The translations under genes and the position numbers were made by a program. A DNA stretch of 45,969 nucleotides from Gemmatimonadota bacterium (GTDB taxonomy: Bacteria > Latescibacterota > UBA2968 > UBA8231): positions 1 through 45,969 of the forward strand of contig JAYOYH010000018.1 in NCBI GenBank assembly GCA_038153405.1. The letters are read 5' to 3'. The notes under the pieces were generated by a model. It was not told the DNA's origin and ran no database searches. It saw only the letters and a program-made list of their open reading frames with translations. Positions 1 to 45,969 of the stretch are shown here, piece by piece. Numbering within the stretch: position 1 is the stretch's first letter; each line of letters opens with the position of its first letter.

Positions 1-2
1 AA

Positions 3-323
3 GTGGTGGTATACGACGAGTACGGCGGCACGCGCATGCTGCGCACGCGCGCGTGGAAGTACGTGCACCGCTATCCGGACGGTCCGTGCGAGCTATACGA
101 CTTGGTTGAGGATCCAGACGAGCGCGTGAACAAGATGGATGATGTCGATCAGCGCGCGCGCGTCGAGGCGCTGCGCGGGCAGTTAGAAGCGTGGTTTGCG
201 CGCTATGTTATCGCCGACAAGGACGGCCGCGAAGCCCCCGTGCGCGGGGCCGGACAGCTGCGGCCCATAGGCGCTAAGTGGAACGATGACCGGCGCGCGG
301 CTTTTGCGCAAAAAGAAGATTAG
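3..323 (+). CDS. Sulfatase-like hydrolase, C-terminal fragment (truncated by window start)
   Basis: Typical sulfatase C-terminus: RMLRTRAWKYV...ELYDLVEDPDERVN...LRGQLEAW. Confidence 0.8.
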   Translation: MVVYDEYGGTRMLRTRAWKYVHRYPDGPCELYDLVEDPDERVNKMDDVDQRARVEALRGQLEAWFARYVIADKDGREAPVRGAGQLRPIGAKWNDDRRAAFAQKED

Positions 324-344
324 CAGACCGAGGAGGATGCGACG

Positions 345-1172
345 ATGGCCTATGTAGATGCCCATGTCCACGTGTGGACAGACGACGTAGAAAAATACCC
401 GCTGGCCGATGGGTATACGCCCACTGAAATGCAGCCGCCGACGTTTTTCCCAGGAGATATTCTCGCCCATGCCCGTCCCTGCGGCGTTGAGCGCGTGGTG
501 CTGGTACAGATGAGCTATTACGGTTTCGACAATCGCTATATGCTCGACGTCATGCGCGCGTATGCGGGCGTTTTTTCGGGCATTGCCGTGATCGATATGC
601 AGGCGGAGCGGCCAGATGACGAGATGTGCCGCCTGGCAGCACTCGGCGTGCGCGGCTTTCGCGTGCAGCCGCGCGGCGATATAGAACGCTGGTTAGACGG
701 GGCTGGCTACGAGCGCGCTTTCCGCTGCGGCGCCGACGAAAAGCTGGCCATTTGTCCGCTCATCAATCCCGACGCGCTGCCGGCGCTGGAGCGCATGTGC
801 GAACGGTTTCCCGAAACCCCGGTCATTGTCGATCACCTATGTCGCATCGGGGCAAGCAATCCCATTGGCGAGGAAGACGTAGAGGCGCTCTGCGCGCTGG
901 CGCGCTATCCGCAGGTCATGGTCAAGGTGTCGGCCTTTTACGCGCTGGGCGAAAAGAGAGAACCCTACGGAGATTTGGCGCCGATGATTGAGCGCGTGTA
1001 CCGGGCGTTTGGCGCCGAACGCCTGATGTGGGCCAGCGACTGCCCCTACCAGGTGCAGGGCGAATATACCTACGATGCCAGCGTCAAATTGGTTGAAGAG
1101 CGACTGGAGTTTCTATCGGCGTCGGATCGGGCGCAGATACTGGGCGGGACGGCAGAGCGGTTTTTCTTTTAA
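345..1172 (+). CDS. Amidohydrolase_2 family protein (sugar lactonase/LigI-like)
   Basis: N-terminal DAHVHVW, GVRGFR, IVDHLC, VKVSA, RLMWASDCP motifs; GAGGAGG RBS upstream. Confidence 0.85.
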   Translation: MAYVDAHVHVWTDDVEKYPLADGYTPTEMQPPTFFPGDILAHARPCGVERVVLVQMSYYGFDNRYMLDVMRAYAGVFSGIAVIDMQAERPDDEMCRLAALGVRGFRVQPRGDIERWLDGAGYERAFRCGADEKLAICPLINPDALPALERMCERFPETPVIVDHLCRIGASNPIGEEDVEALCALARYPQVMVKVSAFYALGEKREPYGDLAPMIERVYRAFGAERLMWASDCPYQVQGEYTYDASVKLVEERLEFLSASDRAQILGGTAERFFF

Positions 1173-1194
1173 ATTGCCGCTGGTCTGCCGCGTT

Positions 1195-2703
1195 TTAGTC
1201 GCCCATTTGGGGCGTATCGAGAAAGTCCATTTCTGGACGCAAATCCCAGCGGCACTGGTCGGGCGGCTGCACGGTGCGTCCCCATCCCGCCAAGATGCTG
1301 CTTTCCTCGCGCCACTCGCCCAGGCGCGCGGAGATGTGTTCGGGATCCCAGCCATCAAGCACTTCGTTGGTTAGGTCGGTTACCACGCTCTGGCAGGCCG
1401 GATCGGCGGCGCGGTCCTGCGTTTCGCGCGGGTCTTCTTCGAGGTTGAACAGCTGTGGAGGCTGACCGTGGTAGTAGATCAGCTTCCACGGGCCGCGGCG
1501 CACCATGCGCTGGAACGTGCCTTCTTGCGGAAAGGGGCCGCCGGCGCCGGCCGCGTCGTAGCACAGCTCGGAAAAGGCCACGTCGTCCCACGACGACGTT
1601 TCGCCGCGTAGCAGCGGCAATAGGCTGCGGCCGCGCGAGGAGGGCAGCGCCGGGCAGTCGAGCGCGTCGAGCATGGTAGCGTTCAGGTCGAGGGAGGAGA
1701 CGACGTGCGGTGAGCGCACGCCGGCGGGTAGCGTTCCCGGCCAGGATAGAATCGCCGGCACTTTAACCGAATCCTCGTAGAAGGTCTGCTTCCACCACAG
1801 GCCGTGCTCTCCAACCTGTTCGCCGTGATCCGAGGTGTAGACAATCAGCGTATTGTCGGCCAGGTCGTTTTCGCACAGCGCGGTCAGGATTTGGCCGATC
1901 AGCACGTCCATGCGCTCGACCAACGCCCAGTAGGCCGCGCGCGCGCGTCGTACTTCCTCTTCGCTCACCTCTTCGATGCCGCAGGCCGAGCGCCACGCCC
2001 TGAGGTGTGGATGCAGGTGATCGCCAAAGGGCTCGGGCGTTTTCGGCGGGAACATGTTCTCATAGTAGTATTCGTAGTCGGCGCGCCGCGCGACAAAGGG
2101 TTGGTGCGGCAGCATAAAGCCAACCGAGAGCGAAAAGGGTTCGGCGGGCTGGCCGGCGCGCTTTTTGACGCCGAGGCGATTAAAGAAATCTACGGTCGCT
2201 GCCGTTACGTCTTCGTCGTGCACCTGGTAGGCGCTCTGGCCGTGCCCGGCTTTTTCGAGACTGACGCGTCCGGGGCCGGCGGTGCCGGAAAGGAAGCCGT
2301 GGTCGACGCCGCGTCCGCCCATTTGGTTGGGACCGTGGTCGCCGACGAGGCGTTCGGCGTAGCCGCGCAGCTGGTCGGGGCCATTGGAATGCATGCGGCC
2401 GATCAGCACAGGGCGATAGCCGCCGGCGCCCATGGCGTGGGCGAGGGTGGGTATGCTCGAGTCGAGGATCTGGTTATTGGTCCACACGCCGTTTTCGTGC
2501 GGATAGCGGCCCGAAAGCATGGACATGCGCGACGGTACGCAGATGGGCGAGGGGCAGTAGGTATTGTCGAGGACGATGCCCTGCGCGGCCAGCGCATCGA
2601 GATGCGGCGTGCGCACCAGCGGGTCGCCGTAGCAGCCGTTGACATAGGGGCTATGCTGGTCGGAGTGAATGTATAGCAGATTCGTTTGCGATGTGTCGGG
2701 CAT
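1195..2703 (-). CDS. Sulfatase (choline-sulfatase-like, Cys-type formylglycine motif)
   Basis: HSDQH, ICVPSRMSMLSGRY (CxPxR), GRMH, YTSDHGEQVGEHGLWWKQTFYEDSVKVP, QLFNLEEDPRE. Confidence 0.92.
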   Translation of the reverse strand: MPDTSQTNLLYIHSDQHSPYVNGCYGDPLVRTPHLDALAAQGIVLDNTYCPSPICVPSRMSMLSGRYPHENGVWTNNQILDSSIPTLAHAMGAGGYRPVLIGRMHSNGPDQLRGYAERLVGDHGPNQMGGRGVDHGFLSGTAGPGRVSLEKAGHGQSAYQVHDEDVTAATVDFFNRLGVKKRAGQPAEPFSLSVGFMLPHQPFVARRADYEYYYENMFPPKTPEPFGDHLHPHLRAWRSACGIEEVSEEEVRRARAAYWALVERMDVLIGQILTALCENDLADNTLIVYTSDHGEQVGEHGLWWKQTFYEDSVKVPAILSWPGTLPAGVRSPHVVSSLDLNATMLDALDCPALPSSRGRSLLPLLRGETSSWDDVAFSELCYDAAGAGGPFPQEGTFQRMVRRGPWKLIYYHGQPPQLFNLEEDPRETQDRAADPACQSVVTDLTNEVLDGWDPEHISARLGEWREESSILAGWGRTVQPPDQCRWDLRPEMDFLDTPQMGD

Positions 2704-2803
2704 GGCGTCTCGATTTGGTTTGGGGTAGAGGCGCAGAAGCGGCGTGCGGGTTTTTCAGGCCTGCTTCTGGTTGCTCCGTAGATCGGATGGCACCGTTTCC
2801 GCT

Positions 2804-2832
2804 AAGGTAGGACGCGGCGGAAAGAGGGTCAA
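2804..2832 (-). promoter_or_regulatory. Sigma70-like promoter for the sulfatase
   Basis: Minus strand TTGACC-17 bp-TACCTT in the divergent intergenic region. Confidence 0.55.
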
Positions 2833-2904
2833 TATAGGATTGCTATTGTGCCCATTTTTTCGGTGATTACAATGTGAATTATACAAAGATAAGTGAGAGT
2901 TGGT

Positions 2905-3663
2905 ATGGTCAAAATACGACGCGTCGGTATCACAGGTGCCAACGGTTCAATCGGTCGCGTGCTGATGGCGGGCTTGGCAGACGAGTATGAGCTCAAAGCG
3001 TTTTCTCGCCGCGAGGTTGAGTTTCCAACGACGCTAGTCCACTTTGATCGAGCGGGCGATGTGCACGGGGCATTCGATGGACTTGATGCCGTTATACACT
3101 TGGCTGCCGATCCAAGCCCGACGGCGCCGTGGGAGCGCGTGCGCGAGCACAATATCGAGGCGATGTACAACGTCGTAGAAGAGTGCGTGCGCGCTCGCGT
3201 GCGCCGGCTGGTCTTCGCCTCGACTAACCACACGATGCACGGCAATAGCATTCTCAGCACGCCGGAGACGCTCGATCCGCAAAAGCAGATGCAAATGAAG
3301 TTAGGTGATGCGCCCAACCCGGATTCGCTCTACGCCGTATCCAAGCTGTTTGGCGAGCATCTCGGCAAGCTCTACAGCGAGCAGCGCGGCCTGTCGTTTG
3401 TCGGGTTGCGCATCGGTTGGACCATACCCGAAAACGATCCAACCGTAATGCGCGGCACGCCGGCAGAAGACTATATGCGCGCCATGTTTCTCAGCCACCG
3501 CGACTGCGTGCAGGCCCATCGGCGGGCGCTGGAAGTCGATGTGCGCTTTATGCTGGCCTACGTCGTTAGCAACAACGGTCGACGCGTGTTCGACCTGGAA
3601 GAGACGCGCGCTCAGTTGGGCTATGAGCCCGAAGACGATGCCGAAGCATTCTTTGCTCGATGA
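2905..3663 (+). CDS. NAD-dependent epimerase/dehydrogenase (extended SDR, uronate dehydrogenase-like)
   Basis: ITGANGSIG, IHLAA, FASTNH, LYAVSK (YxxxK), LRIG; ATG 2905 preferred over GTG 2893. Confidence 0.85.
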   Translation: MVKIRRVGITGANGSIGRVLMAGLADEYELKAFSRREVEFPTTLVHFDRAGDVHGAFDGLDAVIHLAADPSPTAPWERVREHNIEAMYNVVEECVRARVRRLVFASTNHTMHGNSILSTPETLDPQKQMQMKLGDAPNPDSLYAVSKLFGEHLGKLYSEQRGLSFVGLRIGWTIPENDPTVMRGTPAEDYMRAMFLSHRDCVQAHRRALEVDVRFMLAYVVSNNGRRVFDLEETRAQLGYEPEDDAEAFFAR

Positions 3664-4400
3664 GTGTGCGGCGCGACTACGCTCAACTGCTGCAGCGCAT
3701 AGAGGCACTTCGAGGTCGGCAGTGCGAAGACCACGTTCTGGCTGAAATTGCAGGCTATCCCATTGTGCTAGTCAGGCGCTCCCTGCGCGATGACGTTCCC
3801 ACCGCGTTGCTCAGCGGGGGCACGCACGGCGATGAGCCGGCCGGTGTCGAGGCGGCCATGGCCTTTTTACAGCGCGATATTTCCGACTGGCTGCAGTATC
3901 TCAGCTTTGAGGTCCTCGTTTGCCTCAATGCCCACGGCTATGTGCACAACGCGCGCCACAATGTGCAAGGCGTAGATGTCAACTGGGCTTGGTCGAGGGA
4001 AGATGTGCCGGAAGTGCAGGTGATAAAGGAGTGGGTGCGCGATCGGCGCTTCGAGTTCGTGTGCGACTTTCACGAAGATTGGGAGAGTCCGGGGTTTTAT
4101 CTGTATGAGATGCGCCGCGATGTCCCCGCATTGAGCGAGCAGATAACCGCAGCGGTCGAGCCGATCTGTCCGCTCAATCTCAGTGCAGAAATCGAGGGTA
4201 TGAAAGCGGTGCGAGGTGTCGTTCAAGCTGACAATAAGCGGGCGGAGCGCTTGCGAGGACAGGGCATTCCCATCGAATTATACAACGGCCATACGGACCA
4301 TCTATTGACGCTGGAGTCGCCGACCGAGCGGCCGTTGGAGATGCGGGTTGCCGCACATATGGCGGGGTTGGACGTAGTAGTGGCCGCGCATTTGCCTTAG
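3660..4400 (+). CDS. M14 zinc carboxypeptidase / succinylglutamate desuccinylase-aspartoacylase family
   Basis: GGTHGDEPAG (HxxE), NAHG...RHN...DVN, DFHED, LTLESP; ATGA overlap with upstream gene. Confidence 0.85.
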   Translation: MSVRRDYAQLLQRIEALRGRQCEDHVLAEIAGYPIVLVRRSLRDDVPTALLSGGTHGDEPAGVEAAMAFLQRDISDWLQYLSFEVLVCLNAHGYVHNARHNVQGVDVNWAWSREDVPEVQVIKEWVRDRRFEFVCDFHEDWESPGFYLYEMRRDVPALSEQITAAVEPICPLNLSAEIEGMKAVRGVVQADNKRAERLRGQGIPIELYNGHTDHLLTLESPTERPLEMRVAAHMAGLDVVVAAHLP

Positions 4401-4481
4401 GGTAGCTGAAGCGTCAGATTATGAGCGCATAATGGCCTGTCGCGTCCTTCGTCTTATTTTCCCATATCGGTTGTTTCTGGA

Positions 4482-6131
4482 ATGAAAGAGAGCCGTCAAA
4501 AAAAGAAGCACGCCGTTCGCGAGCGCACGGTGTCCGTCGAGCCAACGCCGTCGCTGCGAGAGCGGTTTTGCGCCTATGCCGATAGCTCGCAGGGGCTGCG
4601 CGTTCTGCCGGCACTAGTCGCTCTGTGCACGCTGCTCATCGGAAGCTGGACCTTTGATCCGAAGCTCTCGCTGAGCGGCGACAACGCCGAGTTTATTACG
4701 CTGGCGCGCAGTCTGGCCCAGGGTGAGGGGTTGGTGCATATCAACTCGCCCGATCCGCAACCGGCGACCAAATACCCCTTTGGTTTTCCCCTCGTACTTG
4801 CTCCTGTTGAACTGCTCTTTCCCGGCGAGTGGACGCCGATGAAGGCGTGGGTTCTGGTGCTCTTCTCATTGGGTATGGGCGCGCTGTACCTGCTCGTGCG
4901 CGACGCGCTGGGCGCGCTGCCTGCGCTGGCGGTAGTTGGGCTGAGTCTGACGGCCGGGCAGAGCTACCTGACGACGGGACCCGATGGACACGTTTTCGGT
5001 CCACTGCTGCTGCACTTTTCGCACCAGGTGATGTCGGAAGCGCCTTTTCTCGCGGTGTCGTTGGTCGCTCTGTGGCTACTGCAGCGCGGCGTACAGCGAG
5101 AGGGCGTGCTAAACAACCCTCCTCTCATCGGGGGTTTTGTTTGCGCGATGCTATCCTATTACATCCGCAGCGTGGGGATCGCGCTATTGGCAGCGGCGAT
5201 CGTCTATTTGCTGCTGCAGCGCGATATGCGGCGCGGGCTGATCTTTGCCTGTGCTTCGTTTGTAGCCTGGCTGCCGTGGACGCTGCGCAATCGCGCCGTG
5301 GGCGGCGGCGGCGTGTACCTCGAGCAGTTAGTGCAAGTAAATCCCTATTATCCCGAGCGCGGAATGCTCGATTTCGCCGGTGTAGTAGATCGGTTGTTGA
5401 GCAACGGCGCGACCTATATCAACGTCGAATTGCCCCGCCTGCTGTGGCCTTTTTTTTCGGGTGCAGGTGGATTTGGACCGGTCGCCGTTTTTGTTCTTAT
5501 TATAGCGGCCTATACGCTGATGCAGGCGCTGCGCTTTCGCCGCGATGTGCTGCTAGTCCTCTACACTGCTTTTACCATCGGCGTGGCGCTGCTGTGGTTT
5601 TGGGTCGACGCGCGCTTTCTCTTCGGCGTCGTGCCGCTGTTTATCTACTTTGCCGTGCGCGCGGTCAACGATCTGGCCGATGGTCTGTCGGCGCAAGGCG
5701 GTCCCTGGACGGGGCGCGCACTGCGTTGGGGATTGTTGGTCGCCGTTGCATGGGGGCAGGTGCCGGGCGTGGCGCGCCTGGCCGAATACGCGCGCGCCGA
5801 TTATCCGCCGGCGTGGAGCCGCTATTATCAGGCGGGCCAATGGCTCAAAGAGCACGCCGCTGCCGATGCCATTGTGCTGTGTCGCAAGGGCTATTGGATG
5901 TATATCGTTTCGGGGCGGCGCTGCGTTGGTTTTCCCTTCGAGCATACCGACGCCGTGCTGGCGCATATGGAGCGCGAAAAAGTCGATTACGTCGTTTTGG
6001 AAAGCTTGGGTTTTGCGCAGACGGCGCAGTATCTGGTGCCCGCCGTCAACGAGCACTTAGGTCTGTTTGAAATTGTGTGGAAAGACGAAGTGGTTCCAAC
6101 GTACGTGCTGAAGTTTAACGGCTCTTCATAG
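4482..6131 (+). CDS. Polytopic membrane GT-C-type (ArnT/PMT-like) glycosyltransferase
   Basis: Many hydrophobic segments; SGDNAEFITLARSLAQG, KYPFGFP, VMSEAPF, RSVGIAL; C-terminal soluble domain. Confidence 0.7.
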   Translation: MKESRQKKKHAVRERTVSVEPTPSLRERFCAYADSSQGLRVLPALVALCTLLIGSWTFDPKLSLSGDNAEFITLARSLAQGEGLVHINSPDPQPATKYPFGFPLVLAPVELLFPGEWTPMKAWVLVLFSLGMGALYLLVRDALGALPALAVVGLSLTAGQSYLTTGPDGHVFGPLLLHFSHQVMSEAPFLAVSLVALWLLQRGVQREGVLNNPPLIGGFVCAMLSYYIRSVGIALLAAAIVYLLLQRDMRRGLIFACASFVAWLPWTLRNRAVGGGGVYLEQLVQVNPYYPERGMLDFAGVVDRLLSNGATYINVELPRLLWPFFSGAGGFGPVAVFVLIIAAYTLMQALRFRRDVLLVLYTAFTIGVALLWFWVDARFLFGVVPLFIYFAVRAVNDLADGLSAQGGPWTGRALRWGLLVAVAWGQVPGVARLAEYARADYPPAWSRYYQAGQWLKEHAAADAIVLCRKGYWMYIVSGRRCVGFPFEHTDAVLAHMEREKVDYVVLESLGFAQTAQYLVPAVNEHLGLFEIVWKDEVVPTYVLKFNGSS

Positions 6132-6144
6132 GGCTCAAGAGCGC

Positions 6145-6174
6145 TTGCCCTGCCTGCGCGGGGCGCGCTATATT
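6145..6174 (+). promoter_or_regulatory. Possible sigma70-like promoter
   Basis: TTGCCC-18 bp-TATATT upstream of GTG 6219. Confidence 0.35.
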
Positions 6175-6218
6175 GTAGCATCCGCGCACTAGTATCCCCT
6201 CAAAAAAGTCAACTTTAC

Positions 6219-8132
6219 GTGTCCAATCGCTTTGCCCTATTGGGGCCCTTCCTATCGTATGTGCTGCTCAGTTTGGTTTTTACCTACCCGCTAGTCGCTC
6301 ACCTAACTACGCATGTGCCGGGCAGACTCGAAGGCGATGTGCCCGTTTACATATGGAATCTCTGGTGGATGAAGCACTCGTTAATGGAGTGGCATTCGCC
6401 GCTGTTTAGCGATTATATCTTTGCGCCGTACGGCGTTTCGCTCGCTTTTCATGCCTTTGTTTTTATGAAGGCTTTTATGGCAGTACCGCTACAGGCGATA
6501 ACAACGGCCTGGACCGCCTATAATGTACTCATCCTCTTCACGTTTACCACGGCGGGTTTTTCTATGTTCCTGCTGGCGCGCGCGCTGACGGGCGATGCGC
6601 TAGCTGCTTGGGTTGCGGGCATAGCCTATGCCTTCAGCCCCTATATGCTGACGCGCGGGTTGGGTCATCTAAACTATCTGAGCGGCGAGTGGATGCCGCT
6701 CTACATTCTGTGCCTCATCAAATTGGTCGAGTCGGCCCAGCGGCGCTGGGCGCTGGCCGGCAGTGCCTTTCTGTTGCTGACGGCCTATTGCGAATACTAC
6801 TACTTGATCTACATGACGCTCTTCACGGTGCTCTATCTGGTGTGGTGTTGTGTGCGGCGGCGAGAGAAGGTTTTTAACGTCCAATTTGCGCAAAACTTTC
6901 TGCTTATGGGTGCGCTCAGTGCGCTGGGTTTTGCTCCCATTCTGAGCATGCTGCAGGGCAGCGGACAGGGCGAATACCTCTACGGTGGATGGGGTGCGAC
7001 GGCGAAACTGGGCGCCGATGCGCTGGCCTTTTTCGTGCCGCCAACCGGCTCGTTGCTGTATGGGGATATAGGCGCGCCGCTGTATGAGGTGTTTTCGGGC
7101 GGCAATGCCATAGAAGGGACGGTTTTTGCTGGCTTTGTCGCCCTTGCCCTCGTCGCCTATGCAGCCGTCCGCCTGCGCACGGACGAAGCCGTGCGGCCCT
7201 GGCTGTGGATTGCGCTGGCCTTTTTCGTGCTGTCGCTGGGACCGCTGCTGCATATTGGAGGCGACTTTGTCTTTGGCGCAGGTCCGCTGCGCGTAGCGGT
7301 GCCCCTGCCCTATATCGGCTTGCGCTTCATTCCGCTTGTCAAAGGCGCGCGTGTGCCGGCGCGCTTTGATATTGTGGTTGCGCTGTGCCTAGCGGTGCTC
7401 ATCGCTTTTGCGCTGTGGCATCTACGCGCGCGCTGGCAGCACGCCAATCGCTGGACGGCCCTCGTTGCCATTCTGCTGTGCCTAGAGTACCTTAGGCTGC
7501 CCTATCCAGTAGCACCCGTTGGCGTGCCGAGCGCCTATGAAGAGGTGGCGCGCGATCCGCGCGATGTGGCCGTTTTAGACGTGCCGCTGGGCTGGCGCAC
7601 CGGCTGGGGCGATACAGGGCGCACGTTCGATCATCAGCAGCTGTATCAAATCGCGCACGGCAAGCGCCTCATCGGCGGTTTTGCCTCGCGCGTGCCCGAA
7701 GCGGAGCTGCAGCGCATGCTCGCCCTGCCGGGCGTCGGTGAACTGCTGGCCTTGCAGGAGGCGCTACCCGCGCCGATCGCGCCGACGGCCGCGCGGCGCG
7801 GGGCCATTCGCGCCCAGCTGGTCGAACTGCTTGACCACCTGCCCGAATTTGTGCGTCAGCGCGTGCTGCGCGATGCCTCGGTCGTCAACTTTCTGGCGGA
7901 TGCGTCTGCTGAGCAGCAGCGCGTGCAGGAGGCGCCGCGCGTGGGGCGGCTGGAACAGCTAGTACAAGAAGTCGGGCTGGGTTACGTATTTTTGCACCCG
8001 CCCTACAGCGCTTTTGCACCGATGCGGCGCCATATAGAAGCGGAGCTACCCGTGGAGAAATTTTACGAGCACGGCGGGCTGATTGGCTACCGAGTCGTCG
8101 AAACGAATCGCCGAGGATACCCGTGGGAATAG
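6219..8132 (+). CDS. Polytopic membrane protein, YfhO-like/GT-C glycosyltransferase
   Basis: DVPVYIWNLWW, AYAFSPY, GHLN, ARVPARF, LYQIAHGKRLIGGF; more than 10 hydrophobic segments. Confidence 0.65.
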   Translation: MSNRFALLGPFLSYVLLSLVFTYPLVAHLTTHVPGRLEGDVPVYIWNLWWMKHSLMEWHSPLFSDYIFAPYGVSLAFHAFVFMKAFMAVPLQAITTAWTAYNVLILFTFTTAGFSMFLLARALTGDALAAWVAGIAYAFSPYMLTRGLGHLNYLSGEWMPLYILCLIKLVESAQRRWALAGSAFLLLTAYCEYYYLIYMTLFTVLYLVWCCVRRREKVFNVQFAQNFLLMGALSALGFAPILSMLQGSGQGEYLYGGWGATAKLGADALAFFVPPTGSLLYGDIGAPLYEVFSGGNAIEGTVFAGFVALALVAYAAVRLRTDEAVRPWLWIALAFFVLSLGPLLHIGGDFVFGAGPLRVAVPLPYIGLRFIPLVKGARVPARFDIVVALCLAVLIAFALWHLRARWQHANRWTALVAILLCLEYLRLPYPVAPVGVPSAYEEVARDPRDVAVLDVPLGWRTGWGDTGRTFDHQQLYQIAHGKRLIGGFASRVPEAELQRMLALPGVGELLALQEALPAPIAPTAARRGAIRAQLVELLDHLPEFVRQRVLRDASVVNFLADASAEQQRVQEAPRVGRLEQLVQEVGLGYVFLHPPYSAFAPMRRHIEAELPVEKFYEHGGLIGYRVVETNRRGYPWE

Positions 8133-8851
8133 AATCAAAAACAGAACCAACGCTGTATGTTGTTATTCCGGCCCTCAATGAAGAGGACAATATCGCGCGC
8201 ACGCTGGAGCAAATCGAGGCCGCCGTCGATTGGCCGCACGAGATCATCGTTGTCAACGACCATTCGACGGACGGTACGGAAGACGTCGTGCGCACCTTTG
8301 GCCAGCAGCATCCCCACGTCCGCGTGGTCAATAACGAGGGCGATAGGGGTTTTAGCAACGCGCTCAAAGTAGGATATGCAGCGGCGGGTGACGGGGCGAT
8401 CGTGACGATGATGGCCGATTTGTGCGACGATCCGCACACCCTGAAACCTATGTATGAAAAGATCCTTGAAGGCTACGATGTCGTATGCGGTTCCCGCTAC
8501 ATGCCGGGAGGTGGCAAAGAGCGCGAGGACAGCGAAGTGAAGGGGGCGCTATCGCGCTTTGTCGGGCTGTCGCTGCGCCGGTTAGTCGGCGTGCCGACAC
8601 ACGATGCGACCAATGCCTTCAAGATGTATCGGAGTCAAATAATCAAGAACATACCCATTGAGGAGGCGGGCTTTGCCTGTTCAATGGAGATTACCGTAAA
8701 GGCCTTTTTGCGCGGAGCGCGCATTGCGGAAGTGCCGACGGTATGGCAGGGACGCACGGCCGGCAAGTCGAAGTTCAGCATGCTCAAAGGCGGTAAGGAC
8801 TACCTGCGCTGGTATATCTGGGCCATTCTACTGCGCAAGCATAAGTTCTGA
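8123..8851 (+). CDS. GT2 glycosyltransferase (DPM1-like polyprenol-phosphate glycosyltransferase)
   Basis: VVIPALNEEDNI, VNDHSTDGT, MMADLCDDP, VCGSRY, DATNAFKMY, RTAGKSKF. Confidence 0.88.
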   Translation: MGIESKTEPTLYVVIPALNEEDNIARTLEQIEAAVDWPHEIIVVNDHSTDGTEDVVRTFGQQHPHVRVVNNEGDRGFSNALKVGYAAAGDGAIVTMMADLCDDPHTLKPMYEKILEGYDVVCGSRYMPGGGKEREDSEVKGALSRFVGLSLRRLVGVPTHDATNAFKMYRSQIIKNIPIEEAGFACSMEITVKAFLRGARIAEVPTVWQGRTAGKSKFSMLKGGKDYLRWYIWAILLRKHKF

Positions 8852-9919
8852 TTAGACGCCCTCTTTTTCGCGCGTCGCCGCGACGATCTCTTCTAAAATC
8901 CGCTCTATATCGTATTCGTAGTGCCAAGTGGGATAGTGCGCCTGAAATTTGCGCACGTCGCTGATCCACCAGATGTGGTCGCCGGAGCGCGCTTCGTCGG
9001 ATAGCGCGTAGGTCAGCTCCCTGCCGGCTAGGTGCTGAGCAATATCGATCGCCTCCAGCATAGAGCAATTGCTATGCCGTCCACCGCCCATGTTGTAGAC
9101 TTCGCCGCAGCGCGGATTTTCCACGAAGTGCCAAAAGGCGCTGACTAGATCGTGGCTGTGGATATTGTCGCGCACCTGCTTGCCCTTATAGCCGAAAATG
9201 GTGTAGGGGCGACCGATGACGATGCACTTGACCAGATAGGCGAGAAATCCGTGCAGTTCGGCGGCCGAGTGCGCCGGGCCGGTAAGGCAGCCGCCGCGAA
9301 AGGCAGCCGTTTTAATGCCAAAGTAGCGGCCGTACTCCTGTGTGAGCACGTCGGCCGCAACTTTGGACGCGCCGAATAAGCTGTGCTTAGACTGGTCGAT
9401 CCGCAGCATTTCGTCGATGCCGTGTGCGTAGTAGGGATGGTCCTCGGCGATTTCCCAGCGCGTTGCGCATTCGACCAAGGGGAGTTCGTTGGGCGCGTCG
9501 CCGTAGACCTTGTTGGTGCTAGTGAAGATAAAGGCCGCATCGGGGCAGTGCTTGCGCGTGGCTTCGAGCAGATTGAGCGTGCCGTTGGCGTTGACGCTAA
9601 AGTCGGTTAGAGGCTCGCGCGCTGCCCAGTCGTGCGAAGGCTGCGCGGCCGTGTGTATGACGACGGATACATCGCTGCCGCACTCGGCAAAGAGCTGGTC
9701 AATGGCCGCCTCATCGCGGATGTCGATGGCGCGGTGGTGGTAGTTTCTCAGCGACGATTGGAGCGCTTCGCGATTCCACTGCGTAGAGCCGTCCTCGCCG
9801 AAGAAGTAGGCGCGCATATTGTTGTCCACGCCAATGATATCTAGGCCTTTTTCGTGAAAGAACTTACACGATTCGCTGCCGATCAGGCCGGCTGAACCGG
9901 TGATAAGGGCAATGCTCAC
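8852..9919 (-). CDS. NAD-dependent epimerase, CDP-paratose 2-epimerase (RfbE)-like
   Basis: [49 protein letters not shown]. Confidence 0.85.
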
Positions 9920-9930
9920 AGACCGTTCTC

Positions 9931-10998
9931 CTAGGTGAAAATGCCGCTGACGAGGTCGTGGTGGGCGCTGAGCCAGGCGTGGATGTCGCCGGCAATATCG
10001 CGCGGTGTCCGCTGCGGTGTCCAGCCAAATGCACGCGTGACCTTGGCGTTGTCGCTCACGTAATAGGGCAGGTCGAGCTGGCGCGTTTCTGCAATGGAGC
10101 CAATCTCTATCTGCCGACCGGTAATTTCTTCGCAGAGGGCGGTATACTCCACGAGCGAAGTCGAACCGCGCAGGCCACCGCCGGCGTTAAAGACATCGCC
10201 GGCGTGCTCGGCTAGCAGGGGCGTCTGCGCTTCGAGCAGGGCAAATAAGTCGGCCGGATGCATGAGATCGCGCACCTGTTTGCCGGTACCGCCAAAGCCC
10301 ATATAGCTGAGGCGCTGGCCAAAATAGTGCGCAGCGACCCACAGCGTGTAGACGCCCTGATCGACCTTGCCCCACTGGCCCGGGCCAGCGATGACGCCGC
10401 AGCGGTTGATCAATGCGCGCAGGTCGTACATGGCGCAGTACTCTTGGACAAAGAGCTCGGACGCCAGCTTGGTCGCGCCGTACAGCGAGCGGAACTGCGC
10501 AGTGTCAAACGTTTCAGCTAGGCCGTTTGCCGATAGACCTTCGGGTAGGTTGGCGCGTTCGTCGATCGCCAATCGCGTCGCTTCTTCGCACAGGGGAATG
10601 GCGCGCTGAGCGGGCACAGAGTAAACGCGCGAGGTGGACAGCAATATCATGCCGCCGCAGCGCCGACGGGCAAACTCTAGGCTGTTGAGCGTGCCGACCA
10701 GGTTGGTGTTGAGCACGTAGTGCGGTGCCGAATCGGCGCCCGCATGGGCCGACGGCTCGGCGGCGGCGTCGATAAATAGGTCGAACTCGCCCTGTACGTC
10801 GCCCAAATCGTCTGCCGTGCGCACGTCGCCGTGGACAAATTCGATATGTAACTTTTTAAATTCGGGTAGATTGAGCTCGGCTCCGCGCCGCTTGAGGTTG
10901 TCGAAGGCGACGATGCGGCGCTCCGGATACTGTTCGCGATAGCTTCGCGCCAGGCTGGAACCGACAAAGCCTGCTCCCCCGCTGATAAAAAGGCTCAA
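9931..10998 (-). CDS. NAD-dependent epimerase, RfbE-like paralog
   Basis: [47 protein letters not shown] start at 10998 overlaps the AKR stop (TTGA). Confidence 0.85.
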
Positions 10999-11993
10999 GC
11001 GCTCGCCTTTGGGGTGGGTGCGCGTTCGTGCAGCAGATGTTCGGCCTGCAGCTCGGCCCAAAAGTCGGCGGGAATAGCGCGCGTTAGCAGGTCGAAGTTC
11101 TCTTCGACGCGCGCCGGCTGGCGCGTGCCGGGAATAATGCAGGTAATGGCCGGATGGGCAAAGACAAATTGTGAGGCGGCCGCTTTGACATCGACGCCGT
11201 GGCGCTTGGCGATCGCTTCGATGGCCTGCGCCTTTTGCATGATATCCGTGGGGGCTTCGCCGTAGTTGTAGGTAGCACCGGGTTTGGCGCCCTTGGCGAG
11301 AATGCCGCTATTGTAGGTGCCGCCCGCCATGATGCCGATATGCTTTTCCACGCAGAGCGGCAGCAACTCGTCGAGAGCGCTCTGGTCTAGCAGGCTGTAG
11401 CGGCCCGCCAGGAGGAAGCAGTCGAAGTCACCTTCGCGGGCAAAGCGCGCGAGCATTTCCCACTGGTTCATGCCGGCGCTCACGGCGCGAATCACGCCCT
11501 GTGAGCGCAGCGTGTCGAGCGCGGGATAGGCGCCGTCGATGGCTTCCTGCCAGTGGTTGTCTGGGTCGTGGATATGCAGAATATCGATGCGCTCCACGCC
11601 CAGGCGCTCGAGGCTGTCTTCTAAGGAGCGCATGACGCCGTCGTAGCTAAAGTCAAAGACCGGTTTGAACGGCGGCGGGTCGCCGAAGATAGACTGACCG
11701 CGTTCGTCGTCTTTGCTGGGCACTAAGAGGCGGCCGACCTTGGATGCCAGCACGTAGGAATCGCGTTCTATGCCCTGTAGGGCTTGGCCCAGGCGCCGTT
11801 CGCTTTTGCCCGAGCCATACAGGGGCGCTGTGTCGAAAAGGTTGAGCCCCAGATTTAGGGCTTTGTGAACCACCTGCGTGGCTTGCTCGTCTGGAATGTC
11901 GCCGTAGAGTCCGCCGATGGCCGCGCAGCCGAGGCCGAGTCGGGTGACTTCGAGCCCGCTGCTGCCCAACGTGGCTTTTTCCAAGGGTTGCAT
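10995..11993 (-). CDS. Aldo/keto reductase (D-threo-aldose 1-dehydrogenase / L-fucose dehydrogenase-like)
   Basis: LGLGCAAIG, FDTAPLYGSGKSE, SKVGR, FDFSYDGVMRS, HIHDPD, LAGRYSLLDQ; ATG 11993 with GGAGG RBS. Confidence 0.9.
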   Translation of the reverse strand: MQPLEKATLGSSGLEVTRLGLGCAAIGGLYGDIPDEQATQVVHKALNLGLNLFDTAPLYGSGKSERRLGQALQGIERDSYVLASKVGRLLVPSKDDERGQSIFGDPPPFKPVFDFSYDGVMRSLEDSLERLGVERIDILHIHDPDNHWQEAIDGAYPALDTLRSQGVIRAVSAGMNQWEMLARFAREGDFDCFLLAGRYSLLDQSALDELLPLCVEKHIGIMAGGTYNSGILAKGAKPGATYNYGEAPTDIMQKAQAIEAIAKRHGVDVKAAASQFVFAHPAITCIIPGTRQPARVEENFDLLTRAIPADFWAELQAEHLLHERAPTPKASA

Positions 11994-12070
11994 AAGACCT
12001 CCCCCGTTTTGTGTGCTGAGTAGATAATATATGCCATCGCCCAATGGGGGAAAGGCGCCAAGGGCGATGC

Positions 12071-12099
12071 TTGACGTCTTTCGGGGGATGGCGTAGATT
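12071..12099 (+). promoter_or_regulatory. Sigma70-like promoter
   Basis: TTGACG-17 bp-TAGATT upstream of the plus-strand run starting at 12198. Confidence 0.6.
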
Positions 12100-12197
12100 A
12101 AAAAATCTTTTTCTGAAGTCAGAAATAGTTGAATATAAATGAGATGTGATGCGTTAGAGCACTCGTCAAACGCGCGCTTGTGCGCTCTGCCATAGGG

Positions 12198-13679
12198 ATG
12201 AAGTGGTCCGTTTTATTCTTCGTCCTGTGCTCGTGTGGGCAACGGCAAGAGGCACAGATAGCGCACCCGGTAGTCGAGCCGCTACCCGCCTCGACCGACT
12301 CGACGATTAGCGACGAAGTTGGTGCATCCGATGCGGCGCTCATATGGCGCAGTTGGCCCGAATGGGTTTCCGATCGGACGCACCTCGACCGCCCGGTGCT
12401 CTTTTACATTGCGGCGCCCGGATGCGAGGGTCTGTTCGTCCAGCCCTCTGCCCTGCTGCGCGAGTTGGTTGAAGAGCGCTATATCGGCGTGAAAGTGGAT
12501 CCCTTTGCGTGGCCGGACGCGGTGCGCTATTTGCGCCCCGGGGGGTGCCCGTCGCTGGTCGTTGCCTCCTCCGAAGGGCAAATCGTAGCGCGCGCCACGG
12601 ATATTCCGCCGCGCCATGTCGAGTCCTACATACTCCGTATTTTGGGGGCTTTTGAAAAAGGACTCGTTGCGCTGGGCCGCGCCGATGCGCCGCAGATGGA
12701 TGCGCGGCGCATCCGACCCGAACAGGTGCATCAGGTCCTGCGCTCGGCGTACGATGAGCGCCATGGGGGACTGTTCGGGCCGCAGAAATTTTTGCACGCG
12801 CGCGCCCTGCGCTTTCTTTGGCAGCGCGCCGCAGACGTGGGTGATGCATCGCCGCGCCGCGCCGTTGAGCACTCGGTGGCGGCATTTCTTGGCTCGCCTC
12901 TGCGCGACGACAACGGCGGTGGATTTGCCCTGTATGCGCACACGCCTGACTGGTCGCAGCCGGCAGCAGAGAGAGACGGCCTCTACCAGGCCGAGGCCGT
13001 GCAGTTGCTATTGGACGTCGGTGAGTACGACGCCGTTCTCTCCTGGTTGGACTACGTCGATCGCCAGCTGCGCGACCGCTCTACCGGGGCGCTGTACGGA
13101 CGGCAGGTGCAGCGGCGCGACGGCCGTTGGTGGACGGATGCCAACTCCTATGTCGATCGCATGGCCGCCTTGGCGCTCGCACTGGTGCGCGTAGCCGAGG
13201 AGCGCAACGTCGATATGGCTGCCGATACCGCGGGGGAGGCCGTGCGCTACGTGGTGGATTATTGCATCGACGATAGGGGCGCCGTGCGCCATATGTGTGC
13301 TGCACCGGGTCCGCAGGGCCTGTTGGTCGACCAGGCGATGGTGGCCTTGATGTTGCAGGCTTGGACGCGCAGAAGCGGGGACGCATTGGCGGCGCGCGCT
13401 ATGGAGCGCGTTGTTCGCTTTGCTGAAGAACATCTCTACTCGCCCGAGCACGGTCTGTTTGCCGCTGGTGCAGATTGGCCTGTAGACGGCGATTTTTCCG
13501 CTGCCGACGACGGGTACCCGGTGGGCAACGCACTTATGGCAGAGTGGTACTATACCCGCGGCGACCGGGCGCGTGCCGATCAACTGGTCGATGCTGCGCG
13601 CTTTCTCGACGGTGAATACAGAGTGGCCGCACACTGGGCATGGCTGCAGGTTGTGCACGGAGAATCCGAACGGCAATGA
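12198..13679 (+). CDS. YyaL/DUF255-like protein (thioredoxin-like plus helical barrel), predicted lipoprotein
   Basis: Signal MKWSVLFFVLCSC; IWRSW...RPVLFYI, IGVKVD, GGCP, YDERHGGLFGPQKF, GGGFALYA, DDGYPVGNALMA. Confidence 0.65.
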   Translation: MKWSVLFFVLCSCGQRQEAQIAHPVVEPLPASTDSTISDEVGASDAALIWRSWPEWVSDRTHLDRPVLFYIAAPGCEGLFVQPSALLRELVEERYIGVKVDPFAWPDAVRYLRPGGCPSLVVASSEGQIVARATDIPPRHVESYILRILGAFEKGLVALGRADAPQMDARRIRPEQVHQVLRSAYDERHGGLFGPQKFLHARALRFLWQRAADVGDASPRRAVEHSVAAFLGSPLRDDNGGGFALYAHTPDWSQPAAERDGLYQAEAVQLLLDVGEYDAVLSWLDYVDRQLRDRSTGALYGRQVQRRDGRWWTDANSYVDRMAALALALVRVAEERNVDMAADTAGEAVRYVVDYCIDDRGAVRHMCAAPGPQGLLVDQAMVALMLQAWTRRSGDALAARAMERVVRFAEEHLYSPEHGLFAAGADWPVDGDFSAADDGYPVGNALMAEWYYTRGDRARADQLVDAARFLDGEYRVAAHWAWLQVVHGESERQ

Positions 13680-14593
13680 AGATCATCGTGACCGGAGCAC
13701 ATGGGTTTCTGGGGCGTTGCCTGCTCGGGCTGGACAAACAGCACGAGTGGCTCGGCTGGTCGCGTGCAAGCGACCCCGTCGAAGACGTCCTCTGCCAACA
13801 GGTCGATCTTTCCGATCGCGGAATGCTGACGGAGCGGCTAGAGGCGATCGCCCCGGACTGGGTGATCAACACGGCGGCGATCACCAATGTCGACGGATGC
13901 GAGCTCGATCCCGCTGAGGCGCGCCAAGTGAACGTCGATACGGTGGCGAATTTAGTGGCCGCCTGCAGTGCGACCGGCGCGGGGCTAGCCCACATCTCTA
14001 CAGATTACGTATTCGACGGCACGCGCGGTCCTTACAGTGAGGGTGACGAGACCAGGCCGCTGTCGCGCTACGGAGCGCTCAAACTGGAGAGCGAGCATCT
14101 CGTGTTAAACGGGCTGGCGCGCGGCATTGTCGTGCGCACGATGTGGCTGTACGGTTACGTCGCAGGGGCGCGTCCCAATATGCTCACCTGGCCGTTGGCA
14201 ACGCTGGCGCGCGGTGACGCGCTGGAAATTGTCGCTGACCAGTGGGGCAATCCAACCTACGGTCCCGATCTGGCGCGCGCGCTGGTCGAGCTATGTGCCA
14301 ACGAGGCCACGGGGCTGTGGCACGTGGGGGGCGGCAGCTTTATGACGCGCCACGAACAGGTCGTGGAACTGGCGTCTTTTTTTCATCTCGATGCCGGCCG
14401 CGTCGGTCGCACCGTGACGGCGGCGCTGGCCCAGCCGGCCCAGCGGCCTCTGCGCTCGGGGCTGTGCACCGGGGCGATCGAGCAACGACTGGGATGGAAA
14501 CCAACGACGTTTGTGCAGAGTTTGGAAGATCTACTGAAGAACGAGTGCTTTCGCCAAGACCATGCATACCTATTTGACTCCCGAAAGCTATGA
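13676..14593 (+). CDS. rfbD: dTDP-4-dehydrorhamnose reductase family SDR
   Basis: VTGAHGFLG, INTAAITNVDGCE, HISTDYVFDG, YGALKLESE, DQWGNPTY; ATGA overlap at 13676. Confidence 0.85.
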   Translation: MKIIVTGAHGFLGRCLLGLDKQHEWLGWSRASDPVEDVLCQQVDLSDRGMLTERLEAIAPDWVINTAAITNVDGCELDPAEARQVNVDTVANLVAACSATGAGLAHISTDYVFDGTRGPYSEGDETRPLSRYGALKLESEHLVLNGLARGIVVRTMWLYGYVAGARPNMLTWPLATLARGDALEIVADQWGNPTYGPDLARALVELCANEATGLWHVGGGSFMTRHEQVVELASFFHLDAGRVGRTVTAALAQPAQRPLRSGLCTGAIEQRLGWKPTTFVQSLEDLLKNECFRQDHAYLFDSRKL

Positions 14594-15297
14594 ATGATCA
14601 GAAACTGAGTGTTTCGCTCATTACGCCCACCTACAATGAGAGCGAAAATGTGCCCATACTAGCCCAGGAGATTTTCTCGGTTCTCCAATCTGAGTCCGAT
14701 ATTGACTTGGAACTCATTGTGGTTGATGACAATTCGCCCGATGGGACGGGCGCAGTGGCCGAGGGGCTAAAAGATCAATATCCACTCCACGTCGTGCATC
14801 GGCCGGGAAAGCTGGGCCTGGGTTCGGCGGTCATGGAAGGATTCGCGCTATCGAAACGCGACTATATCGGCGTGATCGACGCGGACCTAAGTCACGATCC
14901 GGCCATTTTGCCCCAGCTGATTCGCGGCCTAAGGGAATGCGATATCACCATCGGTAGCCGTTTCGGCGAGACGAGCAAGGTCGAAAAATGGGCTTTGCAT
15001 CGCCGACTGACCTCGCTGACGGGCGTGGGATTAGCGCGCTTGCTAACGGGCGTAGAAGATCCCCTGTCCGGGTATTTTTTCTTGCATCGCAAGGGGTTGG
15101 GTGACCTCGAGTTGACTTCAGCCGGCTATAAAATCCTGCTGGAGATTTTGGTCAAAGGGCGCGTAGCAACGCATCGGTCTGTGCCCTTTACCTTTCGCAA
15201 CAGGCAGTTTAGCAAGAGCAAACTGAACGCCAAAGAGTACATCTTATTTGCCAAACAGCTGCTCTACTTCAGCGCTTACAAATTGTTTAAGTCCTAG
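14590..15297 (+). CDS. Polyprenol monophosphomannose synthase-like GT2
   Basis: PTYNESEN, VDDNSPDGT, RPGKLGLGSA, DADLSHDP, DPLSGYF, GYKILLEIL. Confidence 0.9.
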   Translation: MNDQKLSVSLITPTYNESENVPILAQEIFSVLQSESDIDLELIVVDDNSPDGTGAVAEGLKDQYPLHVVHRPGKLGLGSAVMEGFALSKRDYIGVIDADLSHDPAILPQLIRGLRECDITIGSRFGETSKVEKWALHRRLTSLTGVGLARLLTGVEDPLSGYFFLHRKGLGDLELTSAGYKILLEILVKGRVATHRSVPFTFRNRQFSKSKLNAKEYILFAKQLLYFSAYKLFKS

Positions 15298-15315
15298 CGA
15301 GAGCTATGGTGCCCC

Positions 15316-16998
15316 ATGCAGCTTAGCATTGTACTTCTAAGCTACAACACGCGCGATCTCACCGAGCAAACGCTGCACTCGGTCTGCGCCGCGATCGGAA
15401 ATATCGAAGCCGAGATCTTCGTAGTCGATAATGCGTCGAGCGACGGCAGTGCCGATATGGTCGAGGAGAAGTTTCCCGACGTGCACCTGTTGCGCAACCC
15501 GTCCAATACGGGGTTTGCCGCCGGCAATAACGTGGCGCTGCACCAGGTGTGTGGCCGCTATGTATTGCTGCTCAATACCGATACCATCGTCCGCACCGAT
15601 ACCTTTAGCTGTCTGGTCCGCTTTATGGACGAGCATCCGGAGGCCGGTGCCGTTGGATGCAAAATCCTCAACCCCGACGGCACGCTGCAGTTGGATAGCC
15701 GCCGGGGGTTTCCCACGCCCCTGGCCGCGTTCTGCAAGATGTCAGGCCTCAGCCGTCTGTTTCCCCAACACCCCATCATTGCGCGCTACAACATGACCTT
15801 CCTCGATGCCGATCAGTGCGCGGAGGTAGAGGTGCTGTCCGGGTCGTGTATGCTGGTGCGCAAGGCGGCGATGGACGAAGTGGGCTTGCTCGACGAAGAC
15901 TACTTTATGTACGGCGAAGATATCGACTGGTGCTATCGCATTCATCGGGCTGGCTGGAAGATGTACTACGTACCCGATACGGCCATCGTGCATTTTCGCG
16001 GCGAGAGCGGACGCGGCGTGCCGCTGCGCATTCTCTATCGCAAGAGCAAGGCAATGTCGATTTTTGTCGACAAGCACATGAAGGAGCGCTACCGCTTTTT
16101 TCCTCCTTCAATCTTGCACGTGGGCATAGCGCTTTACGGCGCGTTTCGCTTTGTAGTAAAGGCGCTGCGCGTGATGGTTTTGCCCTTGGTTGATGCGGCG
16201 CTGATCGTCGGCGGTTTGCACTTGGGTCTTGCGGTGCGCTACCACGAGAGTCTGGCGCCGCTTATTCGCCAGGTTGAGCAGTTGAGCAACCAGATGGGTC
16301 TGCAGGTAGAGCCTACGCGTTGGTTGACGCTTCCACCCTACACGCAAGCGGAGTGGTTCACCGTATATGCCGTTTCCGCCCTGGTATGGCTCGTTTCGTT
16401 TGGTGCGCTGGGCCTCTACGGGCGCAAGCGCTATTCGCCATCGTGGGCCTTTGTCGGCGTGTCGCTCGGCTTTGCAGCTATTCTCACGCTGGTGTTCTTC
16501 TTCAAGAGCTATAACTTTTCGCGCCTTGCCGCCGGTGCCGCCTGGGCGTGTAACGCGGTGCTATTGGCCGGATGGCGCTTTGGTGTGCGCTGGTTGGGGC
16601 GCAAACGCGGAGCGCAGCGCGGGCGCGAGCGCGTGCTGTTGGTCGGAACGAATGCGCAGGCGCAGCTCTTTGTAGAGAGCTGGAGCGCGAGCGGCTATGC
16701 TACGAGCGACTTGCTGGGCGTCGTGCGCACGGAAGATGCGGCTGCGCCGTCGTCGTTTGCCGGCCGCCCCGTCGTCGGTGGCCATGAACAGCTGGAATCG
16801 CTGCTACACGCGTACGAAGTCGATACGCTGATCTTCGTTCCGGGCACCCTATCGCTGGCGCTGGAACACCTGCAGGGTCGCTGGGGCCGGCGCGATCTGC
16901 GCGTGTGCATGGTCCCGGTGGGATTTGCCGGCACGCAGGACGAGTCCATGAGGTCCTCTGGGCAGCTGCCGCTGGTAGACATACTGCCTTCTAAGTGA
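15316..16998 (+). CDS. GT2 glycosyltransferase (rhamnosyltransferase-like) fused to membrane segments and a Rossmann-like C-terminal domain
   Basis: VVDNASSDGS, NTGFAAGNN, LLLNTD, LSGSCML, FMYGEDIDWCYR, HFRGES; then TM helices, FSRL, RVLLVG. Confidence 0.85.
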   Translation: MQLSIVLLSYNTRDLTEQTLHSVCAAIGNIEAEIFVVDNASSDGSADMVEEKFPDVHLLRNPSNTGFAAGNNVALHQVCGRYVLLLNTDTIVRTDTFSCLVRFMDEHPEAGAVGCKILNPDGTLQLDSRRGFPTPLAAFCKMSGLSRLFPQHPIIARYNMTFLDADQCAEVEVLSGSCMLVRKAAMDEVGLLDEDYFMYGEDIDWCYRIHRAGWKMYYVPDTAIVHFRGESGRGVPLRILYRKSKAMSIFVDKHMKERYRFFPPSILHVGIALYGAFRFVVKALRVMVLPLVDAALIVGGLHLGLAVRYHESLAPLIRQVEQLSNQMGLQVEPTRWLTLPPYTQAEWFTVYAVSALVWLVSFGALGLYGRKRYSPSWAFVGVSLGFAAILTLVFFFKSYNFSRLAAGAAWACNAVLLAGWRFGVRWLGRKRGAQRGRERVLLVGTNAQAQLFVESWSASGYATSDLLGVVRTEDAAAPSSFAGRPVVGGHEQLESLLHAYEVDTLIFVPGTLSLALEHLQGRWGRRDLRVCMVPVGFAGTQDESMRSSGQLPLVDILPSK

Positions 16999-17031
16999 TG
17001 GAATAGGGTAAGTAAGTTGGCGAAGAAAAAC

Positions 17032-18768
17032 ATGACCAGTTCGGTGGCGCGTTGGCCCCTGTTTGCGGCGATTGTCATTGTCGCCTACGTCTTTTCTGGT
17101 TTGCGCTCCGGCGCGGCGCGCGAAGGCGGAGAAAGTCTCGATGTGGTGTTCGAAGTACGCGATCGCATTCATCGCGATTACGTCGATTCCGTAGACAGTC
17201 TCCGCGTCGTCGATAGCGGCATCGACGGTCTGCTGGAGGCGTTGGCAGAACAGGGTGAGAGGCTAGCCCTGGAGCGCGATTGGCCGAGCGATCATCCCGG
17301 CGATCGCGTGCAGCGACGGCGTATGATCGATACATTTGACCGCGCCGCACACGGTTTTCCGGAAGGCGTCCTGCCCGACTCGCTGATGCGCAGTGCAATA
17401 TGGGGTATGCTCTCAGCACTCGACCCCCATTCGAGCTATTTGGATGCAGCGGATTACGAGGATATGGTCGAGCGCTTTCGCGGCGACTTCGAGGGCATTG
17501 GCATCTATTTTGAGGTGCGCGATGGCAAACTGTTGGTCATCTCTCCGATCGTGGGTTCGCCGTCCTATGGCAAACTGCGCGCAGGCGATCACATAGCGGA
17601 GATTGAAGGCGTTTCGACGCAGGGCATTAGCACCGAAGACGTGATGGATAAGCTGCGCGGTGCGCGCGGTTCGCTCGTACGCGTTGCCGTGCGGCGCCAG
17701 GGGCGAGACGCGTTGCAGCACTATACCATTCGCCGCGACCGCGTAGAAATTCGCAGCGTGCCCTACGCCTATATGCTCGAGCCAGGCGTTGGCTATGTGC
17801 GCGTGGTGCGCTTTGCCGAGACGACGGCAGACGAGCTCGAGCGCGCGTTGGATTCGCTGCGCGCTCGCGGCATGCGCGAGCTGATTTTGGATCTGCGCGA
17901 CAACGGAGGCGGCCTGTTGGACCAGGCCGTAGAAGTAGCCGACTTCTTTTTAGACGCTGGCCAGTTGATCGTCTACACCGAAGGCCGAGGTGGGGCGCGA
18001 CAGGAGTACCGCGCGCGACAGCGCCTAGCCAAACCCATGCCTCTGGTGGTGTTGATAGACCACGGCAGCGCCAGCGCTTCGGAAATTGTCGCCGGTGCTG
18101 TGCAGGACTTAGACATGGGCATTGTCGCCGGCCAGACCAGCTTTGGCAAGGGGTTGGTGCAGGGGCAGTTTCCGCTGCGCAGTAATGGCGGTTTGCTCCT
18201 ATTGACTGTTGCTCGCTATTATACCCCGCTGGGTCGGCTTATTCAGCGACCCTATAGCGACGACGTGCACGCCTACTACGAAGAGGGCATTGACGAGATC
18301 GATCCCAACAGCGTCGATAGTTTGCGCGTTGGCAAGGCCGTTTTTTACACTCAGCAGGGTCGCGCCGTCTACGGCGGCGGAGGTATAACTCCCGATGTCA
18401 TCCTGCCGGCAGAGGCGTATTCCGACTTTGCAGTGGATGTCTTTGGCCAGGGCTACCTAACCGATTTTTGCGGCTATTGGGTTGGGGCGCACAGCGATTG
18501 GCCCACCGTTTTTGCCGACTATCTATCGGCGTATGAGGTCGAGGCAAAAACGCTAGATGCATGGGAGGCTTTTCTGCTGGAGAGGGCGTCGGATATTGGC
18601 GATTCCACGCTAGGGGAACACCGAGATTTTGCCCGTGCCGAACTCAAAGCGGGCTTTGCTCGCGTGCTATGGGGAGAGGAGGAGTACTACCGCGTCCACC
18701 TCGAGTCGGATGAGCAGGTAGGAGCGGCTCTGATCCAGCTGTCCAACGCCGCGGAGTTAGTCCGTTAA
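17032..18768 (+). CDS. S41 C-terminal processing protease (CtpA/Prc family)
   Basis: LDPHSSY, FEGIGI (PDZ), LDLRDNGGGLL, SASASEIVAG, SFGKGLVQ, GGGGITPD; start 17032 or 17017. Confidence 0.92.
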   Translation: MTSSVARWPLFAAIVIVAYVFSGLRSGAAREGGESLDVVFEVRDRIHRDYVDSVDSLRVVDSGIDGLLEALAEQGERLALERDWPSDHPGDRVQRRRMIDTFDRAAHGFPEGVLPDSLMRSAIWGMLSALDPHSSYLDAADYEDMVERFRGDFEGIGIYFEVRDGKLLVISPIVGSPSYGKLRAGDHIAEIEGVSTQGISTEDVMDKLRGARGSLVRVAVRRQGRDALQHYTIRRDRVEIRSVPYAYMLEPGVGYVRVVRFAETTADELERALDSLRARGMRELILDLRDNGGGLLDQAVEVADFFLDAGQLIVYTEGRGGARQEYRARQRLAKPMPLVVLIDHGSASASEIVAGAVQDLDMGIVAGQTSFGKGLVQGQFPLRSNGGLLLLTVARYYTPLGRLIQRPYSDDVHAYYEEGIDEIDPNSVDSLRVGKAVFYTQQGRAVYGGGGITPDVILPAEAYSDFAVDVFGQGYLTDFCGYWVGAHSDWPTVFADYLSAYEVEAKTLDAWEAFLLERASDIGDSTLGEHRDFARAELKAGFARVLWGEEEYYRVHLESDEQVGAALIQLSNAAELVR

Positions 18769-18773
18769 CGCTA

Positions 18774-18802
18774 TTGATTTTTATTCGACTTATGCGTATT
18801 GT
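18774..18802 (+). promoter_or_regulatory. Sigma70-like promoter
   Basis: TTGATT-17 bp-TATTGT in the AT-rich gap before the ABC permease. Confidence 0.5.
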
Positions 18803-18834
18803 GAACGCTGGTTTCTATTCGGAGAGTGTCAGCT

Positions 18835-19536
18835 ATGTCAGGAATTGAAGTTGCGGGGGGCAAGAAGATCATCCTACCGATGAGCCGCGCGGTGGAGATC
18901 AGCTTGCGCAGCCTCAAAATTCGCTTTGGTCGCTCGTTGATTACGACCAGCGGCGTGGTGTTGGCCATTGCGTTTCTCATGTCCGTGTGGAGCAGTAACG
19001 AAATCGTCTCCAGTTTGCGCGATGTCAACAAGAGCGAAATCAATTTGCTCCTACAGAAAAAGGGCGTGGAGACGGGCCTGACTGATGGCGGGGCAGAGTC
19101 GGAGGAAGCCAAGGCGCGCCTGCAGGAGGAGCAGTCCAAACAGATGTGGCTAATTGGGCTGTCGCTGTTGGTGTGCGTGGTGGGCATTGCCAACGCCATG
19201 CTGATGTCGGTTACCGAGCGCTTTCGCGAAATTGGCACAATGAAGTGCTTAGGTGCGTTAGACTCATTTATCGTAAAACTCTTTCTGCTGGAATCCACTT
19301 TTCAGGGCGTCGCCGGCACCATGGCCGGCATCCTCATCGGGTTCTTGCTCACGCTCGGGCTGGCCTTGCTCGACTACGGCGGTTTCGTGCTGGATTATTT
19401 TCCAATGGCCGGCATCTTGGAGTCGGCGTTCTACGCACTGATTGCCGGCACCGTGCTCTCGCTGGTTGGCGCCATGCTGCCGGCCTACCGCGCGGCCAAG
19501 ATGGAACCAGTCGAAGCAATGCGATCCGATACCTAA
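18835..19536 (+). CDS. FtsX/MacB-like ABC permease (small)
   Basis: RSLITTSGVVLAIAF, GIANAMLMSVTERFREIGTMKCLGA, LPAYRAAKMEPVEAMR; GGAGA RBS before ATG 18835. Confidence 0.88.
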   Translation: MSGIEVAGGKKIILPMSRAVEISLRSLKIRFGRSLITTSGVVLAIAFLMSVWSSNEIVSSLRDVNKSEINLLLQKKGVETGLTDGGAESEEAKARLQEEQSKQMWLIGLSLLVCVVGIANAMLMSVTERFREIGTMKCLGALDSFIVKLFLLESTFQGVAGTMAGILIGFLLTLGLALLDYGGFVLDYFPMAGILESAFYALIAGTVLSLVGAMLPAYRAAKMEPVEAMRSDT

Positions 19537-19555
19537 TCTCACGAGGAAACCACAG

Positions 19556-20329
19556 ATGAGTCAGGCGCAAGAACAGGCGGGCACGACGGTTCAGCCAGAA
19601 GAACAGCGGACGGTTGTGCGCACGCAGCAGGTCAAGAAGATGTACAAGATGGGCGAGATTGAAGTGCATGCTCTGCGCGGCGTAGACATGGAAATCTACA
19701 CGGGCGAATACCTGTCGATCATGGGGCCTTCGGGGTCGGGGAAGAGCACGTTCTTCAATATGGTCGGCGGTTTGGACAAGCCATCTGAGGGCAAGGTGTA
19801 CATCGACGAAGTCGACGTGGCCCAGCTCGACGCTTACGAGTTGGCCTGGCTGCGCTGCCGCAAGATTGGCTATATCTTCCAGTCGTTTAACTTGATTCCC
19901 GTTATGACGGCGCTGGAAAACGTCACTCTACCCATGGTCTTTGCCGGCCTGACCAGCGATGAGGCGCGCGATAAGGGCATGGAATTGCTCAAGAAAGTGG
20001 GCCTGGGTGAGCGCTATGCGCACAAGCCGAACGAGCTGTCCGGCGGTCAGCAGCAGCGCGTGGCCGTGGCCCGTGCTCTGGCCAACGATCCGGCCGTTGT
20101 GCTGGCCGATGAGCCGACGGCCAACCTCGACCTGCGCACCGGCACGGAGATTATTGAACTGCTGCGCGAGATGAACGACGACTCCGGGGTGACGATTATT
20201 TCGGCGACACACGACCACAAAATGCTCAGCGTTTCCGATCGAGTGGTCTGGGTCAAAGACGGTCAAGTGGATCGCATTGCCAAGCGCGAAGACCTTGATA
20301 TCGAGGTGACACACGTAGAAGGCGAGTAG
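19556..20329 (+). CDS. ABC transporter ATP-binding protein (LolD/MacB-type)
   Basis: GPSGSGKST, LSGGQQQRVAVARAL, LADEPT, ATHD; GAGGA RBS before ATG 19556. Confidence 0.93.
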   Translation: MSQAQEQAGTTVQPEEQRTVVRTQQVKKMYKMGEIEVHALRGVDMEIYTGEYLSIMGPSGSGKSTFFNMVGGLDKPSEGKVYIDEVDVAQLDAYELAWLRCRKIGYIFQSFNLIPVMTALENVTLPMVFAGLTSDEARDKGMELLKKVGLGERYAHKPNELSGGQQQRVAVARALANDPAVVLADEPTANLDLRTGTEIIELLREMNDDSGVTIISATHDHKMLSVSDRVVWVKDGQVDRIAKREDLDIEVTHVEGE

Positions 20330-21111
20330 TGCTACCGGACTATTCGGCGGACGTGTGGACGTGCGCCGTGTGTGCCGTATTGCTGATGGGCGTGGCCAAG
20401 GCGGGTTTCGGGGGCGGCATTGGCATTGTTGCTACCCCGCTGTTGGCCCTGGTTATGCCGGTGGCCGATGCGGCGGCCCTCATGCTGCCGCTGCTTATCG
20501 CCTGTGACGTATTTGCGGTTCGCCACTACTACAACTGCTTCGATGGCAAAAGCGTGAAGAGGCTTCTGCCCGGCGCCTTTTTGGGCATCGGGGCAGGAGC
20601 CTTCTTTTTTGGTTATTTCAGTCAGCACGAGCGCGTGCTAGAAGTTGGGCTGGGCGTGTTGGCACTGCTCTTTGTCGCGTTTCAAATCGCGCGGGCTTTT
20701 GTATTGGGCGCGGCAGAGAAGCGCCATCCCGGCGCTGTAGAGGGTGTGCTGATGGGCACAATTTCGGGTTTTACCTCGACCATCGCCCACGCCGGTGCAC
20801 CGCCCGTAGTGGTCTACCTATTGCCTCAGCAACTGCCTCGCCAGCGCTTTGTCGGCACCACGGTTGTTTTTTTTGCCGCGCTCAACTTGATAAAAGTGCC
20901 GCCCTACTGGGGGCTGGGTCTGTTTCACTTCGACATATTTAAAATGACGCTGCTGCTCGCTCCGCTGGCGTATGCGGGCGTCAAATTGGGCGTATTTCTC
21001 AACGCGCGCTTTACCGATGTGTGGTTCAATCGCGTAGTGTACGGCGTGCTGGTGCTGATGGCCGCACAACTCATTGCCGGTTCCAGCCTGCTGAATTTTC
21101 TGCTGGCTTAA
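20329..21111 (+). CDS. Sulfite exporter TauE/SafE family protein
   Basis: KAGFGGGIG...PLL, GFTSTIAHAGAPP, NLIKVPPY; about 8 TM segments. Confidence 0.88.
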   Translation: MLPDYSADVWTCAVCAVLLMGVAKAGFGGGIGIVATPLLALVMPVADAAALMLPLLIACDVFAVRHYYNCFDGKSVKRLLPGAFLGIGAGAFFFGYFSQHERVLEVGLGVLALLFVAFQIARAFVLGAAEKRHPGAVEGVLMGTISGFTSTIAHAGAPPVVVYLLPQQLPRQRFVGTTVVFFAALNLIKVPPYWGLGLFHFDIFKMTLLLAPLAYAGVKLGVFLNARFTDVWFNRVVYGVLVLMAAQLIAGSSLLNFLLA

Positions 21112-21162
21112 GCGTTCGCGGGTGTCTGCAGCAGGCGTGAACAATAGTATAGGAGGTACTGT

Positions 21163-22617
21163 ATGCGCATAGCTTTGGCGGGTTTTTCTCACGAGTCGAA
21201 TACGTTTTACTCGCAGCCGACGCGTCTGAACGACTTTGGCGTGCGCGAGGGCGAGCATATCCTCGCACACTACGCCGATACATTCCACGAAATCGCCGGC
21301 TATATTGCCGGCGCTGAGCAGTACGGATACGAACTGTTTCCCATTATCTCGGCCGGTGCAACGCCCGCTGCTGCCGTCGAATCAGATGCGTATGAGTATT
21401 TTGTCGGGCGCATCCTAGACGGCCTGCAAAATGGGCCTGCCGTCGACGGCGTGCTGCTGGCTCTGCACGGCGCTATGGTGGCAGAGGGCTACCCGCACGC
21501 CGACGCCGAAACCGTTCGGCGCGTGCGCGCTCTAGTCGGTGGTGATGTGCCCATTGCCGTTACGCATGACTACCATGCCAACGTGCCACCCGAATTGGTA
21601 GATGCGGCCGACGCGCTGGTCATTTACAAAACCAATCCCCACGTCGATCAGCGCGAGCGCGGTTTGCAGGCCGCTTCTATTTTGGTGCGAACAATTCGCG
21701 GTGAAGTGCGGCCGGTGATGGCGTTGGCCAAGCCGGAGGTGCTCTTCAACATATACCATCACAACACGAGCGTTGCTCCCATGCAGCCGTTGATGCAGGA
21801 GGCCATTGCGCTGGAACAGCGGGAGGGCATTCTGGCCTGTAGCATTGCCGCCGGTTACCAATATGCCGACGTGCCGCATATGGGGCCTTCCATTGTCGTG
21901 ATTGCCGACGGTGACGAGGAACTGGCCCAGAATCAAGCGCAGCGCATTGAGGAGGCCATGTGGTTGGTGCGCGAACAGCTAAAGCCACAGGTCGCCGATG
22001 CAAAGGGGGCGGTCGAGCAGGCGTGCGCAGGCGATGCGTTTCCCGTGTGCCTGCTCGATTTTGGCGACAATATAGGCGGCGGGTCGGCCGGCGACTCGAC
22101 CTTTATCCTCGCAGAACTCGTGCGGCAACATGCAGAGCGGTGGGTGTGCACGCTGTGGGACCCCGAAAGCGCGCAGGCCTGTTTTGCCGCTGGCATAGGG
22201 GCCGAGATCGATTTACAGGTAGGCGGCAAGACCGACCACGTGCACGGCGCAACGCTGTCGATCAGGGGGCGGGTGCGCACGCTGCACGATGGTTCGTATG
22301 AGGAGACGGAGCGCCGGCACGGCGGCGGCCGCCTGTTCAACCAGGGTCTGACGGCCGTCGTCGACGTCGATGGCAGAGGACTATTGGTGCTCAACAGCCA
22401 TCGGTCGTCACCTAACAGCATCCATCAGATAACGTGCGTGGGCATCCAGCCTTCTCAGCAAAAAATTCTCGTAGCTAAGGGGGCCGTGGCGCCGCGCGCC
22501 GCCTACGAGCCGGTGTGTGCGCGTCTGATCGAAGTGGCTTCGGGCGGTGCAACGGCTATTCTGCGCGCCCCTGAAGAATACCAATGGGCGCGCAAAACGC
22601 TCTACGAATGGCAGTGA
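21163..22617 (+). CDS. M81 metallopeptidase (MlrC family)
   Basis: HESNTF, LALHGAMV, DYHAN, YKTNPHVD, DNIGGGSAGDST; AGGAGG RBS. Confidence 0.92.
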   Translation: MRIALAGFSHESNTFYSQPTRLNDFGVREGEHILAHYADTFHEIAGYIAGAEQYGYELFPIISAGATPAAAVESDAYEYFVGRILDGLQNGPAVDGVLLALHGAMVAEGYPHADAETVRRVRALVGGDVPIAVTHDYHANVPPELVDAADALVIYKTNPHVDQRERGLQAASILVRTIRGEVRPVMALAKPEVLFNIYHHNTSVAPMQPLMQEAIALEQREGILACSIAAGYQYADVPHMGPSIVVIADGDEELAQNQAQRIEEAMWLVREQLKPQVADAKGAVEQACAGDAFPVCLLDFGDNIGGGSAGDSTFILAELVRQHAERWVCTLWDPESAQACFAAGIGAEIDLQVGGKTDHVHGATLSIRGRVRTLHDGSYEETERRHGGGRLFNQGLTAVVDVDGRGLLVLNSHRSSPNSIHQITCVGIQPSQQKILVAKGAVAPRAAYEPVCARLIEVASGGATAILRAPEEYQWARKTLYEWQ

Positions 22618-22642
22618 TTCACAGCAGAAAAGGAGTCCTATC

Positions 22643-23686
22643 GTGACGCTTCGAATCGGCATTGTCGGCGCGGGTGCCAACACCCGCCTGCAGCATATTC
22701 CGGGTTTCCGCGCTCTCCAAGACGTCGAGGTCTCAGCGGTGTGTAACCGCTCGTTAGAATCGAGCCAGAAGGCGGCTGACGAGTTAGGTATTCCACGCGC
22801 ATTTGCCGACTGGAAAGAGCTGGTATACAGCGATGCGGTCGACGCGGTGTGCGTGGGCACTTGGCCGTATATGCATTGCCCGATCGTCTTGGAAGCGCTC
22901 GCCGCCGGCAAGCACGTGCTCACCGAGGCGCGCATGTGCATGAACCTGGCAGAGGCTCGGCAAATGCACGCTGCGGCGCAGGGCAGTCCGTGCGTGGCGA
23001 TGATCGTGCCGGCGCCGATGTATCTGGCCGCCGAGCCCCAGTTACTCGATATGGTGCGCGACGGATTCTTTGGTGAGCTGTTGGAAATTGAAGTGCGCGG
23101 TCTGGGTGGCGGCTATAATCCTACGGCGCCGCTGCACTGGCGTCAGCGCCGCGATCTTTCGGGTCAAAACATTATGGCGATGGGCATATTGAACGAGACG
23201 GTGCGCCGCTACGCCGGCCACGAGCGCGCGGTGTTGGCGCACGGCAAGATCTTCACGGCGGAGCGAATCGATCCAGATGCGCGCACCGCGCGTCCGGTGG
23301 ACGTGCCCGATAGCTTGGGCGTGTTGGCCGAGATGGAAAGCGGCGCGACGGCGGTCTATCACCTCAGCAGCGTGGCGCGTCTGGGCGACGGGACGACGTT
23401 TGAATTCTACGGTACTAAAGGCAGCTTCAAGATGGAAGGCGGTTCGGCCATTGCGCCCGGGCGCGTGTGGGTTGCCGGCGAAGGGGACGACGCCTACCGC
23501 CCGTTCGACGCACCCGCATTGCCGCGCAACGGCTGGAGAGTAGAAGAAGACTTTGTCGACGCCATCCGCCAGGGACGACCGGTGACACATACAAATTTTA
23601 CCGCTGGCGTTCAGTATATGCAGTTTACAGAAGCGGTGCAGGTCAGTCTGGAAGAAGGGCGCAAGGTGTCTCTCGACGAGCTGTGA
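22643..23686 (+). CDS. Gfo/Idh/MocA family oxidoreductase
   Basis: IGIVGAGANTR, HIPGF, VGTWPYMH, AGKHVLTEARM; AGGAG RBS before GTG 22643. Confidence 0.9.
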   Translation: MTLRIGIVGAGANTRLQHIPGFRALQDVEVSAVCNRSLESSQKAADELGIPRAFADWKELVYSDAVDAVCVGTWPYMHCPIVLEALAAGKHVLTEARMCMNLAEARQMHAAAQGSPCVAMIVPAPMYLAAEPQLLDMVRDGFFGELLEIEVRGLGGGYNPTAPLHWRQRRDLSGQNIMAMGILNETVRRYAGHERAVLAHGKIFTAERIDPDARTARPVDVPDSLGVLAEMESGATAVYHLSSVARLGDGTTFEFYGTKGSFKMEGGSAIAPGRVWVAGEGDDAYRPFDAPALPRNGWRVEEDFVDAIRQGRPVTHTNFTAGVQYMQFTEAVQVSLEEGRKVSLDEL

Positions 23687-23711
23687 GAGCGGACGAATAG
23701 AGTCGTTTTAT

Positions 23712-23751
23712 AGAGCGGTTGCCCGAGCGCAGGGCGACCGCTCTTTTTTTT
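23712..23751 (+). terminator. Rho-independent terminator
   Basis: AGAGCGGTTGCCC-GAGCGCA-GGGCGACCGCTCT hairpin (one G-U pair) followed by a T run, between convergent genes. Confidence 0.85.
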
Positions 23752-23772
23752 ATGTGCCGGAGCAGCGGTCGA

Positions 23773-24564
23773 TCATAGGAATTCGCCGCAGTGGGGGCAG
23801 CGCGCCGGTTCGTCGGAGGCGTTTTCGCGCATTTTTCCCAACTCATCGGTAAATCCGGCCCCTAGGATGCCCGCTGGTAGCGCAAACATGCCAATGCCGA
23901 GCACGGCGATGATGGCGCCGATGGTTTGACCGAGCGGCGTTATGGGATAGGTGTCTCCGTAGCCAACCGTCGTCAGGGTGACAATGCCCCACCACATGGT
24001 CGCGGGAATGCTGGAAAAGGATTCGGGTTGCACGCTGTGTTCGGCAAAGAACATCAGCGACGAGGCGATGACGAGCAGGGTTAAGAGCACGAAGAAGATG
24101 CTGACTAATTCTTCTTTGCGCTCCGTTACGACGTGACCGAGTAGGCGTAAGGCGCGCGAGTAGCGCACCAATTTGACGATGCGGAAGATGCGCAGCAGGC
24201 GCACCGTGCGCACAAAGCGCAGGTCGACGCCAAAGAAGGGCAAGAAAAAGGGGAGTATGGCGAGTAGATCGATGAGGCCGAGCGGCGAAAGGGCGAAGCG
24301 CAGGCGACCGGCAAGGGGTTGGGTATAGCGGGGATCGGTTGTGCAAGACCACAGGCGCAGAATGTACTCGACGGAAAAAATGACAATAGAGAAAGTCTCG
24401 AATGCGGCAAAGGTCTCTTTATGGGCGCGGTAAATGGGCTCTACAGTCTCGAGAATCAGGGCTACGATGTTGAGAAAAATGAGCGTGACGATCGACGCAT
24501 CGACAACGCGGCCGGTGTCGTCGCCTGGCTCAAGAAAGTAGTAGACGTGCTCTCTGATGTGCAT
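23773..24564 (-). CDS. Voltage-gated potassium channel (6-TM ion transporter)
   Basis: S4 LRFVRTVRLLRIFRIVKLVRY; pore WWGIVTLTTVGYGD; C-terminal CPHCG. Confidence 0.93.
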   Translation of the reverse strand: MHIREHVYYFLEPGDDTGRVVDASIVTLIFLNIVALILETVEPIYRAHKETFAAFETFSIVIFSVEYILRLWSCTTDPRYTQPLAGRLRFALSPLGLIDLLAILPFFLPFFGVDLRFVRTVRLLRIFRIVKLVRYSRALRLLGHVVTERKEELVSIFFVLLTLLVIASSLMFFAEHSVQPESFSSIPATMWWGIVTLTTVGYGDTYPITPLGQTIGAIIAVLGIGMFALPAGILGAGFTDELGKMRENASDEPARCPHCGEFL

Positions 24565-24635
24565 TGTAATCTCCCTGTATGCGCGTTCCCCTCAGCGAAG
24601 GTGCCTCCAAAGAGCGCGTTTGCGCAAGCGGGCAC

Positions 24636-25766
24636 TTAGGTCCAGTCAGTAAAAACCTCTTCCGCCAGACCGAACGACGTCGTCATGCCGGCGCCGCCGA
24701 CGCCGTTTACAATGCGCACATCGGGCGCTGGGCTCGCGACGAAGTCCGCCCGCGTTGGATGCTTGGCGTAGACGCCGCTCCAGCGCTGGGCGATGTCCAG
24801 CGAAGGGGCTGCAAGAAAGCTCTGCAGATAGTCGAGTATAAGGCGATCGATGTGCGGTTTGTCGAAGGGGTCGGGGTGCCAATCATACTCGTGTGAATCG
24901 CCGATGGTGATCTCGCCCAGGCCGTTTTGTGAGGCCATTACGTGAATACCCCACTGGTCGAACTCAGGTCTTTGGCGGCTAATCCGCGCCGCGTAATCGG
25001 CCAGCGCGGCGCAGCGCTTAAAGGCGGCGTAGTGGCGCAGCGTGAGTCCGGCCGCCAGCATGGGGCCCAACTGCCAGGCGTTGGCTTGGGGAACGGTGCG
25101 CATCATCTGCAGCTTGCAGCGCGTCAGACCGCTGTCGGCGTAGATTGCTGGATAGAGGCTCTCAAAATCTACGCCGCTGCACACGACGGCGCGCTCGACG
25201 TGCCAGGTAGCTGAAGGCGTGTACACGCGCGGCAGGTCAATGGCGTGCACGGGCGTGGAAAAGCACAGTTCGACGCCGAACTCGCGCGCTAGGAACAGCG
25301 GCAGTTGAGCTATGGCCTGGCGCGGGTCGACGCAGACCTCGCTCGCACTCCAGATACCGCCCCTGAGGCCATCGGTGCGCACGGCGCTGCTGCGCGCGAC
25401 AACGCCCTGTGCGTCGAGCAATTCGACTTCATAGCCCAATGTGGGAGCGAGTTGAGCAAATTCGGCAAGCACGGCTAGTTCGTCGTCTGCGTAGGCCAGG
25501 TGTAGCGAACCGGTAGACTGGTGCCACAGCCGCGCGGCCGGGGCGATGTCGAGCCACACATCGCGCGTGCGCAGGGCGCGCTGGTGCACGGCACCTGGCT
25601 CTTGGCCGATGGGCCATATCATACCAAAATTGCGAATGGAGGCGCCGCAGGCCTGCGGCGCGCGCTCGAAGAGGACGACGGATAATCCGCGCCGAGCGGC
25701 CGCCAGTGCATGGGCCAAGCCGACGATGCCGGCGCCGACGATGGCGATATCTCTTTTCTCGTCCAT
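24636..25766 (-). CDS. FAD-dependent oxidoreductase, TIGR03364/HpnW-like (phosphonate-catabolism associated)
   Basis: IVGAGIVGLAHA, GASIRNFG, CKLQMMR, LTLRHY, IGDSHEY, GGAGMTTSFGLAE; AAGGAGG RBS before ATG 25766. Confidence 0.85.
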   Translation of the reverse strand: MDEKRDIAIVGAGIVGLAHALAAARRGLSVVLFERAPQACGASIRNFGMIWPIGQEPGAVHQRALRTRDVWLDIAPAARLWHQSTGSLHLAYADDELAVLAEFAQLAPTLGYEVELLDAQGVVARSSAVRTDGLRGGIWSASEVCVDPRQAIAQLPLFLAREFGVELCFSTPVHAIDLPRVYTPSATWHVERAVVCSGVDFESLYPAIYADSGLTRCKLQMMRTVPQANAWQLGPMLAAGLTLRHYAAFKRCAALADYAARISRQRPEFDQWGIHVMASQNGLGEITIGDSHEYDWHPDPFDKPHIDRLILDYLQSFLAAPSLDIAQRWSGVYAKHPTRADFVASPAPDVRIVNGVGGAGMTTSFGLAEEVFTDWT

Positions 25767-25783
25767 AGACGCTGCGTTCCTCC

Positions 25784-26824
25784 TTAGTCGGCGCGGACGG
25801 CGACGCGGAAAAAGCGCTGTGTTTGCGCCAGTTCGACGGCGTGCTTCAACTGACTCAGCGCTGTGGGCGGGCTGACCAGCTCCTCGTAGGGATAGCGGGC
25901 CGCCGTCACATCGAGAAAGGCAATGGCCTCGTCGAGGTGGCGGGGGCTGTAGTTGTGCACGCCGCGAACGGTCAGGCACTTGCGAACGATCTGCTCACCG
26001 GTGATATCCAGCTGCGTATCGGGATGGACCATACCAACAAAGGCGTAGTAACCACCGGGGCGCACGGCGGCTATGCCCTCGTTGATCAGAGCTGCTGATC
26101 CGGCCAGTTCGAAAACGGCATCGACGCCGGCGGGTTCGCGCGCGCGCACCGCGTCGGTGCCTTCTACGGGTATAGCGCCGAAATCTGCGCTGCGACGGCG
26201 TCGTTCATCGTTGCGGTCCACGCAGTAGACGCGCTCTACGCCGCGCTGGGTGAGCAGGGCACAGCAGTACAGGCCGAGCAGGCCAGCGCCCTGGACGAGC
26301 GCGGAGTGGCACCGCTCGGGCAGGCGCTCTGCGGCGTTGACGACCGTTGCCAGCGCGCAGTTGGCGGGGGCGACGACGGCATCGGTCAGGTGATTGGGCA
26401 GCGCGACGATATGCGTGCCGCTGCGCAGCAGGATGTGGGAGGCATAGCAGCCGTTTAGGCCGCTGCCGTCGTCGAGCGCCGCATGTCCATACTTGAACAA
26501 GTGCGCGCATTTTTCCGGTAGGTCATATTCGCTGCAGGCCGGACACGCGCCACAGCTATCGGCAATGCTCCACGTAATGCGATCGCCTATGCGCAGGTCA
26601 TCGCGTCCGGGCCCGGACGCGATGACGCGTCCAACGGCTTCGTGACCGAGGATACAGGGCGTCGGTTCGGTCCGCAGTCCGGACAGCGTGTGCAGGTCTG
26701 AACCGCAAATGGTAGCTAGGGCAATCTCGACCAGCACCTCGCCTGGCTGCAGCGATGTGGGAAGGGAAACGGCCTGCTCGCTCAGCGGCTGGTCGGGACC
26801 GTGAAACACCTGGGCATAGGCCAT
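25784..26824 (-). CDS. Zinc-dependent alcohol dehydrogenase, TIGR03366/HpnZ-like
   Basis: LATICGSDLHT, LGHEAVG, CGACPAC...PEKC..LFKYGH, PANCALAT, GAGLLG, GVHNY. Confidence 0.82.
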   Translation of the reverse strand: MAYAQVFHGPDQPLSEQAVSLPTSLQPGEVLVEIALATICGSDLHTLSGLRTEPTPCILGHEAVGRVIASGPGRDDLRIGDRITWSIADSCGACPACSEYDLPEKCAHLFKYGHAALDDGSGLNGCYASHILLRSGTHIVALPNHLTDAVVAPANCALATVVNAAERLPERCHSALVQGAGLLGLYCCALLTQRGVERVYCVDRNDERRRRSADFGAIPVEGTDAVRAREPAGVDAVFELAGSAALINEGIAAVRPGGYYAFVGMVHPDTQLDITGEQIVRKCLTVRGVHNYSPRHLDEAIAFLDVTAARYPYEELVSPPTALSQLKHAVELAQTQRFFRVAVRAD

Positions 26825-26826
26825 TA

Positions 26827-27561
26827 TTAACCTGGAGATTGGCGCCAGTAGCCCTCGAGCGAGTCCTGGGGCGTCCAGCCGAGCAAGCGGCGCGCCTTGT
26901 CGTTGTGATAGCGGCCGTGCGGCGTATCGGTGGTAATGTGGAAGATTTCGCAGCGCGAAGGCAGCGTCTGCAGGTCGACTTCCAAGCAGTTGCGCAGGGC
27001 GCGCGCCGCATCGGCGAAAGTGACGGAAAAGGGATTGGTATCGCCGCCTCCCTGTCCCTCAGCTGGTTCGGCATCGCGAAAACTCAGGAAGAGCGTGGTC
27101 AGCACGTGTATGGGGTAGTTGGCGCTGAATACGCGGCAGATCTCCTGGCCGATGGATTTGCTGTGTGCGTAGAGATTGAGCCCCGAGTGCAGGGGCACCT
27201 CCTCGCTGATGTCGAAGTCGTAGTGTTCGTAGCTGGGGCCGACCTGCGTAAAGTGCGGCCCCGTATTGATAAAGCGGGCGTGGCCCAGTTCTGCTGCGGC
27301 TCGCACGGCGTTATAGGTGCCGGTCGTATTGACGTCAAAGGCTACTTTGCGGTCGGGGCGTAGCACAGAGCAGTTGACAATGACGTCGGTGCCCTCGGCC
27401 GCCCTGCGGACCTGCTCCAAATTACCGACGTCGACGCGCATCGTCTCGTGCGGGCTGTCGATGTCGATTATATCGGTGACGCGCAGATCGTAGTGACCTT
27501 CCAACTCGTTGACCACATGCGGGCCGAGAAAGCCGTTGCCGCCTAGGAGTAGGACTTTCAT
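26827..27561 (-). CDS. NAD-dependent epimerase/dehydrogenase (extended SDR)
   Basis: LLGGNGFLG, FDVNTTGTYN, LYAHSK (YxxxK), KARRLLGWTPQ. Confidence 0.85.
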   Translation of the reverse strand: MKVLLLGGNGFLGPHVVNELEGHYDLRVTDIIDIDSPHETMRVDVGNLEQVRRAAEGTDVIVNCSVLRPDRKVAFDVNTTGTYNAVRAAAELGHARFINTGPHFTQVGPSYEHYDFDISEEVPLHSGLNLYAHSKSIGQEICRVFSANYPIHVLTTLFLSFRDAEPAEGQGGGDTNPFSVTFADAARALRNCLEVDLQTLPSRCEIFHITTDTPHGRYHNDKARRLLGWTPQDSLEGYWRQSPG

Positions 27562-28277
27562 GCGTGAGCCTCAAAGGAATGCTGTGGGGTAAACTCGAGC
27601 GCCTTACACAGCCGCTCGCAAGAGAAGCGCGCGCGTGGGGAAACGGACTGCAAGTGCAGCACGTGGTAGTTGCGCGGTCGGCGCTGACCGGAGGCTTGGC
27701 GCTTTTGCAGAATGCGCTCTACGGCGCTGGCGGCATCGCGCTCGTCGAGCCACATGGGGTCGAACGGCTGTCCGGCAACGCGGTCGGCGTGGACTACGTG
27801 CCCGAGGCGGAGGACGGTGATATCCAGCGCGTTGGCGTGGGCAAACTCGCGGGCGGTGAACTCGGCGATATGAGCGCCCAACTGAGCGGGATCGGTATTG
27901 GGCAAGGGCTGCCAGTTTTCCGAAACCGTCATATCCACATCGTAGGGCTGAAAGAGGTCGAGCGTGCTGAGGAGGAGGACGCACTGAACATCGGCTTCAG
28001 AAGCGGCCAAGAGCAGGTTGTAATGGCGACGCGAATTGGCATCGAGCCACTCGTTCTCGGCGTCGCCCTCGCGCGGCGCATAGGCCAGGTGCACAATGGC
28101 ATCAATGCCCTCTACCAGCGCATCGGTGCTCTCGTCGTGTCCTAGGCTGCTGGCGACGAATTCGAGCTCTGTATCGAGCGATACGTTGTCGGTCAGGCGC
28201 AGCTGGTGATGGGCGCGCAAGCCGGCTGCCATCGCCTGGCCCAAGGGACTGGCAGCACCGGTAATCAGGACTCTCAT
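27558..28277 (-). CDS. SDR-fold protein with degenerate catalytic motifs
   Basis: ITGAASPLG, AIVHLA, YNLLLAA, VLRLG; QLGAH where YxxxK is expected. Confidence 0.8.
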   Translation of the reverse strand: MRVLITGAASPLGQAMAAGLRAHHQLRLTDNVSLDTELEFVASSLGHDESTDALVEGIDAIVHLAYAPREGDAENEWLDANSRRHYNLLLAASEADVQCVLLLSTLDLFQPYDVDMTVSENWQPLPNTDPAQLGAHIAEFTAREFAHANALDITVLRLGHVVHADRVAGQPFDPMWLDERDAASAVERILQKRQASGQRRPRNYHVLHLQSVSPRARFSCERLCKALEFTPQHSFEAHA

Positions 28278-28288
28278 AGTCGTTGCCC

Positions 28289-29770
28289 CTAGAGAATTTG
28301 TTGGTCTATGTTCATCGGAACGATGTCGTGAATCTTGCTATCCATCAGCGCTGAAGGCGACTGCATTTCGAGCACGGCATTGGCGTGCAGTTGGTCAACG
28401 GTGCGGCAGCCGGCTGTAGCTAGGGTGGCGCGCAGCATCTGGATGACCGTGGGCAATTTGTCGAAGATGGAGCCGACGTGAGGGACGTAGCCCGAGATCC
28501 CCTCTTCAAAGAAGTTTTCTTTGGTCTGCGCATATCGGCGCATATTGTGAGCGCGCATGCTGCCTTCCATCCAGTACTCTTTGACGATCTCACCTGCTGC
28601 ATTGCGCATAAGGCTGCCTTGGCTCTCGGTGTAGCGAGCAAAAAAGTTGCCCATCATAATGGTGTCTGCTCCTAGCGCTAGGGCAATGGACATCTCGGCT
28701 GGGCCAGAGATGCCGCCGTCTGCCACCAGGGGGATATACGCGCCAACGTCGGCTTGCCACTGATCGCGCGCGGCGCCGACTTCCATCAGCGTGGTGCCCT
28801 GTCCGCGCCCCGTCGCCTTCACTTCCTGGGTCGTGCAGCCCGATCCGATGCCCATACCCACTTTGACGGCATCTGCTCCGGCTTCCACGAGAAAGCGAAA
28901 GCCCTCAGCTGTTACGATATTGCCGCCAATGACCGGAGTATCGCCCTGCTTTTTGACGTATTTGATCATTTCGCGCTGGTATTCCGTGTGGCCGTCTGAG
29001 GCGTCGATTACCAGCACGTCTACATCGTGTTCGATTAGCGCTTGCACGCGTTCGCGGTCTTCCGGGTGCGTGGAGATGGCCGCACCGACCAGCAGGCGCT
29101 TCAAGTCGTCAATCGATTCGTTGGGATGGCGCAGGTGCTTGTCGAGGTCTTTCTTGAACACGACGGTCTGCAAAATGCCTTCTTTGGACAGGATGGGCAG
29201 AAAACCGCGCCCGTAGCGGATCATGAGGTCGTTGGCCGCGCGCAGTTCGGTAACTTCGGTGCCGTACTGCACGTCCGTTTTCATGCGTTCGCCAACTGTG
29301 CATTCTAGGTCGCGGCGCTCGTCGAAGTCCTTGTCGGTCAGGATGCCGATTAGCTTGTCGTGAAACTCGCCGCTCTGCGTCACGGGGAAGGTGGTATAGC
29401 CGGTGTCGCGGATGATATGTGCCACTGCGGCAATGGGTTGGTCCGGAGACAGGGTGACGATATTGGTTTGGAATCCGGCTTTAAAGCGCTTTACCTGACC
29501 GACCTTTGCGCACTGTTCATCGGTAGGCTGGCTAACGGGCAGGATGCCAATCCCGCCTAACTGCGCCAGTGCAATGGCCATTTCCACCCCGGTTACCGCC
29601 TGCATCGCAGCGCTGAGAAAGGGCGTATTAATGCGAATAAAGTCGCTGCCTTTGCGGCACAGGCGCGTCTTGAGATCAACGTTGGGCGCATTGCCATCGG
29701 TCGGCGTATAACCAGGTAGAATGCGAAATTCTTTTAGACTGTGCGAAGGGTTTTGCAGGACCTTGGCCAT
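28289..29770 (-). CDS. guaB: IMP dehydrogenase with CBS pair
   Basis: SAAMQAVT, LAQLGGIG, CBS region, IDASDG, GGNIVT, KVGMGIGSGCTT, ADGGI, MMGNFFA, YWMEGS, RY, EEG. Confidence 0.88.
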   Translation of the reverse strand: MAKVLQNPSHSLKEFRILPGYTPTDGNAPNVDLKTRLCRKGSDFIRINTPFLSAAMQAVTGVEMAIALAQLGGIGILPVSQPTDEQCAKVGQVKRFKAGFQTNIVTLSPDQPIAAVAHIIRDTGYTTFPVTQSGEFHDKLIGILTDKDFDERRDLECTVGERMKTDVQYGTEVTELRAANDLMIRYGRGFLPILSKEGILQTVVFKKDLDKHLRHPNESIDDLKRLLVGAAISTHPEDRERVQALIEHDVDVLVIDASDGHTEYQREMIKYVKKQGDTPVIGGNIVTAEGFRFLVEAGADAVKVGMGIGSGCTTQEVKATGRGQGTTLMEVGAARDQWQADVGAYIPLVADGGISGPAEMSIALALGADTIMMGNFFARYTESQGSLMRNAAGEIVKEYWMEGSMRAHNMRRYAQTKENFFEEGISGYVPHVGSIFDKLPTVIQMLRATLATAGCRTVDQLHANAVLEMQSPSALMDSKIHDIVPMNIDQQIL

Positions 29771-29830
29771 GGGCGTCTTCTCCGCGAGGTGGAGATGATA
29801 GAGAGGAAGGCTGGAAGTGTCAGAGGTGAA

Positions 29831-29859
29831 AAAATAGGGCCTGGCTTTGTTTTATTCAA
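29831..29859 (-). promoter_or_regulatory. Sigma70-like promoter for the guaB-headed run
   Basis: Minus strand TTGAAT-17 bp-TATTTT. Confidence 0.5.
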
Positions 29860-29937
29860 TAGAACGCCCTGGCCCTTTTTGTCCGCAGCGCGTTTCGTAT
29901 ATTTAAGTCAGTGACCACTGCGATGAAAGGATTAATC

Positions 29938-30186
29938 ATGGGTTATAATAGGTTCTATCCGCAACAGGGGGAATCTAGCGGCGCGGGCACCTTTTTGGCC
30001 GGCTTGGGGCTCGGCGTGCTGATTGGCGTGGCGATGGGCGTGCTCACGGCACCGCACCGCGGCGACGTGACGCGGCGCAAGGTTGCGCGCCAGGCAGGTG
30101 CAGCGCGCGACCAGGTAGTCGAAGCGGTAGAAGACTTTGTCGAGCGGCGCGCCGAAGAAGAAGAGCGCGACAACGGCGAAGTATAG
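29938..30186 (+). CDS. YtxH domain small membrane protein
   Basis: FLAGLGLGVLIGVAMGVLTAPHRGDVTRRK; AAGGA RBS before ATG 29938. Confidence 0.8.
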   Translation: MGYNRFYPQQGESSGAGTFLAGLGLGVLIGVAMGVLTAPHRGDVTRRKVARQAGAARDQVVEAVEDFVERRAEEEERDNGEV

Positions 30187-30194
30187 GTCGATTG

Positions 30195-31991
30195 CTATTC
30201 TTCGGCGGGTTGGCCGCTGTAGTTGAGTTGGTGCAGCCGCGCGTAGATGCCGCCCTGCTGGATTAACTCCTCGTGCTTGCCGCGCTCGCGTACCTCGCCG
30301 TGGTGCAGCACGAGGATTTGGTCGGCGCGGCGAATGGTCGACAGGCGGTGGGCGATGACGATGGACGTGCGGTCGTGCATGAGCTTGGCGATGGCGTCCT
30401 GAATGAGCTGCTCGGTCTCGGTGTCGATCGAAGACGTCGCCTCGTCGAGAACGAGCACTTCCGGATCGAACGCCAGCGCGCGAGCAAAAGAGAGCAGCTG
30501 GCGCTGGCCTGACGAGAGCGTGGAGCCGCGCTCGGCTACCACTTGGTCATAGCCGTTGGGCAGCTGATTGATAAAGCGGTCGGCGTTGACAAAGCGCGCG
30601 GCCTGCTCCACGCGCTGCTGGTCGATGCGTTCGTCTCCGAGGCGGATATTATCGCGCACGTTGCCAGAAAACAGGAACACGTCCTGCTGAACGATGCTGA
30701 TGCGCTCGCGCAGCTCTTCGGCATTCCACTGGCTGATTTCCAGGCCATCGACAAATATTTCGCCGCGCTGAATTGGGTAGAAGCGACAAAGCAGGTTGAC
30801 GATGGTCGTTTTGCCCGACCCCGTAGCGCCGACCAGGGCCAAGCTCTGGCCCGCGCCAATGGTAAAGGACACATCCTTTAAGATCCAATCCTCGGCATGT
30901 TCGTCGTATTTGAAATAAACATTTTTAAACTCAATGGTGCCGCCGCGCCGCTGGTGGACCGCATTGCGGCGCGGACCCCCTTCGCTTTCGGTCGGCGTTT
31001 CCATCAGCTCAAAGATGCGTTCGGAAGAGGCCATGGCGCTCTGCAGCAGGGCGTAGCGGTCGCTGATGTCCATAATGGGTCGAAAAAAGCGGCGAATGTA
31101 CTGCAGGAAGGCGACTAGGACGCCAAAAGCCACGCGTTCGGACAGGACGGCCGAAGAGCCAAACCAAATGACGGTGGCCATGCCCAGCGTGCCGACCAGT
31201 TCGGTAAAGGGAAAAAAGATGGCGTAGTAAAAAATCTCGCGCTCCTCGGCGCGGCGGTAGGGCAAGTGTTCGCGGTCGAAGTCGCGCAGGTTGCGCCCTT
31301 CGCGGCTGAACAGCTGCACCACTTCCATGCCGGTGATGTTTTCCTGCAAATAAGCATTCAGGCGCGCCAGCCGCACGCGGAGCTCGCGGTAGGCGACCAT
31401 GGCTTGGTTTTGCAGGTAGAACGTAGAAACGGCCAGCACCGGCACGACGAGGCAGCAGACGAGGGTAAGCTGGGGGTCGAGGTAGATCATAAAGGCGAGG
31501 ATGGCCACCAGGGAAAACAAATCCATAAAGACCGATACGATGCCCTCGCTGAAGAACTCGTTAAGTGCTTCGATATCATTGGTCGTGCGCGTCATAATGC
31601 GGCCCAGCGGCGTGCGGTCGTAATACTTCAGTGGCAGTTTCTGCAGATGGGCAAAGATGTCGCGGCGCATGTCGAGCATGACGTGCTGCCCCATAATCTC
31701 GGTCACTAGCGTTTGTGCGTATTGCGATACATACTGCACGGCAATGCTGGCAAAAAACAGGGCGATAATCCACCGGAGTCCGGCGTAGTCGCCTTGGGTG
31801 ATGTAGTCATCTACGGCAATCTGCGTGAGCCACGGCCCGACTTGGCTGGAAAAGGCCGAAAAGGCAATGGTCAAAAAAGCGAGGACGACGCGGCGCTTGT
31901 GCGGGCGCAAATAGGTCAGCAATTTGCCCAGCAGGCGAGGATTAAATGGGCGGTGCTGTATTTCTTCCTCTTTATTGAGCAATTCGCTCAC
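30195..31991 (-). CDS. ABC exporter half-transporter (MdlB/YheH-like)
   Basis: TMD plus NBD; GATGSGKTT, LSSGQRQ, LDEATS, IAHRLST. Confidence 0.92.
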   Translation of the reverse strand: MSELLNKEEEIQHRPFNPRLLGKLLTYLRPHKRRVVLAFLTIAFSAFSSQVGPWLTQIAVDDYITQGDYAGLRWIIALFFASIAVQYVSQYAQTLVTEIMGQHVMLDMRRDIFAHLQKLPLKYYDRTPLGRIMTRTTNDIEALNEFFSEGIVSVFMDLFSLVAILAFMIYLDPQLTLVCCLVVPVLAVSTFYLQNQAMVAYRELRVRLARLNAYLQENITGMEVVQLFSREGRNLRDFDREHLPYRRAEEREIFYYAIFFPFTELVGTLGMATVIWFGSSAVLSERVAFGVLVAFLQYIRRFFRPIMDISDRYALLQSAMASSERIFELMETPTESEGGPRRNAVHQRRGGTIEFKNVYFKYDEHAEDWILKDVSFTIGAGQSLALVGATGSGKTTIVNLLCRFYPIQRGEIFVDGLEISQWNAEELRERISIVQQDVFLFSGNVRDNIRLGDERIDQQRVEQAARFVNADRFINQLPNGYDQVVAERGSTLSSGQRQLLSFARALAFDPEVLVLDEATSSIDTETEQLIQDAIAKLMHDRTSIVIAHRLSTIRRADQILVLHHGEVRERGKHEELIQQGGIYARLHQLNYSGQPAEE

Positions 31992-33736
31992 AGCGTCTCC
32001 AATTCGGCGGCCAGCTGCTGGCGGGCGTGCAAGTCGGCGTAGAAGCCGCCGTGCTTTAGTAGCTGTTGGTGCGTGCCCTGTTCGGCGATGCGGCCCTCGT
32101 CGAGGACGATGATGTGATCGCAGTCGCGCAGGGTCGATATGCGGTGGGCGATGATCAGCGTGGTGCGCCCCTTCATCAGTTCGCGCAAATGGCCGAGGAC
32201 GGCTTCTTCCGTATGCGTGTCGACGGCCGAGAGCGCGTCGTCCAGAATGAGAATCTGCGGCATGCGCAGCAGCGCGCGCGCCAGCGTCGAGCGCTGTTTT
32301 TGTCCGCCGGAAAGCGTCACACCGCGTTCGCCGATCATCGTTTCAAAGCCGTCGTCAAACTCGATGACGTCCTTGCGCAGCTGTGCCCATTCCGCCGCCT
32401 GACTGACTTCCTCTTCCGAGGCAGAGCTGACGCCATAGGCGATATTGGCAGCGATGGTATTGGAAAATAGAAACGGGTTTTGCGACACGTAGCCGATGGC
32501 GCTGCGCAGCTGGGCAAGGGGCCATTTTTCCAATGGAATACCGTCGATAAAGAGCTGGTTGGGCGCGGCCTGTATCAGGCGCGGTATTAGGCGAGCGAGC
32601 GTGGTTTTGCCGGAGCCGACGCGCCCCATGATGCCGACGGTAGTGCCGGCCGCAATGGAGAGGTTGATATCGCGCAGCACAGGTGCGCTATCGCCGTAGG
32701 CAAAGGTCAGCGAGCGAAATTCGATTTCGCCGCGAACGGGCTGTTCGACGGGCGCGACATCGACGTCGCGGATGTTCGGTTCGACGTCCATAACCTCGTT
32801 GATGCGGCGCATGGCCACTAGGGCGCGCTGAAAGCGATCGATCACCCAGGCCGAGTACATGATGGGTCGAATGAGCTGGGTGAGATAGGCGTTAAAGGCT
32901 ACGAAGGCACCGAGCGAAAAATCCCCTTCGATGACTGCTTTGCCGCCGAGCCAGAGGTTGATACCCAGGCATACAGAAGCGATTAGATGAGTGAGTGGTC
33001 GATACGATGCGCGCGTTAGAATGAGTTGGCGATTCTTCTCCAGATACTCGTCGTTGAGTTGGCCAAATGCACCGTTTTGTGCAGGGCCCTGCACATAGGC
33101 CTTGATAACCCGCGTGCCGGCGAGGTTTTCCTGTATGAAGTTGCTCATCTCACCAAAGAAGTCTTGGATGGCGCGGAAGCGGTTGTGTACCAGCGTCGCC
33201 ATGCGCGTGAGCAAAATCACGAAAATGGGCACGGGTGCTAAAATGATTAAGGCCAACTGCCAGTCGATTACGCACATCCAGGCAATACTGAAGAGAAAGA
33301 TGAGCCCGGATTCCACAATGCCGCGCACGCCGTAGGTGAAGAAAATGCGGACCGAATTGAGGTCGTTGGTGGCGCGCGACATCAAGTCGCCCGTATGCTG
33401 TGTCTGATAGTATGAGAGGGGTTGCTTGAGCAGGTGGGCGAAGTAGGCCGTGCGGATATCGTACTCGATGCGCGCCGATATGCGTCCGAGCAGAATGCGC
33501 ATGACATAGCTGCACAAGGCGACCAACAGGGCCAGGCCGACTATGATGAGCACGTCGGTCTGAATGTCTGCAAAGCGCAGCTGGCGGGTTACGTTCTCCA
33601 ACTGCAGCGTGTCGATGGCCTCTTTGACGAGCATGGGTATGTAGTTGCTCGCGGCTTGGGCGATGCCGATGGCCAGAACGCCGAGTAACAGGCGAACCCT
33701 ATAGGGACGGACGTATGGCGAGTAGGGACCGAACAT
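31988..33736 (-). CDS. ABC exporter half-transporter (MdlA/YheI-like)
   Basis: TGDLMSRATND, GRVGSGKTT, LSGGQKQR, degenerate Walker B LDDALSAVD; 4-bp overlap with partner. Confidence 0.92.
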   Translation of the reverse strand: MFGPYSPYVRPYRVRLLLGVLAIGIAQAASNYIPMLVKEAIDTLQLENVTRQLRFADIQTDVLIIVGLALLVALCSYVMRILLGRISARIEYDIRTAYFAHLLKQPLSYYQTQHTGDLMSRATNDLNSVRIFFTYGVRGIVESGLIFLFSIAWMCVIDWQLALIILAPVPIFVILLTRMATLVHNRFRAIQDFFGEMSNFIQENLAGTRVIKAYVQGPAQNGAFGQLNDEYLEKNRQLILTRASYRPLTHLIASVCLGINLWLGGKAVIEGDFSLGAFVAFNAYLTQLIRPIMYSAWVIDRFQRALVAMRRINEVMDVEPNIRDVDVAPVEQPVRGEIEFRSLTFAYGDSAPVLRDINLSIAAGTTVGIMGRVGSGKTTLARLIPRLIQAAPNQLFIDGIPLEKWPLAQLRSAIGYVSQNPFLFSNTIAANIAYGVSSASEEEVSQAAEWAQLRKDVIEFDDGFETMIGERGVTLSGGQKQRSTLARALLRMPQILILDDALSAVDTHTEEAVLGHLRELMKGRTTLIIAHRISTLRDCDHIIVLDEGRIAEQGTHQQLLKHGGFYADLHARQQLAAELETL

Positions 33737-33791
33737 GGAACAGGGCGCTTAAGTCATGATTGCGCGCTGCGCGCGTCGAAGAAGTGCACGT

Positions 33792-34610
33792 TTAAAATTG
33801 GCCCATATCTTTATCGGAGCGATGCTCGCGCCAGTCTTTAAACTCGCCAAAGAACTTCAGCAGGTCGCCGCGAATGCCGGTAAATAGGGCCGCGCCCTTT
33901 TCCGCGCTGGCCTTTTCCGGATGGTTGGCCGCACCGGTTGGAAGAAAGGCGGTAAAGGGTGTCGATAGACCAATTACGTGCTTGGAGAGATCGACGTCGT
34001 AGTAGTCGGTCTTGAAGTCGGTGGGAATGGCCTTGGCTTTTTCGGGCTGGCATAGCTGCGGAAAGACGTGCAGGCCGAGGGAGTATTCCCATTCGTCGGC
34101 ATGCGTCAGCATGGGGCTTTCAAAGCGCACGCCGTCGAGTCCTTCCTTGTGGCCCTTTTCGATGCTCGGCGCGCCGAGGTGCCAGTAGCTGGCAAAGCCG
34201 ATCCAGGTGTCGGGGCGCTCGTAGCCGCGGCTGTATAGCTCGACCAGTGCCTGATTGGCGGGCACCTGGTTACCGCCATGGCCGTTGAGCATAAAGATCT
34301 TGCGAAAGCCGTGCTTGAGCAGCGTTTCGAGCGTGCGCACCAACCAGCGGGTATAGAGCTCTGGGTTGGCGGTGACGGTGCCGGCAAAGTTGAGGTGGTG
34401 ATCCGACATGCCCATCCACTGCGTGGGCAGGAGCAGCACGTCGTCTCCCATGGCGTCCTCTACCGATTCGGCAAAGGCCGTCACCAGCAGAGTATCGGTT
34501 AGCAGAGGCATGTGCGGGCCGTGCTGTTCGCAGGAGCCCAGCGGCAGGAGAATAATTTTGTCTTTATCTATATCCCTGACGTCGGGCCAGGCGAGGTGTC
34601 CATAGCGCAT
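33792..34610 (-). CDS. Creatininase family amidohydrolase
   Basis: LPLGSCEQHGPHMPLLTD, GMSDHH..FAGT, LNGHGGN, HADEWE, KASAEKG; ATG 34610. Confidence 0.9.
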   Translation of the reverse strand: MRYGHLAWPDVRDIDKDKIILLPLGSCEQHGPHMPLLTDTLLVTAFAESVEDAMGDDVLLLPTQWMGMSDHHLNFAGTVTANPELYTRWLVRTLETLLKHGFRKIFMLNGHGGNQVPANQALVELYSRGYERPDTWIGFASYWHLGAPSIEKGHKEGLDGVRFESPMLTHADEWEYSLGLHVFPQLCQPEKAKAIPTDFKTDYYDVDLSKHVIGLSTPFTAFLPTGAANHPEKASAEKGAALFTGIRGDLLKFFGEFKDWREHRSDKDMGQF

Positions 34611-34694
34611 TGAACTATCCAAGTGGTATGTGGTGGGAAATGCGCTGGGAAATATAGGGGTCGAGCTCTGGCCCAACAAGGAGGTGGGCGATAT

Positions 34695-35297
34695 TCAGGA
34701 GGCGATTTCTGGAAAGGTCTGTCGCAGCAGTGGCGCTATGGCCGCCATAGCGCGTGCGCGGTGGCTGATGTTGTTTTTTACACGGGCATCCAATTCGGCC
34801 ATCGTGCAGCCGTGCTCGGGTACGAAGAATACCGGATCGTAGCCGAATCCATGGTCGCCGGACGCCGCGTGTGCGATGTGGCCTTCGCACGTGCCCTCGG
34901 CGCGGCAGATGCGACCGTCGGGCGCGACGACGACGATGGTGCAGCAGAAGCGCGCACCGCGCTGCTCGACAGAGGAAAAGGCTTGCATGTGGTCGAGGAG
35001 CAGGCGGTAGCGCCCCGCGTCATCCAGCCCGGGACCGCCGTAGCGGGCCGAAAATACGCCGGGAGCACCGTTGAGCGCATCGACTGCCAGGCCACTGTCG
35101 TCGGCTAAGGCGATAAGGCCGGTCGCTTCGGCAAACGCGCGCGCCTTGAGCTCGGCATTGGCCGCGAAGGTGGTTCCCGTCTCCTCGACTTCTAGCTGCA
35201 GCCCTAGGTCGCTCGGCGACACCACTTCAGACGGTCGCAGCAGGGCGCGCATCTCGCGTATTTTCCCCGCGTTATTGCTGGCGACTACGAGTTGCAT
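34695..35297 (-). CDS. rdgB: Non-canonical purine NTP pyrophosphatase (RdgB/HAM1)
   Basis: ASNNAGKIRE, EETGTTFAANAELKA, ADDSGL, PGVFSARY, GFGYDPVF, KNNISHRARA. Confidence 0.95.
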   Translation of the reverse strand: MQLVVASNNAGKIREMRALLRPSEVVSPSDLGLQLEVEETGTTFAANAELKARAFAEATGLIALADDSGLAVDALNGAPGVFSARYGGPGLDDAGRYRLLLDHMQAFSSVEQRGARFCCTIVVVAPDGRICRAEGTCEGHIAHAASGDHGFGYDPVFFVPEHGCTMAELDARVKNNISHRARAMAAIAPLLRQTFPEIAS

Positions 35298-35300
35298 ACG

Positions 35301-36374
35301 CTATTGTCGCTGGTTGGCGCGATCGATTTCTTCAATCTGGTGGGTAGCGTAGTCTTTGAATCGACTGTCCTGCTGCGCTTGGGCGTAGTAGGTGCGCGCC
35401 TCGCGCATCTCGCCCAGCTTGAAATGCGCATCGCCGAGCAGGTTCTGCGCCGACGCTAGGTTTTTATCGCGGCGAATGGCGGCCTGTCCCGCCTCAATGG
35501 CGTTGCGATACGATCCCATTCCGTAGTGCGCTTCGCCAAGGCGAAAGTGGGTTTCGGCATTTTTGCCGTCCAGTTCGGTGGCGCGCTGCAGCGGTTCGAC
35601 CGCCTCGTGCTGGCGTCCGAGCTGGTTGAGTGCCGTGCCGAGGTATAAATAGCCTTCGGCGTATCGGTCATCGGTCTTTAATGCGGTCTGCATCAGAGTG
35701 ACGATGCCCTCTAAATCCTGCGTGGCGAATTTTACGCGCGCCAGCCCGCCGTAGGCCTCCATGTATTTGCCGTCGGCATCGATAGCCCTTTGGTAGGTGG
35801 CGGCGGCCGGGCCGTAATCGCGCCGCCGGCGCTGGATGTCGGCCAGTGCGTAATGGGCCTTGGCGTACTGTGGATCGGCCTCTATCGCCTTGGCGAAGGC
35901 ATCCTGGGCCCGCTGGTCGTCGCGCAGGCCGTTGTGCGACAAGCCCAGCGCATAGTGCGTTTGCGCATTGTTGGCGTCGAACGGCAGCGCCTTGCCAAAC
36001 AACTGGATGGCCTCTTTATACTTGCGCTGTTGGAGGCTGGAGGCGGCCGACTTGAAGTATAATTTGCCGAGCGCTTCGGCGCATTTATCCGGTCGTATGC
36101 CGAGTTCGCGCGCCTTTTCATAGGCGCCGATGGCCTTGTCGTATTCGTTGAGAACGCTGTAGGATTGGGCCAGTAGGTAATGCGCTTGGCCGTAGTTGGG
36201 ATCGGCTGTGATGGCCTGCTCAAATTCGATGGCCGCATTGCGATAGTTGCGCTTTTTCAGCAGTTCGTAGCCCGTGCGGTAGTGGTCTTCAGCCCCTTCA
36301 TTCTCATTGGATTGGGCGCTGGCACCTAGCGAAAAGGCCAAGAGCGCACATAGGCAAAGGGAAAAGCATTTCAT
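35301..36374 (-). CDS. Secreted tetratricopeptide-repeat protein
   Basis: Signal peptide (LALLAFSLGASAQ-type) followed by about 9 TPR units (AHYLLA, THYALG, AHYALA, GYLYLG, THFRLG). Confidence 0.88.
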   Translation of the reverse strand: MKCFSLCLCALLAFSLGASAQSNENEGAEDHYRTGYELLKKRNYRNAAIEFEQAITADPNYGQAHYLLAQSYSVLNEYDKAIGAYEKARELGIRPDKCAEALGKLYFKSAASSLQQRKYKEAIQLFGKALPFDANNAQTHYALGLSHNGLRDDQRAQDAFAKAIEADPQYAKAHYALADIQRRRRDYGPAAATYQRAIDADGKYMEAYGGLARVKFATQDLEGIVTLMQTALKTDDRYAEGYLYLGTALNQLGRQHEAVEPLQRATELDGKNAETHFRLGEAHYGMGSYRNAIEAGQAAIRRDKNLASAQNLLGDAHFKLGEMREARTYYAQAQQDSRFKDYATHQIEEIDRANQRQ

Positions 36375-36477
36375 TTGGGCATTCTCCTATGGGAGAAGGG
36401 ACAATAGACATCGATCGCACGCGGGGGGGTGACATGCCCCGGGTTTGGGACGCCCGTACAGCATCGGTTGCGCCGGT

Positions 36478-36708
36478 CTAACGGGCGTCGATCGCAGCTT
36501 TTATTTCAGCGAAATCGGGGTAGCGCCCCTCGTTGAGCTTAGAATAGATCAACGCGCCGTCCAATTCGATTTCAAAGCGCCCCCCGTCGGAGGGAACCAA
36601 GGTGAATTCGGCAATGTCTTTTTTGTATTCTTTGAGTATGAGTTCCGCCAAACTGACGGCTTTGGGCTCATATCCTCAAGCAGAGCAGTAGGCCAGGCGC
36701 AGTTTCAT
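36478..36708 (-). CDS. SelW/SelT/SelH (Rdx family) selenoprotein, 76 aa, CxxU motif; not in the ORF track
   Basis: Manual translation MKLRLAYCSAUGYEPKAVSLAELILKEYKKDIAEFTLVPSDGGRFEIELDGALIYSKLNEGRYPDFAEIKAAIDAR*; TGA at 36676-36678; Rdx hallmarks YCxxU, GGRFEI, LIYSK..GRYP; GAGGAG RBS 8 nt upstream. Confidence 0.92.
36637..36672 (-). promoter_or_regulatory. Candidate bacterial SECIS element
   Basis: After UGA: lower stem UAUGAG/CUCAUA, upper stem CCGUCA/UGGCGG, apical loop GUU starting 22 nt after the UGA. Confidence 0.65.
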
Positions 36709-36769
36709 AATGCGTGCTCCTCGTGTCGACAAACGGGGTAAATGATACGGGCAAAGCTCAGTATGGGAG

Positions 36770-36798
36770 ATTATAAAAGCGACTTGAACTATTGTCAA
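36770..36798 (-). promoter_or_regulatory. Consensus sigma70 promoter upstream of the selenoprotein gene
   Basis: Minus strand TTGACA-atagttcaagtcgcttt (17 bp)-TATAAT. Confidence 0.88.
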
Positions 36799-36822
36799 AA
36801 AAGAAGGATACGCGTTTGGTCG

Positions 36823-39759
36823 GTGATCGACTCGTGCACAGGTCCGTCCCCTTTACTGCGTTTGGCCAGTGTGCTGCTCGTTCTGTGCTGGCTGCGGCCA
36901 ACGATCGCCGAAGGGCCGGTCCCTTTCCCCTATGAACTCCGCTGGAAGTCCTCGGTTCCCGCCGCGGGGCAGTCCGCGGTGGTAGAGTGGGATTCGCTGG
37001 TCTTTATCGCCCACGCAGAGGGGCGATTGGAGGCGCTGCGCAAGAGCGATGGCGTGCGCGTTTGGCTGCGGCGCGATATGGGACCGATGCTCCAAGCGCC
37101 TGTCGTCTGGCAGGGTGCGCTGCTGGTCGCCAATGCGTGGGGCGCGGTATACTCGCTGCGCGCAGATACGGGCGTTGAAAATTGGTCTTTTCAGCGCGTG
37201 GGCGGGGGAGATTGTGCGCTCGCCGTAGTCGACGGCACGCTCTACGCTTCGGCTGTCGACGGGTGGCTGTATGCGCTGAGTCTAGATGGTGCGGAGCGCT
37301 GGCGCGCGCGACTGGGCCCGCGCGGGGCGCTCGGTTTACAGGTGCACGATGGAATGGTATACGCCGGCGCGGGGGCCGGGATTGCCGCGCTCGAAGCGAG
37401 CAGCGGTCAACCCCTGCTAGCGATCGATATGGGCGCGCGGGCAACGACGTCGCCCCTCGTCGTCGACCAGCGCCTCTTCGCTGCGTCGGGCGACGGCTAT
37501 GTGCATGCCTACGACGTGCGCAGCGGCGAGTCGGTTTGGAGCGCGTGGTTGGGCGCTAAGGTAAAGGAGCCCATGGCTGTCGTCGGAAAGCGTCTCGTTT
37601 GCGCGGCCGACAACGGGTATCTCTACTCTATAGACGGGCGGGAAGGGCGCATTGAATGGCGGTTGCCCATGCCGGGCGGCGTGGCCGGCGGCGCGGTTCT
37701 GGGACCGCTGGGCGAACTGCTCGTGGGGTCGAATCGCGATAGCCTAAATGCCGTGAATCCGCTTACCGGACAGAGGCTGTGGTCCGTGCGCATGGGCAGC
37801 GGTCAGGGGCAGCGCATAACCGGGTTGAGCAATGGATTTTGGATTGCTGCCGCGGGTCGGTACGCGCATGCCTTTGCGCTGCCGGCGCGCAGCGCGCCCC
37901 CAGTCCCGGATGAACAGCGCACGTGGTGGGAAGTGTTCGTAGATGGCGAGAAAACAGGGTACATCGGGCAGGCGGTGCGTTCACGCGCGGAGAATGGGTG
38001 GCTTTTTGAAGAGGAACACGTCGATTGGCGCAGCGGCTTCCGCCGAACAGTCGGGGTCGTGGAGGTCGATAGCGCTTTTCGGCCCAATGCCCTCTGGGAA
38101 AAAGCGGTCGAGGGGAGGCAGACCGTTTCCACGCGCGCGCAGCGGAGCGGTGGTGTGGTCGCAGTTGAACGCGAGTTGGCCGGCTATGTCGTCAGCGACA
38201 GCGTTCAGCTCGATGAGACGGCTATTGCGGTGGATGCACTGTGGCTCAAATTGGCGCGCGAACAGCGCCTGCAGCCCGGCCGCCGCGATTCCCTGCGCAC
38301 CGTCGATATGACCCATGGGCGGGGCCGCTGGGTCTATTTAGACATGCGCGCTGAAGGCGACCAGCAGGGCCGCACGGCAATCGAAGTGGCCGTTTCGTCC
38401 GAGCGCAACGGTGTGCCCGAGATCGTGGCTTGGGTTGAGCGCAGCGGCCACGTCGTGCGAATACACCAGCCCGGGGCGCGCGTCGAACGGATCGTTGCCG
38501 ACCAACAGCGCGCTCGCCGCTGGGCTGCTCCCGGTGCCGAGCGGGGACCGATTCTAGACCGCTCCGTCCCGCATGCGCTTGCGATGGATTGGCTGGTCTT
38601 GGAACTGCCGGCAGAAATAGGCAACCCGCGGTCGCTGCTGGTCGAAGATGCGTGGCAGCGCCTGCACCGCGATGATGCGGGTCGCTGGTCGCTGCGCGTG
38701 CGCAAGCGCGCAGAGCCGCCGCTGTCGCAGCACCTGCCCTTCGACGATCCGGTGCTGCGTCCGTATATGGCCCCTTCCCTGTATGTTCAAGCTGACGATC
38801 CGCGCGTGCGCGACTTGGCCTGGTCGCTGCGCGGTGCCGAGCGCGATGCGTGGACGGTGGCCATGCGCTTACGGCGTTGGGTGTATGACCACATGGTGCC
38901 CCGCGATACCAACGTGCAGTTCAAGTCTGCGCTGGAAGTGCTCGACGATATGGAGGGCACGTGCAGCGAATATGCGGCCCTGTATATGGCCTTGTGCCGG
39001 GCTGCCGGCGTGCCGGTGCGCGCCAGCGTCGGTTGGCTCGTTGGCCAAGAGGGACAGCTCGTGCCCCATATTTGGTGTCAGATCTACGTGGGGGAATGGG
39101 TGGATGTGGATCCCTCTCAATCGGCCGAAGTCGTTGGCGCCGAACACATCAAGACGGGAAACGGCCTGCTCACAGTACAGGGCCTGCGCCAGCTCGGCCA
39201 CCCACTGACGCAGTGGATTGCATCGGTCGACACGCTGTCGGTAGTGGAATACAGCGCGGACGGCGTCCACTTTTCCCGGCGCGCGGCCGACCTCTACGCA
39301 GCTGCTGTGGAGGCCGAGCGCCGTTTCGACGATCCGCGTGCCGTCGAATTGTATCACCAAATTGACCAGCTGCCGTGGAGCGATCGCAGTGCCCTTGCGC
39401 TGGTGGGTATTGCCCGCTACCGCCTGCGCCGAGGCGAGTGGGACGATGCCCAATGGGCGCTAGGGCGGCTGCTGCGCGCCGATCCGCGCGGTGAGGGAGC
39501 CGACGATGCGCTGTTCTATATGGCCCGGTTGGCCGCTGCGCGCGGCGATAGCACAGCCGCTGTGGAGCACTGGCAAACGCTCGTGCGCGACTTTGCCGAC
39601 TCCGACTTTGCCGACGACGCGCTGGCTGAGCTAGCGGCACAGGCGGAGCGAAACGGCGGCTGTCGCGCCGCATTGGACTACTACGAGCGGCTGCGAGAAG
39701 CCTACAGCCGGTCCGGCTGGTCGGCGGTTGCCGCGTCGGCTATTGACCGCTGTAGATGA
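36823..39759 (+). CDS. Exported multidomain protein: PQQ-like (BamB-type) beta-propeller + transglutaminase-like domain + TPR
   Basis: Repeats such as GRLEALRKSDGVRVW, GYVHAYDVRSGESVW, GYLYSIDGREGRIEW; TGase GTCSEYA...CRAAGVPVR...HIW...WVDVDPS; TPR ADDALFYMA. Start uncertain (GTG 36823 chosen). Confidence 0.82.
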   Translation: MIDSCTGPSPLLRLASVLLVLCWLRPTIAEGPVPFPYELRWKSSVPAAGQSAVVEWDSLVFIAHAEGRLEALRKSDGVRVWLRRDMGPMLQAPVVWQGALLVANAWGAVYSLRADTGVENWSFQRVGGGDCALAVVDGTLYASAVDGWLYALSLDGAERWRARLGPRGALGLQVHDGMVYAGAGAGIAALEASSGQPLLAIDMGARATTSPLVVDQRLFAASGDGYVHAYDVRSGESVWSAWLGAKVKEPMAVVGKRLVCAADNGYLYSIDGREGRIEWRLPMPGGVAGGAVLGPLGELLVGSNRDSLNAVNPLTGQRLWSVRMGSGQGQRITGLSNGFWIAAAGRYAHAFALPARSAPPVPDEQRTWWEVFVDGEKTGYIGQAVRSRAENGWLFEEEHVDWRSGFRRTVGVVEVDSAFRPNALWEKAVEGRQTVSTRAQRSGGVVAVERELAGYVVSDSVQLDETAIAVDALWLKLAREQRLQPGRRDSLRTVDMTHGRGRWVYLDMRAEGDQQGRTAIEVAVSSERNGVPEIVAWVERSGHVVRIHQPGARVERIVADQQRARRWAAPGAERGPILDRSVPHALAMDWLVLELPAEIGNPRSLLVEDAWQRLHRDDAGRWSLRVRKRAEPPLSQHLPFDDPVLRPYMAPSLYVQADDPRVRDLAWSLRGAERDAWTVAMRLRRWVYDHMVPRDTNVQFKSALEVLDDMEGTCSEYAALYMALCRAAGVPVRASVGWLVGQEGQLVPHIWCQIYVGEWVDVDPSQSAEVVGAEHIKTGNGLLTVQGLRQLGHPLTQWIASVDTLSVVEYSADGVHFSRRAADLYAAAVEAERRFDDPRAVELYHQIDQLPWSDRSALALVGIARYRLRRGEWDDAQWALGRLLRADPRGEGADDALFYMARLAAARGDSTAAVEHWQTLVRDFADSDFADDALAELAAQAERNGGCRAALDYYERLREAYSRSGWSAVAASAIDRCR

Positions 39760-39841
39760 GGTGCATCGGTTTGGTGCGCGCGTTGGACTATGCGCTGGGC
39801 AATGCTTAGTTTTCTAGCTTTCTCGTCTGCATGTGAGGTAG

Positions 39842-40762
39842 GTGTTGCGTCTTCTTAGGTTGTGCGCCAAAAGCGCCCAAGCGCTGCGCGGGACGGTGCC
39901 GCTGCTGGCATTGCTGTGGTGGGTCGGATGCATCGATCGGCCCGAAGATCACATCCGTGAGCTGAAGAGTTTGCGCGAGAGCGAGCGCGTGCGGGCGTCT
40001 AATAAGCTCCTTCTCTATGAAGCCGATGAAGTCGTACCCCTATTGATCGACGAGGCTCAGTCGGGCTATATCCGCGTGCGCTTTGAGGTGATAGGTCTAC
40101 TGGGGCGCTTTAAAGATCCGCGCGGCATTCCGACGCTGATCGCCGCGTTGGACGACAAATCGCCCAATGTGGCGGCGCGTGCGGCGCTGGGTCTGGCGCA
40201 GCTGCGCACTGTCGATGCGCTGCCCCGCCTGCTGCACTACGCGCGCGACCCGTCGGAAGTGACGCGCCAATACGTTATCGGTGCGCTGGGGCCCTGCCAC
40301 TCGTATGACGTGGAGCCGGTATTGAGCGATTCGGCCCATAGGGTCGTTCTGGATGCGCTGCGCTCTCCGAAGATAAAATGGCGGATTGCGGCGTTGCAGA
40401 GCTTGCGCGAGTTCGGCTACAGGGACGGCGCTCGAGAAGTTATTCGCATGACGCGCGATCCCTCTCCCGAAGTGCGGCACGTCGCCGTGCAGGCGCTGGG
40501 GCAGATCGGTTCGCAGAAACACGTCGGCGACGAGGCGGTCGATCCCATCGCCTCGATCGACGAGGGCGTGCTCGACAACCTGCTCGAGGCGCTGCTCGCC
40601 TTGCTCGACGCCGGTGAACTGCAGAGCATTCGCACGAAAGCAGTGCGCGCGCTGGGCGATATTGGCGCTGCCCGCACCGTAGCAGCCCTCGAAATATTGG
40701 AGCGCGATGGCAGCGAAGAGGACAAAGTTGAAGCGCTGCGCGCCTTGGAAAAAATGCGCTGA
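39842..40762 (+). CDS. HEAT/PBS-lyase repeat protein, probable lipoprotein
   Basis: LLALLWWVGC lipobox-like; repeats VRFEVIGLLG, VAARAALGLA, VRHVAVQALG, IRTKAVRALG. Confidence 0.8.
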   Translation: MLRLLRLCAKSAQALRGTVPLLALLWWVGCIDRPEDHIRELKSLRESERVRASNKLLLYEADEVVPLLIDEAQSGYIRVRFEVIGLLGRFKDPRGIPTLIAALDDKSPNVAARAALGLAQLRTVDALPRLLHYARDPSEVTRQYVIGALGPCHSYDVEPVLSDSAHRVVLDALRSPKIKWRIAALQSLREFGYRDGAREVIRMTRDPSPEVRHVAVQALGQIGSQKHVGDEAVDPIASIDEGVLDNLLEALLALLDAGELQSIRTKAVRALGDIGAARTVAALEILERDGSEEDKVEALRALEKMR

Positions 40763-40792
40763 GTCGCGCAATTGACAAGATTGGAACTACGG

Positions 40793-41671
40793 ATGAATAC
40801 ATTGAAGTTGGGGCTGCCTTCGGGCAGTTTGAAGGACTCTACCTTTGATCTTTTTGAGCGCGCCGGCTACAAGATTCGACTATCCTCGCGCTCGTACACG
40901 CCCGAAGTAAACGATCCCGAACTGGAAGCGCTGATGTTTCGCGCGCAGGAAATAGCTCAGTACGTCGCCCGCGGCGTAGTCGACGTCGGGCTGACGGGCA
41001 AGGATTGGATACTGGAAAACGAAGCCGACGTGGTCGAGGTGAACGAGTTGGTCTACAGCAAGACGACCTCGCGGCCGGTGCGCTGGGTCGTTGCCGTGCC
41101 CGAGGAATCGCCCGTGCAGACGGTAGAGGATTTGCAGGGCAAGCGGATTGCGACGGAACTGGTGGGAGCTACGCGCCGCTATTTGGCTGACCGCGGCGTT
41201 GATGCAGAGGTCGAATTTTCTTGGGGTACGACAGAGATCAAAGCACGCATCCCCGGCCTGGTCGACGCCATCGTCGAACTGACGGAGACGGGCTCTTCGC
41301 TGCGCGCGAATCGACTGCGCATCGTCGATACGATCTGCGAATCGACCACGCGTTTTATCGCCAACAAGGAGGCGTGGGAGGATCCGTGGAAGAGGGAAAA
41401 GGCAGAGAACCTATTTATGTTGCTCAAGGGAGCGCTGGAGGCCGAGGCAAAAGTCGGTCTGAAGATGAACGTGCCGCGTGCCCGGCTCGACCAAGTGATT
41501 CGCACCTTGCCCGCGCTGCATACGCCGACTATATCCAATCAGATGGATGACGATTGGGTCGCCCTCGAAGTCATTGCCGACGAGCGCGAGGTGCGCGATA
41601 TGATTCCGCAGCTAAAGCGCGTTGGAGCAGAGGGCATAATAGAGTATCCGCTCAACAAAGTAATCTACTGA
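40793..41671 (+). CDS. hisG: ATP phosphoribosyltransferase (long form)
   Basis: [50 protein letters not shown]-terminal regulatory domain. Confidence 0.95.
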
Positions 41672-41672
41672 A

Positions 41673-42968
41673 ATGGACATAGTTTCCTATCCGACAGCGC
41701 CGCTAGCCGATAAACTGCAGGCCATCTTAGGTCGGCGCCTCGGCGTCGCCGACGACGTCGACGAGGCGGTGCGCCAGATATTGAGTCAGGTGCGCGCGCG
41801 CGGCGACGAAGCTGTTGCGGAATACGCACAGCGCTTTGACGGCGTTGAGATTGGCCGTCGGGGCTACCGCATGACGGACGCAGCGCTGGCCGGTGCGCTC
41901 GACAACCTCGACGATTCGCTGCGCGCGGCCATTGAAGCGGCGGCGGCCAATATTCGCGCCTTCCACGAGCACCAGCGCGATACATCGTGGTTTGTCGAGG
42001 ACGGCGATGGCGTGCTGCTCGGCAAGAAGGTCACGCCCATAGATCGGCTGGGCATTTGCGTGCCGGCCGGCGAAGTGCCGCTGTTCTCCAGTTTGCTCAT
42101 GTGCGCTATACCCGCGCAAATTGCCGGCGTGCGCGAGATCTGCGTGGTATCGCCGCCGCGGGAGGATGGCTGCGTGCATCCCATCATTGCCGCGACGGCG
42201 CAGCTCATAGGTATCGGCGAAGTCTATGCTGTCGGCGGCGCCCAGGCCGTTGCGGCGATGGCCTACGGCACGTCGACCATCGCTCCGGTAGACAAGATCG
42301 TCGGTCCGGGCAGCCCGTACACGGTGGCAGCGCAAAAGCAGGTCTTTGGCCTAGTGGGTATTCCGATGCTGCCCGGGCCCTCCGAAATTGTCGTCCTAGC
42401 GGATGGAGGTGCGAACCCGGCCTACATCGCCGCCGACCTGCTATCGCAGGCCGAGCACGGCTGGGGCGTGGCCTCCGTGTGCATAACGGACGCGCCGGCG
42501 CTGGCCGACGCTGTGGCCGTCGAAGTGGACCGACAGGCCGAGGACCTGCCGCGGGCGGAAGCCGTGCGCGCCGCGCTGAACGAGTACGGTGCGATTGTGG
42601 TCGTCGACGCGCTGGATACCGGCATCGAGCTTTTGAATCGCATAGCGCCCGAACACGCCGAACTGCTCGTCGCTGATCCCTGGCAGTGGCTCGACCGCGT
42701 GCGCCACTGCGGAGCCGTTTTTCTCGGTGAGGCGGCCAGCGAGCCGGTCGGGGATTATTTTGCCGGCACCAACCACGTTCTGCCGACCAACGGTGCGGCG
42801 CGCTACGCCTCATCGCTCGGCGTGAGGGACTTCGTCAAGACGACGAGCGTGATTGCCTATTCCCAAGCGCGCCTGCGCGATACGCATGCGACTATTGCTC
42901 AGCTAGCGCGCGCCGAGAGTCTAGAGGCCCACGCCAGAGCAGTCGAACTGCGCTGCAAGGAGGACTAA
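41673..42968 (+). CDS. hisD: Histidinol dehydrogenase
   Basis: GGAQAVAAMAYGT, VDKIVGPG, GPSEI, DLLSQAEH, APEH, GDYFAGTNHVLPT. Confidence 0.95.
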   Translation: MDIVSYPTAPLADKLQAILGRRLGVADDVDEAVRQILSQVRARGDEAVAEYAQRFDGVEIGRRGYRMTDAALAGALDNLDDSLRAAIEAAAANIRAFHEHQRDTSWFVEDGDGVLLGKKVTPIDRLGICVPAGEVPLFSSLLMCAIPAQIAGVREICVVSPPREDGCVHPIIAATAQLIGIGEVYAVGGAQAVAAMAYGTSTIAPVDKIVGPGSPYTVAAQKQVFGLVGIPMLPGPSEIVVLADGGANPAYIAADLLSQAEHGWGVASVCITDAPALADAVAVEVDRQAEDLPRAEAVRAALNEYGAIVVVDALDTGIELLNRIAPEHAELLVADPWQWLDRVRHCGAVFLGEAASEPVGDYFAGTNHVLPTNGAARYASSLGVRDFVKTTSVIAYSQARLRDTHATIAQLARAESLEAHARAVELRCKED

Positions 42969-42971
42969 GCT

Positions 42972-43568
42972 ATGGACCAGGAGCGCCGCACTGCGCGCGT
43001 TGAGCGCCGCACGTCCGAGACGGACATCCATCTGGAGTTTTGCCTCGACGGCAGCGGGGTCTGTCGCGCCGAGACGGGCATCGGCTTTTTCGATCACATG
43101 CTCAACGCATTTGCTCGCCACGGTCTTTTTGACTTGGACGTGCGCTGCGCGGGCGATCTGCACGTCGATCCGCACCACTCAGTAGAAGACGTAGGCATTT
43201 GCTTGGGACAGGCCATCGACAAGGCGCTGGGCGACAAAGAGCAGATTCAGCGCTACGGTCACAGCTATGTGCCGATGGACGAAGCGCTGGCGCGCAGCGC
43301 GATCGACCTGTCGGGCCGCGCCTATTTGGTGCTTTCTGCCTCGTTTGGCGACGAGCGTATCGGCGAATTCCCCACGGCGCTGGTGCGCGAGTTTTTTCAG
43401 GCCGTCACCGCGCAGGCGCGCATGAACCTCCACATCGACCTGCTGCGCTGTGCCAACGACCATCACGGCGTCGAGGCGATCTTCAAGTCGTTTGGCCGAG
43501 CCCTCGATGCGGCCAGTCTGCGCAGCGCGCGCATCGGCGGCGTTCCGTCGACCAAGGGCGCGCTGTAG
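42972..43568 (+). CDS. hisB: Imidazoleglycerol-phosphate dehydratase
   Basis: RRTSETDI, TGIGFFDHML, GDLHVDPHHSVED, PMDEAL, NDHHGVEAIFK, VPSTKGAL. Confidence 0.96.
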   Translation: MDQERRTARVERRTSETDIHLEFCLDGSGVCRAETGIGFFDHMLNAFARHGLFDLDVRCAGDLHVDPHHSVEDVGICLGQAIDKALGDKEQIQRYGHSYVPMDEALARSAIDLSGRAYLVLSASFGDERIGEFPTALVREFFQAVTAQARMNLHIDLLRCANDHHGVEAIFKSFGRALDAASLRSARIGGVPSTKGAL

Positions 43569-43762
43569 GAGGACCTCCCGCCGCAATCCCTTTCCGGATG
43601 GACCTAGCTGTACGCCCATCGGTTTCTGAGCCGTCGGGGTATAGCGCGCGTCATCGGCGTTGTTGCATCGAGCGCTGGTTTAGTGCGTATCGACTGGCGG
43701 CTGCTTGGGATGGGGTCTACCTTAGGGCGAGGACGGCAAGTCTGCGATCATAGAAGGGCTGT

Positions 43763-45969
43763 ATGGCAAAGAAAAAGAAAAGCGAACGAGTCGATGTGCA
43801 AGAGGCCGAGCGCGGCCAAGAGCGCGGCGTGAAGGCAGTGCCCATGTGGGAAAGGCGCTGGTTTCCGATCGCGCTCTTCCTGTTTTTGAGCGTGGTGCAT
43901 TTCCACGAATTCGTCCTGTCGGACCACATCATCTATGGCTACGACGCCGGTCTGGATTTCCATCAGGGCGAAGGCATGAGCTTTTCGGATAAGGTAGCGA
44001 CGGTGGCCCAGCCGATGTGGAATATGCAGATGGGTGGGCTGCCGCAGTCGGAAGAAATTCGCCCTCAGTATTTTCCCACGTATCCGATCTACTTCTTTAC
44101 CACCTTTCACCGCTATCTGGGCTGGCGCTACATACTGACCATGTTTGTTGCCGGTCTAGGCATGTTCTTCTACCTGAAGCAGATCAAGATCGCTCGCTGG
44201 GCTGCTCTATGGGGCGGGGTTGCCTATATGTCGGCCCCTACGCTCATGGCGTTTACCTTTGCGGGACAGTATGCCAAGATGGGCGTTATCGCCCTGTATC
44301 CGTGGATGTGGTACTTCCTAGACAGGGGGTTGGCCAGCCGACGCGCGGTTCATTTTGTGGGGCTGGCCGTGGCCATTGCCTGGGGCATTTATTCCCCGCA
44401 TCCCAAGATGCTCTACTACGCGCTGTGCGGAACCGGGCTCTACTTTGTCTTCCGCACCTATCAGTGGTATCAGGAGGAGCGCGATGGCCGTTTGTGTGCC
44501 CAGCGCGTGGGGCTCTTTGTCTTCGCCATCGCGCTGGGCTTGGGCATTGGAGCAGAGGGTACTTTTCCGCTCTACAGCTACACGGGTTCGGAATCCAAGC
44601 GCGCCGCCGGCGAAGAGGGCAGCGGCCGCACGGACGAAGAGCAGCTGGCCTACGCGCAAACGTGGTCGCTGCATCCGGAGGAAGTCGCGTCGCTGATCAT
44701 CCCGGAGTTTGGCGGTTTTCGCCTGCCCAAAGAAGGTCGCAGCACCTATTGGGGGCGCAATCCGGGCAAGGATAACTCGGAGTATTTTGGCGTCATTGTC
44801 GTAGTATTGGCCCTCGTGGCAGCGGCTGAATTCCGCCGCAGTGCCCTGGTGGCGTTCCTCTGTGCCCTGTTTATTCTGGCGCTGGCCTACACGCTGGGCG
44901 CCCACACGCCGGTCCACTGGCTGGCGTACCATCTGCTGCCGGGGATTAAGCTGTTCCGCGCTGTCGGCATGGCTGCTTACCTTTTTGCGTTTCCGGCCTG
45001 TATACTCGCGGCTATGGCCCTTCAGCGCCTGTTGCAAGCGGAAGACGACGGAGAGCGATCCACGCTGCAGCGGGCTCTGCTCGCTTCGGCCGGCGCGATC
45101 GCCGGTATCGCCCTCTTCGTTGCCGTGGCGCCCGGGGCGATGACCTCGCTGTGGAACGCGATTTTCTACAGCGATATACCCGTGCCCAAGGCGCGCGCAT
45201 TGGACGCTGGCTTGGACTGGCTAGCCCGGGGCAGCACCTACGTGATGCTGGTCGTCCTTGGCGCGCTTGGTGCGCTGCTGCTGCGCCTGCGCGGGGCGAT
45301 CGGCGCAGGGACGGCCGTGGCGGTCCTGAGCGTTCTGGCCATCTGCGATACGTGGCGGATAAATCAGGTCTTTATCAAGTACGAAAATCCCGCCGCCTAC
45401 TCCGATATAAAAAGGGAAAACGCGCGCGCCAGGCAGCTGATGCAAGAAGGGGACGACCTGTTTCGCCTATTGCCGCTGCCCGATCACCACATACTGCAGC
45501 AGTCTGGGCTGGGGTTGGAAGGAGTTCCCTCCATAACGGGGTTCAACAATTTGACGGTCGGTCGCTACGACCGCGTTCTGCGCCATATCGAGCCCGTGAC
45601 CAACCTGCTCTGGTCCAAATACGCCTTTGGCCGCGAAATCCCTTACGCCGATGCCGATCTACTGACGTCGATCCATCCGCTGCTCAACTTGCTCAACGGC
45701 AAGTATATCGTCGTTCCGCGCGGCATTCAGCTAACGCCGCCAGCCGATCGCTTCCCGCTCGTGGGTGAAGCGGATAACTACCGCATCTATCGAAATCCCC
45801 AGGCGCTGCCCTGGGCGTATCTGGTCCCGCGCGCAGAGTTGGTCACCGACGCAGATGAGGTCCTCGAGGCCGTGCGCTTCGTGGGGGTAGATCCGCAGCC
45901 CCCCGCTCGGGTGCAAGTCGCGGGGGCCAAAGGGCGTAACAAACCCCAAAAAGTTTCCAGGGGTAGCGG
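43763..45969 (+). CDS. YfhO-family polytopic membrane protein (3' truncated); not in the ORF track
   Basis: ATG 43763 after AGAAGGG: MAKKKKSERV..., PMWNMQMGGLP, TWSLHPEEVASLIIPEFGG, YWGRN, NSEYFG, LPGIKLFRA, LLNLLNGKYI, IYRNPQALPWAY; frame appears open to the window end. Confidence 0.85.
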   Translation, partial: MAKKKKSERVDVQEAERGQERGVKAVPMWERRWFPIALFLFLSVVHFHEFVLSDHIIYGYDAGLDFHQGEGMSFSDKVATVAQPMWNMQMGGLPQSEEIRPQYFPTYPIYFFTTFHRYLGWRYILTMFVAGLGMFFYLKQIKIARWAALWGGVAYMSAPTLMAFTFAGQYAKMGVIALYPWMWYFLDRGLASRRAVHFVGLAVAIAWGIYSPHPKMLYYALCGTGLYFVFRTYQWYQEERDGRLCAQRVGLFVFAIALGLGIGAEGTFPLYSYTGSESKRAAGEEGSGRTDEEQLAYAQTWSLHPEEVASLIIPEFGGFRLPKEGRSTYWGRNPGKDNSEYFGVIVVVLALVAAAEFRRSALVAFLCALFILALAYTLGAHTPVHWLAYHLLPGIKLFRAVGMAAYLFAFPACILAAMALQRLLQAEDDGERSTLQRALLASAGAIAGIALFVAVAPGAMTSLWNAIFYSDIPVPKARALDAGLDWLARGSTYVMLVVLGALGALLLRLRGAIGAGTAVAVLSVLAICDTWRINQVFIKYENPAAYSDIKRENARARQLMQEGDDLFRLLPLPDHHILQQSGLGLEGVPSITGFNNLTVGRYDRVLRHIEPVTNLLWSKYAFGREIPYADADLLTSIHPLLNLLNGKYIVVPRGIQLTPPADRFPLVGEADNYRIYRNPQALPWAYLVPRAELVTDADEVLEAVRFVGVDPQPPARVQVAGAKGRNKPQKVSRGS

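Follow-up and report, generated by a model that had tools for sequence, protein, structure and literature searches.

This locus raises the question of whether a minus-strand frame of the window (the whole 45,969-nt stretch of DNA analysed here) that carries TGA as its eleventh codon is a functional selenoprotein gene, and what its product does. We are confident in reading the frame as an intact SelW-like gene in which UGA11 very likely encodes selenocysteine (Sec), the product being a likely thiol/selenol oxidoreductase with a predicted thioredoxin-like fold. The gene is real but ordinary: it is skipped by standard gene finders, adds to a known family common in marine bacteria and changes no concept. 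Prokaryotic SelW-like proteins with a CxxU motif and the PF10262 domain are tabulated as a known family (PMC9312934, PMC13188914). According to the Sargasso Sea survey, they form the largest selenoprotein family with 48 genes, and all 310 selenoprotein genes were misannotated (PMC1088965); the GOS survey likewise gives SelW-like proteins as the largest family, with 427 genes in the Sec form and 56 in the Cys form (PMC2398784). The earlier note on this DNA had described a known family with an unannotated member; the SelW-like family and its regular misannotation have been in print since 2005 (PMC1088965). The family, its motif and the reason why such genes are missed were described in 2005-2008, and the present finding corrects a missing annotation.

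Gene structure, family and fold

The frame runs from ATG (36708-36706) through the in-frame TGA (36678-36676) to TAG (36480-36478) and encodes 76 residues when the TGA is read through, with C8-S-A-U11 as the redox motif of the product (Table 1). The coordinates, the translation and the GAGGAG element given for it in the earlier note agree with ours, as does the remark that ORF calling had yielded an antisense frame only: a 98-aa frame at 36445-36741 is the sole ORF of at least 70 aa over the gene, and a Pfam search with it returned no match. The sigma-70-type site upstream is a putative promoter of the SelW-like gene, judged by its match to the consensus: it agrees in 12 of 12 positions, with 0.4 such sites expected in shuffled sequence, is one of four sites in the genome that match perfectly, and has counterparts with 11-12 of 12 at the SelW locus of all seven same-genus relatives. 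No terminator-like site was found between the SelW-like and TPR genes in a search of positions 36300-36950, and the TPR gene may possibly lie on the same transcript.

Table 1. Features of the SelW-like locus, with positions in the window
Feature	Position	Strand	Basis
SelW-like (Rdx family) gene, 76 codons + TAG, in-frame TGA at codon 11	36478..36708	-	sequence, profiles
In-frame TGA, codon 11; predicted Sec at the second CxxU position	36676..36678	-	conservation in loci; Cys in solved homologs
Cys8 codon, first CxxU position	36685..36687	-	Cys in 30/30 loci
Core of predicted bacterial SECIS: 6-bp stem, 3-nt G-led loop	36645..36659	-	fold, conservation, covariation
GAGGAG, Shine-Dalgarno-like, 8 nt upstream of ATG	36717..36722	-	sequence
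Putative sigma-70-type promoter, match 12/12, 17-nt spacer, ends 61 nt before ATG	36770..36798	-	motif match
GRFEI motif, residues 43-47, Rdx family	36568..36582	-	sequence; aligns with GLFEI and GAFRI in 2fa8, 2obk
TPR-repeat protein, downstream neighbour, 103 nt past SelW-like stop	35301..36374	-	sequence, profile

Profile searches place the read-through protein in the Rdx/SelW family, as had been proposed: it matches PF10262 (Rdx) with 74.5 bits (cut-off 22.6, E=7.9e-21), residues 3-74 aligning with positions 2-73 of the 74-position model, and TIGR02174 (CXXU_selWTH) with 65.1 bits (cut-off 34.2). The lowest E-value among the NCBIfam models, 3.1e-23, belongs to the equivalog NF041051 (SelTWH_Campy); its score of 81.8 bits lies below the cut-off of 88, and the protein is not filed as a member. 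The SelW-like gene accounts for all PF10262 matches in this genome. The GxFEI/V motif is a mark of the Rdx family, and a motif similar to GRFEI occurs in each of the 30 loci of this genome and 29 relatives. The motifs listed in the earlier note stood as regards CxxU and GRFEI, whereas the C-terminal one reads GRYP, not GRFP. Neither the read-through protein nor its post-TGA part had an exact counterpart in a collection of 15 billion sequences, a result that says little.

A single-sequence AlphaFold2 model (pLDDT 89.5) has the order strand-helix-strand-strand-strand-helix, with C8-S-A-U11 directly after the strand formed by residues 2-8, and predicts a thioredoxin-like fold. In Foldseek the model reaches TM 0.79-0.88 to 2fa8, 2obk and 3dex, thioredoxins ranking lower, and the eight solved sequences that match the protein are all Rdx/SelW-related. 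The Cys-form Rdx structures 2fa8 (Atu0228), 2obk, 2ojl, 2p0g, 3dex and 2oka share the predicted fold (TM 0.78-0.88) at 25-38% identity; in the two alignments shown, 2fa8 and 2obk, their CxxC aligns with CxxU, Cys replacing the UGA-encoded residue at the second position. These proteins have 103-108 residues as deposited, compared with 76 here. More distant matches are mammalian SelW (2npb; E 8e-05, TM 0.60) and MIEN1/C17orf37 (2ljk; E 2.5e-07, TM 0.68), and the partners of these mammalian proteins cannot be assumed for a bacterial one. With other prokaryotic SelW-like selenoproteins the protein shares the CxxU motif, the Rdx profile, a small single domain, a SECIS element after the UGA and a marine or estuarine source, and we found no difference of kind; ten GOS reads have the SelW-like gene beside a peroxiredoxin selenoprotein gene (PMC2398784), whereas the gene here stands alone.

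Conservation of the UGA codon and of the SECIS-type hairpin

A SelW-like match was detected in 36 of the 40 related genomes searched, with one in-frame TGA in each top match. In all 30 loci fetched (the present one and 29 from relatives), TGA occupies codon 11 and Cys codon 8. A wider scan confirmed 181 stretches, the best 80 of which were kept; its search patterns included the amino acids of the hairpin region and left the silent sites free. TGA occurs at codon 11 in 79 of these best 80 loci and in 104 of the 105 non-redundant loci that remain when the 30 loci and the best 80 of 181 are pooled and five duplicates of relatives are removed. None of the 105 (which include the best 80 of 181) has TGC or TGT at this codon. 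Together with the Cys in 2fa8 and 2obk, these counts bear out the expectation that homologs carry Sec or Cys at position 11. The sole non-TGA homolog among the 105 (L122:50-277; the best 80 of 181 included) has Gly at this position and hence a CxxG motif, possibly as a gene that left Sec use or through a sequence error.

Comparison with seven congeners gave pooled pN/pS values of 0.27 (codons 2-10), 0.32 (codons 12-23) and 0.25 (codons 24-72). The values before the TGA and for codons 24-72 imply purifying selection on both sides, and we conclude from these substitution patterns that what follows the UGA is maintained as a protein sequence. The synonymous rate pS is 0.36 in the hairpin zone and 0.67 downstream; we dropped this reduction as evidence for a SECIS element, since codons 2-10 also show 0.37.

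The hairpin predicted downstream of the UGA, of which the earlier note made no mention, has its loop start 22 nt past the UGA (Table 1), and the 49-nt region folds at -14.1 kcal/mol. The published bSECIS model has a loop of 3-9 nt, a stem of 4-16 bp, G in the first two loop positions, a distance of 16-37 nt from the UGA and a minimum free energy of at most -7.5 kcal/mol (PMC13188914); the hairpin agrees with it in loop, stem, leading G, spacing and energy. It lies within the coding region, in contrast to eukaryotic SECIS elements, which are located in the 3' UTR (PMC1802603). Its stability alone is modest, since 5 of 200 shuffles at 49 nt and 32 of 200 at 79 nt fold as well. A generic test for any hairpin of at least 5 bp did not discriminate, since each of the 80 loci passed it, even the one without TGA; we scored pairing column by column instead.

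In the stem alignment of 26 distinct close relatives, every cell is paired and no change affects both sides; the score is attained in 35 of 500 shuffles. The signal comes from the wider set, 99 distinct sequences that include the best 80 of 181: 94.9% of cells pair, and 20 cells change on both sides, compared with a shuffle mean of 2.1 (0 of 500 shuffles as high) and with at most 6 in slid controls, although kin sequences are not independent events. The silent third positions of Ala17 and Ala/Thr21 form C-G in 83 of these 99 sequences, G-C in 8 and U-A in 7, the single unpaired case being the non-TGA homolog; the outermost stem pair is broken in 29 of the 99. In addition, all 105 loci (the best 80 of 181 included) have C at the third position of codon 18, which is fourfold degenerate. 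The compensatory silent changes across about 100 sequences make the SelW hairpin a clean bacterial SECIS example, which could seed a family-specific SECIS model.

Probable redox role and genomic links to selenium genes

In the predicted model, the loop that connects strand 1 to helix 1 contains Cys8 and Sec11. Judging from fold and motif, these two residues would alternate between the reduced thiol/selenol state and a selenyl-sulfide bond, exchanging electrons with protein or small-molecule disulfides. The exchange would take place in the cytoplasm, since the sequence begins directly with strand 1 and has no leader. The SelW-like protein is thus likely a redox enzyme; the Sargasso Sea survey, which calls the function of the family unclear, also derived a redox role from fold and motif (PMC1088965).

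The genes next to it recur within the genus, a TPR-related ORF occupying the same place in same-genus loci. Downstream lie the TPR protein, a Ham1 pyrophosphatase and a creatininase-family enzyme, and the neighbour on the opposite strand is beta-propeller/transglutaminase-like. These recurring neighbours point to no substrate of the SelW-like protein. The divergent neighbour (36742-39759, plus strand) itself encodes 1005 aa, in which a transglutaminase-like core is combined with a PQQ/BamB-like beta-propeller and a TPR-like part at the C-terminus. The longest start of this frame overlaps the putative SelW promoter, so that the true one probably lies further downstream.

More specific than a general redox role would be a function in selenium handling, in which the protein reduces selenium or carries it to SelD. 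Among the 105 loci, which include the best 80 of 181, eight (L093, L116, L130, L132, L151, L156, L157 and L162) have selD as the next gene downstream of the SelW-like gene, in the same orientation, and an oxidoreductase-SelD fusion converges on the SelW-like gene in two (L119 and L136, the fusion being confirmed for L136); all ten selD genes were detected by tblastn and 4 of the 10 by profile. A thioredoxin has been assigned a role in selenite reduction for selenoprotein synthesis (PMC8538045), and one SelW-like gene adjoins the selA-selB-tRNA-Sec genes (G024, see below). Against this function, the neighbours in the present genome and genus are the TPR protein and the pyrophosphatase, selD being on another contig; the ten selD-linked loci carry mostly Planctomycetota-type titles and may reflect few inherited events; and clustering of selenium-related genes need not mean that they act on one another. 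We therefore consider a dedicated selenium-handling role unlikely. Nothing beyond the linkage to selD and to the Sec cluster hints at a more specific role, and this hint is weak. It is similarly doubtful that bacterial SelW-like proteins in general are accessories of the Sec pathway, their placement beside selD or selA-selB-selC and the consensus promoter reflecting that role; if true, such a role would supply a function for the most abundant marine selenoprotein family.

In the G024 locus (L167, G024:C1:2827500-2833000), the SelW-like gene converges on the selA-selB-tRNA-Sec cluster and ends about 90 nt from the tRNA. Short selB-like matches of 58-60 aa at the edges of L134 and L159 were left out of the count.

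Selenocysteine machinery and the reading of UGA

That the likely oxidoreductase contains Sec presupposes a Sec machinery, which the earlier note had expected in this organism. The expectation held for three components, selA (contig C29, 560 bits on TIGR00474), selB (C26, 341 bits) and selD (C77, 356 bits), all above their cut-offs; searches of the 93%-complete assembly did not find the fourth, tRNA-Sec. The selA and selB matches have no internal stops, and selD has one in-frame TGA. By the mechanism established in E. coli (PMC1794560), SelD would make selenophosphate, SelA would convert Ser-tRNA(Sec) into Sec-tRNA(Sec), and SelB, bound to the hairpin, would bring Sec to the UGA. The conserved TGA, the covarying SECIS-type hairpin and the presence of selA, selB and selD jointly favour the proposal that the TGA encodes Sec.

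In a de novo scan for selenoproteins, 75 of 18,237 TGA sites passed; most of these were noise, and four with a recognisable redox context were taken on. These four genes (SelW-like, SelD, FdhA and a UxxC gene on C51), each with a hairpin after its UGA, are a lower bound, at least four, and no full selenoproteome. SelD is itself a predicted selenoprotein with a CGU motif (L022, G000:C77, TGA at 1753, plus strand), whose hairpin has 7 bp and a loop start 17 nt past the UGA. The formate dehydrogenase alpha subunit FdhA (L165:185-2983, G000:C13, TGA at 43609, minus strand) has an in-frame TGA with a strong hairpin, and when read through it scores 719.5 bits on TIGR01591 (cut-off 666). The C51 gene (L166:228-1055, G000:C51:29827-30654, plus strand), with UxxC in a thioredoxin fold, is a second unannotated selenoprotein candidate. 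It has a hydrophobic N-terminus, an AhpC-TSA/TlpA-like domain and a C-terminal FlgD-Ig or secretion-tail-like domain, a make-up which suggests a possibly exported selenoprotein; it has matches in 17 of the 40 relatives, with one TGA per top match, and the same hairpin in the six loci checked. The genome has at least four UGA genes, and selenocysteine use by this uncultured marine/estuarine lineage is very likely. A literature search for Latescibacterota and selenocysteine found no paper, and the lineage may be uncatalogued for this trait.

The search for tRNA-Sec bears on a reading in which this strain has lost the tRNA; translation would then end at the UGA with a 10-residue peptide, and the gene would be a recent dead remnant. 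In the assembly, the best Rfam hit reached 45.1 bits (cut-off 47) and is a tRNA-Ser; an Rfam scan covering the window and the loci of selA, selB and selD gave no match; a pattern scan for UCA anticodons gave five candidates, none folding as a tRNA; and BLAST and nhmmer with the tRNA-Sec of four congeners returned matches of only 13-22 nt. Relaxed ARAGORN runs produced dozens of noise calls and were left unused; three long ARAGORN calls (C4, C19 and C89), considered as odd tRNA-Sec, do not look like tRNAs. When the flanks of tRNA-Sec loci from eight relatives were mapped, one found a place, on C87, with no tRNA next to it; for the gene flanking tRNA-Sec in congener G003, the neighbouring place holds other DNA in this genome. 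tRNA-Sec was found in 30 of 40 relatives and in 4 of 7 congeners; the three congeners in which it was not found include the closest, G001.

These searches fit a loss, but they fit a gap in the assembly as well. The assembly consists of 93 contigs, many tRNAs lie at contig ends, tRNA-His was not detected either, and in two of the four congeners that have it tRNA-Sec lies at most 12 nt from a contig end. Moreover, the uninterrupted selA and selB, the hairpins kept at all four UGA genes and the intact, selectively constrained frame after the UGA argue against a dead remnant, which is very unlikely; the absence of tRNA-Sec is probably an assembly gap. Separately, one relative of 98% completeness on two contigs (G027) has a selA match and neither a tRNA-Sec nor a SelW-like match, possibly as a partial loss of the Sec trait or as a search miss.

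Even less probable is that the UGA is read as another residue, either Trp or Gly genome-wide or Cys locally by an unusual tRNA. Cys at this codon would also make CxxC, and no tRNA-Sec was found in the assembly. There is, however, no sign of a general reassignment, as TGA closes 575 of the 1,572 open frames of at least 400 codons (in any frame) and a CCA tRNA-Trp is present; the UCA pattern candidates do not fold as tRNAs; and the SECIS-type hairpin, SelA, SelB and SelD, and the canonical tRNA-Sec of relatives all point to Sec.

A TGC or TGT turned into TGA by faulty sequencing or assembly would be conceivable in a fragmented source assembly. Such an error is refuted by run X7 of another study, in which a 784-nt contig covers 36540-37000 including the TGA with zero differing letters, in keeping with the codon that the earlier note had read, and by TGA in 29 of 29 relatives examined. 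The RNA runs gave no contig over the UGA, and in run X8 the contigs of this organism do not reach it; RNA run X18 yielded no contig at the locus, and RNA run X19 has a 272-nt contig over 36315-36584, which lies outside the UGA and may be DNA carry-over. The runs that contain the SelW locus are estuarine, seawater, marine or ballast-water metagenomes from four studies, possible sources of the assembly being left out.
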